Position numbers and translations under genes: made by a program
Assembly: GCA_966210405.1 (NCBI GenBank)
Contig: CBIHLH010000002.1
Coordinates: forward strand, 1,903 to 65,902
DNA length: 64,000 nucleotides
Direction: 5' to 3'
Source: an uncultured Marinobacter sp.
GTDB taxonomy: Bacteria > Pseudomonadota > Gammaproteobacteria > Pseudomonadales > Oleiphilaceae
In this document: positions 1 through 64,000 of the stretch, in pieces
Layout: every line of letters starts with the position of its first letter
Numbering within the stretch: position 1 is the first letter of the stretch
Notes under the pieces: model-generated
What the model saw: only the letters and a program-made list of their open reading frames with translations
Told to the model about the DNA's origin: nothing
The model's database searches: none

Positions 1-88
1 GCTCATGCTCAATGACAATGGTTTCCCGCTCCTTGTGAACATAAGCGCCCTGACGGGTGACATACAGACTGTTCTGAAGTTTTTTCAC
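1..88 (-). CDS. cas1: CRISPR-associated endonuclease Cas1, type I-C (5' part only; continues beyond the left edge)
   Basis: Hand translation from GTG at 88 gives MKKLQNSLYVTRQGAYVHKERETIVIEHE, a typical type I-C Cas1 N-terminus. Overlaps the cas4 stop (GTGA). Not in the supplied ORF track. Confidence 0.9.
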   Translation of the reverse strand, partial: MKKLQNSLYVTRQGAYVHKERETIVIEHE

Positions 89-711
89 TGTGTTTCCCCG
101 TCGTCGAACAGGCCATCGACATAATGGGCGCTTCGGTCTCTGCCCAACAGTTTTGGATTACATAGATCGAACAGGGAACATGCGTCACACTTTTTCTCAT
201 ATACCGCCTTGGGAGTCTTGCCACTGGTAAGAAGCTGGCGAACATCCGCAATCACCTGCCGGGTCTCGTCTCGCAATTGGCCAGTGAAAGGAACATCATC
301 CCGGTGGCGGGTTTGCCAATACCACAGCGCCCCCGATTCCACGTGCCGACCACTCATTTCTTCCAGGCATAGTCCCTGGGCGCAAAGCTGAATCCGGTCC
401 CAATTGTCTTTCTTCGGCTTACCTCTTTTGTATTCCACGGGCTTCATAGCCATGGTGGCCAAGTCGATTTCGACGAGGTCTAACTTACCGGTTATCCCAA
501 GCGACTCCGCACTGACGAGAACGCCACGCTCATACCGAATCCCTTTACGGGTTTCCGGGTCTCCCCTGTCCACCCTCTGATGCAACACCTGCCCCTGCGC
601 CGTCAGCCAGTTCTCTGCCCACACCTGTTCATTGTGAATAAGGGCACATTGCCTCGGGCAGAAGGCATAGTGCTGCAATGCAGAAAGTGGAATCAGCTTT
701 TCGTCCTGCAT
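85..711 (-). CDS. cas4: CRISPR-associated exonuclease Cas4
   Basis: LQHYAFCPRQ, GKLDLVE, PVEYKRGK, QLCAQGLCLEEM and C-terminal CxxCSLxxxC (four Fe-S cysteines). Confidence 0.96.
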   Translation of the reverse strand: MQDEKLIPLSALQHYAFCPRQCALIHNEQVWAENWLTAQGQVLHQRVDRGDPETRKGIRYERGVLVSAESLGITGKLDLVEIDLATMAMKPVEYKRGKPKKDNWDRIQLCAQGLCLEEMSGRHVESGALWYWQTRHRDDVPFTGQLRDETRQVIADVRQLLTSGKTPKAVYEKKCDACSLFDLCNPKLLGRDRSAHYVDGLFDDGETQ

Positions 712-727
712 GCGCGCTGGGTCTCCA

Positions 728-952
728 TCAGGCGGCGAACTGAATCACCTCTACCTCGTGGTTCAGTTTTACCGCTTCCTCTGCCATCGCCAAAATCTGC
801 ACGGAACTCTCCTCACCCAGATAATACTCACCGCAACTCTCACAGATCTCGGCGGGTACTTTCTTGACAACGATAGTCGTTTCTCCGGGTGTCATTGTGA
901 CGGTTGTGTTGCCATGGTGGGTTTCACCCTGTTTGCAGATCAGGCATTTCAT
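728..952 (-). CDS. YgiT-type zinc-ribbon protein (resembles the MqsA antitoxin N-terminal domain), 74 aa
   Basis: MKCLICKQG...IVVKKVPAEICESCGEYY with two CxxC pairs; ends QFAA. ATG is 8 nt after the cas7 stop, with GGAG upstream. Confidence 0.85.
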   Translation of the reverse strand: MKCLICKQGETHHGNTTVTMTPGETTIVVKKVPAEICESCGEYYLGEESSVQILAMAEEAVKLNHEVEVIQFAA

Positions 953-960
953 TCGGGCTC

Positions 961-1833
961 TTACTCCAAAATCTTTTGAAGCGTTACCCCTTTCGGCAAC
1001 CCAGACTCATCTATAGCTACGCTGTAGTCTTTAAAGCTGCGGGCTGGCCCACCGTTTACGCGGTTGATTTCAATGAGGTCGAAGAGCTTACGGGCCGGGG
1101 CATTACCGATCGCGCTTTCATGCTTGAATACATACAATCCACACGGCGACATTTCTCCCCTGCTCGCTGACCGATCATGATCCAGCATGTTTACTAGGGA
1201 CTCCCACAGCAAACCCAAATCTTCTTCGCCAAAACCCGTTTGTTTGGCAAGGCTTGCGGATACATAGCCGTGGCATCGGTACAACCCATAAGGAATGGTA
1301 AATTTCCTGCCCATGGTCCGATTATCACCACTCTGCTTTTCTGCTTCTTTTTCAGTCGCCACCGCCATTCTGGTGATGCTGTGCTCTGCGCTCACGACCG
1401 GCTCGACACTGCGTGCGAAATTAATCTGCACCGGGCCACGAACTTGTCCGGCGTTAATCTCGGTTGACATAACCGCACCAAAAGTCCGGATGTCAAAAAA
1501 GTTCCCACACATCCAGCCCGTGACTTTTTTCGCGTCTTCCTCTTTCTTCGGCAACTTCTTGGATTCAGGTTTTAGATCATATGCCTTGTAAGCTTTTTCA
1601 TGGTTCCGGTTCAGGACCGCTTTTTCCTTTACATAGATGTCGAAAGGCGGCTCCTCGGATTTGACCATGCCAACATAATTACGAATCTTCCGCTTCAGGC
1701 AAACATCGGTAACCAACCCCTGCCCGGTTTCCGCATCAACACGTGGCAGATTACCAGCGTCGGGGTCACCATTGGGATTTCCGTCTTTTACATCAAACAA
1801 GAAAACAAACTCATAACGGTTATCAAGGCTCAT
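961..1833 (-). CDS. cas7c: Type I-C Cascade backbone Cas7/Csd2
   Basis: [60 protein letters not shown]. Confidence 0.97.
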
Positions 1834-2210
1834 GCTGTTTCTCCTTCAGCAGCGGTGGTTTCAGTTTTTGTGTAAAGCGCCTGGCGCTGGTGGTAGTAGC
1901 CGATGGCAAACAGTCCCTGGTCTTCCAGGTTGAGGTGAGGTGGAAACTCGCCAATATCGGACATGATGTCCGATATTCTGCGCTGGGCCGCATTTCGCCA
2001 GGACGGATTTTCAAGCTTTTTCAGGTGGTGCGTGTGCAGGCGCATCAAGGTTCCGAAAACCGATTTTGGCGAGCAGCTCGCACTACTGTAGTAACGATCA
2101 CGAATTGTAGAATTAAGATTGGGGTTCGCGTCCTGCTGAAGCTTTTCGAGGACGGCAAACAGGCTACCCAACAGATATCCGATTCGCTTTTCTGAGGGAT
2201 TGTGGGACAC
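1830..2210 (-). CDS. cas11c: Cas11c small subunit translated from an internal start in cas8c (126 aa)
   Basis: In-frame GTG at 2210 with AAGGAG (2222-2217) 6 nt upstream. Product (V/M)[29 protein letters not shown]...[10 protein letters not shown] matches the Cas11c pattern known from type I-C systems. Confidence 0.8.
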
Positions 2211-3596
2211 GGATAACTCCTTTTCTGGTGTTCTGTTATATCGCGCCTGCCTGTTGAGGCTGGCCTTGATAAGTGCGGCTCGACAGAAAGAGACTTCGCC
2301 TTTTTCCGCTTTAATTCTCTTTATGACTGCTTGCAGGGCGCTCGCAGGAAGCGGTAGCCCGGAGAGGATCGCCCTGACTGTCTCCCCGACGAGGTGGGGT
2401 GGCATATTTTTATCCTCTCCAAGCAGCGCAGTGCTTCGCAGAAGGGCTTTCACTGAGGGATATTCGAGCTCCCCATACTTCACTATCTGAATATCGTTGA
2501 ACCATTGAGCCAGTCGCTCTGAGAACTCCTCAACCGTGCCGGTATGCCAGAAACGAACAGCGATACGAGATGCGTTTGGGGCTAATCCAAGGATATAAAA
2601 ACGTTGGGTCCCGTCTGGCTGTATGTAGGCCCCGTTGTGCAAAGCCTCAAACAACGCTTTGACCGTTTTCACGCCCTTATCTGGATTGTCTGGCGGGGGC
2701 CCACCAAACAAGATCGGAAGAGCAGTATCGAGAAAAGAGTCTTTCTCAGACCAGCAAATCGCCACCGTCTCGTGAAATTTGAAGCGATTAGGTGATCCAT
2801 ATCGTAGTAAGTGGTTCAGGGCTGTCGTATATTCAAAAACGACCTTTTCACTCACCGGAAAATTCAAACCCTGACTTTTTCCATGAGAGGAGAATGCCGG
2901 GCTTTCGCCATCATTGATCGCACATAACGGTTCAGGTTTTTTGTTTATTCCCGAAACCCTTCCGTGCAAGCGAGCAATCGGCCCGCGCTCTCCGGAGACT
3001 AAACAAATACCATCTGACTCATCCGCCGCGATGCTCTGTTCACACCACTCCTTGACAGATGGGGACTGGCAAACCAGAAACGGCTCATCAGCCAGCTTGA
3101 ACGTTAGATTGCATCCTTTTATTTTCAAGATCTCCTGCCATTCAGGTGAGGATTTAACCTTTTCCTTTTCGGACTGATTCGACAGAAACTTCCGAACCGC
3201 AGATACGCTTGCATCGTCCGGGATCTCATCATGAATTTGCTTTATCTTATGGATAAATGCTTCGTGTTGACGCGAAGCCATTAACGCATCTTTTTCGCTG
3301 GGCTCCGCATCAGGTTTATCCACCTTTGGCTGTCCCAATACATAACCGAAGTGATCCCACAGTGGGTATGCCGTCTCATAAGACTTCGCTCCACTCCGCC
3401 CTTTCCCATGAGGAACGACGAACATTTGAGCCCGGAGTTTGTCTCCTTCGCTACGATCCCGTGTGTCGGTGAGTTGGACGAAACGGCCGTCTTGATCAAT
3501 GACAATCAGAAAAGGAATTTCCTTTTCCTCAAATCCGATGGGTGCCAGTTGATCCTGCTTCCGATGATAGTATTCAGTCAGTGCCTGAAGAATCAT
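1830..3596 (-). CDS. cas8c: Type I-C Cascade large subunit Cas8c/Csd1
   Basis: [55 protein letters not shown]; lies between cas5 and cas7. Confidence 0.96.
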
Positions 3597-4255
3597 CCTC
3601 GCACCTCGCTACTGGTTTTAGCCGGCACATCTACCACTCCGTTTTCCAGACTCGCGTTGAAAAACAGGGGAGCAGGAGCCTTGGGATCACTGTAATCCAA
3701 GTCATAAAGCGTCCAGCCCAGATTGCGACTCTCGGAAATCGCTGCGGCGGATGGTGTTGATTCGTCAACCAGCGTGAAGTCACAGCTAAATTCCCGACAA
3801 CCAAGATAGGGCTGGTTGAAGCATTGCCCCTTTTCTGCCCTGCGCCGGAACATATCTGCAAACTTCGCAGCGGAATCCTCAGGACCGGCCTGATTTGTCA
3901 TCTGAAATTCACCATGGAGCCGATAAGCCACATCTTTCAAAAACAATCCGGCCCGCTGTTTCCGTTCTTCTTCCACGTAAATGCCCAACTGCCCGACACC
4001 TTTTTTCATCGCAGTCTGGGCATTCCGGGCTAAGGTGATGGCGCCAACCTCATTCCGGCGCAAGTTAATCCACTTGATCGGCTTCAGGACTTCGATTCGG
4101 GTAATCCGCCACTCAATAGCAGGCTTCCATAGAATGGCCTCAAAGATGGCCCTCGCGGCAGACGGTGTAATGACGTCGTAGCTGACCCGCTCAACCTTCA
4201 TTTCCGGTCGCGTGAAGCACGCAAATTCGCCTGATACTTCAATACAAAAGCCCAC
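3593..4255 (-). CDS. cas5c: Type I-C Cas5 (Cas5d, pre-crRNA processing)
   Basis: ACFTRPEMKVERVSYDVITPSAARAIFEAILWKP, QPYLGCREF. Start moved to GTG at 4255, which has GAGGGA upstream. Confidence 0.95.
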   Translation of the reverse strand: MGFCIEVSGEFACFTRPEMKVERVSYDVITPSAARAIFEAILWKPAIEWRITRIEVLKPIKWINLRRNEVGAITLARNAQTAMKKGVGQLGIYVEEERKQRAGLFLKDVAYRLHGEFQMTNQAGPEDSAAKFADMFRRRAEKGQCFNQPYLGCREFSCDFTLVDESTPSAAAISESRNLGWTLYDLDYSDPKAPAPLFFNASLENGVVDVPAKTSSEVRG

Positions 4256-4275
4256 GGTTTTTCCCTCTATCGCTT

Positions 4276-6555
4276 TTAACTGATGATCATTCTTTCTGCA
4301 CCGAACAACGCGTCCGGTGGCTGAATGCCCCATAGTCTGTCGTAGTGACTCTGCTCAACCACAAATTGTCCCGCCTTGGGATATAACGCGCCTGCGGCCT
4401 CCAGCTTTTTGGCAAAAGATTCCGGCAAGGTGACACTGAAACGCTGCAATTTTCGATAGATCCATTTGGCGGAACTGTCGGAATCCAAGACCTCCAACCA
4501 TGAATGAATGGGGCTTTCATCGAGCCCGTCCGGGCAGTAGGGCACGACGACACCAATGCCGTTATCGTCAATGAGTCGAAATTGTTCCGCAGCCTTGCGG
4601 AAGGAAATATCTAGGGCAGGATCGGTTGTCTGTTCCGCCTTGAGCAAGTCGCATATCTGGTATCTGTCGCGATTGCCCTTGCGATTAAGCTCGCTAAAGT
4701 AGCGCCGGATACTTTCAGGGCTCAATGGGTCGTCCAACAGACCGGCTTTGAGCAATGTCAGTGTGGTTTGTTCGCCCTGCCTGAGAAATCCAGGTGGTGC
4801 TGGCTGCTCTGGCAAAAAGACTTCAACTCTCCCGAAGCCATCCAGCCTATCTTCCCTGTTACAACGTCCTGCTGATTGAGCAATAGAATCAAGCCCTGCC
4901 ATAGCCCGGTACACCACTGGGAAGTCGACATCGACACCAGCTTCTATCAATTGCGTACTGATTACACGCAGAGGTCTGTCGTCCCCGTTTCTCCGGGCAT
5001 CCAGTCGCTGTCGGATGTGTGAAATAATAGCCGAGCGATGTTCGGCACACATATTCGCCGACAGGTGAATATTGTTGCCATCATCCGCCAGCCGACCGAA
5101 CAGGTCTCGCGCATTATTTCTTGTGTTGACGATCACCAGTACGCAAGGCTCATTGCCCACCAAATCGCTGAGCGCGTCCCAGCTTGTGGGACCGGCATCC
5201 AGAGACGGCATATTGATTGACACCCGCTTCAACGCTTGCGCAAGTTCAGACGGAGCCGGAACAATTTCTCTGATGTTGCCCAGCCCCTGCTGCTCAATAC
5301 GATCAAAGGCATCTCTCTGTTCGCCCAGTTCCGGTTGGGTAGCGGTACACAGAACCCAGGTGACGCCGAAATACTCGGTCATCTGGCGCATAGCCTGGGT
5401 AATCGGCTTATGAAAATCTCTCGGCAACTGCTGTGCTTCGTCAAGCACAATCACGGAGTTGACCAGATTATGCAGTTTCCGACACTTGCTGGTTCGTGAC
5501 GCAAACATAGACTGAAAAAGCTGGACATTGGTGGTCACAATCAGCGGAGCATCCCAGTTCTCGGTTGCCAGCCGGGAACGAGTTGTCTCAGCGGAGGGCG
5601 CCACGTCAAGGTTGCTATGGTGTTCGAGAACGGCATCTTCGCCGAGTATGTCCCGGAATACTTTGGCGTTCTGCTCGATAATACTGGTGAAAGGAATGGC
5701 ATAAACAATCCGGGTTTTACCGAATTTTTCGGCATGACGCATTGCAAAGGCCAGACTTGAAAGGGTTTTTCCACCGCCGGTCGGCACCGTCAGGCTGAAA
5801 ATACCCGGCTCAAGCTCTGCTGTCGAAAGACAGCTATCAAGGATCGAGCCCCTTATCTCATTCAATGGGTTCGGTTCGGCAGCATTTCGAAAATTATCCA
5901 TGTGCCGGAAGAACAAGTCAGAAATAGTACCGAGTGTCACATCAGTGCATCGTTTTTCGGCTTTTCCCGGGGACATGTATTGTTCGGTATCCAGAAAATC
6001 CGCATCCACCAGGCATGAAAAGATTAGCCTTATCCAAAGATTGATAGCATCGGGATCTTTCGCAGCATCTGGGATGGCGGGCATCTCACCGACCAGAATA
6101 TCCGTGGGGATATCTTCCAAAAGTGATTCAAGGTATTCGGTTTTGGACTCTTGAAGGCGAAAACTCAACGCTCCGCGTCCTCCGATCCAATCCGGCAATC
6201 CGGCATGATGCCCGGAAATAATGTACGCCAGGATGTGACCGAACACCGGTCCAAACTTTTCCACCGCATGAGTTGCACCGGCGGTCGAGTGTGTCACCCG
6301 ACCGGAGCCCTGTTCAACGTGGGCGTTTTCTCTGTCGTATCCGGTCTGATCGCGGATATACTTCTGAAACGGGTCACGATACTTTCCAAGGTCATGCCAA
6401 AGCCCCGCCAGGGAACCCCATCCTTCGGAACCAAAGCGGCTCGCACTGTTTGCCGCCAACCGGGATACATCCCTGAGGTGATCTTCCAGGGAATGCGGAA
6501 CATTCCAAGTGCCGTCATCGTTCTGTTTGGCGTGTGCTATATATTCCTTTAACAA
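4276..6555 (-). CDS. cas3: CRISPR-associated HD nuclease/helicase Cas3
   Basis: HD domain (HSLEDHL, WHDLGK, GHHAGL, LVDADFLD), Walker A PTGGGKT, DEAQ, QSAGRCNRE. Confidence 0.97.
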   Translation of the reverse strand: MLKEYIAHAKQNDDGTWNVPHSLEDHLRDVSRLAANSASRFGSEGWGSLAGLWHDLGKYRDPFQKYIRDQTGYDRENAHVEQGSGRVTHSTAGATHAVEKFGPVFGHILAYIISGHHAGLPDWIGGRGALSFRLQESKTEYLESLLEDIPTDILVGEMPAIPDAAKDPDAINLWIRLIFSCLVDADFLDTEQYMSPGKAEKRCTDVTLGTISDLFFRHMDNFRNAAEPNPLNEIRGSILDSCLSTAELEPGIFSLTVPTGGGKTLSSLAFAMRHAEKFGKTRIVYAIPFTSIIEQNAKVFRDILGEDAVLEHHSNLDVAPSAETTRSRLATENWDAPLIVTTNVQLFQSMFASRTSKCRKLHNLVNSVIVLDEAQQLPRDFHKPITQAMRQMTEYFGVTWVLCTATQPELGEQRDAFDRIEQQGLGNIREIVPAPSELAQALKRVSINMPSLDAGPTSWDALSDLVGNEPCVLVIVNTRNNARDLFGRLADDGNNIHLSANMCAEHRSAIISHIRQRLDARRNGDDRPLRVISTQLIEAGVDVDFPVVYRAMAGLDSIAQSAGRCNREDRLDGFGRVEVFLPEQPAPPGFLRQGEQTTLTLLKAGLLDDPLSPESIRRYFSELNRKGNRDRYQICDLLKAEQTTDPALDISFRKAAEQFRLIDDNGIGVVVPYCPDGLDESPIHSWLEVLDSDSSAKWIYRKLQRFSVTLPESFAKKLEAAGALYPKAGQFVVEQSHYDRLWGIQPPDALFGAERMIIS

Positions 6556-6637
6556 ACCTTTTCCACCTTCAAATTGTTGGCCTGATCAACACTCTAAACC
6601 CAAGACTGACCCAACTGCTGCACCACTGATTAAATTA

Positions 6638-7597
6638 TCAGTACATCCCCGCCATCCTCCGTATCCTCAAAACCACCTCCTCCCGGAGTTCCGGCGGCCC
6701 GAGCACTTCCACGTCCGCCCCGTATCGCAGCACTTCCATGGCCAGTTCCCGCTCATCGGAGTAGGGAACTTTCAGGTGGTAGCCATCGTCCTTTTGCTCG
6801 CCCATCTGATCGGGGTGCCAGGTTTCGTCCGCCACCCACTCCGCTGCATGGTGGGAAAATCTGAGGTGCGCCGTGCCCTTTGGGCCGCCACCGAAAATGC
6901 CGAAGCTGGCGTAGGCGAATCCGTCCAGTTCCTTTATCGGAATTTGCTGCGACGGCGTTTCTTCCGCCTGCGGTTGGGAAATTCGGTCCAGTGAGAACAG
7001 GCGAAGGGCCTGGGCATCGCAGCAAAGCGCCAGCAGATACCAGTTGGATCGGTAGTGCAGTAAGCGTTGCGGATGAACCCGGCGGGGTTTGCGGCCGGTT
7101 CCGCTGCGGGCGCTGTAGGTAAAAGTCAGCTGTTTACCCGCCAGTGTCGCTTCCGCCACCGGGTCGAAAATCTGGTGCGGGGCCATGCGGGCCTGGATGG
7201 GTTGTATCTGGATGCGCTCACTGACTCGTTCGGCGGCGTGCCCGGATTCGCCCAGCAGGCGCCGGATTTTTTCCTTCAATGGCGCCAGCCGGCTGGTCAT
7301 CATTCCGGGTTGCACGTTTTCCAGTAGCTGCTCGCACGCCAGCAGTGCGTAGAGCTCGGCGGGGTTCATCCAGAACCCTGGCAGTTCGAAGGCGGGCGAA
7401 TCCGGGGCGTAACGATGGCCGTTATGATCCCGGCAATACTCCAGGGGCGCTCCGAGTGAGTCCCTCAGGAACTCGAAATCCCGGGTAATGGTGTTCCGGC
7501 TGGCTTCCAGTTCCTCCATAAACACCCGCATGGGCACGGGATGGCGGGCATTACGGAGCAGATCATGAATCTTGTAGATGCGGTCAAAACGGGTCAC
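6638..7597 (-). CDS. HTH-WYL-WCX transcriptional regulator
   Basis: N-terminal wHTH (ELEASRNTITRDFEFLRD), WYL core (RRVHPQRLLHYRSNWYLLA...LFSLDRI), C-terminal W..EVLRYGADVEVLGPPELR; GTG start with GGAG. Confidence 0.92.
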   Translation of the reverse strand: MTRFDRIYKIHDLLRNARHPVPMRVFMEELEASRNTITRDFEFLRDSLGAPLEYCRDHNGHRYAPDSPAFELPGFWMNPAELYALLACEQLLENVQPGMMTSRLAPLKEKIRRLLGESGHAAERVSERIQIQPIQARMAPHQIFDPVAEATLAGKQLTFTYSARSGTGRKPRRVHPQRLLHYRSNWYLLALCCDAQALRLFSLDRISQPQAEETPSQQIPIKELDGFAYASFGIFGGGPKGTAHLRFSHHAAEWVADETWHPDQMGEQKDDGYHLKVPYSDERELAMEVLRYGADVEVLGPPELREEVVLRIRRMAGMY

Positions 7598-7685
7598 AGC
7601 GGCTCCATGCCAGGGTTTATTCGCTTACTACTCACCTCCCAAGCTTAGAGACTGTCGTGCAAAACGCCAGTTTTCAGGTTGCCAA

Positions 7686-8111
7686 TCACCACCGCCCCTG
7701 CAATGTGGCTACTATCCTGCGGCTGTCGGCCCTGTCCCGGTGTTCGCACAGGTAAATGCCCTGCCAGGTGCCCAGGGTAAGATGGCCATGGTGGACCGGT
7801 AAGGTCAGCGAGGGGCCGATCAGGACACTCTTGATGTGGGCCGGCATGTCGTCCGGCCCTTCCGTGGTGTGTTCGTAGTGCGGCGCGTTTTCCGGCACCA
7901 TCACGTTGAAGTGGCGCTCCAGATCACCGCGCACATCCGGGTCAGCGTTTTCATTGATCGCCAGCGAGGCGGAGGTGTGCTGGATAAACAGGTGCAGCAG
8001 GCCCACTTCGCAGTTGGCGAGGTCCGGCGCCTGAGCCAACACCTCGTTGGTGACCAGGTGAAAGCCCCGGGGCAACGGGGCCAGTTCGATAAAGGTCTGA
8101 TTCCAGATCAT
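7686..8111 (-). CDS. yjbQ: YjbQ/UPF0047 family protein
   Basis: HTSASLAINENADPDV, HIKSVLIG, LGTWQGIYLCEH. Confidence 0.9.
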   Translation of the reverse strand: MIWNQTFIELAPLPRGFHLVTNEVLAQAPDLANCEVGLLHLFIQHTSASLAINENADPDVRGDLERHFNVMVPENAPHYEHTTEGPDDMPAHIKSVLIGPSLTLPVHHGHLTLGTWQGIYLCEHRDRADSRRIVATLQGRW

Positions 8112-8125
8112 GGCTAACCTCGTGC

Positions 8126-9190
8126 TTATTTCTGCCGGTCGTCCCAGGGATGGACAGGCACGACATCGTCGCCCACGTCCCCCTCGTAGCTGCTGCGGAA
8201 ATAATCCATGGCCTTCTCCGCTTCACTGAGCTCATCGAACCGGGCGATGTGGTAGATGGCTTCCCCTTCGTTCACCAGAGGCAGGTTATTGACGCAGATA
8301 ACGATGCCGGAGCAGGGAGAGAGCACCGCGGTTTCGGACTCACCAAAAGGGTCCGCCACCATGGCCAGTTTCTGGCCTTTGCGTACCTTCTGGCCCAGGC
8401 TTGCCACTGGGCGCATGATGCCATCTGTGTCGGTTCTCACCCACTGTGAGTTAGCGGCGGTTTCCGAGCGCTTTCTCGGTGCTTTCGGGCCTTTCTTGGC
8501 AGGGATCATTTCCAGTTCCCGCATCACCCGGATCACCCCTTTCACGCCGCTGGAAATCACCACGTCGTCGAACCGCAGGGCTTCACCACCCTCGAAGGTG
8601 ACGACGGGAATATCCTGGGAATCAGCGTAGGCGCGCAGGCTGCCCTCTCGCAAGCCGGCATTGATAATGATCGGTGCGCCGAAGGCCTCCGCCATGCGGG
8701 TAGTCTCCGGGTTTTTCAGTTCCGCCCGGATCTGCGGCAGGTTGAAGCGGTGGATGGCGCCAGTGTGCAGGTCAATGATGTGGGTGACCTTTTCCATGAT
8801 CTGCGTGCGCAGCAGATAGGCAATACGACCGCCCAGGGAGCCGGTTTCGCTGCCGGGGAAGCACCGGTTCAGGTCCCGTCGGTCCGGCAGGTAGCGGGTG
8901 CGTTGCACGAATCCGAAAATGTTGACGATGGGCACCGCCACCAGGGTGCCGCGCAAGTGCCGCAGGGCGGAATTGGTCAGTACCCGCCGGACGATTTCCA
9001 CACCGTTGATCTCGTCGCCGTGAATGGCACCACACACCATCAGTACCGGCCCGTCCCGGCGGCCATGCACCACCTCTACCGGGATATGCAGTGGCGTGTG
9101 GGTGTAGAGTTTGGCCACGGGTACTTCAATGGTCTGGCGGGTACCGGCCCTGACCTGGGTACCGGCAAAGTCAAACGGCGCTCGGGCCAT
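8126..9190 (-). CDS. M14-type succinylglutamate desuccinylase/aspartoacylase family protein
   Basis: GAIHGDEING (HxxE), DLNRCFPG, IDLH, TFEGG and a C-terminal biotinyl-like domain. Confidence 0.9.
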   Translation of the reverse strand: MARAPFDFAGTQVRAGTRQTIEVPVAKLYTHTPLHIPVEVVHGRRDGPVLMVCGAIHGDEINGVEIVRRVLTNSALRHLRGTLVAVPIVNIFGFVQRTRYLPDRRDLNRCFPGSETGSLGGRIAYLLRTQIMEKVTHIIDLHTGAIHRFNLPQIRAELKNPETTRMAEAFGAPIIINAGLREGSLRAYADSQDIPVVTFEGGEALRFDDVVISSGVKGVIRVMRELEMIPAKKGPKAPRKRSETAANSQWVRTDTDGIMRPVASLGQKVRKGQKLAMVADPFGESETAVLSPCSGIVICVNNLPLVNEGEAIYHIARFDELSEAEKAMDYFRSSYEGDVGDDVVPVHPWDDRQK

Positions 9191-9193
9191 GTT

Positions 9194-10099
9194 CTAGCCT
9201 CTCCCCTTGGTCCGGGTTTTCCAGGGTTGCTGGTTCTTTTCTATCCAGCTCACAATCATGCCAGCCACGTTCTTGCCGGTGGCGTTTTCAATACCCTCGA
9301 GGCCGGGCGAGGAATTGACTTCCATCACCAGTGGCCCGCGACTGGAGCGCAACAAATCCACACCCGCCACATTCAGGCCCATAGCCTTGGCCGCGGTAAT
9401 AGCCGTGCGGCGCTCCTCCGGCGTAATCCGGATCAACGAGGCGGTGCCACCCCGGTGCAGGTTGGAGCGGAACTCGCCCTCGGCACCCTGGCGCTTCATG
9501 GCGGCAATCACCTTGTCGCCAATCACAAAGCAGCGGATATCCGCACCGCCGGCTTCCTTGATAAATTCCTGCACCAGAATGTCGGCTTTCAGGCCCATGA
9601 AGGCCTCAATCACACTTTCGGCCGCCTTTCGGGTTTCCGCCAGCACCACACCAATGCCCTGGGTGCCCTGCAGCAGCTTGATCACTACCGGCGCACCACC
9701 CACCATTTTCAGCAGCTCGGGCACGTTATCCGGCTTATTGGCAAACCCGGTTACTGGCATGCCAACACCTTTTCGGGCCAGCAACTGCAAGGAGCGCAAC
9801 TTGTCCCTTGACCGGGTAATGGCGACCGACTCGTTCACCGGGAACACGCCCATCATCTCAAACTGACGCAGTACCGCCGTGCCATAGAAAGTGACCGACG
9901 CGCCGATTCGTGGGATCACCACATCAAAGTTCTCGAGAACTTCCTCATGGTAATGAATCTGGGGGTTGGCCGAGGTGATGTTCATGGAGCAGTGCAGGCA
10001 ATCAATCACCTTCACTTCATGACCACGGTTAATGCCCTCCTCGACCAGCCGACGGGTTGAGTAGAGATGGCGATTCCGTGACAGTACCGCTATTTTCAT
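9194..10099 (-). CDS. rimK: ATP-grasp alpha-L-glutamate ligase RimK
   Basis: [51 protein letters not shown]. Confidence 0.96.
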
Positions 10100-10593
10100 G
10101 TATCGATCCTCAGGGCCGGCTCACCGGCAAGATAGGAAGCTTCAGGATAAATGGTGGTACGCCCCGCCATGGCGGTGCGCCCCAGCAACATCCGGAACCG
10201 CATGGAGTCCCGGTTGGTCAGTGTCATCTCAATGGGCCAGCGCTGGTCGCCGATCACCAGCGTGGTGGCGATTACCAGGCGTAGCTCTTTGTGCCCGCCA
10301 GAATCCGAGACGTTCCGCTCGTCCAGCACTTTGGCATCGCATTCGATCACCTGGTGCAAATCGTTCTGTACCGGGTGAACCCAGAACCGCACCCGCCGTT
10401 CCCCGTTGTCCGTATAGGGCTCCGTCCGGAAGGTGTGCAGGCAGGAGGTACGGGCTCCGGTATCTATCTTGGCCTTGATACGGCCGATATCCAGATCGGG
10501 TAACGCAACCCACTCGCGCCAGCCCAGGCGGACCTTGTTGTCAGCGGGGACCGGCAAGATGGTTTTAATGGTGTCAGCGGTCTTTGTCGACAT
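10096..10593 (-). CDS. RimK-associated retropepsin-like protease (RimB-like, often annotated ATP-dependent Zn protease)
   Basis: [23 protein letters not shown] and FRMLLGR motifs; overlaps rimK by 4 nt. Confidence 0.88.
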
Positions 10594-11461
10594 CCGGGGC
10601 GTCCTTTTTAGTCATGGCTTCCGGCCCTAACAATTGCACCCGGAAGGGCTCTGAGTGGCTACCGGCGTAAACACTGGTATGGGGGAACGGTATCTCGATA
10701 CCCTCCCGGTCCAGGGCTTTCTTGATGGCCACCATAATGCCACTGCGCCCCTCCAGTACACGGTCTTTCGGGACCCAGAAGGAAAACTGGACATCCACCG
10801 AGGACGGACCAAAGGCGGTCACCAGCACAAAGGGTTTCGGCTCTTCCAGACAGGCGGGGTTCTTTTCCGCCAGGTCCAGCAACAGTGCCTCCACTTTTTC
10901 CACATCCTCAGCGTAGGCAATCCCCACCGTCAGGTCGAGCCGGCGAATGGGAAACCGGGACCGGTTCACCACCCGGGTCTTGATCAGGGTTTCGTTGGGA
11001 ATGCGCACGTACAGGTTGTCTGGTGTGCGCAGTTTTACGCTCAGCATGTCGATGCCGATGACTTCGCCCAAGGTGGCGTCTACCTCGATAAAGTCGCCGA
11101 TCTCAAAGGGCTTTTCAACCAGCAGGAATAACCCGCTGATCATGTTGGACGCGGAGGTTTGCGAGGCAAAGCCAATGGCGACGGTAAGAATACCGGCGGC
11201 GCCCAACACCACATCCAGTGAGAACCCGGCTTCCCGCAGCGCCGCAACGCTGAACAGCAAAACGATGACGTAGAACACCAGCCGCCGCACCATGAGGGTG
11301 TGGTGGCGGGAACTGCGCTGGGCCATGAACCGGGATGCACTGCGGGCCGCCAGGGAGCCCAGGAAAAGCCCCAGCACCAGCAGGAAGGCCGAGTTGATCC
11401 ACTGCCCCCAGGCGATATCGGTCCACACCTGCATGACACCGGTTTCGATTTGTTCCAGCAA
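10574..11461 (-). CDS. Small-conductance mechanosensitive channel (MscS family)
   Basis: GAAGILTVAIGFASQTSASNMISG, PFEIGDFI, IPNETL, GIEIPFP. Confidence 0.93.
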   Translation of the reverse strand: MLEQIETGVMQVWTDIAWGQWINSAFLLVLGLFLGSLAARSASRFMAQRSSRHHTLMVRRLVFYVIVLLFSVAALREAGFSLDVVLGAAGILTVAIGFASQTSASNMISGLFLLVEKPFEIGDFIEVDATLGEVIGIDMLSVKLRTPDNLYVRIPNETLIKTRVVNRSRFPIRRLDLTVGIAYAEDVEKVEALLLDLAEKNPACLEEPKPFVLVTAFGPSSVDVQFSFWVPKDRVLEGRSGIMVAIKKALDREGIEIPFPHTSVYAGSHSEPFRVQLLGPEAMTKKDAPDVDKDR

Positions 11462-11485
11462 AGGTCTGACTCCCCAGGCTCAGGA

Positions 11486-12304
11486 TTAACCAAACATTCT
11501 GTCGAAGGCACGGACTAACCGGCCGCGGGACGTTTTCTCGCGGGCCGGTGCGATGGGCCGGCAATCACCCGCCGCAGGCAGAAGCGATGCATCCACATGC
11601 AGGCTGGCCGAGTTCATGTCCGTTTCAATCGCCACCGTGACCCCCGGCGTCCACAACTGGCCCCGCTGATTCCGGTGCAGCGAGAGCAGCGGCGTTGGCA
11701 GGCTGAAGCGCTCCAGTAGCAAGGCCTCATTACGGCGATTGATAATGGTAACCGGGGTAACCACACGCCAGGGCCGCTTGGGCACTGCTTCCAGAACCAG
11801 GCGGGCATAGCTGGACGACGAGTAGCACAGTTCCCCCTCCATGGTGTTCCGACCCACCCAGGTGAGCGACGGCGTTACCAGGGGGATTTCGGTGAGCACA
11901 CGCTGGCTCTCCCCGACACAGACCTTCATCCACACCGTGGTACCCACATAAATGGTGCAGCGCCCCCCGCCGGGGATGGTCAGCGGCTGATAGGGCCGGA
12001 TCACCGTCGGCAGGCTCGCCATCGCGGGTTGAAAAGTCACCGTTGAGGCCCCTGGCTCACGAACGAACCGTTGCAGGGGCACGGACGACGATGGCAGCAC
12101 GTGGCCAATGGCTTCCAGCCAGTTCGTGGAGCCGCCGTCCTGCTCCAGGGTTTCGTGACGGATCTGCCACTCCAGATCCAGCAACGTGACCCAGAGCCGG
12201 ACATGGCCCAACTGATGGAACTGGGTCTGGCCGGAGTTCAGGGTGTAGGGCTGGGCCCAGACGCCGTCCCGGCCACCTTCAGTGTCATATTCCATGCCGG
12301 ACAC
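11486..12304 (-). CDS. DUF432-like protein
   Basis: RP..PLTIP...IYV, EIP...TW.G..TMEGELCY, PVTIIN pattern; adjacent to mscS. Confidence 0.65.
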   Translation of the reverse strand: MSGMEYDTEGGRDGVWAQPYTLNSGQTQFHQLGHVRLWVTLLDLEWQIRHETLEQDGGSTNWLEAIGHVLPSSSVPLQRFVREPGASTVTFQPAMASLPTVIRPYQPLTIPGGGRCTIYVGTTVWMKVCVGESQRVLTEIPLVTPSLTWVGRNTMEGELCYSSSSYARLVLEAVPKRPWRVVTPVTIINRRNEALLLERFSLPTPLLSLHRNQRGQLWTPGVTVAIETDMNSASLHVDASLLPAAGDCRPIAPAREKTSRGRLVRAFDRMFG

Positions 12305-12444
12305 GAATCTCCCTCACGGCTGCGATAACGTTGCGGTAACTATAATCCAATCAGGGACTGTCAGCGAATATCCAAGTCAGTGATTTTATTGGCACAGCGG
12401 CCTGTAATTACCCCTACGCCCCAGGATCGGAAGCGAAACACCCA

Positions 12445-13848
12445 ATGACACAACTGGTATGGTTCAGAAACGATCTGCGGATCGCCGACAACCCGGCCCT
12501 CACGGCCGCCTGCGAGAACCCCGGCACCGTTCGGGCCTGCTTTATCCTCACTCCAGACCAATGGCAGGAGCACGACTGGTCGCCGGCCCGCGTGCAGTTT
12601 GTGATTGCCCACGCCAACGCCCTGTCCGGGGAGTTGGCCAGGCTGGGCATACCGCTGTCTTTTATTCAGGCCGAACGCTTTGAGGACAGCCTCCGTAAAC
12701 TGCAGAACCACTGCACCGAACTGGGTGTGGAAACGCTTCACTTTAACGAAGAATACGGCGTGAACGAGCGCAGACGCGACAAAACCATCAAGCGCCGCCT
12801 TGATGACATCAACATCCGCGTTTGCAAATACCGCGACCAGACCGTGGCACCGGTGGGCGAAATCCTCACCCAGCAGCACGAGCCCTACTCGGTATTTACA
12901 CCCTTCTCAAGGCGCTGGCGCAGTTGGATCGACGAAACCCGACCGGGCCTGCTCCCGGTTCCAAAAGCCAGGGGCGGCGCCGTTATCCCGGAAAAGATCG
13001 ACACCATCCCCGACGCCTTCCGGAACGCACCGCCCCCCCTGGTCCCCACCGGCGAACACGCTGCCCACGACCAGCTCGAGCGCTTCCTGGAAGAACGCGG
13101 AGGTGACTACAAGGCACAACGGGACTTCCCGGCCATCGACGGCACCAGCCAGCTCTCCCCCTACCTGGCAAACGGCGTACTGTCTGGCCGCCAATGCCTG
13201 CTGGCCGCGCAACAGGCCCAGGGCATGGGCGGTAACCAGGAAGGCCTGGTGACCTGGATCAACGAAATCGCCTGGCGGGATTTCTACATCAACATCCTGT
13301 ACCACTACCCACGAACCAGCATGCACCGGGCCTTCAAGCCGGAAACCGAAGCCCTGGCATGGAACCCGCCCGGTGAGCCTTTCGAAGCCTGGAAAACCGG
13401 CAACACCGGCGTCCCCATCGTCGACGCCGCCATGCGCCAGCTCAACCAGACCGGCTGGATGCACAACCGCCTGCGCATGATCACCGCCATGTACCTGACC
13501 AAAAACCTGTTCATCGACTGGCGCCTGGGTGAGGCCTGGTTCATGTCACGGCTGGTGGACGGCTTCCTCGCTTCCAACAACGGCGGCTGGCAATGGAGCG
13601 CCTCCACCGGCACCGACGCCGCGCCCTACTTCCGGGTTTTCAACCCGGTCACCCAGAGCGAGCGCTTCGACCCCGACGGCGACTTCATCCGCCATTGGGT
13701 CCCGGAACTGGCCAGGCTGGACAACAAGCGGATTCACGATCCCGGAGCGAAAGGAGGGGTTATCCCGAAGGGTTATCCGAGACAGATCGTTGATCCGAAG
13801 GAAAGCAGGAAGGACGCCATCGCCAGATTTCAGGCGTTAAAGAATTAA
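12445..13848 (+). CDS. phrB: Deoxyribodipyrimidine photolyase (CPD class I)
   Basis: WFRNDLRIADNPAL, TSQLSPYL, GWMHNRLRM, SNNGGWQW, PYFRVFNP. Confidence 0.95.
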   Translation: MTQLVWFRNDLRIADNPALTAACENPGTVRACFILTPDQWQEHDWSPARVQFVIAHANALSGELARLGIPLSFIQAERFEDSLRKLQNHCTELGVETLHFNEEYGVNERRRDKTIKRRLDDINIRVCKYRDQTVAPVGEILTQQHEPYSVFTPFSRRWRSWIDETRPGLLPVPKARGGAVIPEKIDTIPDAFRNAPPPLVPTGEHAAHDQLERFLEERGGDYKAQRDFPAIDGTSQLSPYLANGVLSGRQCLLAAQQAQGMGGNQEGLVTWINEIAWRDFYINILYHYPRTSMHRAFKPETEALAWNPPGEPFEAWKTGNTGVPIVDAAMRQLNQTGWMHNRLRMITAMYLTKNLFIDWRLGEAWFMSRLVDGFLASNNGGWQWSASTGTDAAPYFRVFNPVTQSERFDPDGDFIRHWVPELARLDNKRIHDPGAKGGVIPKGYPRQIVDPKESRKDAIARFQALKN

Positions 13849-13905
13849 CGAAACAACAGAGCGGGCCGCATCCCCAAGGTCAGATCAAGAATTCGGACGC
13901 CGGGT

Positions 13906-14652
13906 TTACTTTGAGCAAACCGGACAGGAAGGATCGCGAGCCAGCTTCATTTCCCGCCACTGCATCGCCCAGGCATCCAGAATCAACAACCGGCCAACCA
14001 ACGGCGTACCAACGCCGGAAAGCACCTTGATCGCCTCCATGGCCTGGGCCGCGCCGATCATGCCCACAATCGGCGCGATCACACCGGCCTCCGAACAGGT
14101 TAAATCCTCATTGCCCTGCTCCGGGTACAGACAGTGGTAACAGGGACTGTGCGCCTGCCGGCTGTCATACACCGAAAGCTGCCCCTCACCCCGAATGGCG
14201 GCACCGGATACCAGCGGCACCCCGGCCGCCACACACGCCCGGTTCAGCGCAAACCGGGTATTGAAATTATCGGTGCAATCCACCACCAGGCTGGCTTCCT
14301 CTACCTGCCGCGCCAGCTCATCCCCCTCAAGGCGCTGATTCAGCGCCGTCACGGAAACCAGCGGATTAATCCGTCGCACCCGGGAGGCCAGCGCCTCGGC
14401 CTTGGATTCGCCCAACTGGCCGTGGTCAAAGCCGACCTGCCGTTGCAGGTTGGCCAGCTCAATTACATCGTCATCCACCAGCGTCAGGTGCCCCACCCCG
14501 GCCGCGCCCAGATACAACGCCACCGGACACCCCAGCCCGCCGGCGCCGGTCACCAGCACCCGGGCACTCTTCAGCCGTTCCTGGCCGGCGATATCAAACC
14601 GGGGCATCAGGATCTGCCGGCTGTATCGCAACAGTTCTTCGTCACTGAGCAT
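13906..14652 (-). CDS. moeB: Molybdopterin-synthase adenylyltransferase (MoeB/ThiF family)
   Basis: RYSRQI, GAGGLG, NLQRQ, DCTDNF, CYHC and CPVC; start set at ATG 14652. Confidence 0.93.
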   Translation of the reverse strand: MLSDEELLRYSRQILMPRFDIAGQERLKSARVLVTGAGGLGCPVALYLGAAGVGHLTLVDDDVIELANLQRQVGFDHGQLGESKAEALASRVRRINPLVSVTALNQRLEGDELARQVEEASLVVDCTDNFNTRFALNRACVAAGVPLVSGAAIRGEGQLSVYDSRQAHSPCYHCLYPEQGNEDLTCSEAGVIAPIVGMIGAAQAMEAIKVLSGVGTPLVGRLLILDAWAMQWREMKLARDPSCPVCSK

Positions 14653-15529
14653 CGAAACCTCCCGCTGTCTGTTGGTCGCTAACGGTCGCCGGCCACTGGC
14701 CCAGCGTCGTCCGGTCCCTCCGGCCGTAGTCCTGCAGGCTCCGGACCCCGGAAAATCCGCGCTGGCGGAACAGGGCGGCCACCGCGCGGGCCTGGACATA
14801 GCCGTGCTCAACCAGCAACCAGCCGCCGGCCCCGAGCCAGCCCGGAGCCTGAGCCACAATCTGCCTCAGATCATCCAGACCATCCCGCCCGGAAACCAGC
14901 GCCGAGGCTGGTTCAAACCGGACGTCGCCCTCATTCAGGTGTCCATCGCCACTGGCAATATAGGGCGGATTGGACACAATCAGATCATAGCGGGCCGGCG
15001 CCAGGCCAGAAAACCAGGTACTGGCCACCACCTCCACACGCAACCCCAGCGCCCCGGCGTTATGCCGGGCCAGAGCGACCGCCTCGTCCACGCAGTCACA
15101 GGCCGTGATCTGCCAGCCCGGCTGCTCGCTGGCCAGCGCCAGAGCAATGGCGCCGGTGCCGGTGCCCAGGTCCAGCACCCGGGCGTCACCCGGCAAGGGC
15201 AGCGCCAGGGCGGCTTCCACCAGGCACTCGGTATCCGGGCGCGGGATCAGCGTAGAACGGCTGACCCGCAGGGGCAGCGACCAGAACTCCTGATGGCCCA
15301 GCAGATACGCCACCGGCGTACCGGCGGCGCGCTCGGCAACCAGCGCCCCGAAGGCCTCGGCCTGGGCCGGGGTCATCGTCCGCTCCGGCCAGGCCCGGAA
15401 ATGGGTGCGACTGAGCCCGGTCAGGTGGCTCAGCAGCAGTTCCGCGTCCAGCCTCGGGCTGTCGCCGGCAATCCGGGCAGCCGCCCACTGCAACAGCGCG
15501 TCACAGGTCAGTGGAGGGTTACTGGTCAT
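14642..15529 (-). CDS. prmC: Release factor glutamine methyltransferase
   Basis: [24 protein letters not shown]; follows prfA. Confidence 0.95.
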
Positions 15530-16607
15530 CGGCGAGCGAGGCAAGCAACTCGGCCTGGTGTTCCTGCTGGAGCGGCACGGCCACGGCATCCAAGTCACCG
15601 GAAATCACTTCGTCGAGTTTGTACAGGGTCAGGTTGATGCGGTGATCCGTCACCCGGCCCTGGGGAAAGTTGTAGGTCCGGATCCGCTCAGACCGGTCAC
15701 CACTGCCCACCAGGCTTTTCCGGGTCTCGGATATGGATTTCTGCTGTCGTTCGGTTTCCGCGTTCTGCAGCCGGGAGGCCAGCAGACTCATGGCCTTCGC
15801 ACGGTTCTTGTGCTGTGAGCGTTCTTCCTGGCACTCCACCACAATACCGGTGGGCAGATGGGTAATCCGGATTGCGGAGTCGGTCTTGTTGACGTGCTGG
15901 CCGCCGGCGCCGGACGACCGGAAGGTATCGACACGCAGATCCGCCTTGCTGATCTCAATCGCCTCTGCCTCGTCCGCTTCCGGCATCACCGCCACGGTAC
16001 AGGCCGAGGTGTGGATGCGGCCCTGGGACTCGGTCTCCGGTACACGCTGCACCCGGTGAGCACCGGATTCGAACTTCAGCGTACCGTATACGCCGTCCCC
16101 GGCCACCCGGGCAATCAGCTCCTTGTAGCCCCCGTGCTCACCGTCGCTCTCGCTGAGCACTTCTATCTGCCAGCGGCGGCGCTCGGCATAGCGGCTGTAC
16201 ATCCGGAACAGGTCGCCGGCGAAAATCGCGGCCTCGTCGCCACCGGTGCCAGCGCGGATTTCCAGGAACACGTTCTTGCCGTCATTGGGGTCTTTCGGCA
16301 GCATCAGGCGCTGCAACTCCTCATCCAGTTCGGCATTCTTGTGTTCGGCAGAACGCTGCTCGTCTTCCGCCATCGCGCGCATGTCGGCGTCGCCATCGCT
16401 CGCCAGCTCTCTGGCTTCCTTTATATCCTCCAGGGACTGTCGCCAGGCCTGAAAGCACTGAACAATGGGCTCAATTTCCGCAAATTCCCGGGACAGGTCC
16501 CGGAATTTGTCCTGCTGGGCAATGATAGAGGCATCACTGAGCAACGCGCTGACCTCCTCGAAGCGATCTACAAGCTGCTCGAGGCGGGACTGAATCGATG
16601 GTTTCAT
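15519..16607 (-). CDS. prfA: Peptide chain release factor 1
   Basis: [13 protein letters not shown] (GGQ), [26 protein letters not shown]. Confidence 0.97.
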
Positions 16608-17893
16608 AGGTTTTCCGGGGTGGTCGTGGTATCCGCGTCCAGGGCATCCAGCTGGTGTAATTCCCGCAGCCACTCGGTGACCTCGGCCCGCCCTTGGGTT
16701 GTGGCTTTGCGCACCTGAACCGAGGGTTCGTGCAGAAGTTTGTTGGTCAGGCCCCGGGCCAGACCGCGCAACACGGTTTCCGGGTCTGTGCCGTTGCGCA
16801 GGGCACGCAGGGCTTTCTCGGTTTCCGCGTCGCGCAGCACTTCGGCCCGCTGGCGGAACTGTTTGAGCGTGGACACCGCATCCAGGGCACGCAGTTGATT
16901 CAGGAATTCCTGAACGCCACTGGCCACCAGATTCTCCGCCTCCCGGGCCGCGCCTTCCCGGGAACGGATGTTCTCCTCGATCACCTGGCGGAGATCGTCC
17001 ACGGTGTACAGATACACGTCCGCCAGCGACGCCACTTCGGGCTCAATATCCCGGGGCACGGCGATGTCCACCATGAAATACGGGCGATGTTTGCGCTTTT
17101 TCAGGGCCCGCTCGACCGCGCCTTTGCCAAGAATGGGTAAGGGGCTGGCGGTGGAAGAGATGACAATATCCACTTCGGCCAGGTGATCCGGAATTTCCGA
17201 CAGCAGGATGCCCTTGCCACCCCGCGCCCCGGCAAGGGCCTGCGCCCGTTCCAGGGTACGGTTGGCCACCAGGAAGTCCTGCACGCCGGCATCAGCCAGA
17301 TGACGGGCCACCAGTTCAATGGTTTTTCCGGCACCAATCAGCAAGGCCTTGTTGCGGGACATGTCGGCAAAAATATGGTGCGCCATGCTCACCGCGGCAT
17401 AGGCCACCGAGACCGGGTTCTCGCCAATCGCGGTCTGGGTGCGTACCCGCTTGGCCACCGAAAAGCTGTGCTCAAACAGCCGGGACAGGAAGGAACCGCT
17501 CGCCCCGTGTTCCCGCGCCATCGAATAGGCTTCCTTCAACTGGCCGAGAATCTGCGGTTCGCCCAGCACCATGGAGTCCAGGCCCGCAGCCACTCGCATC
17601 ATGTGGCGCACGGCGTCGGCATCCCGGTGTACGTAGAGCACCTCTTCCAGCTCGGCGGATTCCAGGTCATGAAAGCCCGCCAGCCAGCGCAACACCATGG
17701 GTGCGCAGTCGTCATCACCGGCCAGGTAGAGTTCGGTCCGGTTACAGGTGGACAGGATGGCGGCTTCGCTGGCACCCGAGGTCGCCCGCAGCTCGGCAAA
17801 GGCTTCAGCCATGCGCTCAGGCGTGAACGCCACCCGCTCCCGCATCTCCACGGGCGCGGTTCGGTGATTGATTCCCAGGGTGATCAATGCCAT
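16604..17893 (-). CDS. hemA: Glutamyl-tRNA reductase
   Basis: [30 protein letters not shown]. Confidence 0.97.
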
Positions 17894-18095
17894 AGGGTGG
17901 TTGATTAACCTTTTGCCGATGAACGGAGCGAGCGCGCACTTACTTTACGCCATTTTAACGATCAGAACCCCCTGCTGCCACCCATAACCTCCGACGCTTC
18001 GGGAACTGCGGACAGGTTGGGCAAGATCAGACGCTTATGCCATTATAGGAACCTGACTATTTCTTATGGGTTGTCGACAGATCACGGGAAGTTGC

Positions 18096-19853
18096 ATGCA
18101 AACATCCGCACCGTTTTTGATTACCTGCCTGCTTGGCCTCTCTCTGGCCGGCTGCGCAGGCTTCACCGGCACCGGGCAAACCACCGCCCCCGAAAAACCC
18201 ACGACTGCCGACGCACAGTCCCAACAAGCAACCCCCGAAGACACCCCGGTTGAATACCGCGATTTTGAGCCCGAAACCCTGTACCTCCTGACATCCGCCG
18301 AAATCGCCGCCCAGCGCGGCCGGTACGACGTAACGCTGGTCAACTACATGAAGGCCGCGAAACAGTCCCGGGATCTCGGTGTGATCGAGCGGGCCATGCG
18401 TATCGCCCAGTCGCTGAATGGCGATAACGCCCAGCGGCAACTGGCGGAGCTGTGGCTCGATGTGGATCCGGACAGTCTCCAGGCCCACCGCATATCCGCC
18501 ATACTGGCGGTAAAGCGCAACCAACTGGAAACCGCCCTTGGTCACATGGAAAAAATCATGGACCTGGGCGGCGATGCCGATTTTGACAGCCTGGCCGCCA
18601 TGGCCGGCAACCTGCCTGCGGAGCATCAGCAGGAGTTGCTGTCCCTGTACCACCAGATGGCAGGGCGCCACCCCAATACGCCGGAGCTGGAGTACAGTAT
18701 TGCCCTGCTGCTGAAGGTGACCGGCCAGCCCGCGAAGGCCCTGGCGCGCCTGGAGCCGTTACTGGACGAACAGCCCAACTTTCAGCCCGCCATCATCCTC
18801 AAAGGCGATCTGCTGTTCCAACTGGGCAAGAAGCGGGAAGCCCTGGATCATCTGATGGTTAACACCCGGCGCTTTCCGGGTAACCGGCCGATGGGCACAC
18901 TCTACGGCCGGATGCTGATCAGCGAAGGCGAGCTGCAGGCTGCCCAGGACGAATTCAAACGGCTGGTGCAGCGCTACCCGGACACCCCCGGGCTGCGACT
19001 GTCCCACGCCCTGGTGGCCCTGGAGAATGATCAGATCGAGCTGGCCCGGGAAGAACTGACCCGGCTGGTGGAGCAGGGGCATCACGCCGACGAAGCCAAC
19101 TACTACCTGGGCCGGATCGCCGATCAGGCCGGCAACACCAAGCAGGCCATCGGCTATTACCAGAGCGTGGAGCGGGGTAACTACTACTTTCCTGCCCTGG
19201 CCCGGGCCAGCGCCCTGCTGGCAGCCGATAACCGCCTGGACGAAGCCCTGGACAACATTCGCGCCCTGCGCGGCGCCAATCCCGGCCAGGCCGAGAACTT
19301 CTGGTTGCTGGAAGTTAACCTGTTGCTGGATCAGAACCGGCAACAGGCCGCACTGACGACCGCCACCAAGGCACTGGAGGCCTTTCCGGGCAACATTGAA
19401 ATCCGCTACGCCCGGGCCATGCTCTACGATGCCCTCGACCAGCCGGCGAAGGCCGAGAGCGATCTCAAGCAGATTGTTCAGCAGTCTCCGGACAACGCCG
19501 TGGCCCTGAACGCCCTCGGCTACATCCTGACCACCCGCACCGATCGGCTGGAAGAGGCCCGTGGCTACATCGAACGCGCCCTGCGGCTGGACCCGGACAA
19601 CCCCGCCATCCTCGACAGCATGGGCTGGGTCCTGTTCCGGGAAGGCCGACTGAAACCCGCCCTTGAATATCTGGCGCGGGCCTGGGACGCCTTCCCCGAT
19701 CCGGAAGTGGCCGCCCATTACGGCGAAGCCCTGTGGATGAGCGGCGCTGAAGAGCAGGCCCGCGTCATCTGGCGCAAAGGCCTCGAACAGGACGCCGACC
19801 ATGAAGTCCTGCGGGAAACCATTGACCGACTGACCACCGATGGAGCGCTGTAA
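18096..19853 (+). CDS. TPR-repeat lipoprotein (LbcA/PA4667-like)
   Basis: Lipobox LAGC, multiple TPRs (ALNALGYIL, ILDSMGWV, EVAAHYGE); hemA-TPR-lolB-ispE synteny as in Pseudomonas. Confidence 0.85.
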   Translation: MQTSAPFLITCLLGLSLAGCAGFTGTGQTTAPEKPTTADAQSQQATPEDTPVEYRDFEPETLYLLTSAEIAAQRGRYDVTLVNYMKAAKQSRDLGVIERAMRIAQSLNGDNAQRQLAELWLDVDPDSLQAHRISAILAVKRNQLETALGHMEKIMDLGGDADFDSLAAMAGNLPAEHQQELLSLYHQMAGRHPNTPELEYSIALLLKVTGQPAKALARLEPLLDEQPNFQPAIILKGDLLFQLGKKREALDHLMVNTRRFPGNRPMGTLYGRMLISEGELQAAQDEFKRLVQRYPDTPGLRLSHALVALENDQIELAREELTRLVEQGHHADEANYYLGRIADQAGNTKQAIGYYQSVERGNYYFPALARASALLAADNRLDEALDNIRALRGANPGQAENFWLLEVNLLLDQNRQQAALTTATKALEAFPGNIEIRYARAMLYDALDQPAKAESDLKQIVQQSPDNAVALNALGYILTTRTDRLEEARGYIERALRLDPDNPAILDSMGWVLFREGRLKPALEYLARAWDAFPDPEVAAHYGEALWMSGAEEQARVIWRKGLEQDADHEVLRETIDRLTTDGAL

Positions 19854-20488
19854 TGAGCCGGTTGTTCCGCATCCTGGCCAGCCTGGCGCTGATGGCGTCT
19901 CTTGGCGCCTGCACCACCATCCAGGTTGACCCGCTGCCGCAGGGCATGACCGACCAGCCGCCGGCGGACTGGAGCAAACGCGCCGCCCGGCTCACTCAGT
20001 TCAACCATTGGCAGCTTTCCGGGAAGCTGGCGGTTCGCCAGCCCTCCGACAGTGGCACCGCCATCATCAACCACTGGATTCAGGACGGTGAGGCCTATGA
20101 TCTGGCCCTGTCGTCATCCTTTATGGGCATGGGCAGTACACGACTGAAAGGCGTGCCCGGTTTTATCGAGCTGACACTGCCAAACGGTGAAACCTATCGG
20201 TCCGGGGAACCCGACGCTCTGGTGGAAGCCGCCACCGGCTGGCAACTACCGCTTGATGAACTGGTCTGGTGGGTGCGTGGCCTGCCAGCGCCCGGTGGCG
20301 ACTTCCGGCTGCTGTTTGATGGCACCGGCAATCTCGCCATGATCCGGCAGGCGGGCTGGGAAATTCGCTACGACCGCTGGCGGCCCTTCCTCACCGACTA
20401 CCCGCCACTGCCGGCCCGGATCACCGCCCTGAAAGGCGACAAACGGGTACGCCTGGTCGTTGCCGACTGGCAGGAACAGGCACCGTGA
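19853..20488 (+). CDS. lolB: Outer-membrane lipoprotein receptor LolB
   Basis: Lipobox [15 protein letters not shown]...L..W..G.P; upstream of ispE. Confidence 0.9.
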
Positions 20489-21345
20489 TCAGCCTGACCC
20501 TTCCCTCTCCGGCCAAGCTGAACCTGTTTCTGCACATCGTGGGGCGCCGGCAGGATGGCTACCATGAGCTACAGACCCTGTTCCAGTTCCTGGACCACGG
20601 GGACGACCTCACCTTTACCCTCACCCCCAACCAGCCTGGCGTCCGGCTCGCTGGCTCCATGGCGGGGGTGGCGGACAACGACAACCTGATCCTCCGCGCC
20701 GCCAGAGCCCTGGCGGAGTGGGCCACTGACAACCCGCCCGGAGTCACCATCAGCGTCACCAAGCGCCTGCCCATGGGCGGTGGGCTGGGTGGCGGCAGCT
20801 CCAATGCCGCCACCACCCTGCTCGGCCTCAATCATCTCTGGCAACTGGGCCTGGGCGAGGAGGAACTGGCGGCCATCGGGCTGAGGCTCGGCGCCGACGT
20901 ACCGGTGTTTGTCCGGGGCTTCGCGGCCTTCGGTGAAGGGGTCGGAGAGCGCCTGCAACCGGCCTCACCACCGGAAGACTGGTTTTTGGTTCTAAAACCG
21001 GCCTGCGATATAAACACAGGTAAGATTTTTTCCGAGCAAGGGTTGACAAGGGATACCCCTAGAATCAAAATAGCGCCCGCTTTTGAGGGAGACGCCTCGA
21101 GGTACCGAAACGACTGTGAGGATGTAGTTCGCAAACTGTATCCTGAGGTTAACCGGAGCCTGGACTGGCTCGCACAATTCGGACCTGCAAGATTAACCGG
21201 AACCGGGGCTTGCATATTTGGACGTTTCCCGACAGAATCCGCAGCCCGGATCATCTGGGAAAGCAAACCCTCCGGCGTCACGGGGTTCGTAGCTAAAGGG
21301 GTGAACATTTCGCCTCTACACAAAAAGCTAACAGAGCTGAAATGA
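20485..21345 (+). CDS. ispE: 4-diphosphocytidyl-2-C-methyl-D-erythritol kinase
   Basis: [42 protein letters not shown]. Confidence 0.96.
21043..21071 (+). promoter_or_regulatory. Sigma70-type promoter inside ispE, probably driving tRNA-Gln/prs
   Basis: TTGACA-17 nt-CAAAAT followed by a GC-rich discriminator (AGCGCCCGC). Confidence 0.6.
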
Positions 21346-21364
21346 TGCCAAAAAAGCACGATAC

Positions 21365-21439
21365 TGGGGTGTCGCCAAGTGGTAAGGCAACGGGTTTTGA
21401 TCCCGTCATGCGCAGGTTCGAATCCTGCCACCCCAGCCA
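21365..21439 (+). tRNA. tRNA-Gln(UUG)
   Basis: Cloverleaf TGGGGTG...CACCCCA-GCCA; anticodon arm ACGGG-TTTTGAT-CCCGT; T-loop GTTCGAATC. Confidence 0.96.
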
Positions 21440-21491
21440 CCTTTCTCCCGCTTCTTCTGAATCAACCGCCGATACCGAGAAGGATGCCATC

Positions 21492-22442
21492 GTGTCCAAA
21501 CTGATGATTTTTGCCGGCAACGCCAACCCGGAACTTGCCAAGGCCATCGCCCAGAAACTTCACATTCCCATGGGTCAGGCCACGGTAGGCCGCTTCAGCG
21601 ACGGCGAAACCACCGTCGAGATCAATGAGAATGTCCGTGGCCATGATGTCTTCATCATTCAGCCCACCTGTTACCCCACCAACGATAACCTGATGGAACT
21701 GATCGTGATGGCCGATGCACTTCGCCGTGCCTCCGCAACACGTGTCACCGCCGTTATCCCTTACTATGGATACGCCCGTCAGGATCGCCGTGTACGCTCT
21801 ACCCGCGTGGCCATCAGCGCCAAAGTGGTTGCCGACATGATTTCCAGCATCGGTGTTGACCGCGTTCTGACCGTCGACCTGCACGCCGATCAGATTCAGG
21901 GCTTCTTTGATATCCCGGTCGACAACATTTACGCCACGCCGGTGATGCTCGAAGACATCTTCAAGCAGCGTTTCGAGAACTTCGTGGTCGTTTCCCCGGA
22001 TGTTGGCGGCGTGGTTCGTGCCCGGGCCGTGGCCAAGCGCCTGGACGATGCCGACCTGGCCATCATCGACAAACGTCGCCCGAAGGCGAACGTGTCCCAG
22101 GTCATGCACATCATCGGTGACGTGAGAGACAAAACCTGCATCCTGGTGGACGACATCATCGATACCGCAGGCACCCTGTGCAAAGCGGCCAACGCCCTGA
22201 AAGAACATGGCGCCGCCCGTGTCGTGGCGTACATCACCCACCCGGTTCTCTCCGGTCCGGCTATTGACAACATCAATGCCTCCCAACTGGACGAACTGGT
22301 GGTGTGCGACACCATCCCGGTGAGTGACAAAGCGAAAAACTGTGATAGAATCCGCGTCCTCGGAATGGCCGGACTGCTGGCGGAGTCCATTCGACGCGTC
22401 AGCAACGAAGAGTCCATCAGCGCCATGTTCGAGAACGTCTGA
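21492..22442 (+). CDS. prs: Ribose-phosphate pyrophosphokinase
   Basis: [37 protein letters not shown]; GTG start at 21492. Confidence 0.97.
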
Positions 22443-22477
22443 ACGGATATTAATCAGGCGTTACAAGCAGTTACCGG

Positions 22478-22509
22478 GTCGGGAGCCTAAACAGGCTCCC
22501 GACTCTTTT
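22478..22509 (+). terminator. Intrinsic terminator after prs
   Basis: GTCGGGAGCCT-aaac-AGGCTCCCGAC followed by TCTTTT. Confidence 0.8.
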
Positions 22510-22541
22510 AGTCAGCCGGGAAATCCGGCTTTTCAGAAACA

Positions 22542-22580
22542 TCACCTGATCCAACGCCTGGTCGCGGGCAGTTCAGGTGA
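22542..22580 (+). promoter_or_regulatory. Probable L25 (rplY) autogenous-control leader hairpin
   Basis: TCACCTGA...CTGGTCGCGG...TCAGGTGA stem just before the rplY RBS; the GGTCGC core resembles gammaproteobacterial L25 leaders. Confidence 0.55.
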
Positions 22581-22597
22581 CGATTGAGGTTAATACC

Positions 22598-23242
22598 ATG
22601 TCTCAGGAATTTGTTATCGAAGCATTTCCTCGCGACGATCAGGGGAGAGGTGCGAGCCGCCGCCTGCGTCGTGAAGAGCGTAAAATTCCGGCCATCATCT
22701 ATGGTGGCGGGAAAGACGCTACGCCGGTTGCCATCTGGCACAACGAGCTGAAAAAGGCGCTGGAAAACGAAGCCTTCTTCTCTCACGTTCTGACCGTTGA
22801 GCTGAACGGCAAGAAAGAAAGCGTGATCCTCAAGGATCTGCAGCGTCACCCGTACAAGCCTACCCTGACCCACGCTGACTTCCTGCGTGTTGACAAGGAT
22901 CACGAGATTCACGTGAACGTGCCGCTGCACTTCATGAACGAAGAGAGCGCGCCGGCCATCAAACTGCAGGGTGGCGTAGCAAACCACCAGATCACGGAAG
23001 TGGAAGTGATCTGTCTGCCGCAGAACCTGCCTGAGTTCATCGAAGTGGATATGGCCACTGTCGAAATGGACCAGGTGGTCCACCTGAGCGACCTGAAACT
23101 GCCGAAAGGCGTCAAGGTTGCGGCTCTGCTGCAGGGCGAAGATCACGACCTGCCTGTTGTGGCTATCCACAAGCCGCGCGGTGCCAAGGTTGATGACGCC
23201 GAAAACGGCGAAGAAGGTGAAGAAGGCGAAGACAAGGAGTAA
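22598..23242 (+). CDS. rplY: 50S ribosomal protein L25/CTC
   Basis: GASRRLRR..KIPAIIYGG, LQRHP, HADF plus the CTC C-terminal domain. Confidence 0.96.
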   Translation: MSQEFVIEAFPRDDQGRGASRRLRREERKIPAIIYGGGKDATPVAIWHNELKKALENEAFFSHVLTVELNGKKESVILKDLQRHPYKPTLTHADFLRVDKDHEIHVNVPLHFMNEESAPAIKLQGGVANHQITEVEVICLPQNLPEFIEVDMATVEMDQVVHLSDLKLPKGVKVAALLQGEDHDLPVVAIHKPRGAKVDDAENGEEGEEGEDKE

Positions 23243-23272
23243 TCGCTCCTGTACTTATAAGGGCAATGGCGG

Positions 23273-23860
23273 ATGGCACAGGATATCCTCATGGTGGTCG
23301 GTCTGGGTAATCCCGGAGCCGACTATGAGAATACCCGTCATAACGCCGGCGCCCTGTTCGTCGAAGCTCTGGCCCGCTCTACGGGCCAGACGCTCCGCCC
23401 CGAAAAGAAGTACCATGGGCTCTACGCCCGCATTCAGTGGCAGGGCCTGGACCTGCATCTGCTGAATCCCTCCACGTTCATGAACCGCAGCGGCCTGGCC
23501 ATCAAGGCACTGGCGGATTTCTTCAAGATTCAGCCCCAACAGATACTGGTTGCCCACGACGACCTCGACCTGCCACCGGGTACTGCCAAGCTCAAAAAAG
23601 GTGGCGGCCACGGGGGCCACAACGGTCTGCGGGACAGCATTGCCCATCTGGGCACCAACGACTTTCAAAGACTTCGCATTGGCATTGGCCACCCTGGCGA
23701 CAGCCGCAAGGTGACCGGTTATGTTCTAGGCCGCCTGGGCAAGCAGGAAACCGAAGAACTGAACGCCGTCATTGATGAAATTATCCGGGTACTGCCCGAT
23801 GCGGCCAGCGGCAAACTCTCCGCCGCCATGAATCGCTTGCACAGTTTCAAACCGGTATAA
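23273..23860 (+). CDS. pth: Peptidyl-tRNA hydrolase
   Basis: VGLGNPG, TRHNAG, FMNRSG, HDDLD, GHNGLR. Confidence 0.97.
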
Positions 23861-23896
23861 TCCGCGCAAACTTTCCAGCACCAGCAGAGGCATTCC

Positions 23897-24988
23897 ATGG
23901 GATTTAACTGCGGCATCGTCGGCCTTCCCAACGTCGGCAAATCCACCCTGTTCAACGCACTGACCAAGGCCGGCATCGGCGCGGAAAACTTCCCGTTTTG
24001 TACCATCGAGCCCAACGCCGGTGTGGTGGCCATGCCCGACCCCCGCCTGAACAAGCTCGCCGAAATCGTGAAGCCGGAAAAGGTCGTGGCAACCACGATG
24101 GAATTCGTCGATATCGCGGGCCTCGTGGCAGGCGCCTCCAAAGGCGAAGGCCTGGGCAACCAGTTCCTGGCCAACATCCGCCAGACCGATGCCATCGCCC
24201 ACGTTGTGCGCTGCTTCGACGACAGCAACGTCATCCACGTGGCCAACAAGATTGACCCGGCGTCCGACATTGACGTCATCAACACCGAACTCGCCCTGGC
24301 GGACATGGACACCGTGGAGAAAGCCATCAAACGGGTCCAGCGCGTGGCCAAGAGTGGCGACAAGACCGCCAAGGCGCAACTGGAGATATTCGAGCGCCTG
24401 CTGCCGGTACTGAACGAAGGCAAGCCCGTGCGCGGCATGGGGCTCGACAAGGACGAGATGGCGCTGATCCGTGAGCTGTGCCTGCTCACCGTCAAACCCA
24501 CCATGTATATCGCCAACGTGGATGAGAACGGCTTCGAGAATAACCCCTACCTAGACCAGGTGCGGGAAATTGCCGAGGCTGAGAATGCAGTCGTTGTGCC
24601 GATCTGCAACAAGATGGAAGCGGAAATCGCAGAATTGGAAGACGATGAAAAAGCCATTTTCCTGGAAGAAATGGGCATGGACGAGCCCGGCCTGGACCGG
24701 GTAATCCGCGGTGGCTACCGTCTGCTGGACCTGCAAACCTACTTCACCGCCGGGGTAAAGGAAGTGCGCGCCTGGACCGTTCGGGTGGGCGCCACCGCGC
24801 CCCAGGCGGCCGGCGTGATCCACACCGATTTCGAACGCGGGTTTATCCGCGCGGAAGTGGTCAGCTACGACGATTTCGTACAATACAACGGCGAAGCCGG
24901 CGCCAAGGATGCCGGCAAGTGGCGCCTGGAAGGCAAGGACTACATCGTAAAGGACGGCGACGTTATTCACTTCCGGTTTAACGTTTAA
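23897..24988 (+). CDS. ychF: Ribosome-binding ATPase YchF
   Basis: [42 protein letters not shown]. Confidence 0.97.
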
Positions 24989-25740
24989 TGAACCGGCAAT
25001 CGGGCGCCTTTGGGCGGGCGATCGATGTGGGGGCAGTTCTCACACAGCGCCAGATCCGGCAGCCGGTAACGGATACAGCACTGGCGGCGTTGGCGCAGGG
25101 GTGAAGGGCCGGCCGCCCGTTCCACATAGCGCACTGGACTGGACATGGGGTTCCGGCTGCCATCTGGACGACGCTTCCACTCAATCAGGTGCTCTCCGTC
25201 CGCGAGCAGGTCTGCCGGTAGCCCAAGACCGGCCATCGCCCGAACCAGCCATTCCACGTAGTTGGCGGCGTTATTCCACAGCACCTTTCGAGACAGCTTC
25301 ACTTGCAGGCTCCAACCCTCAATGAGTGGCTCGAAGTTACCCTCCAGGAGCTCCCGGAAACGGTCAAAGGGGTCCGCCGGTCTGGTTGCAAACGGCTCGC
25401 CCTCATGGGGTATCCGGAAGGCTTCTGGCAGGCCCTCATCCCCCAGGATGACTTCGAGCCTGTCCAGACCCACGGGCAACTCGTGCCCCAGCACCAGGTT
25501 TGCCGCCACCGTTGGCACAATCAGCTTCACGAAATACATCCGGGACCACTGGGAAACCAGTGCCCGCCGGTCATCGCCAGGCTGAAACCGGCGATACTGT
25601 TCCAGCATCCGGGCCAGCCCCTCAGTAGTGATCAGATCCCGGGCGGGAAAAGCCTCCCTGGGATCGTCTGGCAGAACCAGTACATCGCGATAAGACTCAA
25701 AATCCCCGACAAACAGCGGAGCAAGGGCGCGAATGCTCAT
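24985..25740 (-). CDS. fhuF: Siderophore-iron reductase FhuF family
   Basis: C-terminal CC-x10-C-x2-C [2Fe-2S] motif ([20 protein letters not shown]), LWNNAA. Confidence 0.88.
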
Positions 25741-25863
25741 TGAACAGGTAACTCATCAACGTTGGGAAAGCAGGACACAGGAGCCGGATAACCTATCGCG
25801 CACTGCCCAAAGAAGCATTCCAGATCTTCCCTGATACCCCGGGCGGATGGGCTCGGCCATCTG

Positions 25864-25908
25864 CAAATAATAATCGATCACATATAAGCATAATTAGCAT
25901 TTATATTT
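25864..25908. promoter_or_regulatory. AT-rich putative Fur-binding region upstream of fhuF
   Basis: AAATAATAATCGATCACATATAAGCATAATTAGCATTTAT resembles overlapping GATAAT-type hexamers, upstream of an iron-reductase gene. Confidence 0.5.
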
Positions 25909-26075
25909 CAAGGCTCGTCCTGAATATATACGGAGACCCTGGGGGAAGGAAAATCCAAAAAACTGAAAACATCGCTGATGCGGCACGTATTTATAAGTTA
26001 TTGTTTAAAAAAGAATTGATAACAGAACGGCCATTACCGACAAGGATTGGATGGCTCGGGCTGGACAACAGCCCC

Positions 26076-26104
26076 TTGACAGCCCCCACCCCCAACCATA
26101 AGAT
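26076..26104 (+). promoter_or_regulatory. Sigma70 promoter of tRNA-Met
   Basis: TTGACA-17 nt-TAAGAT followed by GC-rich discriminator ACGCGCCGC. Confidence 0.75.
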
Positions 26105-26131
26105 ACGCGCCGCTTCCATTGGTGAAGTGAC

Positions 26132-26208
26132 GGCAAGGTAGCTCAGTTGGTTAGAGCACAGCACTCATAATGCTGGGGTCGGCGGTTCGACTCCGCCCCT
26201 TGCTACCA
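26132..26208 (+). tRNA. tRNA-Met(CAU), elongator-like
   Basis: GGCAAGG...CCTTGCT-ACCA; anticodon arm CAGCA-CTCATAA-TGCTG; resembles elongator Met rather than fMet. Confidence 0.93.
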
Positions 26209-26216
26209 GTATTCCG

Positions 26217-26246
26217 AAAAGCCCGACTCGAAAGAGCCGGGCTTTT
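26217..26246. terminator. Bidirectional intrinsic terminator between tRNA-Met and the SMR gene
   Basis: AAAAGCCCG...CGGGCTTTT with inner CTC-GAAA-GAG. Confidence 0.8.
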
Positions 26247-26273
26247 CTGCTTCCGGCGGTCGGCAAACCGCCC

Positions 26274-26609
26274 TCACCCATGCCCACCGGACGTTGACAG
26301 CACGTTCAGGATCACCACACCGGCTACGATCAGTGCCATACCCAGCATCCCCCAGGCATCCAGTTTCTGGCCAAACACCAGCCAGCCGGCCAGGGCCACC
26401 AGCAGAATGCCCAGCCCAGCCCATATGGCGTAGGCGGTGCCTATCGGGATACTTCTCAGGGCCAGCGCCAGCAGGTAGAACGCCACGCTGTAACCGATCA
26501 CCACAATCAGTGACGGCCACAGCCGGGTGAATCCATCGCTGGCCTTGAGAAACGACGTCGCCACCACTTCGGCCACAATAGCCAGTGCCAGATAGACCCA
26601 GTTAACCAT
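26274..26609 (-). CDS. SMR-family small multidrug efflux protein (EmrE/QacE-like)
   Basis: LAIVAEVVATSFLKASDGF, IGTAYAIWAGLG; four transmembrane segments. Confidence 0.92.
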   Translation of the reverse strand: MVNWVYLALAIVAEVVATSFLKASDGFTRLWPSLIVVIGYSVAFYLLALALRSIPIGTAYAIWAGLGILLVALAGWLVFGQKLDAWGMLGMALIVAGVVILNVLSTSGGHG

Positions 26610-26670
26610 CAAACCTCTCCATCAAACCTCTCCATTAAACCCCTCCATCAGCTCTCTCCAGCCCACCTCT
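26606..26670. repeat. Five tandem 13-bp units (CCATCAAACCTCT consensus) over the SMR start
   Basis: CCATCAAACCTCT x2, then CCATTAAACCCCT, CCATCAGCTCTCT, CCAGCCCACCTCT. Confidence 0.9.
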
Positions 26671-26682
26671 GCACGCGTTTCA

Positions 26683-27705
26683 TCAAATCTGGCGGAGGGC
26701 TGAACGCAGTTCCGAGCCCGACCAGCGTCGCCGGCTGAGTTCGCATTCATGCACCAGCGCCACCAGCCGGGCGTTGACTGGCGCCAGCCTACCCACCTGC
26801 TCAGCCAGTCGCACCACTTCGCCGTTGATCCAGTCCACCTCGGTGGGCCGCCCGGCTTCCAGGTCCTCCCACATGGACGAGCGGGCAATGGGGTCGATGG
26901 CCAGCATTCTGGCCGCCAGGCGCCTGAACAGCCAGTCCGGCGTTCGCATCACCCGTGGGATCCATGCCATGGGCAAGGCGGTCAGCCTGACCGTCTGTAC
27001 GCCTGCCGCCGCCAGCAACGCCAGGGTTTCCTCCTGGGCCATGGCCAGGCACTGGCGGTAGTCCCGCTGTTGCAGCTCTGCCAGCAGGGGCACACCGGAG
27101 AGCGCGTTGATCGGGTTGTTGAGATTCAGGAGCAGCTTGGACCAGAGCACCGAGCGCATGTCGTCTCGCAGCTCCAGGGGCAGCCCGGCATTCTCGAAAT
27201 ACGGCAGAACCTCGGCCAGCCCGGGGTGGCGGGCGCACATCAGGTGGCCCTCGGTACCATGGTGAAAGTGCCCTGGGGACTTCTGCAACACGTTGAACGG
27301 AATCATCCCCGGCAGCACCTGGGCGCCCGGCAATGCCGCCTGCAGGCGTTCGGCGTTGGAGACACCGTTTTGCAGGCTGATCACGGGAACACCTGCGGGC
27401 AGCCAGGGCGCCAACTGCCGACCCGCATCGACCGTCGCCGCGGACTTTACGCAGACCAGCACCAGGTCGGCGTTGGCGGCCACCTCCGGGCCGGTGACGT
27501 ACTGGCCGTCGTTCAATTGAACCTGATGGTGGAATCCCCGGTAGTCCGTGACCACCAGCGGCGTTTCCGCCAGAGTAGTCGCCAGACGCGGCCGGCCAAC
27601 CATCACCACGTCTGCCCCCGCCGACAGCAGTCGTCCTCCCACGTAGCAGCCAACACTGCCGGCACCCACTATCACAATCCGGGGTGAAGTCTTGTTATTG
27701 GTCAT
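26683..27705 (-). CDS. 2-dehydropantoate 2-reductase (PanE/ApbA family)
   Basis: IVGAGSVGCYVGG, LVCVKS, SLQNG, WSKLLLNL.N, SSMWED..AGRPTEVD; start ATG 27705. Confidence 0.88.
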   Translation of the reverse strand: MTNNKTSPRIVIVGAGSVGCYVGGRLLSAGADVVMVGRPRLATTLAETPLVVTDYRGFHHQVQLNDGQYVTGPEVAANADLVLVCVKSAATVDAGRQLAPWLPAGVPVISLQNGVSNAERLQAALPGAQVLPGMIPFNVLQKSPGHFHHGTEGHLMCARHPGLAEVLPYFENAGLPLELRDDMRSVLWSKLLLNLNNPINALSGVPLLAELQQRDYRQCLAMAQEETLALLAAAGVQTVRLTALPMAWIPRVMRTPDWLFRRLAARMLAIDPIARSSMWEDLEAGRPTEVDWINGEVVRLAEQVGRLAPVNARLVALVHECELSRRRWSGSELRSALRQI

Positions 27706-27876
27706 CGTGCGCTCCCGTGTCAATGTGGAAAGATTGTATAGGAACCGACCGGCAACCGGAGAATCCGGGCCTACACTTCTCTTGAATCCCTCTCCAGTCC
27801 CTCTCACATCCGGCGGGCTGTGCCATACTCGCTGACTGGAACCCCCGACAATAACCAACCAGCAAGGACCGTTGTT

Positions 27877-29134
27877 ATGAAACCGGAAACCCTGGCCCTG
27901 CATGCGGGCTTCAAGAGCGACCCAACCACCCGGGCCGCCACCACGCCGATCTATCAGACCACCTCGTACACCTTTGACGATACCCAGCACGGTGCGGATC
28001 TGTTTGACCTGAAGGTTCAGGGCAACATCTATACTCGCATCATGAACCCCACCAATGCCGTGCTGGAAGAGCGAATGGCGGCACTGGAAGGCGGCGTTGG
28101 TGCCCTGGCCGTGGCTTCGGGCATGGCGGCGATCACCTATGCCCTGCAAACCATCTGCAAGGTCGGCAACAACCTCGTCAGTACCAGCCAACTGTACGGT
28201 GGCACCTATAACCTGTTTGCCCATTCCCTGCCAAACCAGGGTATTGACTGTCGTATGGTGCCGCACGACGATTTCGACGCCGTGGAACAGGCCATTGATG
28301 AAAACACCCGCGTGCTGTTCTGCGAGTCCATCGGTAACCCGGCGGGCAATGTGGTGGACATCCAACGCTGGGCCGAGATTGCCCACCGCCACGGCATTCC
28401 GCTGATGGTGGACAACACGGTGGCCACCCCGTTCCTGTGCCGGCCGTTTGATCACGGCGCCGATATCGTCGTGCACTCGCTCACCAAGTACATTGGCGGG
28501 GGTGGTGGTGGATTCCGGCAAGTTCGACTGGAAAGCCAGCGCCGCCAAGTTTCCGATGCTGAACGAGCCGGACCCGTCCTACCATGGCGTGGTCTACACC
28601 GATGCCCTGGGCCCGGCCGCGTTCATCGGCCGCTGCCGGGTGGTTCCCCTGCGCAACACCGGCGCCGCCCTGGCGCCCTTCAATGCCTTCCTGATCATGC
28701 AGGGCCTGGAAACCCTGGGGCTGCGCATGGAGCGCCACTGTGAGAACGCGGAGAAAGTTGCCAACTTCCTTCAGCGGCACCCGGCGGTGGAATGGGTCAA
28801 CTACGCCACCCTGGCCGACAGCCCTTACAAGGCCACCTGCGACAAAATCTGCGGCGGCAAGGCCTCCGGTATACTGAGCTTTGGCATTCAGGGCGGCCGG
28901 GAAGCCGGCGCCCGGTTTATTGATGCGCTGGATATGGTCCTGCGCCTGGTGAACATCGGGGATGCCAAATCCCTGGCCTGCCACCCGGCCACCACAACCC
29001 ACCGCCAACTGAACCCGGACGAGCTGAAGAGCGCGGGCGTGAGCGAGGATCTGGTGCGCCTGTCCATCGGCATCGAACACGTTGACGATATCATCGCCGA
29101 CATCACCCAGGCACTGGACGCCGCCCGGGTTTGA
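27877..29134 (+). pseudogene. metY: O-acetylhomoserine aminocarboxypropyltransferase (MetY/Cys-Met PLP family), frameshifted
   Basis: Frame 1 gives TPIYQTTSY, YTRIMNPT...HSLTKYIGG. Frame 2 resumes VVVDSGKFDW...LVNIGDAKSL..HPA.TTH..RLSIGIE. The conserved GHG segment is missing at about 28495-28505. Confidence 0.85.
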
Positions 29135-29142
29135 CCAAGGTC

Positions 29143-29170
29143 AACGGGTACGACGAAAGTCGTGCCCGTT
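29143..29170 (+). terminator. Hairpin after metY
   Basis: AACGGGTACGAC-GAAA-GTCGTGCCCGTT. Confidence 0.6.
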
Positions 29171-29261
29171 ACCCCCGTGATTGCCCCTATCTGCCTTGTA
29201 ACTACCCTGCCCGCCCTTTACTCTTTAGTATTCCCGCAGTCTTAATGAGAGTCCGGTTGCA

Positions 29262-30305
29262 ATGAGCGACACCGCAAAACCCCGCATTACCAGTGGTTCC
29301 AAATTCCGTAACGAGCACGGCTTTTCCGCCATCAAGGATGGCGTCAAGCGGTCATCGACGCAGGAAGCCACGCCGGTCGCGCGCAAGCCCAAATGGCTGC
29401 GGGCCCGCATGCCGGGGGGCGAACGCTATGAGGCCGTGCGCAAGAACGTGAGCGAGCATCGCCTGAGCACCGTGTGCCAGGAGTCCCACTGCCCCAACAT
29501 CGGGGAGTGCTGGACCGCCGGTACGGCCACCATCATGGTGATGGGCTCGGTGTGTACCCGGGCCTGCAAGTTCTGCGCGGTGGACACCGGCAACCCGAAG
29601 GGCTGGCTGGATCATGAGGAACCCGAGAACACCGCCAAATCCGTGGAACTGATGGGGCTGCGCTACATCGTGCTGACCTCCGTCGACCGGGACGACCTGG
29701 ACGATGGCGGTGCTGCCCACTATGCCGCCTGCGTGGCCGCCATCAAGCAGCGCACACCCGAAGTGGCCGTGGAGGCCCTGACCCCGGATTTTGATGCGGT
29801 GATGCCTCACGTTGAGAAAGTGGTCGATTCCGGCCTTGATGTCTTTGCCCAGAATGTCGAGACCGTCAAGCGACTGACCCGCCGGGTCCGGGACCCGCGC
29901 GCGGGCTATGAAAAAACCCTGAGCGTACTCGCCCACGCCAAGCAACACCGGCCAGACGTACTCACCAAAACCAGCCTGATGCTGGGCCTGGGTGAAACCG
30001 AGGACGAAATCCTGGAAACCATGGACGACCTCCGCGCCATTGGCGTTGACATCCTCACCCTCGGCCAGTACCTGCGCCCCACCCCGAACCACCTCCCGGT
30101 TGAACGCTACGTCACCCCGGAGGAGTTCAACCATTTCCGGGATATCGGACTGGAGAAGGGCTTTATGGAAGTCCCCTCCGGCCCGATGGTGCGCTCCAGT
30201 TACCGCGCCGACAAGGTGTTCGACAAAAACAACCTCGGCCTGGCCGTGCCGAACGTACCGCAAAGCAGCAACGCCATGCAGATTCCGGTGAAGGCCATCG
30301 ACTGA
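29262..30305 (+). CDS. lipA: Lipoyl synthase
   Basis: [20 protein letters not shown] (radical SAM), RSSYRA. Confidence 0.96.
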
Positions 30306-30394
30306 TCGATCCCGGGCGACGCGTCGTCCAGGGTCACGGTTCACCGAGGTTTGTGGCACACTCTGCACTCGTTTCATCAGCAGAGTAGTGTTCC

Positions 30395-32890
30395 ATGAAT
30401 CGCCTTCGCGCCCTGTATGACCGACTGATCCTGCCCCATCCTCTGATCATCCTGGCAGTATTTGCTGTATTGCTGGTACTGACTGCGGTGAAATTCGATC
30501 AGTTCCGGCTCGACGCCTCCGCCGAATCCCTGGTGCTGGAAAACGATAAATCCCTGGAGCAGTACCGTCAGGTAAACCGCCGGTTCACCACCTCGGACGA
30601 CTTTCTGGTGGTGACCTACACGCCAGACGGCGAGCTGTTCTCCAAACAGGGCCTGGCGCGCTTGAGGGCACTGAGAGACGAGCTCCAGGCCTTGGAGGCC
30701 GTGGGCTCGACCAACAGCATCCTCAGTGTGCCACTGCTGCACAGCCCGGATCTGACGCTGGATACCGTGGACAGCGCGACCAAAACCCTGGACCAACATG
30801 ATGTCGCGGCGGAAACCGCCCGCAAGGCGCTCCTGAACAACCCGCTCTACCCCAACCTGCTGATCAGTGAAGATGGCCGCACCACGGCGATCCAGGTGAA
30901 CCTGCCGACACCCGATCGTTATTTTGAATTACTGAGGAAACGTAACGACCTGCAGGATAAGGCCGACGCCGGCAAAGCGTCTGAGGCGGAGCTGGCGGAG
31001 CTGGAACAGGCAAAGCAGGCATTCATCGCCTTCACCGAAACCCTCGGCGAAGAGCGCGATACCACCATCCGAAACGTCCGGTCGATTCTGGATCAGTACC
31101 GGGACCACGCCACTCTCCACCTGGGCGGGGTACCCATGATCGTGGCCGACATGATCCGCTTCATTGAGAGCGACCTCTCCACCTTCGGTATCGGCGTACT
31201 GGCGTTTCTGGTACTGACGCTGGCCATCATCTTCCGTCAATGGCGCTGGGTGCTGGTGCCCATGCTCTGTTGCAGCTTTACGGTGTGGCTGATGATCGGG
31301 GTCCTGGGCTGGGCGCAATGGCCGGTCACCGTAATTTCCTCCAATTTCATCTCGCTGCTGCTGATCATGACCCTGTCGCTAACCATTCACCTGATCGTAC
31401 GCTACCGGGAATTCCAGCACGACGAACCGGACGCCAGCCCGAAGGAAACCCTGCGCAACACGGTGATGGCCATGATCAAGCCCTGCTTCTACATGGCCAT
31501 CACCACCATCGTCGCTTTCGGCTCCCTGACCTTCAGCGGTATCCGCCCGGTGATCGACTTCGGCTGGATGATGACCCTTGGGCTGACCGTTGCCTTCCTG
31601 ATCACCTTTATCGTCTTCCCGGCACTGCTGAGTCTGCTGCCACCACCCCGGGACAGCCGTGTCAGTTCTGACCGGATCGCCTTCACCGATGCCTTTGCCC
31701 GTTTCACCGAACGGTTTGGCAACACGGTTCTGGTGGGATCTGCCGTCATCGCCGCGCTGTGCGTGATCGGCATCAGCAAGCTGACCGTGGAGAACAGCTT
31801 TATTGATTACTTCAAGCCGTCCACGGAGATTCACCAGGGCATGATCACCATCGACAACCGGCTGGGCGGTACCACGCCACTGGACCTGGTGATCACGGAT
31901 GATCAGCTCCCCGAAGGCGCCGCCAGTGACGGGGACCCGTTCGCCAGCAGTTGCGATCCCTTTGTGGAGGATTGCGGCGGTGCCGGCGAGTACCGGGACA
32001 CCTGGTATACCTATCAGAAAATGAACCGACTGGAGCAGGTGCACCACTATCTGGACAGCCTGCCCGAGACCGGCAAAGTGCTGTCGATCAACACCACGCT
32101 GGAAATCCTGGCGAAAGTCAATGAGGGAGAGCCCCTGGATGCGTTGGAACTGGCCTTTGTGCCGGCTGCGGTACCGGATGATCTGAAAGGTGTGCTGCTG
32201 ACGCCGTATATCTCCGAAGAACACGACCAGGCCCGTTTCAGCATCCGCGTTCTGGAGACCCTGCCCGATCTGGACCGGCAGCAACTGCTGGACGGGATTC
32301 GCCATCACCTGACGACCGAGCTGGGTTACAAACCAGACCAGATCATGCTCTCGGGCATGATGGTGATGTACAACAACATGCTGCAGAGTCTGTTCGATTC
32401 ACAGATCAAGACCATTGGCGTGGTGTTCCTGGCCATCATGGCCATGTTCCTGTTGTTGTTCCGGTCTTTGAAACTGGCCCTGATTGGCATCGCCCCTAAT
32501 CTGATCGCGGCCGGCTCGGTCCTGGGCCTCATGGGCTGGCTGGGCATTCCTCTGGATATGATGACCATCACCGTCGCTGCCATTACGATCGGCATCGCCG
32601 TGGACGACACTATCCACTACATCCATCGGTTCAAAACGGAATTCGCCAAAGACCGCGACTACCTGGCGACCATGCATCGCTGCCATCGCAGCATCGGCCA
32701 GGCCATGTTCTATACGTCTCTGACCATCATATCGGGGTTCTCGATTCTGGTGCTCTCCAACTTCATTCCCACCCTCTACTTCGGGTTGTTTACCGGGTTT
32801 GCCATGTTCATGGCCTTGCTGGGCGCGCTGACGCTGCTACCAAGGCTGATTGTGCAGGTGAAGCCTTTCGGGGCGGGTACTGAAGGGTAA
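30395..32890 (+). CDS. MMPL/RND-superfamily transporter
   Basis: Two repeats of a periplasmic domain plus TM bundle; TTIVAFGSL, IGIAVDDTIH, GQAMFYTS. Confidence 0.88.
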   Translation: MNRLRALYDRLILPHPLIILAVFAVLLVLTAVKFDQFRLDASAESLVLENDKSLEQYRQVNRRFTTSDDFLVVTYTPDGELFSKQGLARLRALRDELQALEAVGSTNSILSVPLLHSPDLTLDTVDSATKTLDQHDVAAETARKALLNNPLYPNLLISEDGRTTAIQVNLPTPDRYFELLRKRNDLQDKADAGKASEAELAELEQAKQAFIAFTETLGEERDTTIRNVRSILDQYRDHATLHLGGVPMIVADMIRFIESDLSTFGIGVLAFLVLTLAIIFRQWRWVLVPMLCCSFTVWLMIGVLGWAQWPVTVISSNFISLLLIMTLSLTIHLIVRYREFQHDEPDASPKETLRNTVMAMIKPCFYMAITTIVAFGSLTFSGIRPVIDFGWMMTLGLTVAFLITFIVFPALLSLLPPPRDSRVSSDRIAFTDAFARFTERFGNTVLVGSAVIAALCVIGISKLTVENSFIDYFKPSTEIHQGMITIDNRLGGTTPLDLVITDDQLPEGAASDGDPFASSCDPFVEDCGGAGEYRDTWYTYQKMNRLEQVHHYLDSLPETGKVLSINTTLEILAKVNEGEPLDALELAFVPAAVPDDLKGVLLTPYISEEHDQARFSIRVLETLPDLDRQQLLDGIRHHLTTELGYKPDQIMLSGMMVMYNNMLQSLFDSQIKTIGVVFLAIMAMFLLLFRSLKLALIGIAPNLIAAGSVLGLMGWLGIPLDMMTITVAAITIGIAVDDTIHYIHRFKTEFAKDRDYLATMHRCHRSIGQAMFYTSLTIISGFSILVLSNFIPTLYFGLFTGFAMFMALLGALTLLPRLIVQVKPFGAGTEG

Positions 32891-32903
32891 CGGGAAGGGA
32901 AAT

Positions 32904-32929
32904 CCGGGGCTGCGCTGAGGCAGCCCCGG
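32904..32929. terminator. Perfect 10-bp hairpin between the convergent MMPL and Spy-like genes
   Basis: CCGGGGCTGC-gctgag-GCAGCCCCGG. Confidence 0.65.
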
Positions 32930-32938
32930 CGGGCAGGA

Positions 32939-33406
32939 TTATTTCTCGCCTTTCGGCGCCTGCATCTGTTGCTGCTGCATCATCTGGCGCTGTTGCTGCA
33001 TCTGCTGCTGCATCTGCTTCATGCGCTTGTCCAGCTCGTCGCGCTGCTCCTGGGTAAACACACTGTCGACCTTCGCCTGCATCAGTGTGGACAGCGCCGC
33101 TATTTCGCCGGTCAGGTCACCCAGCTTCTCGGCATTGTCGCGAATCGCCTCTTCGTCATAGTCCGGCTTGATCTCGGCCTGGATCTGCTGTTGGAGCGCC
33201 TGCGCTTCCTGGCGCAGCTTGCCGATCTTGGATTGCATGTCTTCAAGAATGCCGCGAATCTCGGTCTGCTGCTTGTCAGAAAGGCCCACCATCCTGGCCA
33301 GTTGATCCACCTGGTCCGGCTGGCCTCCCGAGGCCTGTTGCGCCAGCGCAGGGGCAGACAGACTCAGGGCAACCAATGCAGTACCAAAGAGTTTTACCAG
33401 CTTCAT
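32939..33406 (-). CDS. Spy/CpxP-family periplasmic protein with a Gln/Met-rich tail
   Basis: Signal peptide, GLSDKQQ and FTQEQR (LTxxQ-like motifs), helical. Confidence 0.75.
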   Translation of the reverse strand: MKLVKLFGTALVALSLSAPALAQQASGGQPDQVDQLARMVGLSDKQQTEIRGILEDMQSKIGKLRQEAQALQQQIQAEIKPDYDEEAIRDNAEKLGDLTGEIAALSTLMQAKVDSVFTQEQRDELDKRMKQMQQQMQQQRQMMQQQQMQAPKGEK

Positions 33407-33647
33407 AACGTTCTCCGTTAACGGGGTGGCCAATGTCCTGACAACCACCGCAATTCATTGATTTTGAGGTTCAGGCCCACACCCTAAAGCATCCGGGCCG
33501 GATATTTCATCCCGACCTCCCTACTTTTTGTACACATATCACAACCAGGCTGCTCCAGCCCGCCACACACGTGGATTCAAACAAATGTGAAAGTTTGGTC
33601 ATTCCCCTTCATAATGGCGCCGTTTAACCACCGGCGGAGTAGACGAG

Positions 33648-34535
33648 ATGGCGATTAACTGGTTTCCCGGGCACATGCACAAGGCCCGCAAGGAGATCAA
33701 ACAGGTCATGCCGACGATGGACCTTATTATCGAGGTGCTGGATGCCCGCATCCCCTTCAGCAGCGAAAATCCGCTGGTGCCGGCCCTGCGTGGCGAAACG
33801 CCCCTGATCCGGGTTCTCAACAAGCGGGATCTGGCTGATCCGGAGATCACCGGGCTGTGGCAACCCTGGCTGGAGAAAGAACGCGGGGTGCGCACCATCA
33901 CCCTCAGCCACAATCAGCGCAGCGAAGCCTTGGGCATCCTGAAGCTGGCCGAGGATATGACCCCCAATCACGACCGCCAGAAAAGCGCCTTGCGAGTGAT
34001 GATTCTGGGCATTCCCAACGTCGGCAAATCCACCCTGATCAACACCCTGGCCGGGCGCCCCGCCGCGAAGACCGGCAACGAACCGGCGGTCACCCGGGCC
34101 CAGCAGGCGATCAAGCTGCCTGACAACATCCTGCTCTACGACACGCCCGGTTTCCTGTGGCCCAAACTGTCCCCGGAAGCCTGCGGTTATCGCCTCGCGA
34201 TCACGGGCGCCATCCGCAGTTCAGTGCTGGATTTTGGAGACATCGCCCTGTTTGAGGCCGATTACCTGCTGCAGGCCTACCCCGAACTGGTCAGGGCACG
34301 CTATGGCTTCGAGACGTTGCCACCGGACGGGCTGGCGCTGATGGACGCCATTGCCGCCAAACGCCGGTTTTTCGCGAAGGGTGGCGTTCCGGACCTGAAC
34401 AAGGTCTCTGAGGTGCTGCTCAACGAGTTTCGCGCCGGCACCCTGGGCCGCATTTCTCTGGAAACGCCGGACATGGTCGAACGGGAACGCCAGGAAGCCG
34501 CCACGGCCGACGCCGGGAAAGCTGCCCGGCCCTAA
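33648..34535 (+). CDS. ylqF: Ribosome biogenesis GTPase YlqF/RbgA
   Basis: INWFPGHM, LDARIPFSS, NKRDL, GIPNVGKST, DTPG. Confidence 0.93.
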   Translation: MAINWFPGHMHKARKEIKQVMPTMDLIIEVLDARIPFSSENPLVPALRGETPLIRVLNKRDLADPEITGLWQPWLEKERGVRTITLSHNQRSEALGILKLAEDMTPNHDRQKSALRVMILGIPNVGKSTLINTLAGRPAAKTGNEPAVTRAQQAIKLPDNILLYDTPGFLWPKLSPEACGYRLAITGAIRSSVLDFGDIALFEADYLLQAYPELVRARYGFETLPPDGLALMDAIAAKRRFFAKGGVPDLNKVSEVLLNEFRAGTLGRISLETPDMVERERQEAATADAGKAARP

Positions 34536-35053
34536 TGCCCCTGAACCCGGGGCCCACGGTGGCTGCCCTGGGCATGGGGAACGGGCAGGCCCAGTTTGGC
34601 GGCAAATTCGATACTGACGAAGATTGGCCCGATCAGCAGGAACACCAGGTCCTCCACGAAGGACGGTTTCTTGCCTTCGACCTTGTGGCCATAGACCTGC
34701 AGCACCCAGGCTGCGACCCAGGTAATCAGACTGACCCAGAACAGCGACCAGCCGGCCGCGAGAATGGCCTGAATAATAACCGCAGACACCGCAAACCAGC
34801 CCGCCATCAACACCAACACACCCAGGGACAGGCGCAGGTAGACAATACCCGACAACACCGCCAGTACCGTCGCCCCATTCACCCACTCGCCGGCGGCGCC
34901 GGCAAGCCCGAGCCAACTGCCAATGGGCACCAGCCACAGCAAGCCCAGCGTCGAGATCAGAATGGCCGGCACACAGAGGATGTGAACCCACTGGTTAAAC
35001 GGGTTCTGATGGCTGTCGCCGTAATCACTGAGAAATTCGGGCAGGGTGCGCAT
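34532..35053 (-). CDS. Mpo1-like (DUF962) membrane protein
   Basis: YGDSHQNPFNQWVHILCVP, WVLQVYGHKVEGKKPSF. Confidence 0.85.
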   Translation of the reverse strand: MRTLPEFLSDYGDSHQNPFNQWVHILCVPAILISTLGLLWLVPIGSWLGLAGAAGEWVNGATVLAVLSGIVYLRLSLGVLVLMAGWFAVSAVIIQAILAAGWSLFWVSLITWVAAWVLQVYGHKVEGKKPSFVEDLVFLLIGPIFVSIEFAAKLGLPVPHAQGSHRGPRVQGH

Positions 35054-35171
35054 GGAGTATCTCCTTATTCTTGTGTTTGATGAACGTCAGTATACCAGCC
35101 GCTCGCCCTATCGTCCTTGCACATGACGACCGCCCCTGACAAAGGTCAAATATCACCGGGGACGCAAAGCG

Positions 35172-35184
35172 CCTACACTGTAGG
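35172..35184. promoter_or_regulatory. Palindrome in the fabB/DUF962 divergent promoter; possible FabR/DesT-like operator
   Basis: CCTACA-C-TGTAGG perfect inverted repeat; TACA..TGTA core resembles FabR sites but the spacer is one base shorter. Confidence 0.35.
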
Positions 35185-35238
35185 TAAGCTCACTGATCGA
35201 ACGACCCGTCACTGACACGGGCCATAAAGGAGGAACGT

Positions 35239-36447
35239 ATGAGACGCGTTGTCGTCACTGGTATGGGCATTGTGTCCTGCCTCGGAAATACCCTGGATGA
35301 CGTCCGGAACAGCCTGCAGAACGGAACCTCCGGTATCCGCTTCAACCAGACCTACAAAGACATGGGCTTTCGCAGCCAGATCGCAGGCTCGCCGGATGTC
35401 GACACATCGGTCATTGATCGCAAGGTCCGGCGGTTCATGGGGCCCTCCGCCATGTACAGCTACCTGTCCATGGAGCAGGCTATCGCCCAGGCGGGCCTGA
35501 CCGAAGACCTGATTTCCAATGACCGCACCGGCCTGATCGCCGGCTCCGGCGGCTCCTCCTGCTCGAGCCAGGTGGAAGCCACGGACATCATGCGCGAGAA
35601 AGGCGTCAAGCGGATTGGGCCCTATATGGTGCCCCGCATCATGACCAGCACCGTGTCTGCCTGCCTGGCGACCGCCTACCGGATACGCGGTGTGAACTAC
35701 TCCATGTCATCCGCCTGTGCCACTAGCGCCCACTGCATCGGCCATGGCATGGAGCAAATCCAGTCCGGCAAGCAGGACATCGTATTTGCCGGGGGCGGTG
35801 AAGAGGAAGACTGGAGTCTCACCATGATGTTCGACGCCATGGGCGCCCTGTCCACCAAATACAACGACGCTCCCGAGACGGCCTCACGCCCGTTCGACAG
35901 TGGCCGTGACGGATTTGTGATCGCCGGTGGCGGCGGGATGGTGGTACTTGAGGAACTGGAGCACGCCAGAAAACGCGGCGCCACAATCATCGCGGAACTG
36001 ACCGGCTACGGTGCCACGTCCGATGGCTACGATATGGTTGCCCCGTCTGGCGAAGGTGCCCAGCGGTGCATGAAGCAGGCCATGGCTACCATTCGGGGCG
36101 AGATCGGCTACATCAATGCCCACGGAACCAGCACGCCCGTTGGCGATGTTGCCGAAATGGGGGCGGTAAAAAACACCTTTGGCAGCAACATTCCGCCGAT
36201 TTCGTCCACCAAATCGCTGTCCGGGCACTCCCTGGGCGCAGCGGGCGTGCAGGAGGCCATTTATTCCCTGCTGATGCTCCAGCACGGCTTTATCGCCGGC
36301 ACCAAAAACCTGGCCAATGTCGACGAAAAGATCACCGACATGCCACTGGTGGGCCCGGATAGCCGTGAGGCACGCCTGAGCACCGTGATGTCAAACAGCT
36401 TTGGCTTTGGTGGCACCAACGCTTCGCTGGTGTTTGAGACACTCTGA
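35239..36447 (+). CDS. fabB: Beta-ketoacyl-ACP synthase I
   Basis: [35 protein letters not shown]. Confidence 0.95.
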
Positions 36448-36489
36448 CAGGCGCCTGTTTTTCTGGCGACTGGCAGCGCCCTGGTCGGC

Positions 36490-37368
36490 CTACGGGGCCG
36501 GTTCGCTGGCCACTTCCCGGCCATTGCTTTTTTTCAGCGTTGCCAGCTCGTCAACCAGGCCCGAGCGCCAGGGCTGTTGCTTGATACCAAAAGTGTTGCG
36601 GATCTTGGTGCAGATCAGGGTGGTGTTCACGGGTTCCATCAGCGCCCAGTCGGGCACCTCATCGACAATACGGATACCTTCGGGAATCCCCGGAAGTCCG
36701 GTAATCGCCAGGCCCAGTTCGTACAGGTTGATCTCCTCGGCACCGGCGTACTGATAGGTGCCCCACACTTCGGCACCGCAATCCAGCTGCTGGATCACCG
36801 CCGTCATCACCCGCGCCAGATCCCGCACGGACACCGGCTGGCCCCGGCAACGGCCTGGCAGCGACAGGGTCTCGTTGGTCCGGGTGCTGGCCTGTAGCTT
36901 GCGGATGAAACGGGCCAGACTCCACCCCGTTCGCAGGATGATATGCCTGGGCAACAGGGTGCGCAGGGCCTGCTCACACTCCCACTGCCAGTTGCCCAGT
37001 TCATTGACCGGTTGGCCCGGGTTGGAGGTGATATAGCCGCTTTGCTTCCGACCATCGAACACATAGCAGGACGACAGCTGCAACATGGCCATGTCCCGTT
37101 CGCGGGCAAACCCGGCCATGGCGACCGGTAGCGAAAATGCCGCTTTGTGGGTGCCTTCGGGGTCGCACTCCGCCACCTCTGGATCCGCCAACCAGAGCGC
37201 ATTCACGATCAGGTCGGTATCCTCGGGGATCCAGTCCTCCAAAGCATCCAGATCGGCATTGACAGGGTCACTGACCAGCAGTGGGCTGACCTGTAGTGAG
37301 GTGTCCCGGAGGCGCTCAAGCAATACTTTTCCCAGCGGGCCGTAATCGTGTACAACAAGCACATGCAC
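36490..37368 (-). CDS. RmlD-like NAD(P)-binding sugar-nucleotide protein
   Basis: LSSCYVFDGRK, ILRTGW, GTYQYAG; degenerate N-terminal glycine motif. Confidence 0.7.
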   Translation of the reverse strand: MHVLVVHDYGPLGKVLLERLRDTSLQVSPLLVSDPVNADLDALEDWIPEDTDLIVNALWLADPEVAECDPEGTHKAAFSLPVAMAGFARERDMAMLQLSSCYVFDGRKQSGYITSNPGQPVNELGNWQWECEQALRTLLPRHIILRTGWSLARFIRKLQASTRTNETLSLPGRCRGQPVSVRDLARVMTAVIQQLDCGAEVWGTYQYAGAEEINLYELGLAITGLPGIPEGIRIVDEVPDWALMEPVNTTLICTKIRNTFGIKQQPWRSGLVDELATLKKSNGREVASEPAP

Positions 37369-37528
37369 GAGGATTCAATGCCTCCGGATATAACAGATGT
37401 GACGGAATGCGTGGTCCGGTCTGGCCAATGGCTTCCCGCGACCGGTCTCTACAATGGACGCTGCCTGATCCGGCGACGGGCCAATGCTTTGTCATCTCTT
37501 TCAAGAGCATACATCAACAGGAACTCTC

Positions 37529-37885
37529 ATGCTGAAACAACAGAGCCACATCGTGGCGCCCATTCCCGATGAGCTGCGCACCCGCGCCCTGACCACCGTG
37601 GCTGAACTCCGCGAACGCGGCAAGGCCGACAAGGAAGCCATCGACAAGCTCTTCGAGCTGATTGTCGAGATGACCGACCAGGGCCTCGACTTCTTCTTCC
37701 TGGAGCCCCTGAGGCGGCTGAATGCCGGCAGTATGATGATGGGCATGGCCAGGATGGGCATCAGCAGTATGCTCAAAGGCAGCAAAATGGTCGTCCACAA
37801 GGTCCTGAAAAAACTGGATGATCGCAGCCTCGCTGCCATTCTCGACTTTATCGAGGAAATCATTCACGAACCGGAATCCGCCTGA
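37529..37885 (+). CDS. Hypothetical helical protein (118 aa)
   Basis: Fills the gap between the rmlD-like gene and alr; host-like codon usage; AGGA before the ATG. Confidence 0.7.
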   Translation: MLKQQSHIVAPIPDELRTRALTTVAELRERGKADKEAIDKLFELIVEMTDQGLDFFFLEPLRRLNAGSMMMGMARMGISSMLKGSKMVVHKVLKKLDDRSLAAILDFIEEIIHEPESA

Positions 37886-37895
37886 GACCGTCCGG

Positions 37896-38972
37896 CTATC
37901 GGTATTCCCTCGGGACCCGGGCGGTGATGCCGGTGAGCAGTTCGTAGGCGATGGTGCCGGCGCATCGGGCCACGTCATCCACCCCCACGGTTCTGCCCCA
38001 AAGCTCCACGAGATCGCCTTCCCGGGCCCCGGGCGCGTTGGTCAGGTCCACGGCCAGCATGTCCATGGAGACCCGGCCAATCAGACGGATACGCTGGCCA
38101 TTGATTGCCGCCGGCGTATCCGTACCAGCGTGACGCGGATAACCATCGCCGTAGCCAATCGCCACCATACCCATACGGGTCTCGCGCTCAGCCACAAAGG
38201 AGGCACCGTAACCCACCGACTCGCCGGCCTGGAGCGTACGGATCGTCATCAAGGGCGCTTCCAGGGTCATCACCGGCTGCAGGCCCAGTTCAGGGCCGGT
38301 CTGTCCAATCACCGGAGACCCTCCGTAGAGCATGATACCAGGGCGACTCCAGTCATACAGCGGCTGGCCCGGCAGAAAGTGGGCAGCGGAATTGCCCACG
38401 CTTTTCATCAGATCCGGCCAGGCCGCCGTTGCGGCCTCGAAGACTGCCGTCTGTTCGGCGGTCATGGGGCTGCCGGTATCATCGGCACAGGCAAAATGCG
38501 TAACGAACCCCAGCAAGCCGGCCCTCCCGCCGCCGACCGCCAGGGTCTCCACTACCGATGGCAGGGTATCCGGCCGGAATCCCAGGCGATTCATCCCGGT
38601 ATTCACCTTCAACCAGAAAGCCGGGCGGGCCTGCCCGCGGACCAGCCAATCCAGCTGTTGCCGGCTGTGCAAAACCGGCTCGAACCCCTGGTGTTCACAG
38701 TCGGCCAGATCCCCACGGGCATGCACCCCCTGAAGCAGAACCACTGCCTGCGACAGACCAGCCTCGCGGATAGCCAACGCTTCCTCCAGGCAGGCGACCG
38801 CAAACTTGGGCGCATCATCCGCCAGCGCCCGGGCCACCTGCCGGATACCATGGCCATAGCCGTCGGCCTTGACCACCGCCATCGACCGCGCCGCACCAGC
38901 ACGTGCCCGGGCGGTCTGGAAATTCCGGCGCAGGGCCGCCAAGTCAATTCGGGCGACAGTGGCGCGTGGCAT
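37896..38972 (-). CDS. alr: Alanine racemase
   Basis: AVVKADGYGHG, RPGIMLYG, IGYGDGYPR, GRVSMD. Confidence 0.96.
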   Translation of the reverse strand: MPRATVARIDLAALRRNFQTARARAGAARSMAVVKADGYGHGIRQVARALADDAPKFAVACLEEALAIREAGLSQAVVLLQGVHARGDLADCEHQGFEPVLHSRQQLDWLVRGQARPAFWLKVNTGMNRLGFRPDTLPSVVETLAVGGGRAGLLGFVTHFACADDTGSPMTAEQTAVFEAATAAWPDLMKSVGNSAAHFLPGQPLYDWSRPGIMLYGGSPVIGQTGPELGLQPVMTLEAPLMTIRTLQAGESVGYGASFVAERETRMGMVAIGYGDGYPRHAGTDTPAAINGQRIRLIGRVSMDMLAVDLTNAPGAREGDLVELWGRTVGVDDVARCAGTIAYELLTGITARVPREYR

Positions 38973-40378
38973 TAATAATCCCCGCCGTAGTCGCCATAGT
39001 TGCCGTGGGCCAGATCCTCGAACTTGGTGTATTTGCCAATGAAGGCCAGCCGCAGGGTGCCGATCGGACCATTCCGCTGCTTGCCGATAATGATCTCGGC
39101 AATGCCTTTGTCCGGAGTATCCTCGTTATAGACCTCATCCCGGTACACGAACATGATGACGTCGGCATCCTGCTCGATGGCGCCGGACTCCCGGAGGTCC
39201 GAGTTGACCGGCCGCTTGTTGGGACGCTGCTCCAGGCTCCGGTTCAGCTGGGACAGGGCAACCACCGGACAACTGAGCTCCTTGGCGAGCCCCTTGAGCG
39301 AGCGGGAAATCTCGGAGATCTCCGCGGTTCGGCCCTCGGTGTTGCCAGGCACCCTCATCAGCTGTAGGTAGTCGACCATGATCAGGCCCAGCTTGCCGTC
39401 ATTTTCCCGGGCAATGCGTCGGGCCCGGGAACGCATTTCCGTGGGGCTGAGGCCGGGGGTGTCATCAATATACAGGGGTTTGTCTTTCAGCAGGCTGACT
39501 GCAGACGTCAGTCGGGGCCAGTCATCCTCTTCGAGCCGGCCACTCCGGACCCGGGTCTGATCAATCCGGCCCAGGGACGACAACATCCGCATCGCCAGGG
39601 CGTCGGCGGGCATTTCCATACTGAACACCAGCACCGGGGTGCCAGTACTGATCAACGCATTCTCGACAATGTTCATGGCAAAGGTGGTCTTACCCATGGA
39701 GGGCCGACCGGCCACGATAATCAGGTCCGCAGGCTGCATGCCGGAGGTCTGCTCATCCAGGTCCTTGAACCCGGTGGTGAGGCCCGTGGTCCGTTCTCCG
39801 GACTCAAACAGCTCTTCAATCCGGCTCAGGGCCTTGGTCAGGATCGGGTTGATGGCCTGTGGCCCGGAGCCTTCCTTGACGCGGGATTCCGCAATCTTGA
39901 AAACGCTCCGCTCGGCCTCATCCAGCACCTCGGAACTGGTACGCCCCAGCGGGTTGAACGCGGAATCGGCGATCTGGCCGGACACCTCAACCAGGCTTCG
40001 TAATATCGAACGCTCCCGGACAATATCGGCGTAAGCCCGGATATTGGCAGCCCCCGGAGTTTTTTCCGCCAGTTCCGCCAGGTACGACAGCCCACCGGCG
40101 TCCTCAATATCACCCGCCCTTTCCAGAAACTCAGCGAGGGTAACCACATCCAGTGGTTCACTTTCACTGGCCAGCCGCTCCACGGCGCCGAAGATCAGAC
40201 GGTGATCCTGCCGGTAAAAATCGACGGCCGAAATGACTTCGGAGATTTCATCAAACCGCCGGTTGTCCAGCATCAGACCACCCAGTACCGCCTGCTCAGC
40301 TTCCACAGAATGAGGAGGCACCTTGATACGACTGGTTTCCGGATCAGCACTTGCGGGCTTCAGATTGGGCTTGGCCAT
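38972..40378 (-). CDS. dnaB: Replicative DNA helicase
   Basis: PPHSVEAEQAVLG, AGRPSMGKT, DYLQLM, DLRESGAIEQDAD. Confidence 0.98.
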   Translation of the reverse strand: MAKPNLKPASADPETSRIKVPPHSVEAEQAVLGGLMLDNRRFDEISEVISAVDFYRQDHRLIFGAVERLASESEPLDVVTLAEFLERAGDIEDAGGLSYLAELAEKTPGAANIRAYADIVRERSILRSLVEVSGQIADSAFNPLGRTSSEVLDEAERSVFKIAESRVKEGSGPQAINPILTKALSRIEELFESGERTTGLTTGFKDLDEQTSGMQPADLIIVAGRPSMGKTTFAMNIVENALISTGTPVLVFSMEMPADALAMRMLSSLGRIDQTRVRSGRLEEDDWPRLTSAVSLLKDKPLYIDDTPGLSPTEMRSRARRIARENDGKLGLIMVDYLQLMRVPGNTEGRTAEISEISRSLKGLAKELSCPVVALSQLNRSLEQRPNKRPVNSDLRESGAIEQDADVIMFVYRDEVYNEDTPDKGIAEIIIGKQRNGPIGTLRLAFIGKYTKFEDLAHGNYGDYGGDY

Positions 40379-40476
40379 GAACACATCTTCAGTTGGACGT
40401 CAGAACCACCACAGTTTAAGCGACCTGTCGCAGCATTGGGAGAGCGTTAACGGAACGTAACAGCATACCAGAAAGC

Positions 40477-40515
40477 AACAGGCCCGAAAGCCGCATGACG
40501 CGGATCGGGCCTGTT
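40477..40515 (-). terminator. Hairpin downstream of rplI
   Basis: AACAGGCCCGA...TCGGGCCTGTT with inner CCGC/GCGG stem. Confidence 0.65.
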
Positions 40516-40603
40516 GGATCAGCCGACTGCCTACCTTACGGCGACATCGGCCACCGGGGTATTACCGAAACCGGGAGACCCGGTCGTTTCCAGCAGAAAC
40601 GAA

Positions 40604-41050
40604 TTACTCGGCAACCACCGTCAGTTTGATCGTTACTTCAACGTCTGAGTGCAGTTGGAGCTCGATATCGTACTCGCCGGTGGCGCGCAGCGGGCCTTCC
40701 GGAAGACGAACTTCGCTCTTCTCAACGTCGGTACCCGCGGCAGTGATGGCATCAGCGATGTCACGCACACCAATGGAACCGAACAGCTTGCCTTCCTCAC
40801 CCGCTTTGGAGCTGATGGTGAAGGCTGCACCCTCGAGAGCCTCGGCACGGGCCTGGGCAGCGGCCAATTTCTCGGCTGCGGCTTTCTCAAGCTCGGCACG
40901 ACGCTCTTCGAACGCCTTGATGTTTGCTTCAGTGGCAGGCGCAGCCTTGCCAAACGGAAGCAGGTAATTACGACCGTAACCGGCCTTGACCTTTACCTTG
41001 TCACCCAGGGAGCCAAGGTTTGCAACTTTCTCGAGCAGAATAACTTCCAT
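40604..41050 (-). CDS. rplI: 50S ribosomal protein L9
   Basis: [19 protein letters not shown]. Confidence 0.97.
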
Positions 41051-41070
41051 CTCGTTAACCTCTTCGTGCT

Positions 41071-41937
41071 TTATTCAGCCGGGCCGGCGGGTTTGATTCG
41101 CCCCCGGATATCCAGCCAGCTATCCACAAAAGCCAGAACCACTAACAGAATCAGCAGACTTGGGCCCAGCAGAACCATGGCGATATAGAACATCACCAGC
41201 CACTGGGTACTCAGTTGTTTACGACCCACAATGCCGTGAACCAGCGCCAGACCGGCCAGAGCCAGCGGCGTACCCGCCGACCACACCAGCAGCATGGAGT
41301 TCAGCCCGAGAAACGGGCCCACCACCATGGTGATGGCGCACACGGCAGAAGCCGCGGGCGACAACCGCAGGGTATGGAATTCCTTGCGGAATCCGCCGGG
41401 GTTGTAAAGCCCCGCCTGCCAGGCTCTCGCCAGCATGGTCATGCCCACACCCGTTGCCAGGTAGGTGCCCGCCATGCTGGCGTTCATGGTGTCCCGTATT
41501 ACCTGCTCGAGATCGTCTCCGAGCGTTCGGGCCACATCGGCATTGTACTGTTCGTAAAAACTGACCCCGGCACGGACCAGCTCGTCCAGCAGGCCGGGGT
41601 ACACCACAGGCAACATCAGCCCTGTGATGATCGCCAGAAAGCTCCCTCCGAGAAGGGCTCTTTCCCAGGACAGCGTGGCTCTGATGATCGACGCCACCAG
41701 CATCACTTGCAGCAACACTGCCAGGGCCGTCGGGTCTCGCCCGAACAACCCCCAGCCGAGTGCCGGGAGCAATGCCCAGAGGCCGATATTCAACCCCTGC
41801 CGGATGCCCAACCTGAGAATAACCAGGCCGACAACCGCTGCGCCAATCCAGAACAGCAACGGTACCGCAGTCGTGAATGCAGCAACCCCGCCGGCCTGCA
41901 GGGGACCGCGCATTACATACTGTGCCAGTGCACGCAT
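41071..41937 (-). CDS. YybS/DUF2232-like membrane protein
   Basis: Multi-TM protein between rpsR and rplI, as in Pseudomonas-type operons; [17 protein letters not shown]. Confidence 0.75.
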
Positions 41938-41963
41938 GGTCCCAAGTCCTGTCAATCTGTTAC

Positions 41964-42194
41964 TTAGTTATCGTGGCTGTCCGAGTACGGCAGCAGTGCC
42001 AGGTAGCGGGCGCGCTTGATAGCGGTAGCCAGCTGACGCTGATAACGTGCTTTGGTGCCGGTGATGCGGCTGGGCACGATTTTGCCGGTTTCAGTGATGT
42101 AGCCTTTCAGGGTGTCCAGATCCTTGTAATCGATCTCTTTAACACCTTCTGCCGTGAAGCGGCAGAACTTGCGACGTCTGAAAAAACGAGCCAT
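41964..42194 (-). CDS. rpsR: 30S ribosomal protein S18
   Basis: [23 protein letters not shown]. Confidence 0.98.
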
Positions 42195-42219
42195 AACGTA
42201 ACTCCTCAACTCCGGTTAA

Positions 42220-42645
42220 TTACTCTTCTTCGTCCTGGGTCTCGGCCTTCTCACGATCCTGACGGTCGTCAGATTCAGCGGAACGGCGCGGACGGTCATC
42301 TCCGCCGGAACGACGGTCCTCACGGGACTCGGCGGCTTTCATCGGAGACATATCGGTAACGGATTCATCGCGACGCAGAATCAGGTCACGGATGATGGCA
42401 TCGTTAAACCGGAAGTTGTGAGTCAGCTCGTCCATCGCGGCCTGTGAACATTCAATGTTCATCAGTACGTAATGGGCTTTGTGAATCTTGTTGATCGGGT
42501 AGGCCAGGTGACGACGGCCCCAATCTTCCAGGCGATGTACCTTGCCGCCATCTTCGGTGATGACGCTGGTATAACGCTCGATCATCGCGGGCACCTGCTC
42601 GCTCTGATCCGGGTGTACCATAAACACGATTTCGTAGTGACGCAT
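42220..42645 (-). CDS. rpsF: 30S ribosomal protein S6
   Basis: [28 protein letters not shown]; ends QDEEE. Confidence 0.98.
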
Positions 42646-42726
42646 GAGTTCTCCCTACGGTTTCAACAGCCTCCCTTCAGCAAACCCGCACAATACGCGC
42701 CGGCCGCCGAACGTGGAAGCAAGGAG
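42646..42726 (-). promoter_or_regulatory. S6:S18 ribosomal leader RNA
   Basis: CTCCTTGCTTCC...GGAGGCTG...CCGTAGGGAG, like the E. coli rpsF leader. Confidence 0.65.
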
Positions 42727-42856
42727 GTGACAGCCAGGCTGCCGGTTTCGTTTTGCTTTCTCGATAAGGCTTTACAGGAAGGCCTGATCAAAAGCGCGAT
42801 TCTGGATCGCCGTTGTCCAGGCAATACAAAATCTCCCCACAAAAAAGGGGAGACGT

Positions 42857-42885
42857 ATTCTAGGCGGGTAAGGCCCTCTGTGCAA
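42857..42885 (-). promoter_or_regulatory. Sigma70 promoter of the rpsF operon
   Basis: TTGCAC-17 nt-TAGAAT on the minus strand. Confidence 0.7.
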
Positions 42886-42888
42886 GGG

Positions 42889-43626
42889 TTAACCAAGACG
42901 TTGGCGCAAGGCCTCATAAAGGCAGACGCCCGTGGCCACCGACACATTCAGACTGTCCACGTGCCCCTGCATGGGAATGTTGATCAACTGGTCGCAATGC
43001 TCGCGGGTCAGGCGGCGCATGCCCTTGCCCTCAGCCCCCATCACCAGGGCCACTGGTCCGGTGAAGTCCGCCTGGTAAAGCGTCGCATTCGCCTCGCCCG
43101 CCGTGCCAATCAGCCAGACCCCCTGGTCTTTCAGGACCCTGAGGAAGCGGGCCAGGTTGGTCACGCGCACAAACGGGACGGTTTCGGCGGCACCACAGGC
43201 CACCTTGCGGGCGACAGGGGTCAGCGACGCCGATTTATCCTTGGGCACAATAACGGCCTGTATGCCCACCGCATCCGCCGTGCGCATACAGGCCCCCAGG
43301 TTGTGGGGGTCGGTAACGCCATCCAGCACCAGCAGAAAGGGCGACTGATCGCTGCCGGAAAGCTGGGCCAGGAGGTCGTCCTCGGTCCACTCCCGGCTTT
43401 CACTGACCGATGCCACGATACCCTGATGGACGCCTGCGACACGCTCGTCAAGCTCCTTCCGGTGTACCACCTTCCAGCGCACACCGAGGCCGTCAAGGGC
43501 ATCGGTAATGCCTTTTACCCGCTTGTCCTGTCGACCGGTCTGAATCCAGACCTGCTGCAAACGCTCCGGTTCGCGCTTGAGGACTGCCTCAACCGCGTGC
43601 CAGCCAAACACATACTCTCCGGACAC
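42889..43626 (-). CDS. rlmB: 23S rRNA Gm2251 methyltransferase
   Basis: LDGVTDPHNLGA, VMGAEGKGMR, SLNVSVA. Confidence 0.96.
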   Translation of the reverse strand: MSGEYVFGWHAVEAVLKREPERLQQVWIQTGRQDKRVKGITDALDGLGVRWKVVHRKELDERVAGVHQGIVASVSESREWTEDDLLAQLSGSDQSPFLLVLDGVTDPHNLGACMRTADAVGIQAVIVPKDKSASLTPVARKVACGAAETVPFVRVTNLARFLRVLKDQGVWLIGTAGEANATLYQADFTGPVALVMGAEGKGMRRLTREHCDQLINIPMQGHVDSLNVSVATGVCLYEALRQRLG

Positions 43627-43641
43627 TGAGGAGCCTTCCTG

Positions 43642-46203
43642 TTACTTGCGAGGTTTACGTTTTTTGCCGGCCTTGCCCTTATCCAGCGACAGCTTTGCAG
43701 CCTGAGCAATCAACTCTTCCCTGGCGGACAGGGGCTCGCCTTCTTTACGCGCTGCCGGCTTTTCGGCAGTGGTGGAAGACGACGCCGGGCGTTTGCGCGC
43801 CGGCTTCCGGGACGAATCACCAGGTTTCTCCGAGTTCCGGCCCGAACCCTCGCGGGCGCCGGCTTTTCCGCCACTGCCACCCCGTTTGCCCTGACCCTTG
43901 CTCTTACCTTTCCCCCGGTCATCCTTCCCCGGAACCTCAAGCGCATCCCGGTCCGCCTGACGGTGGACTGGCTCGCTGATCAGCTCCAGATCTATCTTAC
44001 GATCCTCCATGCCTACACGAACCACCTTCACCCGAACCTCGTCACCCAGGCGGAAGCTCATGGCCGTGCGCTCGCCAATCAGCCGATGCTTGGCGGCGTC
44101 GTGGTGGAAATAGTCGCCGCTCAGAGTGGAGACGTGCACCAGCCCTTCAATATAGACACCCGACAATTCCACGAAGAAGCCAAAGGGCACCACGGCCGCG
44201 ATCACACCGTCGAACTCCTCGCCGACATGGTCGCTGAGGTACTCACACTTCAGCCATGCCATGACATCCCGGGTCGCATCGTCCGCCCGGCGCTCGGCCA
44301 TGGATGTGTGCTCACCCAGCTGCTGCATGCGGGCGAAATCGTAGGGGTATTGCGCCAGTTCCGGGTCCGGCTTCGGGGGCGTGACAATATCCTTGGATGT
44401 CGGGGCACCGTGCACCACGGACTTTATCGCCCGGTGGGCAATCAGGTCCGGATAACGCCGGATCGGCGAGGTGAAGTGGGCGTAGCCCGCAAATCCCAGG
44501 CCAAAGTGCCCCCCCTCTTCCGGGCTGTACACCGCCTGGCTGAGTGAGCGCAGCATCACCGTCTGGATCACGTTGGCGTCGGAGCGGTCTGCGATACTGC
44601 TGAGCAGCGCCTGGTAATCCGCCGACGTGGGCGAATCACCACCGCCGAGCTGCAAACCAAGCTCCCCGAGGAACAGGCGAACCGCATTCAGGCGCTCTTC
44701 CGACGGACCATCGTGCACCCGGTAAAGGGCAGGCAGCTTGTGTTTCTTGAGGAAACGGGCGGTGGCCACGTTGGCACACAGCATGCACTCTTCGATAATC
44801 TTGTGGGCATCGTTGCGGCGAACCGGGACGATTTCCTCAATCTTGCGATCGGCGTCAAAGACGATTTTGGTTTCGGTGGTTTCAAAATCGATCGCGCCGC
44901 GCTCGGTTCTGGCTTTGCGCAGCAACTGGTACAGCCCGTACAGGTTATGCAGTTGGGGCAACACATGGGCGTACTGCTCGCACAGCCGATAGCCCTGCTC
45001 CGTGTCCGGCCGCTCCAGCATGTCGCTTACCTTGTTGTAGGTAAGCCGGGCGTGGCTGTACATCACCGCCTGATAGAACTGATAACTGCTGATGTTCCCG
45101 GCCGCGCTGATGGTCATATCCGCTACCATGCACAGACGATCCACGCCCGGATTCAGGGAACACAGGCCATTGGACAGCTTCTCCGGCAGCATGGGCACCA
45201 CATGATCGGGAAAATACACAGACGTGCTTCGATTCACCGCCTCTTCGTCCAGCGGCGTTCCGGGCCGGACGTAATGGGACACATCGGCAATGGCCACCAA
45301 CAGGCGGTAGCCACCCCGGGGCCGGGGTTCGCAATACACCGCGTCGTCAAAATCACGGGCGGTTTCGTCATCAATGGTCACCAACCGGAGGTTGCGGATA
45401 TCAACCCGGTTCTGTTTGTCCTTTTCCGTGACCTCTTCCGGAATCTGCGCGGCCTGCTCACCAACGGCCGGCGGCCAGCTGTGGGGAATGTCGTAGCTGC
45501 GAATGGCCACATCAATCTCCATCCCCGGCGCCATGTGCTCGCCCAGCACCTCGACCACCTTACCCAGGGGCTGGGTGCGCACGGTCGGCTGACGAACGAT
45601 ATCCACCACCACATACTGGCCATGGCGAGCATCGCCGCAGTTTTCCGCGGGGATCAGCACTTCGTGATTGATCCGGGCGTTTTCCGGAACCACAAAGCTG
45701 ATGCCGCTTTCCTGAAAAAAGCGACCTACGGTCTGGCTGGTGCGGTATTCCAGCACCTCCACGATAACCCCTTCCCGCCGTCCGCGGTCGTCAACACGAT
45801 CCACCCGGGCGGCGACGCGGTCGCCGTGAAACACCTGGCGCATCTGACGCGCCGTCAGGAACAGATCGCTGCCGCCATCGTCCGGGATCAGAAAACCGAA
45901 ACCATCCTTATGCCCCACAACCCGGCCGGCAACCAGCTCGGCCTCCTCAAGGGGCAGGTAGGCGCCCCGGCGGTTACAGATCATCTGGCCGTCACGGCAC
46001 ATGGCTATCAGCCGGCGCCGCAAGGCCTCAATGCCTTCCGGCGACGTCTGCCCCAGCTCCTGGCACAGGGTTTCGTGAGTCGCGGGTGCGCCACGCTCCT
46101 TGAGGTGTTCGAGAATGAATTCCCGGCTCTGGATCGGGTTATCGTACTTTTCTGCCTCGCGACTGGCGTGCGGGTCCCGGTCTGCCTTTTTCCTGGAAAC
46201 CAT
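43642..46203 (-). CDS. rnr: Ribonuclease R
   Basis: TIDDETARDFDDAV, HFTSPIRRYPDL, S1 domain and basic tail; start ATG 46203. Confidence 0.97.
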   Translation of the reverse strand: MVSRKKADRDPHASREAEKYDNPIQSREFILEHLKERGAPATHETLCQELGQTSPEGIEALRRRLIAMCRDGQMICNRRGAYLPLEEAELVAGRVVGHKDGFGFLIPDDGGSDLFLTARQMRQVFHGDRVAARVDRVDDRGRREGVIVEVLEYRTSQTVGRFFQESGISFVVPENARINHEVLIPAENCGDARHGQYVVVDIVRQPTVRTQPLGKVVEVLGEHMAPGMEIDVAIRSYDIPHSWPPAVGEQAAQIPEEVTEKDKQNRVDIRNLRLVTIDDETARDFDDAVYCEPRPRGGYRLLVAIADVSHYVRPGTPLDEEAVNRSTSVYFPDHVVPMLPEKLSNGLCSLNPGVDRLCMVADMTISAAGNISSYQFYQAVMYSHARLTYNKVSDMLERPDTEQGYRLCEQYAHVLPQLHNLYGLYQLLRKARTERGAIDFETTETKIVFDADRKIEEIVPVRRNDAHKIIEECMLCANVATARFLKKHKLPALYRVHDGPSEERLNAVRLFLGELGLQLGGGDSPTSADYQALLSSIADRSDANVIQTVMLRSLSQAVYSPEEGGHFGLGFAGYAHFTSPIRRYPDLIAHRAIKSVVHGAPTSKDIVTPPKPDPELAQYPYDFARMQQLGEHTSMAERRADDATRDVMAWLKCEYLSDHVGEEFDGVIAAVVPFGFFVELSGVYIEGLVHVSTLSGDYFHHDAAKHRLIGERTAMSFRLGDEVRVKVVRVGMEDRKIDLELISEPVHRQADRDALEVPGKDDRGKGKSKGQGKRGGSGGKAGAREGSGRNSEKPGDSSRKPARKRPASSSTTAEKPAARKEGEPLSAREELIAQAAKLSLDKGKAGKKRKPRK

Positions 46204-46347
46204 TGGTGTCCTTGTCCTGATGCTGCCCCCTGTTACCGGGCGGCGTGATTGAGTTTGCTGACGAGTATAACGCCCACCCCGCACAACTGCCTAACCGCAG
46301 GGAAAATATAAGCATAAATACGGTCGGACGTTTTTTGAAAAAAACGT

Positions 46348-46376
46348 TTGACAGCCATTTGCGGAATTATTAAAGT
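46348..46376 (+). promoter_or_regulatory. Sigma70 promoter of tRNA-Leu
   Basis: TTGACA-17 nt-TAAAGT followed by discriminator ACGCGCC. Confidence 0.75.
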
Positions 46377-46462
46377 ACGCGCCATCGGTTGAGCGACAAC
46401 AACAACCGTTGGCAGAAAGGCTCGGTTTTTCAAGACACTATGAGCTGAACTGCAAATCACCT

Positions 46463-46549
46463 GCCGAGGTGGTGAAATTGGTAGACACGCTAGCTTCAGG
46501 TGCTAGTGGGGGCAACCCCGTGGAGGTTCAAGTCCTCTCCTCGGCACCA
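46463..46549 (+). tRNA. tRNA-Leu(CAG)
   Basis: GCCGAGG...CCTCGGC-ACCA; anticodon arm CTAGC-TTCAGGT-GCTAG; long variable arm. Confidence 0.96.
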
Positions 46550-46668
46550 CTTCTTCCCTCAGGAAGTGGTCTGATCCCAAAATTCCCTACGAAAAGCCCA
46601 AAAAAGCCCAGGCATCAAAATGACCGCCGGCCGCTGACTAGCGCGCCTCAGGCTGCCATTGCCGTTTC

Positions 46669-48549
46669 CTACTCCAGCAATCCGATAAGATAGTCCGACA
46701 GGTTCTGGTAGCCATAACTCACCCGGGCGTAGACGCCAGACGGCACATTCTCGAACTCCCGACCGCAACGACGCTCGCCCCCATACCCTTTGAGATAGGC
46801 CTGGGCGATAAGGTTTTCCGCACCCTCCTGCAGAGCCGGGCTGTTCGCATCGGGGTAATACAGAACCCATTCGAAGTCACCCCCGGAGTCCACTCTGCCG
46901 AGACTGGCGGTCACAGGGTCGAGAAACCCGAAACGCAGGGGGCGGTTCAGTCCGTTGCGTCGGTCGAGCTCCAGGGCGAGCCCGGTAAACCCGGTTGGCT
47001 GGGGCTCGTAACCGGTGAACAGATAGGGCTGGATAGCGGTTACCGCCTGGCCGACACTGACGGCCTCCGGGTCAGGAGTGCAGGTTTCCACCGGCCCGGT
47101 AAACGTCAGGGCAGCCTGTTCGACGCCCTCCTCCAGGAGGCGATAACCCGGGAAGCCGGGCTCTGCGTTGAGGGTGGCGGGAATCAGTGAGCGGGTCACG
47201 ACACCACCGGCCCGTGGAATTTCGGCAACCAGCGCCTCCAGATGACCGTCCTGCATTGACCAGCTGTAGGTTATTTCCGGATTACCACCAAGCTCAGAGG
47301 ACCCCGCCTGAACGCCTTCGTGATCGTGGCAGGTGGTTGTGGTTTCAAAATAGATGCGGCGATTCTGCCAATCAAAGAGCAGGCGTTCGTCGACGCCGGC
47401 GATGCCGTAACTAACCGCGCTTTGCGGGGACAACGACGCTGCCGGCAGCCACTGCGGGTCCAGCCGGGCAGGGTAACCACTGACGCCAACCAACCTCGCG
47501 AGCTCCGGCAGCGATGGCGCCAGGCATCCCTCGGCGCTGACCGACATCAGACGGCCATCTTCCGCATAATCAAACATCAGATGCGCGGAAACCGCCAGAT
47601 CTGACCGGTTGGCCGGCAGGGTATCGGTTCTTTCCGGTTCGGCGTACACCCTCTGGCTGGTCAGCAACATCGGGTCACTCAGCGCCAGCGGCACGTCCGG
47701 GAGTACCAGGGCATCCGGGTCCACATTGGCGTAGTTGCCCTGCGCGGCGGTATCCACCACGGCAATCACCTCGTCAGCATTCTGCACCAGGGAAATACCC
47801 AGCAGGAAGGCCGCCTGGGGACTGAGGTACCGCTCTGTGCCCTCACTGTCATTAGCCGACAGCGCGGCATTGTAGGCATCGGGTATCTGGCTGGCCATGA
47901 AGCGGGCAAGGGCCCGGGCGTAGGCATGGGCACGATCATCTCCGGCCAGCACGTAATCCTTGAGCAGGTTCATGCCGGCCAGACTTGTCGCCAGAGCGCC
48001 GGACGACTCCGGCAGCGATCCCAGGCCAGCCAGACCGCGGTAGCGCGCCAGGGTGGTCAGCGGTGTGATGTTGCGGACCCCGGCACTCGCGGACATCAGG
48101 TAAGCCCGGGCAACCGCCAGATCACCGGCGCCGGTCTCCTCCAGGGTTTTTCCCGGCAGGGCCACGGCGTATAGCGGATAGTTCCTCGGGTCGATATCCG
48201 GCCCCACCGCCGGGTCGAGTGCCAGGCCAGACACGTCCAGCGAAAACACCCCACCCGGTCCGCTCATGGCTGTCGGCTCACCGCCCGGCAGGGTAATCGT
48301 CCGACCCGAGGACAATTCGAGTTCCACCGCCCCGCCGGTGTACTGGCTGTCGCCGTCCATATCCAGCCAGACCCGGGCATGATTCAGGTAGCCGTCGATC
48401 ACCTTGCCGGTGTAGGGCGACGACGCGCTGTAGCCAACGCCATCAAAATCCCGGCCATCCACGGGCAGCTCATCGGACTCCTTGCCGCATCCGGCGAGGG
48501 CGAGGGCGAGGGTGGAGACCGTAATACAGAAGCAAATGAAGCGTTTCAT
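46669..48549 (-). CDS. Uncharacterised 626-aa lipoprotein
   Basis: Lipobox LAGC; GKVIDGYL..ARVWLDMDGD and ITPLTTL motifs; beta-rich C-terminal half. Confidence 0.8.
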   Translation of the reverse strand: MKRFICFCITVSTLALALAGCGKESDELPVDGRDFDGVGYSASSPYTGKVIDGYLNHARVWLDMDGDSQYTGGAVELELSSGRTITLPGGEPTAMSGPGGVFSLDVSGLALDPAVGPDIDPRNYPLYAVALPGKTLEETGAGDLAVARAYLMSASAGVRNITPLTTLARYRGLAGLGSLPESSGALATSLAGMNLLKDYVLAGDDRAHAYARALARFMASQIPDAYNAALSANDSEGTERYLSPQAAFLLGISLVQNADEVIAVVDTAAQGNYANVDPDALVLPDVPLALSDPMLLTSQRVYAEPERTDTLPANRSDLAVSAHLMFDYAEDGRLMSVSAEGCLAPSLPELARLVGVSGYPARLDPQWLPAASLSPQSAVSYGIAGVDERLLFDWQNRRIYFETTTTCHDHEGVQAGSSELGGNPEITYSWSMQDGHLEALVAEIPRAGGVVTRSLIPATLNAEPGFPGYRLLEEGVEQAALTFTGPVETCTPDPEAVSVGQAVTAIQPYLFTGYEPQPTGFTGLALELDRRNGLNRPLRFGFLDPVTASLGRVDSGGDFEWVLYYPDANSPALQEGAENLIAQAYLKGYGGERRCGREFENVPSGVYARVSYGYQNLSDYLIGLLE

Positions 48550-48702
48550 CGCAGCAGCCGTTCATTCTTGTCAGAGGTTATGCCGCTACTTTAGGGGATG
48601 TCGCCAGAGGAGACCTTGATAGGTTTGGCAATTTGTAAAGTTTGGTAACCGATCACCCCACCCCCCTCGGTCAGGGGGCGGGCCGAATCACCGGATGCCG
48701 GT

Positions 48703-49842
48703 TCAGAACGAACGGGCGACGATTTCTTTCATGATTTCGTTGGTACCCGCATAGATACGCTGAACCCGGGAATCCGCCCAGGCCCGGGCAATGGGATACT
48801 CCCACATGTAGCCATACCCCCCGTGGAGCTGAACGCATTCATCCATGACCTTACACTGCAGGTCCGTGGTGAGCTGCTTGAGCATGGCAGCGGTGGGAAT
48901 ATCCAGCTTTTTATCCAGGTGCAGCTCCAGGCACCGGTCGGTGAACACCCTCGCCGCGGTGATCTCCGCTTTCAGCTCCGCCAGCTTGAACCGGGTATTC
49001 TGGAAGGCGATGACCGGCTTGCCAAAGGCCTTGCGCTCCTTGACGTAATCCAGTGTCCACTGCCACGCCGCCTCGGCGGCGGCCACCGCTGACAGTGCCA
49101 CCTGCAGGCGCTCGGCCGGCAGTTCCTGCATCAACTGGAAAAACCCCTGCCCTTCCATGGAGCCCAGCAGGTGCGTTGCCGGAACCTTCACATCCTGGAA
49201 GAACAACTCGGAGGTGTCCTGGGCTTTCATCCCCACCTTGTTCAGGTTCTGCCCCTTCTGGAATCCTTCCCAGGCGGTTTCCACCAGCAACAGGCTGGTG
49301 CCCTTGGCGCCTTCCTTCGGATCGGTTTTGGCAACCACGATCACCAGATCCGCCAGCTGGCCATTGGTGATAAAGGTTTTTGAGCCATTCAGGAGGTAGT
49401 GATCGCCGGTTTTGACGGCGGTGGTCTTGACGCCCTGCAGATCAGAGCCGGCACCGGGCTCGGTCATGGCGATGGCGGTAATCATTTCACCAGAGGCCAT
49501 CTTCGGCAGGTAGTGCTGTTTCTGTTCTTCAGAGCCGTAATTCAGGATGTATGGGGCCACGATATCGGAATGCAGACCCCAGCCGATGCCAGACAGCCCG
49601 GCCCGGGAAATTTCCTCCATTACTACAGCACTGTAACGGAAATCCGCCCCGACTCCGCCGTATTCCTCCGGCATGGTCGGGCACAGGAAACCCAACTCAC
49701 CAGCCTTCAGCCACAATTCCCGGCTGACCTGACCGTCTTTCTCCCACTGGTCGTGGTAGGGCGCGGCCTCTTGCTCCAGGAATTTTCGGACGGAATCGCG
49801 AAAGCCGTCGAGATCGGCGTCAAAAAGCGTACGTGGAATCAT
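48703..49842 (-). CDS. Acyl-CoA dehydrogenase (long-chain type)
   Basis: IAMTEPGAGSDL, NGSKTFITNG, LHGGYGYM.EY, IYAGTNEIM. Confidence 0.93.
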   Translation of the reverse strand: MIPRTLFDADLDGFRDSVRKFLEQEAAPYHDQWEKDGQVSRELWLKAGELGFLCPTMPEEYGGVGADFRYSAVVMEEISRAGLSGIGWGLHSDIVAPYILNYGSEEQKQHYLPKMASGEMITAIAMTEPGAGSDLQGVKTTAVKTGDHYLLNGSKTFITNGQLADLVIVVAKTDPKEGAKGTSLLLVETAWEGFQKGQNLNKVGMKAQDTSELFFQDVKVPATHLLGSMEGQGFFQLMQELPAERLQVALSAVAAAEAAWQWTLDYVKERKAFGKPVIAFQNTRFKLAELKAEITAARVFTDRCLELHLDKKLDIPTAAMLKQLTTDLQCKVMDECVQLHGGYGYMWEYPIARAWADSRVQRIYAGTNEIMKEIVARSF

Positions 49843-49962
49843 GGGTAACCTCGGTGAATGCCTGTGTTGTGATTGGTATTCACCAAGTCTCGGTGTGTGG
49901 CCGGTTTTGCTCAATGATGAAAACCATCAATCGGGCTGGCCAAAACCATCGCCGGCGAGGTA

Positions 49963-50610
49963 TCAGCCCGGGCGCTTGCCTTCCGCCCGGGCCTGTCCCC
50001 AACGGGGCATCAGGTCCTGAGGAATATCCAGATGGTCAAGGAGACGAGCGACAATAAAGTCCACCAGGTCCTGCACCGACTCCGGCTTGTGATAGAAGCC
50101 CGGGCTGGCAGGCAGGATCACCGCACCCATGCGGGTCAGTGTCAGCATGTTCTGCAAGTGCACCTCCGAGAACGGTGCTTCCCGGGGCACCAGGATCAGC
50201 GGCCGACGCTCCTTCAGCGCCACATCCCCGGCCCGCTCGATCAGGTTATTGCTGGCACCGGTGGCCAGCGCGGAGAGGGTGCCGGTACTGCAGGGGCAGA
50301 TCACCAGCGGCGCCTTTTCCCCGGACCCGGAGGCCGGCGGTGCAAACCAGTCCTCGCGGCCGAATACCCGAATCTGCCCGGGCTCCGCTCGGGTATAGGC
50401 GGTAAAGGTTTCCATCATGGCCGGCGGCGTGCCGGGCAGCTTCAGGTCGGTTTCCGTGGCGATCACCACCTGGGCCGCCTTGCTGACCATGACATTCACC
50501 TGACAGCCCGCCGCCACCAGGCACTGCAACAGCCGCAACCCATACTGGGCGCCGGAGGCCCCGGTAAACGCCAGATTGATGGTGCGGGATGTGCCGTGGT
50601 CTTCGGTCAT
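49963..50610 (-). CDS. ubiX: Flavin prenyltransferase
   Basis: AFTGASGAQYG, PCSTGTLS, LVPREAP, PASPGFY. Confidence 0.93.
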   Translation of the reverse strand: MTEDHGTSRTINLAFTGASGAQYGLRLLQCLVAAGCQVNVMVSKAAQVVIATETDLKLPGTPPAMMETFTAYTRAEPGQIRVFGREDWFAPPASGSGEKAPLVICPCSTGTLSALATGASNNLIERAGDVALKERRPLILVPREAPFSEVHLQNMLTLTRMGAVILPASPGFYHKPESVQDLVDFIVARLLDHLDIPQDLMPRWGQARAEGKRPG

Positions 50611-52004
50611 GTTGTCTGCCTGCGCTCAAGTTCGGCAATCAGCTTGCCATGAATGCCGCCGAAGCCGCCGTTGCTCATGATCACAATATGGCCACGCCCG
50701 GGCAGTTCCGCCAGTACGCCGTCGATCAGCGCCTGAACGGTGGATTCGACACGGTGCCGGGCCGAGCCGGGGTGGCCGTCGTGCCAGGCAGCCACGAGGG
50801 TAGGTAGCCAGTCCAGCTCATTAAGGTTGGCCCACAATACCTGGTCGGCAGCGTCGGCGCTCGGCAGCAGGGTTTGCTGGTGAGCGCCCTGCCTCATGGT
50901 ATTGGACCGGGGCTCAATCAGCGCCAGGATCGGCTCCTCACCCACCTGATGGCGCAAACCCTCCAGTGTTGTGGCGATGGCGGTAGGGTGATGGGCAAAG
51001 TCATCGTACACCTTCACGCCCCCCACTTCGGCCAGGAGCTCCATCCGTCGTTTGACGCCAGAGAACCGGCTCAGGGCCGCAACCGCGTGATCCGGCGTCA
51101 CGCCAACGTGCCTGGCTGCCGCAATGGCGGACAGGGCATTACGGACGTTGTGCCGGCCGGTCTGGCTCCAGCTCACCGTGGCCACGGGCTGCTCATGATG
51201 GACGACCATGAAACGACTGCCATCGTCTGCCAGCAGTTCCGCCCGCCAGTCGGCCATGCGCGGGGTTTCGCTGCCAATGGCGGTATCCTGCACCGGGCTC
51301 CAGCAGCCCAGGTTGAGCGCGCTATCCAGATGGGTATCGACCGCTGGCCGGATAATCAGCCCCTGGGAGGGCACCGTCCGGACCAGATGATGGACCTGTC
51401 GCTCAATGGCCTCGACATTGTCGAATATGTCGGCGTGGTCGAACTCCAGGTTGTTCAGGATCAGCGTGTGGGGCCGGTAATGAATGAACTTGGAGCGCTT
51501 GTCAAAGAAGGCGCTGTCGTACTCGTCGGCTTCAATAACAAAAAAATCACTATTCCCCAGGCGGGCCGACACCGGGAAATCCCTGGGCACGCCACCCACC
51601 AGGTACCCCGGTTCGAATCCGGCCTGCTCCAGAATCCACAACAGCATCGCGGTGGTGGTGGTTTTGCCGTGGGTTCCGGCCACTGCCAGCACCCAGCGAT
51701 GACGCAACACCTCGCGGGCCAGCCATTCGGGGCCGGACATGTAATCGATGTTGCGGTTCAGAACCGCCTCAACCTCGGCATTGCCCCGGGACATGGCGTT
51801 GCCGATCAGTACCAGGTCCGGCTTTGGCTCCAGATTCTCCGGGCGGTAACCTTCCACAAGGCCAATGCCCTGGGCTTCCAACTGGGTGCTCATGGGCGGG
51901 TAAACGCCCTGATCGGAGCCGGTTACGGTATGGCCCAGCTCTCGGGCCAGCACCGCCAGGCTGCCCATAAAGGTGCCGCAGATTCCCAGGATATGAATGT
52001 GCAT
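50607..52004 (-). CDS. mpl: Murein peptide ligase
   Basis: HILGICGTFMG, GTHGKTTT, EADEYDSAFFDKRSKF, DDFAHHPTA. Confidence 0.96.
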   Translation of the reverse strand: MHIHILGICGTFMGSLAVLARELGHTVTGSDQGVYPPMSTQLEAQGIGLVEGYRPENLEPKPDLVLIGNAMSRGNAEVEAVLNRNIDYMSGPEWLAREVLRHRWVLAVAGTHGKTTTTAMLLWILEQAGFEPGYLVGGVPRDFPVSARLGNSDFFVIEADEYDSAFFDKRSKFIHYRPHTLILNNLEFDHADIFDNVEAIERQVHHLVRTVPSQGLIIRPAVDTHLDSALNLGCWSPVQDTAIGSETPRMADWRAELLADDGSRFMVVHHEQPVATVSWSQTGRHNVRNALSAIAAARHVGVTPDHAVAALSRFSGVKRRMELLAEVGGVKVYDDFAHHPTAIATTLEGLRHQVGEEPILALIEPRSNTMRQGAHQQTLLPSADAADQVLWANLNELDWLPTLVAAWHDGHPGSARHRVESTVQALIDGVLAELPGRGHIVIMSNGGFGGIHGKLIAELERRQTT

Positions 52005-52159
52005 TCGGCGTCCGCTCTGTTGATTGAAACCCGACAAGCCTCCCGTATCCGCCCCGGGCCGTCAAGAGCCCGGCCATCCGCAAAGCTGCTCATGAAAATC
52101 GGCGGCGATTGGCGTATCATCTGCGCCATTATCGAACCAGCAGGAGGCTCCAGCCCGAG

Positions 52160-53422
52160 ATGGCCATCAAGAACGCATTCTACGCCCAGTCCGGCGGTGT
52201 TACCGCCGTCATTAACGCCAGCGCCTGCGGGCTGATCCAGACCGCCCGCAAGCACCCGGACAAAATCGGTAAGGTCTACGCCGGGCGCAATGGCATTATC
52301 GGGGCCCTGAAAGAGGAACTGATCGATACCAGCCATGAAAGCGACGACGCCATCCAGGCGCTGATCCACACCCCGGGGGGCGCCTTCGGCTCCTGCCGCC
52401 ACAAGCTGAAGAACATTTCCGAGAACCGTCGCGAATACGAGCGCCTGATTGAAGTGTTCCAGGCTCACGATATCGGCTATTTCTTCTACAACGGCGGCGG
52501 GGATTCCCAGGACACCGCCTACAAGGTTTCGCAGATTGCCGACAAGATGGGCTACCCCATTACCTGCATCGGCGTTCCCAAGACCGTGGACAATGACCTG
52601 CCCTTTACCGACTGCTGCCCGGGGTTCGGCTCGGTGGCCAAGTACATCGCCACCTCCACCCTGGAAGCCAGCCTGGACATCAAATCCATGTGTGAAACCT
52701 CCACCAAGGTCTTCATCCTTGAAGTGATGGGCCGCCACGCAGGTTGGATTGCGGCATCCGGTGGCCTGGCCGGCCAGGGTGAAGGCGAACCCCCACACAT
52801 TATCCTGTTCCCGGAAATACCGTTTGACCGGGAGACCTTCCTGGCTCGGGTCGATCACTGCGTGAAAGAGTATGGCTACTGCGTGGTGGTGGCCTCGGAG
52901 GGCGCCCAGTACGAAGACGGCCGCTTTCTCGCCGACGCCGGCGCCAAGGACGCTTTCGGCCACACCCAACTGGGCGGCGTTGCGCCGGCGCTGGCCAACA
53001 TGGTCCGGCAGGCCCTGGGTCACAAATATCACTGGGCGGTCGCCGATTACCTCCAGCGCAGCGCCCGGCACATTGCCTCAGCCACCGATGTGGAACAGGC
53101 CTACGCCGTTGGCCGGGCAGCCGTGGAAATGGCAATCGACGGCAAGCAGGCCCTGATGCCGACCATCGTGCGGGAACAGGCCAAACCCTACCGCTGGAAG
53201 ATCGGAGAAGCCCCGCTCAGCGAGGTGGCCAATCAGGAAAAGAAGATGCCCATTCACTACATCACGGACGATGGCTTTGGCATTACCCAGGATTGCCGCG
53301 ATTATCTGGAGCCGCTGATTTACGGGGAGAGCTTTCCGCCCTTCGACAACGGCCTGCCCCGGGTGGCCAGGCTGAAAAACCAACTTGTTGAGAAAAAGCT
53401 GAAGACCGAATTCAGGCTTTGA
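52160..53422 (+). CDS. 6-phosphofructokinase, probably PPi-dependent
   Basis: AQSGGVTAVIN, NGGGDS, PKTVDND, EVMGRHAGW. Confidence 0.88.
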   Translation: MAIKNAFYAQSGGVTAVINASACGLIQTARKHPDKIGKVYAGRNGIIGALKEELIDTSHESDDAIQALIHTPGGAFGSCRHKLKNISENRREYERLIEVFQAHDIGYFFYNGGGDSQDTAYKVSQIADKMGYPITCIGVPKTVDNDLPFTDCCPGFGSVAKYIATSTLEASLDIKSMCETSTKVFILEVMGRHAGWIAASGGLAGQGEGEPPHIILFPEIPFDRETFLARVDHCVKEYGYCVVVASEGAQYEDGRFLADAGAKDAFGHTQLGGVAPALANMVRQALGHKYHWAVADYLQRSARHIASATDVEQAYAVGRAAVEMAIDGKQALMPTIVREQAKPYRWKIGEAPLSEVANQEKKMPIHYITDDGFGITQDCRDYLEPLIYGESFPPFDNGLPRVARLKNQLVEKKLKTEFRL

Positions 53423-53654
53423 GCTCACGCACGTAAGTGCGGAACTGATCAAACCCGCCGACATACCGGTCGCCGACAAGGATCTGCGGCACGGTATGCA
53501 CCGGCTGGCCGATTCTGGCCGCAATGTCCTGCTTGCTCATGTTCTGCTCAATCATATCGATCCAGCGGTAGGGAATGTTTCTGGTCTCACACAGATTCTT
53601 TGCCATCAGACAGAATCCGCAACTTGCACGACCGTATATGGTCACCTGGTCCAT
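53412..53654 (-). CDS. Glutaredoxin (GrxA-like)
   Basis: CGFC active site, TVPQI, VGGFD. Confidence 0.88.
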   Translation of the reverse strand: MDQVTIYGRASCGFCLMAKNLCETRNIPYRWIDMIEQNMSKQDIAARIGQPVHTVPQILVGDRYVGGFDQFRTYVRELKA

Positions 53655-53817
53655 AAAAAATCTCCCGAGAGCAGTGTTATCCGATGGCGGAACACGGGGG
53701 TTGTTGAATGGTCCCAATCTTGGCACGGCGTGCCATGATTGAAAATTGAAGCTTTGAATGACGGCCATAGTCTGACCGGGAACAGTCGGCATGGCCATGG
53801 TGTTTACAGCGTGGTGA

Positions 53818-55944
53818 TCAGGTTTTCAGACGACTCAGCTCCCGCTCCAGCACCTGAACCTGGCCATCCAGGGTCTGGCCACTGCCCTTGACCCGGCGAG
53901 CCAGCTCCCGGAGATCGCTGGCCGCATCGCCGATCTGAGTCAGGTTGCGGTTGATTTCCTCACTGACGGAACTCTGCTCCTCGGCAGCCGTGGCCACCTG
54001 GGTTACATGTTCGACGATGGTGCTGATGCGATCCACCACGGTCGCCAGCGAATGATCGGCTTCCCGGGTGCCTTCCACCGCCGAATTGGCCCGGCCGACA
54101 CCGGCCTGGATGACGGAAACCGCGCCGTTGACGTCCTGCTTCAGGCCATCAATCATCTCGCTGATTTCATCCGTGGATTGCCGGGTACGGGAGGCGAGCG
54201 TGCGAACCTCGTCGGCAACCACGGCAAAGCCGCGGCCCTGCTCACCCGCCCGGGCCGCCTCGATAGCCGCGTTCAGCGCCAGCAGGTTGGTCTGCTCGGC
54301 AACGCCACGAATCACATCGAGAATACGGTTGATATCCTCGCTCCGACTGGCGACATGGCCGATGGCGGTGCTGGCCTGATTCATCTCATTGGACACCGCA
54401 CCCACTTCGTCAACGGCGGCGGTCAGGGCACCCTGGGTAAAACGAATACCGTCCTGGGCCATACGGGCATTCTCGGCCGCCTCACCGGCAAACCCGGCAA
54501 CCTCCCCGGCCGCCGCGGACATTTCATTCATGGCGGTGACCACGCTGTCGATGTCCTGCTGCTGACGCCCGGTCTGCTCATCGGTCTCAACCGCAATGCG
54601 ACCGACATCCGTCGCCTGCTCCTGCACCCGGGCGTTGACGCCTTTCAGATCACTGATCATTTCCCGCAGGCGTCCCAGGAAGGCATTGAAGCCACCGGCC
54701 AGATCAATCAGCTCGGCGTGGGTATCGATAGTCAGTTCCCGGGTCAGGTCTCCCTCGGCACTGGCCAGATTCTGCATACGGTCGCGGATCTGGTTCAGCG
54801 GTCGGGTCACCGAACGCACCAGCACCACCAGCACCGCAATCGCCAGTAACACCACCGTGATTCCGACCACCGTCTGTCGTGTGGCCGTGGCCGCGACTTC
54901 CTCCGACAACATGCCGGTAATGCCAGCCACCTGGGCCAGCGCCGCCGCCCGGGGCAACTCGATCAGCAACGACCACTCGGTGTCCGGCAGATTGATGTCG
55001 ACCGGGTAGGACACCGCCAGTGTCTCGCCGTTGTCGAACGTACGATCCCCCTGGTGCAGACCGGCCAGCTCATCCGCCAGATCCGGCAGCGCTTCCTGTA
55101 AGGGTCGGCCCAGATGTTCCTGATAGTGACTGGAGGCGGCGATCAGCCCCTTCTTGCTCAGCAGCGTCACCCGCGACTGGCCCTCAAACAACTGTTGGCT
55201 GACCGTGGCGATGGTCTTCTGCAGCGTGGACAGGTTGATGTCCGCCCCCACCACGCCGGCGAAAGCGCCATCGTCGAGAATCGGGACCACCAGGCTGGTC
55301 ATCAGCTCGGAATAGCCTTCCTCAATTTCGTATTCATAGGGCTCCATAATGCAGGGCTTCAGCGTATCCCGGGAGCAGAGGTACCATTCGGCTTCGCGAA
55401 TGCCGAATTCGTTGCGCTGGTCCAGGTACTTGGTCGCCGGATCTTCCGTACGGCTGAACACAACCTCGCCCTCGGGATCCCGGTAGTAATAAATCTCCAG
55501 GGTACCCTCATCACTGCTGTGGTCTTCCACCCCACCGGTAAAGTAACGATCCTGACCATCGTAGGCATCGGGCTCAAACTGGGCATACAGGGAGCTCAGC
55601 CCCTTCTGTTCCGCCAGCACTGCACCAATGGTTTCCTGCAGGGCACTGCGGCTGATACGCCCGGAACTGTCGGACCGGATATTCCGCGTAATCACGTTAC
55701 GAACCACTTCCGGCGTGCGAAAGGCCGTGGCGAACTGGCCGCTGACCAGCTCGCCGTATTTGCCGGCAGTGGCGCTGAGCTGATCCATGACAATCCCCTT
55801 GACCGTATCCCGGGTCTGCGCCGTTAGCCGGTGTTCCATATCCCCCAGGGAAAGCTGGGCAGTCACCACAATACTGACTCCCATGACCAGAAGCAGGGCA
55901 ACCACCAGGGCATAAAGTTTGAAGCGAAGGGATAACTGTTTCAT
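53818..55944 (-). CDS. Methyl-accepting chemotaxis protein (Cache sensor, HAMP, MCP signal domain)
   Basis: Two TMs, [42 protein letters not shown]; start ATG 55944. Confidence 0.95.
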
Positions 55945-56010
55945 GCTGTGACGCAACCTGTGGGAGTTGGGAATGGGATATCGCACATATTCTGGAACAA
56001 GGAGTCCTGG

Positions 56011-56448
56011 GTGACCTACCTCACGCTGTTCCTGACCGCTTTCGCCGCCGCCACCATACTGCCCGCCTATTCGGAAATTCTGCTGGGCACCCTGGTAACC
56101 CAAGGCTATTCGCACCTGTGGCTATGGTTTTGGGCCACCCTGGGCAATACCCTGGGCTCCGTTGTTAATGGGGTTATCGGCCGGCAAGTGGATCGCTTTA
56201 AGGATAAACGCTGGTTTCCGGTGACGGAACTGCAGCTTCACAAGGCCCGGAACCGCTTCAACCGGTTCGGGCAGTGGTCGCTGTTGCTGGGCTGGCTGCC
56301 CCTGGGCGGCGACGCGCTGACCCTGGTGGGTGGCATCATGCGCGTGCCGTGGCTCAACTTCATCGTGCTGGTCGCGATTGGCAAAGGCCTGCGTTATGCC
56401 TTTGTGCTCTGGCTTGTCGCGGAGGTATCGGGCGTGTCATCGCCGTAG
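56011..56448 (+). CDS. YqaA/DedA (VTT) family membrane protein
   Basis: [28 protein letters not shown]; GTG start after AAGGAG. Confidence 0.85.
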
Positions 56449-57833
56449 AGATACTTCCTCAACAACGGCTCACCGTTGAACTCCGAATGCAGCACGGCAA
56501 TAAAGGTATACACCCCGATCAGCTTACGGTTCAGGAACACAAACTCCTTGGGTGGCACCCGGAAGTAGCGGCTGATCGCGGAGCGGGCAGCCTGCCTAGC
56601 CACCCGTGACGGCAGGTCACTCTGCTTCCAGCGATACTGGCCCTGGCTGTTCACTGCGTATTCCGGCCAGGAAGCAGAGTCGCCCGACAGCGGCTCCAGT
56701 ACCGACATACACACCGAGCCGAAGGTTTCCAGCACCTCCTGCGGCCATTCGCGACTCATGAAGCGCAGCTCCACACCACCTTCGATCACCGCATGCAGGT
56801 CGTTTTCGTAGGAGGCACGGATCATCTGAATCACCGGTGCCAGAAAGGCATTCGTGTAGGACTGCACTGCGCCAAAATCCAGCAGCACGATACGGTCGGT
56901 GTCGGGATCCTCACCTTCCTCACCGGCAATGCGGATACGGTAGTTGCCAAAGTTCGGGTCGGTCTGCATTTCACCCCAGACAAACAGTTCCCGGAAGAAC
57001 AGTTCCAGGGCCGCCTCGCCCAGCGCACTGCGGCGCTCCAGGGGCAGGGCCCTGACCGCCGGAGCGCTCACCGAGTGGCCGTGCTCGTAGGTGGAGGCAA
57101 TGACGTGAGCGGACGAATATTCCGGCAGCACCCGCGGCACGATGAAGCGCGGATCGGAAGCCAGCATCCGCCGGAACTTTTCCGTGGTTTCGGCCTCCAG
57201 ACGGTAGTCCACCTCCCGGTGCATCATATTCCGGACCTCCTCGAGCCAGTCATTGAACTCCGGCCCGAAACTCACCAGCCGGGCCACTTTCAGCAACTGG
57301 GCCACGGCACTGAGATCGCTGTCCACCGCATCGGCCACGCCCGGGTATTGCACCTTCAGCACCAGCTCCAGGCCATCGCTGACGCGCTGGGCCCGGTGCA
57401 CCTGGCCCAGCGAGGCGGCGGCAATGGGCTCGGGATCGATCACCAGCTCCGCCAACCGGTCACTCCCCAGTTCCGATTGCAGCACCCGCTCAATGGCCGG
57501 CCATGCCAGGGACGCTGTCTGATCCTCCAGGGTATGGAGCGCCTCCGTGACTTCCGCCGGCAAGAAATGTTCGCCATACAGCGCCATAACCTGGCCTATT
57601 TTGACAACGCTGCCCTTGAGCTGCCCCAGCTCATCCACCAGGAACCGGGCCTGGCTGGACAACATGGCACGGTGGCGCTCATCTCGCTTTTCACGACTGC
57701 TGAACCAGTTGGTCGCCATATGGGATGCCATACGCGTGCCCGCGAACAGGCCGGCCCGGGTCAGGCTTAACCTGCGCTCAAAGCTACCGGTTTTGATACG
57801 GGAGACCGACGTTCTTGATCGTCTGGATGGCAT
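56394..57833 (-). CDS. ABC1/AarF/UbiB-family atypical kinase
   Basis: LKGSVVKIGQ, AAASLGQVHRA, KVQYPG, QTDPNFGN, LLDFG. Confidence 0.92.
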   Translation of the reverse strand: MPSRRSRTSVSRIKTGSFERRLSLTRAGLFAGTRMASHMATNWFSSREKRDERHRAMLSSQARFLVDELGQLKGSVVKIGQVMALYGEHFLPAEVTEALHTLEDQTASLAWPAIERVLQSELGSDRLAELVIDPEPIAAASLGQVHRAQRVSDGLELVLKVQYPGVADAVDSDLSAVAQLLKVARLVSFGPEFNDWLEEVRNMMHREVDYRLEAETTEKFRRMLASDPRFIVPRVLPEYSSAHVIASTYEHGHSVSAPAVRALPLERRSALGEAALELFFRELFVWGEMQTDPNFGNYRIRIAGEEGEDPDTDRIVLLDFGAVQSYTNAFLAPVIQMIRASYENDLHAVIEGGVELRFMSREWPQEVLETFGSVCMSVLEPLSGDSASWPEYAVNSQGQYRWKQSDLPSRVARQAARSAISRYFRVPPKEFVFLNRKLIGVYTFIAVLHSEFNGEPLLRKYLYGDDTPDTSATSQSTKA

Positions 57834-57911
57834 GAAAAACCTGTTCGGACCGGAAAATTTCACCGAGTTCGGCGGCATACCCCATTATACGGACTCATTC
57901 GCCATCGGGCC

Positions 57912-57996
57912 TAACCCAGGCGCCCCTCCGGCGCCGGCCTGCGGGCCAATGCGCCCGCGCGGGCGCCGGGATACATCTGTCATCGGCGCCTGGTTA
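57912..57996. repeat. GC-rich palindromic intergenic element
   Basis: Terminal TAACC(C)AGGCGCC / GGCGCCTGGTTA inverted repeat enclosing a perfect 16-bp palindrome GCGCCCGCGCGGGCGC (57951-57966). Confidence 0.55.
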
Positions 57997-58081
57997 CGAT
58001 TCTATACAGTTTCTCTCCGGGGAATCAGATTATCATAAAGTCGATTCACTGGATTTTCAGCGATTATCACAACAATAAGCC

Positions 58082-59179
58082 ATGATTATGTCGCAAATCG
58101 CACACAATACGCAGCTTCCGGAGCTGTCCCAGTACCGGGTAAAAGGTGAAATCCCGGTGCCCGTCCTCATTAACTGGCTGACTCTCGCGGCCGTCCCATT
58201 GCTGTGTTTTTTTGCCTGGCGCTCGAGTCTGCGCGGCGACCCGGTTACCCCACCCCTGCTGCTGACCTTTGGCGCCCTGCTGGCCGTCAATTTGCTTCTG
58301 TATCTGCTTACCGGCCAGAAAACGCTCCAACGGCGGGGCTTTATTACCCTGATTACCGCACTGTTCACTTACCTCGCCGTACAGGCAGTGGAAGACGGTT
58401 CAGCGATCATCTGGCTGTTTGCCTACCCCCCGATCATTTTCTATATCAGTGAGTCCCGGGTCGGCGTCATTGCCTGCTCAGGGGGTTTCGCCGGTGTGGT
58501 ACTGCTCTTCAGCCCGCTTGGTGACACGATTTTCAACGCGCCCTACACCACAAGCTTCCGGCTCACCATGGTGGCGGTGCTGGCGTTCGAAATGGCGACC
58601 TGCTACATCCTTGACCAGAGCCGCAGGCGTAGCAAGCTGGGCCTGCTGAAGTTGGCGGCCGACTTTGAATTTGCGGCCAAGCACGACGCCCTGACCGGGC
58701 TGGCAAACCGTCGGGAAGCCCTGGGACAACTGGATAGCGAGTACCAGCGCTTCCTCAGAAACGGCCGGCCTTTTTCGGTGCTGTTGCTCGACATCGACCT
58801 GTTCAAGAGCGTGAATGACAGCCACGGTCATCACGTCGGTGACGCGTTGATTGTTCTGGTGGCAACCACCTTACGGGAGCAGAGTCGCAAGGTGGATACC
58901 CTTGCGCGCTGGGGTGGTGAGGAATACCTGGTGTTACTGCCGGAAACCGACTCGGGTGAAGCCCTCAAGACCGCCAACCGGATTCGGGAGGCCATTGCCG
59001 CCAAATCCGTGACCACGGAACGGGTCACCGTGAGGGCCACAGTCAGCCTGGGCGTCGCCAGCATTCACGCTCAGGAATCCATCGACCGTTTGCTCCAGCG
59101 GGCCGACGAAGCTCTGTATCGCGCAAAAACCCTGGGCAGGAACCGCGCCTGCCGTTACGAGGCCGGGCCCGCTGCCTGA
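58082..59179 (+). CDS. Membrane-bound diguanylate cyclase (GGDEF)
   Basis: N-terminal TMs; [25 protein letters not shown], RxxD I-site (RKVD), RWGGEEY. Confidence 0.92.
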
Positions 59180-59820
59180 CTTTCCCAGCCCCGCAGCCAC
59201 GTTACCTGGCTATCACCAAGCCCGCCCAGCAAGTGGGTAGCCAGCCGGTGCTCGATATCAGACACCTCGACGCCCGGCGCGAAATCGGCCACCTGGCAGA
59301 TCGGCATGCCAGCGTAACCACAGGGATTAATACGGGCGAAGGGCTCCAGGTCCATAGCGACATTCAGGGCCAGCCCATGGAACGAGCACCCGCGCCTGAC
59401 CCGGAGCCCCAGCGAGGCAATCTTGGCCCCTGCCACATACACTCCGGGCGCATCCCGCCGGGGTGCCGCCACGATATCGCGCTCTGCCAGCGTCCGGACA
59501 ATGCCCTGCTCGATGATGTCGACGAGGGTGCGCACACCCAGCTTGCGACGCGACAGATCGACCATCAGGTAAACCACCAACTGGCCCGGGCCGTGATAGG
59601 TTACCTGCCCTCCCCGGTCGACCGGAATCACCGGAATATCGCCAGGTGCCAGGATATGCTCGGCCTTACCGGCCTGCCCCTGGGTATAGACCCGGGGATG
59701 CTGCAGGCACCAGAGTTCGTCCGCCGACGCGTCATCCCGGCTGGCGGTGAAAGCCTTCATAGCCTCCCAGGTTTCCAGGTAGGGCTGCTCACCCAGTGAG
59801 CGAATAATCAGGTCCGGCAT
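59155..59820 (-). CDS. lipB: Octanoyltransferase
   Basis: [39 protein letters not shown]. Confidence 0.96.
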
Positions 59821-59825
59821 CGGCG

Positions 59826-60095
59826 TTACAGCACCATGTGCACACGGCCACTGGCCTTGAGGTCTTCAAACAGGGCCTTGAGCTGGGCCTCACCCGTGGC
59901 AACGATGGTCAGTTGAACCGATGAAAACCGCCCCTTGCTGCTCTCATTGACCGAAATATCGGATTCCGATAGCCCCGGCGCGTGCTGCTCAACGACCGCC
60001 GCCACAAAGTCAGTGAAGTCCGGTGCCGCATCGCCGATGACCTTGATCACATAGTCACAGGGAAACTCGATTTTTGGTGCTTTCGGCTCACTCAT
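59826..60095 (-). CDS. ybeD: UPF0250 protein YbeD
   Basis: [22 protein letters not shown]; lies between dacA and lipB. Confidence 0.9.
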
Positions 60096-60126
60096 GCCGC
60101 GTTACTCCCGGGGACCTGGGTCGCCC

Positions 60127-61305
60127 TCACTGAAACAACTGAAAGAAAAACAGCTTGATGGCATCCCATATACGCTTGAAGAAGCCGCCCTCGGGGACAT
60201 CGGTGAGTGCCAGCACCGGCTGGTCAACCAGAACCTCACCGTTCAGCGAAACCTTCACACGCCCCAGCTCGTCGCCCACCTTGATGGGTGCCTTGATCAC
60301 CGAATCAAGGTCCACCGTCGATTCAAGGCTGCTGCGGGAGCCACGCGGAATGGTGACGTAGACATCGTCGATCAGACCAATGGACAGCTGATCGGCTTTA
60401 CCGCCCCACACACGGGCCTCCACCAGCTCTTCGCCGGTACTGAACAAACGCTCGCTGGTGTAGTAACGGAAGCCGTAGTTCAGCATTTTCTGAACTTCCT
60501 GAGCCCGGGCCTGAGTACTGCTGGTGCCCATGACCACGGCAATAAAACGGGTGCCCTCCCGTTCAGCGGACGCCACCAGACAGTAGCCTGCCGCCTCGGT
60601 ATGACCGGTTTTCAGGCCGTCGACGGTGTCGTCACGCCACAGCAGGCTGTTGCGGTTCGGTTGGCGGATGTTGTTATACGTGAAGTGCTTCTGGGCATAG
60701 AGCCCGTAGTTTTCCGGGTAATGATTGATAATGGCCCGGGCGAGAATGGCCAGATCGTAGGCCGTTGAGAAATGCCCTTCAGCAGGCAGACCGGTGGCGT
60801 TCTGGAACCGGGTATCCTTCATGCCAAGAATCTCGGCCTGCTGGTTCATGATATCCACGAAGGCCCCTTCACTACCCGCTATGAACTCGGCCAGAGCAAC
60901 CGAGGCATCGTTACCGGACTGGATGATCACCCCCTTGAGCAGGTCCGCCACCGAAACACTGGTGCCCTCACGAACAAAGGTCCTTGATCCTCCGGTTTTC
61001 CAGGCGTTGACACTGATCGGCACCATGTCCGACATGGATATACGGCCCTCATCCAGCTCCCGCTCCACAATGTACGCCGTCATCATTTTGGTCAGGCTGG
61101 CGGGGGGGAGCCGCTCATGGCTGTTCTCCTCCATGAGGATTCGGCCACTCTTGGGATCCATCAGGACATAGGAACTGCCGGCGATCTGAGGTGGCGACGG
61201 GATCAGTATCGCCTGGGACATGACTTTGCCTGACAGCGCGAGCGTCAGCACAAAGACCGTAAAGAGGGTGCGAAACACAGAGTTTAAAGCCATAGGTCCA
61301 TTCAT
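60127..61305 (-). CDS. dacA: D-alanyl-D-alanine carboxypeptidase (PBP5/6)
   Basis: PASLTKMM (SxxK), SGN, KTGHT. Confidence 0.94.
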   Translation of the reverse strand: MNGPMALNSVFRTLFTVFVLTLALSGKVMSQAILIPSPPQIAGSSYVLMDPKSGRILMEENSHERLPPASLTKMMTAYIVERELDEGRISMSDMVPISVNAWKTGGSRTFVREGTSVSVADLLKGVIIQSGNDASVALAEFIAGSEGAFVDIMNQQAEILGMKDTRFQNATGLPAEGHFSTAYDLAILARAIINHYPENYGLYAQKHFTYNNIRQPNRNSLLWRDDTVDGLKTGHTEAAGYCLVASAEREGTRFIAVVMGTSSTQARAQEVQKMLNYGFRYYTSERLFSTGEELVEARVWGGKADQLSIGLIDDVYVTIPRGSRSSLESTVDLDSVIKAPIKVGDELGRVKVSLNGEVLVDQPVLALTDVPEGGFFKRIWDAIKLFFFQLFQ

Positions 61306-61339
61306 TCGTCGGAGGTGTATTTTGTCATGGTTCGGGTAA

Positions 61340-62254
61340 TCAGTGGGTATCGGTCAGGACGATGGATCGGGCAAAACCCCGAGCCTCGAGCACATCCTGT
61401 GTCTGTCGTGCGGTCGTCTCGTCCTGAAACGGTCCGACCTGCACCCGGTGGTAGCGTCCCGATGCGGTATCGATCGCGCGTACTCTCATCGGGTCTTCCA
61501 GCACAGCCCTTGCGCGATTGAGTAACGCCTCGGCCGGGTCACGGGTACTGAACGAACCTAACTGGACAAACAGGGCCCGATCACCACTCGCCTCATCGCC
61601 ACTGACCGCGACGGAGCTGTCTGGTTCCGTTGCGCCGTTGCCCGGCACAAAGGGTTTGCCGGCAAGGAACATTCTGCCATCGGGTCTAACGGTAATGGCA
61701 GCAACTGCCACCCGCGCCGTGCCACGGGACTGATAACCCAGCTTCTTCGCCGCCGCGTAGGACAGGTCGATCAGGCGATCACCATGAAAGGGTCCGCGAT
61801 CATTGACCCGGACAATAACCGAGCGGCCATTGTCCAGGCTGGTTACCCGAACATAGCTGGGAATTCTCAGGGATTTGTGCGCGGCCGTCATCTGATACAT
61901 ATCAAACACTTCACCGTTGGAAGTTTTATGGCCGTGGAATTTTTCGCCATACCAGCTTGCGGTACCGCGGGCCACGTATCCGTCGTTACTGGCAAGCACC
62001 CGGTACTGCTTGCCCCAGACAGAATACGGCGATTTGTTTCCCGCCCGTTTCGGCGGCTCATAGCGCGGCGTCGCATTTTCCAGGCCAGAGGCGTCAAAGT
62101 GGCCATCGGGGGCGCGATCCTGGCTCAGGGTATATCGTGACGAGTGGTTGGTGTCCGGCGCTGAGGCACACCCACCCAGGGTCAGGGCAACAACAGCCAG
62201 TATCCAAACAGGTGACAATGTGGCACTCACAGCCGGGACATCCTCCACGCTCAT
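61340..62254 (-). CDS. rlpA: Septal ring lytic transglycosylase RlpA
   Basis: Lipobox LGGC, ASWYG..FHG, TAAH, VNDRGPF, SPOR domain. Confidence 0.94.
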   Translation of the reverse strand: MSVEDVPAVSATLSPVWILAVVALTLGGCASAPDTNHSSRYTLSQDRAPDGHFDASGLENATPRYEPPKRAGNKSPYSVWGKQYRVLASNDGYVARGTASWYGEKFHGHKTSNGEVFDMYQMTAAHKSLRIPSYVRVTSLDNGRSVIVRVNDRGPFHGDRLIDLSYAAAKKLGYQSRGTARVAVAAITVRPDGRMFLAGKPFVPGNGATEPDSSVAVSGDEASGDRALFVQLGSFSTRDPAEALLNRARAVLEDPMRVRAIDTASGRYHRVQVGPFQDETTARQTQDVLEARGFARSIVLTDTH

Positions 62255-62353
62255 AGCTGCCACGGGACCCCCGCAGCATTAACAACCGGTATTGTAGCGG
62301 GTTCCGTGCCGTGATCTCCATTACCCCACGGACAGAATCGGCCCGGCGGTCGG

Positions 62354-63496
62354 TCAGGCACTGATCATCCGGCGATGCGTATGAATGGACATCAGCACCC
62401 CGAATGCCGCCATCAGCGTGACACTCGAGGTTCCACCATAGGAAATCAGTGGCAGAGGCACTCCCACAATCGGCAACAGGCCACTCACCATGCCAATGTT
62501 AACGAAAACGTAGATAAAGAAGGTCATGGTCAGCGCACCCGCCAGCAGACGGCTGAATGAATCCTGAGCCGTGACCGCAATATACAGGCAACGCAGAATG
62601 ATCAGAAAATACATGGTGAGCAACACCAACATGCCAATAAATCCGAATTCCTCGGCAAGAACCGCCACGATAAAGTCCGTATGGCTCTCCGGCAGGAACT
62701 CCAGGTGCGACTGGGTACCTTCCAGCCAACCCTTGCCATCGATACCCCCCGAGCCAATAGCGGTTTTCGACTGGATAATATTCCAGCCAGCGCCGAGTGG
62801 GTCGCTCTGCGGGTCCAGCAACGTCAGCACCCGTTGTTTCTGGTAATCGCGCATCACGAAAAACCACATCAGCGGCGCGGCGACGGAGACCATGGCGACA
62901 AACGCGCTGATCAGTTTCCAACTCATGCCGGCGAAAAACACCACGAACAGGCCGGCCATGCCAACCAGCAGCGACGTGCCCAGATCCGGCTGCCTTATGA
63001 TCAGCACCATGGGCACCAGTACCAGAGCAAGACCGACTGCAATCCTGGACAGGCTCGGCGGCAAAAAATGCCGGGACAGATACCAGGCCACCGCCATCGG
63101 CACCACCAGTTTCATCAGTTCGGAAGGCTGGAATCGCGGCAGCCCCGGCAGACCCAGCCATCGCTGGGCACCTTTGGCCCCGATGCCGACCAGTAATACC
63201 GCCACCAGGGACCCCAGGCCAGCGATGTAAAGCCAGGGCGCCCAGCGGCGGAACACATTGGGATCAAGCTGGGCGAAAACTATCATCACCACGAACGCGA
63301 TGACCAGGCGAACCCCCTGGGCCTCAACCACGTCAATATTGCGATCTGCTCCGCTGTACAACACGAACAGGCCGCCAGACACCAGAACGAACAGCAGAAA
63401 TAACAGAATGGGATCCAGGTGCAAGGTGGCCCAGATGCCCCGGGGGCGCCCCAGCGGATTGGATGCCGTGGCGTCGAGCACGTCGCGTATGGCCAT
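62354..63496 (-). CDS. rodA: Rod shape-determining protein RodA
   Basis: FQPSELMK, QPDLGT, QSKTAIGSGG, LPESHTDFI, PLISYGG. Confidence 0.96.
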   Translation of the reverse strand: MAIRDVLDATASNPLGRPRGIWATLHLDPILLFLLFVLVSGGLFVLYSGADRNIDVVEAQGVRLVIAFVVMIVFAQLDPNVFRRWAPWLYIAGLGSLVAVLLVGIGAKGAQRWLGLPGLPRFQPSELMKLVVPMAVAWYLSRHFLPPSLSRIAVGLALVLVPMVLIIRQPDLGTSLLVGMAGLFVVFFAGMSWKLISAFVAMVSVAAPLMWFFVMRDYQKQRVLTLLDPQSDPLGAGWNIIQSKTAIGSGGIDGKGWLEGTQSHLEFLPESHTDFIVAVLAEEFGFIGMLVLLTMYFLIILRCLYIAVTAQDSFSRLLAGALTMTFFIYVFVNIGMVSGLLPIVGVPLPLISYGGTSSVTLMAAFGVLMSIHTHRRMISA

Positions 63497-64000
63497 TACT
63501 GAGCCTCCCCGGTCGGGATCTGGGTAATCAGGGCGTCGCCCTGGAGTTCGGGGAAATCCTCCAGCCAGGCATCAAACAGCGCCCGCGCCACCGGAGCAGC
63601 GGTACCACTGCCGCTGCCGCCATTTTCCACAATCACGGCGACGGCGATCCGGGGATCTTTCACCGGCGCAAAACCAACAAACAGGGCATGGTCACGCAGA
63701 CGTTCACGAATTTCATCGGCGTCGTATTCCTCACCTTCGTCCAGGCTGAATACCTGGGCGGTTCCGGTTTTACCAGCCATCCGGTAACTGGCACCGCGAG
63801 CAGCACCCCGGGCGGTGCCCTTTGGACCTTCCATCACACCGGCCATGGCCTCGACCACAAACTCCCAGTCGCTTGGGTCCTTGAGTCGCATCGGTTCGTG
63901 GGTCTGATCGGGCAGGTATTCGGCAACCGGGGTATCCCCCTTGACATCCTTGAGCAATCGGGGTTCCACCCAGCGGCCGCGGTTGGCGATCAGCGCCGTC
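63496..64000 (-). CDS. mrdA: Penicillin-binding protein 2 (3' part; begins beyond the right edge)
   Basis: AGKTGTAQV, DHALFVGFAP, VENGG; TAATG overlap with rodA. Confidence 0.93.
   Translation of the reverse strand, partial: TALIANRGRWVEPRLLKDVKGDTPVAEYLPDQTHEPMRLKDPSDWEFVVEAMAGVMEGPKGTARGAARGASYRMAGKTGTAQVFSLDEGEEYDADEIRERLRDHALFVGFAPVKDPRIAVAVIVENGGSGSGTAAPVARALFDAWLEDFPELQGDALITQIPTGEAQ

Follow-up and report, generated by a model that had tools for sequence, protein, structure and literature searches.

An orphan YgiT/MqsA-type zinc-ribbon gene between cas7 and cas4 of a Marinobacter type I-C operon: a probable toxin-antitoxin remnant

The zf gene and its place in the cas operon

The window, i.e. 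the whole stretch of 64,000 nt (64 kb) analysed here, contains a type I-C cas operon on the minus strand, in which a small gene, referred to as zf, separates the last gene of the effector module from the first gene of the adaptation module (Table 1). The window itself breaks off within cas1; the full cas4-cas1-cas2 set is present on metagenome contigs that are identical to the window DNA. According to the gene calls on identical contigs, cas3 is directly preceded by a gene for a WYL/WCX regulator (window ~6638-7685). Beyond the left end of the window, the same DNA carries a CRISPR array of 50 repeats (GTCGCGCCCCTCGCGGGCGCGTGGATTGAAAC), which starts 180 nt after cas2 (L082:8368-11685; labels of this form denote the loci compared). 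Active spacer uptake was considered as a sign of adaptation and rejected: the near-clonal arrays differ between samples only by internal spacer losses, and the cas2-proximal spacers are shared.

Table 1. Positions of zf and of the surrounding genes and junctions in the window, followed by the states of the cas7-cas4 junction in the window and in related loci
Feature	Location	Strand	Evidence or remark
cas3	4276-6555	minus	
cas5	3593-4333	minus	
cas8c/csd1	1830-3596	minus	Pfam and NCBIfam
cas7/csd2, 290 aa, end of the type I-C effector module	961-1833	minus	TIGR02589 414 bits, PF05107 362 bits
cas7-zf spacer, 8 nt, toxin deletion junction	953-960	minus	GAGCCCGA on the coding strand
zf, 74-aa YgiT/MqsA-N-type zinc-ribbon ORF, ATG start	728-952	minus	ORF and translation, MKCLICKQGETHHGNTTVTMTPGETTIVVKKVPAEICESCGEYYLGEESSVQILAMAEEAVKLNHEVEVIQFAA
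Approximate recombination breakpoint in zf (zf nt ~150-166)	787-803	minus	identity drop vs L145
zf-cas4 spacer, 16 nt, GGAG ahead of the cas4 ATG	712-727	minus	sequence
cas4, 208 aa, start of the adaptation module	85-711	minus	PF01930 103.8 bits, TIGR00372 121.6 bits
cas1, GTGA overlap with cas4, runs past the window edge	start at 88	minus	
Toxin frameshifted	L004		toxin gene lacks 58 nt internally
Toxin deleted, zf intact	L098/L100		remnant of 96 nt with the last ~30 nt of the toxin gene
Toxin deleted, zf intact	L104/L105		remnant of 87 nt; first toxin codon fused to the last
Toxin deleted, zf intact	L101		remnant of 25 nt that matches the 3' end of the toxin gene
Toxin deleted, zf intact	L091/L092		remnant of 27 nt
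Toxin deleted, zf intact	window		8 nt left
Toxin deleted, zf intact	L080/L108		6 nt left
zf also broken	L106		partial toxin; zf N-terminus disrupted
Scar only	L151:2393-2500		108 nt: toxin 3' end and last 14 zf codons
No insert	L152		cas7 and cas4 directly overlapping; canonical I-C

The original prediction, made from the letters of the DNA, had described a 74-aa reading frame that starts 8 nt after cas7, ends 16 nt before cas4 and carries two CxxC pairs. The sequence agrees on each point: the cas7 stop codon occupies positions 961-963, the zf stop codon 728-730 and cas4 starts at 711, and the cysteine pairs are C3/C6 and C37/C40. The 3' end of cas7 reads ...TTG GAG TAA GAGCCCGA ATG, the final triplet being the zf start. 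The GGAG that had been proposed as the ribosome-binding site of zf is indeed present in the end of cas7, but its distance of 11 nt from the ATG is long, and an AAGAG lies closer, at 5 nt. No promoter-like or terminator-like site was found in window 712-960. That zf is built into the cas operon, as the original prediction had it, is supported: it has no signals of its own and, most likely, is passively co-transcribed with the cas genes.

Family, fold and usual partner

The profile search that had been proposed to verify the family places zf among the YgiT-type fingers: it scores 45.9 bits against TIGR03831 (YgiT_finger; cut-off 20.2), spanning profile positions 1-46 of 46, and 34.1 bits against PF15731 (MqsA_antitoxin; cut-off 30). 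The latter match is limited to profile positions 1-65 of 131, which confirms that zf lacks a helix-turn-helix (HTH) domain; the protein ends at residue 74 and has one helix (47-62) in its model. Against TIGR03830, the full-length MqsA family, it reaches 29.4 bits, under the cut-off of 61.8. A PDB profile search with 26 relatives matched the MqsA N-terminal domain (E about 8e-4) and brought the four cysteines into register, and a Foldseek search with the AlphaFold2 model (pLDDT 81) returned the MqsA N-domains 3gn5, 3ga8 and 3hi2 as the only confident matches (TM 0.62-0.67). Cys3, Cys6, Cys37 and Cys40 are the predicted zinc ligands; they are invariant in the relatives and align to the MqsA cysteines. 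The protein terminates in ...IQFAA, and the terminal Ala-Ala, to which attention had been drawn earlier, is invariant in the 26 aligned relatives.

Close homologues number 161; almost every one has a length of exactly 74 aa, and the cysteines, the GEYY motif and the C-terminal FAA are invariant among them. A family search with one genome per species yielded at least 472 genomic loci across many phyla. In 50 of the best 80 of these at least 472 loci, an ORF of ~95 aa either runs up to the start of zf or overlaps it, and all five partner ORFs scanned belong to PF14076 (DUF4258; 73-87 bits), so that the upstream DUF4258 toxin is, as had been supposed, the usual partner. Because this toxin gene is the usual partner of the family, zf is classified, on family grounds, as the presumptive antitoxin of an ordinary and widespread type II toxin-antitoxin (TA) pair. 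A 2025 survey assigns DUF4258 to the RelE/ParE (BECR-fold) toxin superfamily and reports its pairing with MqsA as well as fusions, the family being otherwise undescribed in the literature (PMC11980606). In PHROGs, zf matches only families of unknown function.

The pair in the cas operons of relatives

A search with the Cas proteins of the window found the order cas7, 95-aa DUF4258 gene, zf, cas4-cas1-cas2 in ten of ten Marinobacter genomes, and with further cas-embedded loci drawn from metagenome contigs and from look-ups started with Cas4, cas7-DUF4258-zf-cas4 is seen in L002-L011, L093-L097, L099, L102, L103 and L145-L150 (toxin truncated in L004). The survey of type I-C loci, suggested to substantiate zf as a new component of this junction, thus reveals the full DUF4258-zf pair at the same junction in relatives. 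Thiotrichaceae form a second clade in which the pair sits, co-oriented, where the effector genes of a type I cas operon meet the adaptation genes; one of its loci (L038:2841-5211) is of type I-E and has the pair between cas6e (Cas6e/CasE PF08798) and cas1, again at this boundary. Neither YgiT/MqsA within cas operons nor the DUF4258/YgiT pair in I-C operons was found in the literature.

In the pooled set, 27 cas-embedded loci possess the toxin, most of them in the type I-C order cas7-DUF4258-zf-cas4 (26 assigned automatically and L007 corrected by hand), 12 lack it, the window not counted, and one or two have it truncated; outside cas loci, the ratio is 57 with toxin versus 29 without. About 70% of the sampled family members are located outside cas loci, and the cas-embedded ones are mostly accompanied by the toxin; a preferential association of the family with cas loci that is independent of the toxin was therefore not found. 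These numbers bear on the proposal that zf is a domesticated accessory factor of CRISPR immunity, a zinc ribbon recruited to modulate Cas4-Cas1-Cas2 or Cascade. The tight, co-oriented placement of zf directly ahead of cas4 in many loci, with start/stop overlaps in L002, L070, L075 and L080, speaks in its favour, as does the recurrence of the orphan form, but the toxin accompanies zf in nearly all such loci and the bulk of the family resides elsewhere.

Two further arrangements were observed in this survey. In a Thiotrichaceae MAG (L061:4348-5003), DUF4258-zf and cas4 are separated by an additional TA pair in opposite orientation, which by appearance consists of a 93-aa Phd/YefM-like and a 124-aa ParE/RelE-like protein, so that the cas7-cas4 gap contains two TA modules. 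In a gammaproteobacterial MAG (L022:3998-5263), an orphan zf without toxin is found between cas3 and a RhuM-family gene (PF13310).

Loss of the toxin gene and the decay series

In relatives, the site between cas7 and zf comprises about 340 nt, i.e. an intergenic stretch of 50-70 nt and the gene for the ~95-aa DUF4258 protein; in the window, only 8 nt separate the two genes and, as the original prediction had pointed out, leave no room for a toxin. Alignment of the window DNA with L005, L002, L006 and L004 shows a clean gap that spans the toxin gene and its upstream spacer. In a tblastn search with 50 DUF4258 toxins and one unrelated ORF, no DUF4258 homologue was detected in the 64-kb window (best E 0.015), and the identical metagenome contigs carry no toxin gene out to cas2 and the CRISPR array. 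The identical zf protein was read on 23 near-identical contigs, all toxin-less in layout; eight of these are shown, each from a different metagenome sample. In the zf tree, the window copy is nested within a Marinobacter cas-embedded clade (SH-aLRT 87), the other members of which are toxin-bearing except for L004 with its truncated toxin, and L145, whose Cas4 is 98% identical to that of the window, retains the toxin. Because the window copy nests among toxin-bearing, cas-embedded relatives, its orphan state is ascribed to a toxin deletion; by these comparisons, zf is the surviving antitoxin half of a pair whose toxin gene was deleted in this lineage.

The related loci can be arranged in a series that leads from the intact pair and a frameshifted toxin gene via toxin deletion with intact zf to a broken zf, a scar and the canonical junction without insert (Table 1). 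L151, the scar-only locus, was located via its Cas4, which is 78% identical to that of the window; downstream of its cas2, another pair that includes a ParE_toxin gene is found (L151:4964-5523). The class with deleted toxin and intact zf comprises seven different junctions, one of them that of the window. In the decay of TA modules, the toxin must go before the antitoxin, and an orphan antitoxin is the expected intermediate. The deletions are independent events in the expected order, toxin first and antitoxin later, and the window represents the orphan-antitoxin stage of the series.

A crossover within zf

The operon of the window is a mosaic. Its effector genes are closest to those of M. excellens L005 (Cas5 89%, Cas8c 77%, Cas7 89%), and its adaptation genes resemble those of M. 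halodurans L007 (Cas4 92%, Cas1 97%, Cas2 96%), the effector module of which is unrelated (Cas7 35%). In the adaptation part, the metagenome contig L145 is closer to the window than L007, with Cas4 98% identical at the amino acid and 95.7% at the nucleotide level (dS 0.17) and Cas1 about 95% identical over the 152 residues present on that contig; zf itself is only 80% identical. This discrepancy is unevenly distributed along the gene: nt 1-150 of zf are 70.7% identical to L145 with saturated dS, whereas nt 166-225 are ~95% identical (57/60), and the same trend from 5' to 3' is seen against L007. The split in identity therefore places a recombination breakpoint within zf (Table 1). The identities indicate that the 3' third of zf, cas4 and cas1 are recently co-ancestral with L145, and that the 5' two thirds of zf are not.

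The zf-cas4 arrangement also stands beside other effector variants, with toxin in L007 and L075 and without it in L091. The crossover shows the TA site to be a junction at which effector and adaptation modules are swapped. Such conservation of the pair next to cas4-cas1-cas2 when the effector module differs (L007, L075, L091) would be in line with an accessory factor of adaptation; however, the co-inheritance of zf with Cas4, which a comparison of trees was meant to uncover, breaks down within the gene, as the crossover parts the N-terminal two thirds of zf from the ancestry of cas4. No co-evolution signal with a Cas partner was found, Cas4 being 98% and zf 80% identical to L145.

The crossover also bears on the long terminal branch of the window copy in the zf tree and on its identity to relatives of 78-80%, beside 92-98% for Cas4. 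Accelerated evolution of the orphan was considered and rejected as their cause: synonymous sites are saturated in nt 1-150 of zf and the remainder is nearly identical to L145, which points to recombination, and the number of lineage-specific changes is ordinary (7 in the window zf versus 3-10 in relatives).

Sequence constraint on the orphan copy

The window zf has kept its frame, the four cysteines, the GEYY motif and the FAA tail; it also shows two substitutions, R22P and N39S, at sites that at least 90% of the relatives conserve. R22 is changed in two toxin-less lineages (the window and L098), and so is N39 (the window and L108). When conserved columns are defined as those at least 85% conserved in all sequences pooled, cas-embedded zf proteins depart from them in 5/8 distinct toxin-less versus 4/22 toxin-bearing cases (Fisher one-sided p = 0.03; phylogeny ignored); over all contexts, toxin-less copies likewise depart more (Mann-Whitney p = 0.013; phylogeny ignored, few events). 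Both comparisons provide modest evidence that the constraint on toxin-less zf is relaxed. The intact ORF with its motifs and the presence of one allele on 23 near-identical contigs speak against a relic, and so does the dN/dS ratio on the path from the window zf to its relatives, which is low (0.05-0.07), with dS saturated beyond the closest pairs; this path may mostly predate the loss of the toxin, and part of it reflects the different ancestry of the two portions of the gene. The frame was kept after seven toxin deletions, compared with one or two loci in which zf is broken as well, so that selection could keep the zf frame, although sampling with a zf query favours intact copies.

Across the cas genes, 0-2 substitutions separate the eight fetched contigs with the identical zf protein, which are nearly clonal. 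On a single low-coverage contig (L090:664-873; P0002), the window zf carries an in-frame deletion of 5 aa (TTIVV) that removes a core beta-strand; this variant could reflect either decay of the allele or an error of the assembly.

Discussion

The evidence is best accounted for by zf being an orphan antitoxin relic, a disarmed remnant of a TA module that most likely has no role in CRISPR immunity; this reading is considered probable. The ancestral pair would have consisted of a DUF4258 toxin (RelE/ParE, BECR) and a stand-alone YgiT/MqsA-N zinc-ribbon antitoxin of type II, inserted co-oriented at the effector/adaptation boundary, with the order cas7-toxin-antitoxin-cas4 in type I-C and cas6e-toxin-antitoxin-cas1 in one type I-E operon. 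Like the MqsA N-domain, which blocks MqsR, the zinc ribbon would be expected to bind its DUF4258 partner and thereby to neutralise it. The invariant C-terminal FAA may serve as a protease tag that renders the antitoxin labile. The intact pair would act as an addiction cassette, which may incidentally stabilise the cas locus in the way proposed for vapBC. In the lineage of this genome, the toxin gene was deleted down to the 8 nt now found, which orphaned zf, and a crossover in zf linked an effector module of the L005 type with an adaptation module of the L145/L007 type. The antitoxin is probably functionless or nearly so and is most likely following L106 and L151 along a path of loss that these two loci have gone to its end. 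The persistence of its DNA may be due in part to the need for the toxin to be lost first and in part to the 3' end of zf adjoining the start region of cas4.

Among known systems, the N-domain of E. coli MqsA (YgiT; 3GA8, 3GN5, 3HI2) shares its fold and the four zinc-ligand positions Cys3/6/37/40 with zf, and according to the title of PDB entry 3HI2, this domain is the toxin-binding part. MqsA, however, has 131 aa, whereas zf has 74 and lacks the C-terminal HTH DNA-binding domain; the partner in the relatives of zf is DUF4258 rather than MqsR, the relatives encode the toxin first, and the window copy is devoid of a partner. With the DUF4258/YgiT-finger type II pairs, zf agrees as a full-length member of the antitoxin family; in its relatives, the two genes abut or overlap, whereas in the window the adjacent, co-oriented toxin gene is missing. 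TA pairs of another kind, vapBC of Sulfolobales, are interspersed in cas cassettes and were proposed to stabilise CRISPR-Cas in the population (PMC4390879), and CreTA is presented as an addiction module guarding cas genes (PMC9458426). The TA module of the relatives is likewise situated inside a cas operon; in contrast to the archaeal vapBC pairs, it is bacterial and of the protein-protein type II, and unlike CreTA, it is not a Cascade-dependent RNA module. The window copy differs from both in being disarmed and hence cannot act as an addiction device; as an antitoxin without a toxin in cis, it resembles orphan chromosomal antitoxins and anti-addiction modules. TA pairs inside cas cassettes are thus already known, and what is added here is the decay series of DUF4258/YgiT in I-C operons.

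Alternatively, zf could be kept as an antitoxin in trans that neutralises a DUF4258-type toxin, whether this toxin is encoded at another site of the genome or arrives with mobile elements or incoming cas cassettes. All 23 near-identical contigs have an intact ORF, zf has repeatedly been kept after independent toxin deletions, and the DUF4258-zf pairs are so common and so mobile across phyla that cross-reacting toxins are plausible. Nevertheless, this explanation is considered unlikely: the 64-kb window is free of DUF4258 homologues, the genome search returned only one zf-like match and thus no hint of another module, the residues replaced by R22P and N39S hardly vary in toxin-bound copies, so that their change would be surprising in a working neutraliser, and L106 and L151 demonstrate that zf can be lost. 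Another reading, which starts from the mosaic structure of the operon and is deemed quite unlikely, regards the DUF4258-zf cassette not merely as selfish cargo but as a recurrent linker of effector and adaptation modules in type I cas operons, in which the conserved 3' end of the antitoxin gene provides a homology patch for shuffling and selection keeps the orphan, once the toxin is shed, as an anti-addiction or Cas4-proximal factor.

The zf frame might also survive in cis only, supporting the expression of cas4 by translational coupling or by providing the region of its ribosome-binding site, with the protein idle. The zf-cas4 gap of only 16 nt with GGAG inside, the scar in L151, in which the final 14 codons of zf are preserved along with the spacer to cas4, and the 3' third of zf as its best conserved part at the nucleotide level are all consistent with this idea; coupling, however, would need neither the Cys ligands nor the whole 74-codon frame, and in L152 cas4 is expressed from a direct cas7/cas4 overlap. 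As an explanation for the gene as a whole it is very unlikely, and retention for the sake of cas4 translation possibly applies to the 3' end of zf only. The domesticated accessory factor, put forward originally as the best candidate for a new component, is highly improbable and is not borne out in view of the toxin-bearing relatives, the decay stages and the crossover within zf; moreover, Cas4-Cas1-Cas2 sets 69-78% identical to that of the window work from the scar-only (L151) or insert-less (L152) loci, and the PADLOC run on the window assigned no hit to zf, for which it has no matching model.

For annotation, interpreting zf as a probable antitoxin relic does away with a tempting but false lead, in that this small, conserved gene of a cas operon would be a disarmed TA remnant and not a Cas component. 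One TA family, the DUF4258 toxins of which are still uncharacterised, has become established where effector and adaptation genes meet in type I-C operons and in one type I-E operon, in at least two gammaproteobacterial lineages, and has left there a complete natural decay series together with a crossover marker between cas modules. These loci constitute a clean natural data set on the gain and loss of TA modules inside operons and on the question of whether TA cassettes stabilise or shuffle CRISPR-Cas loci.
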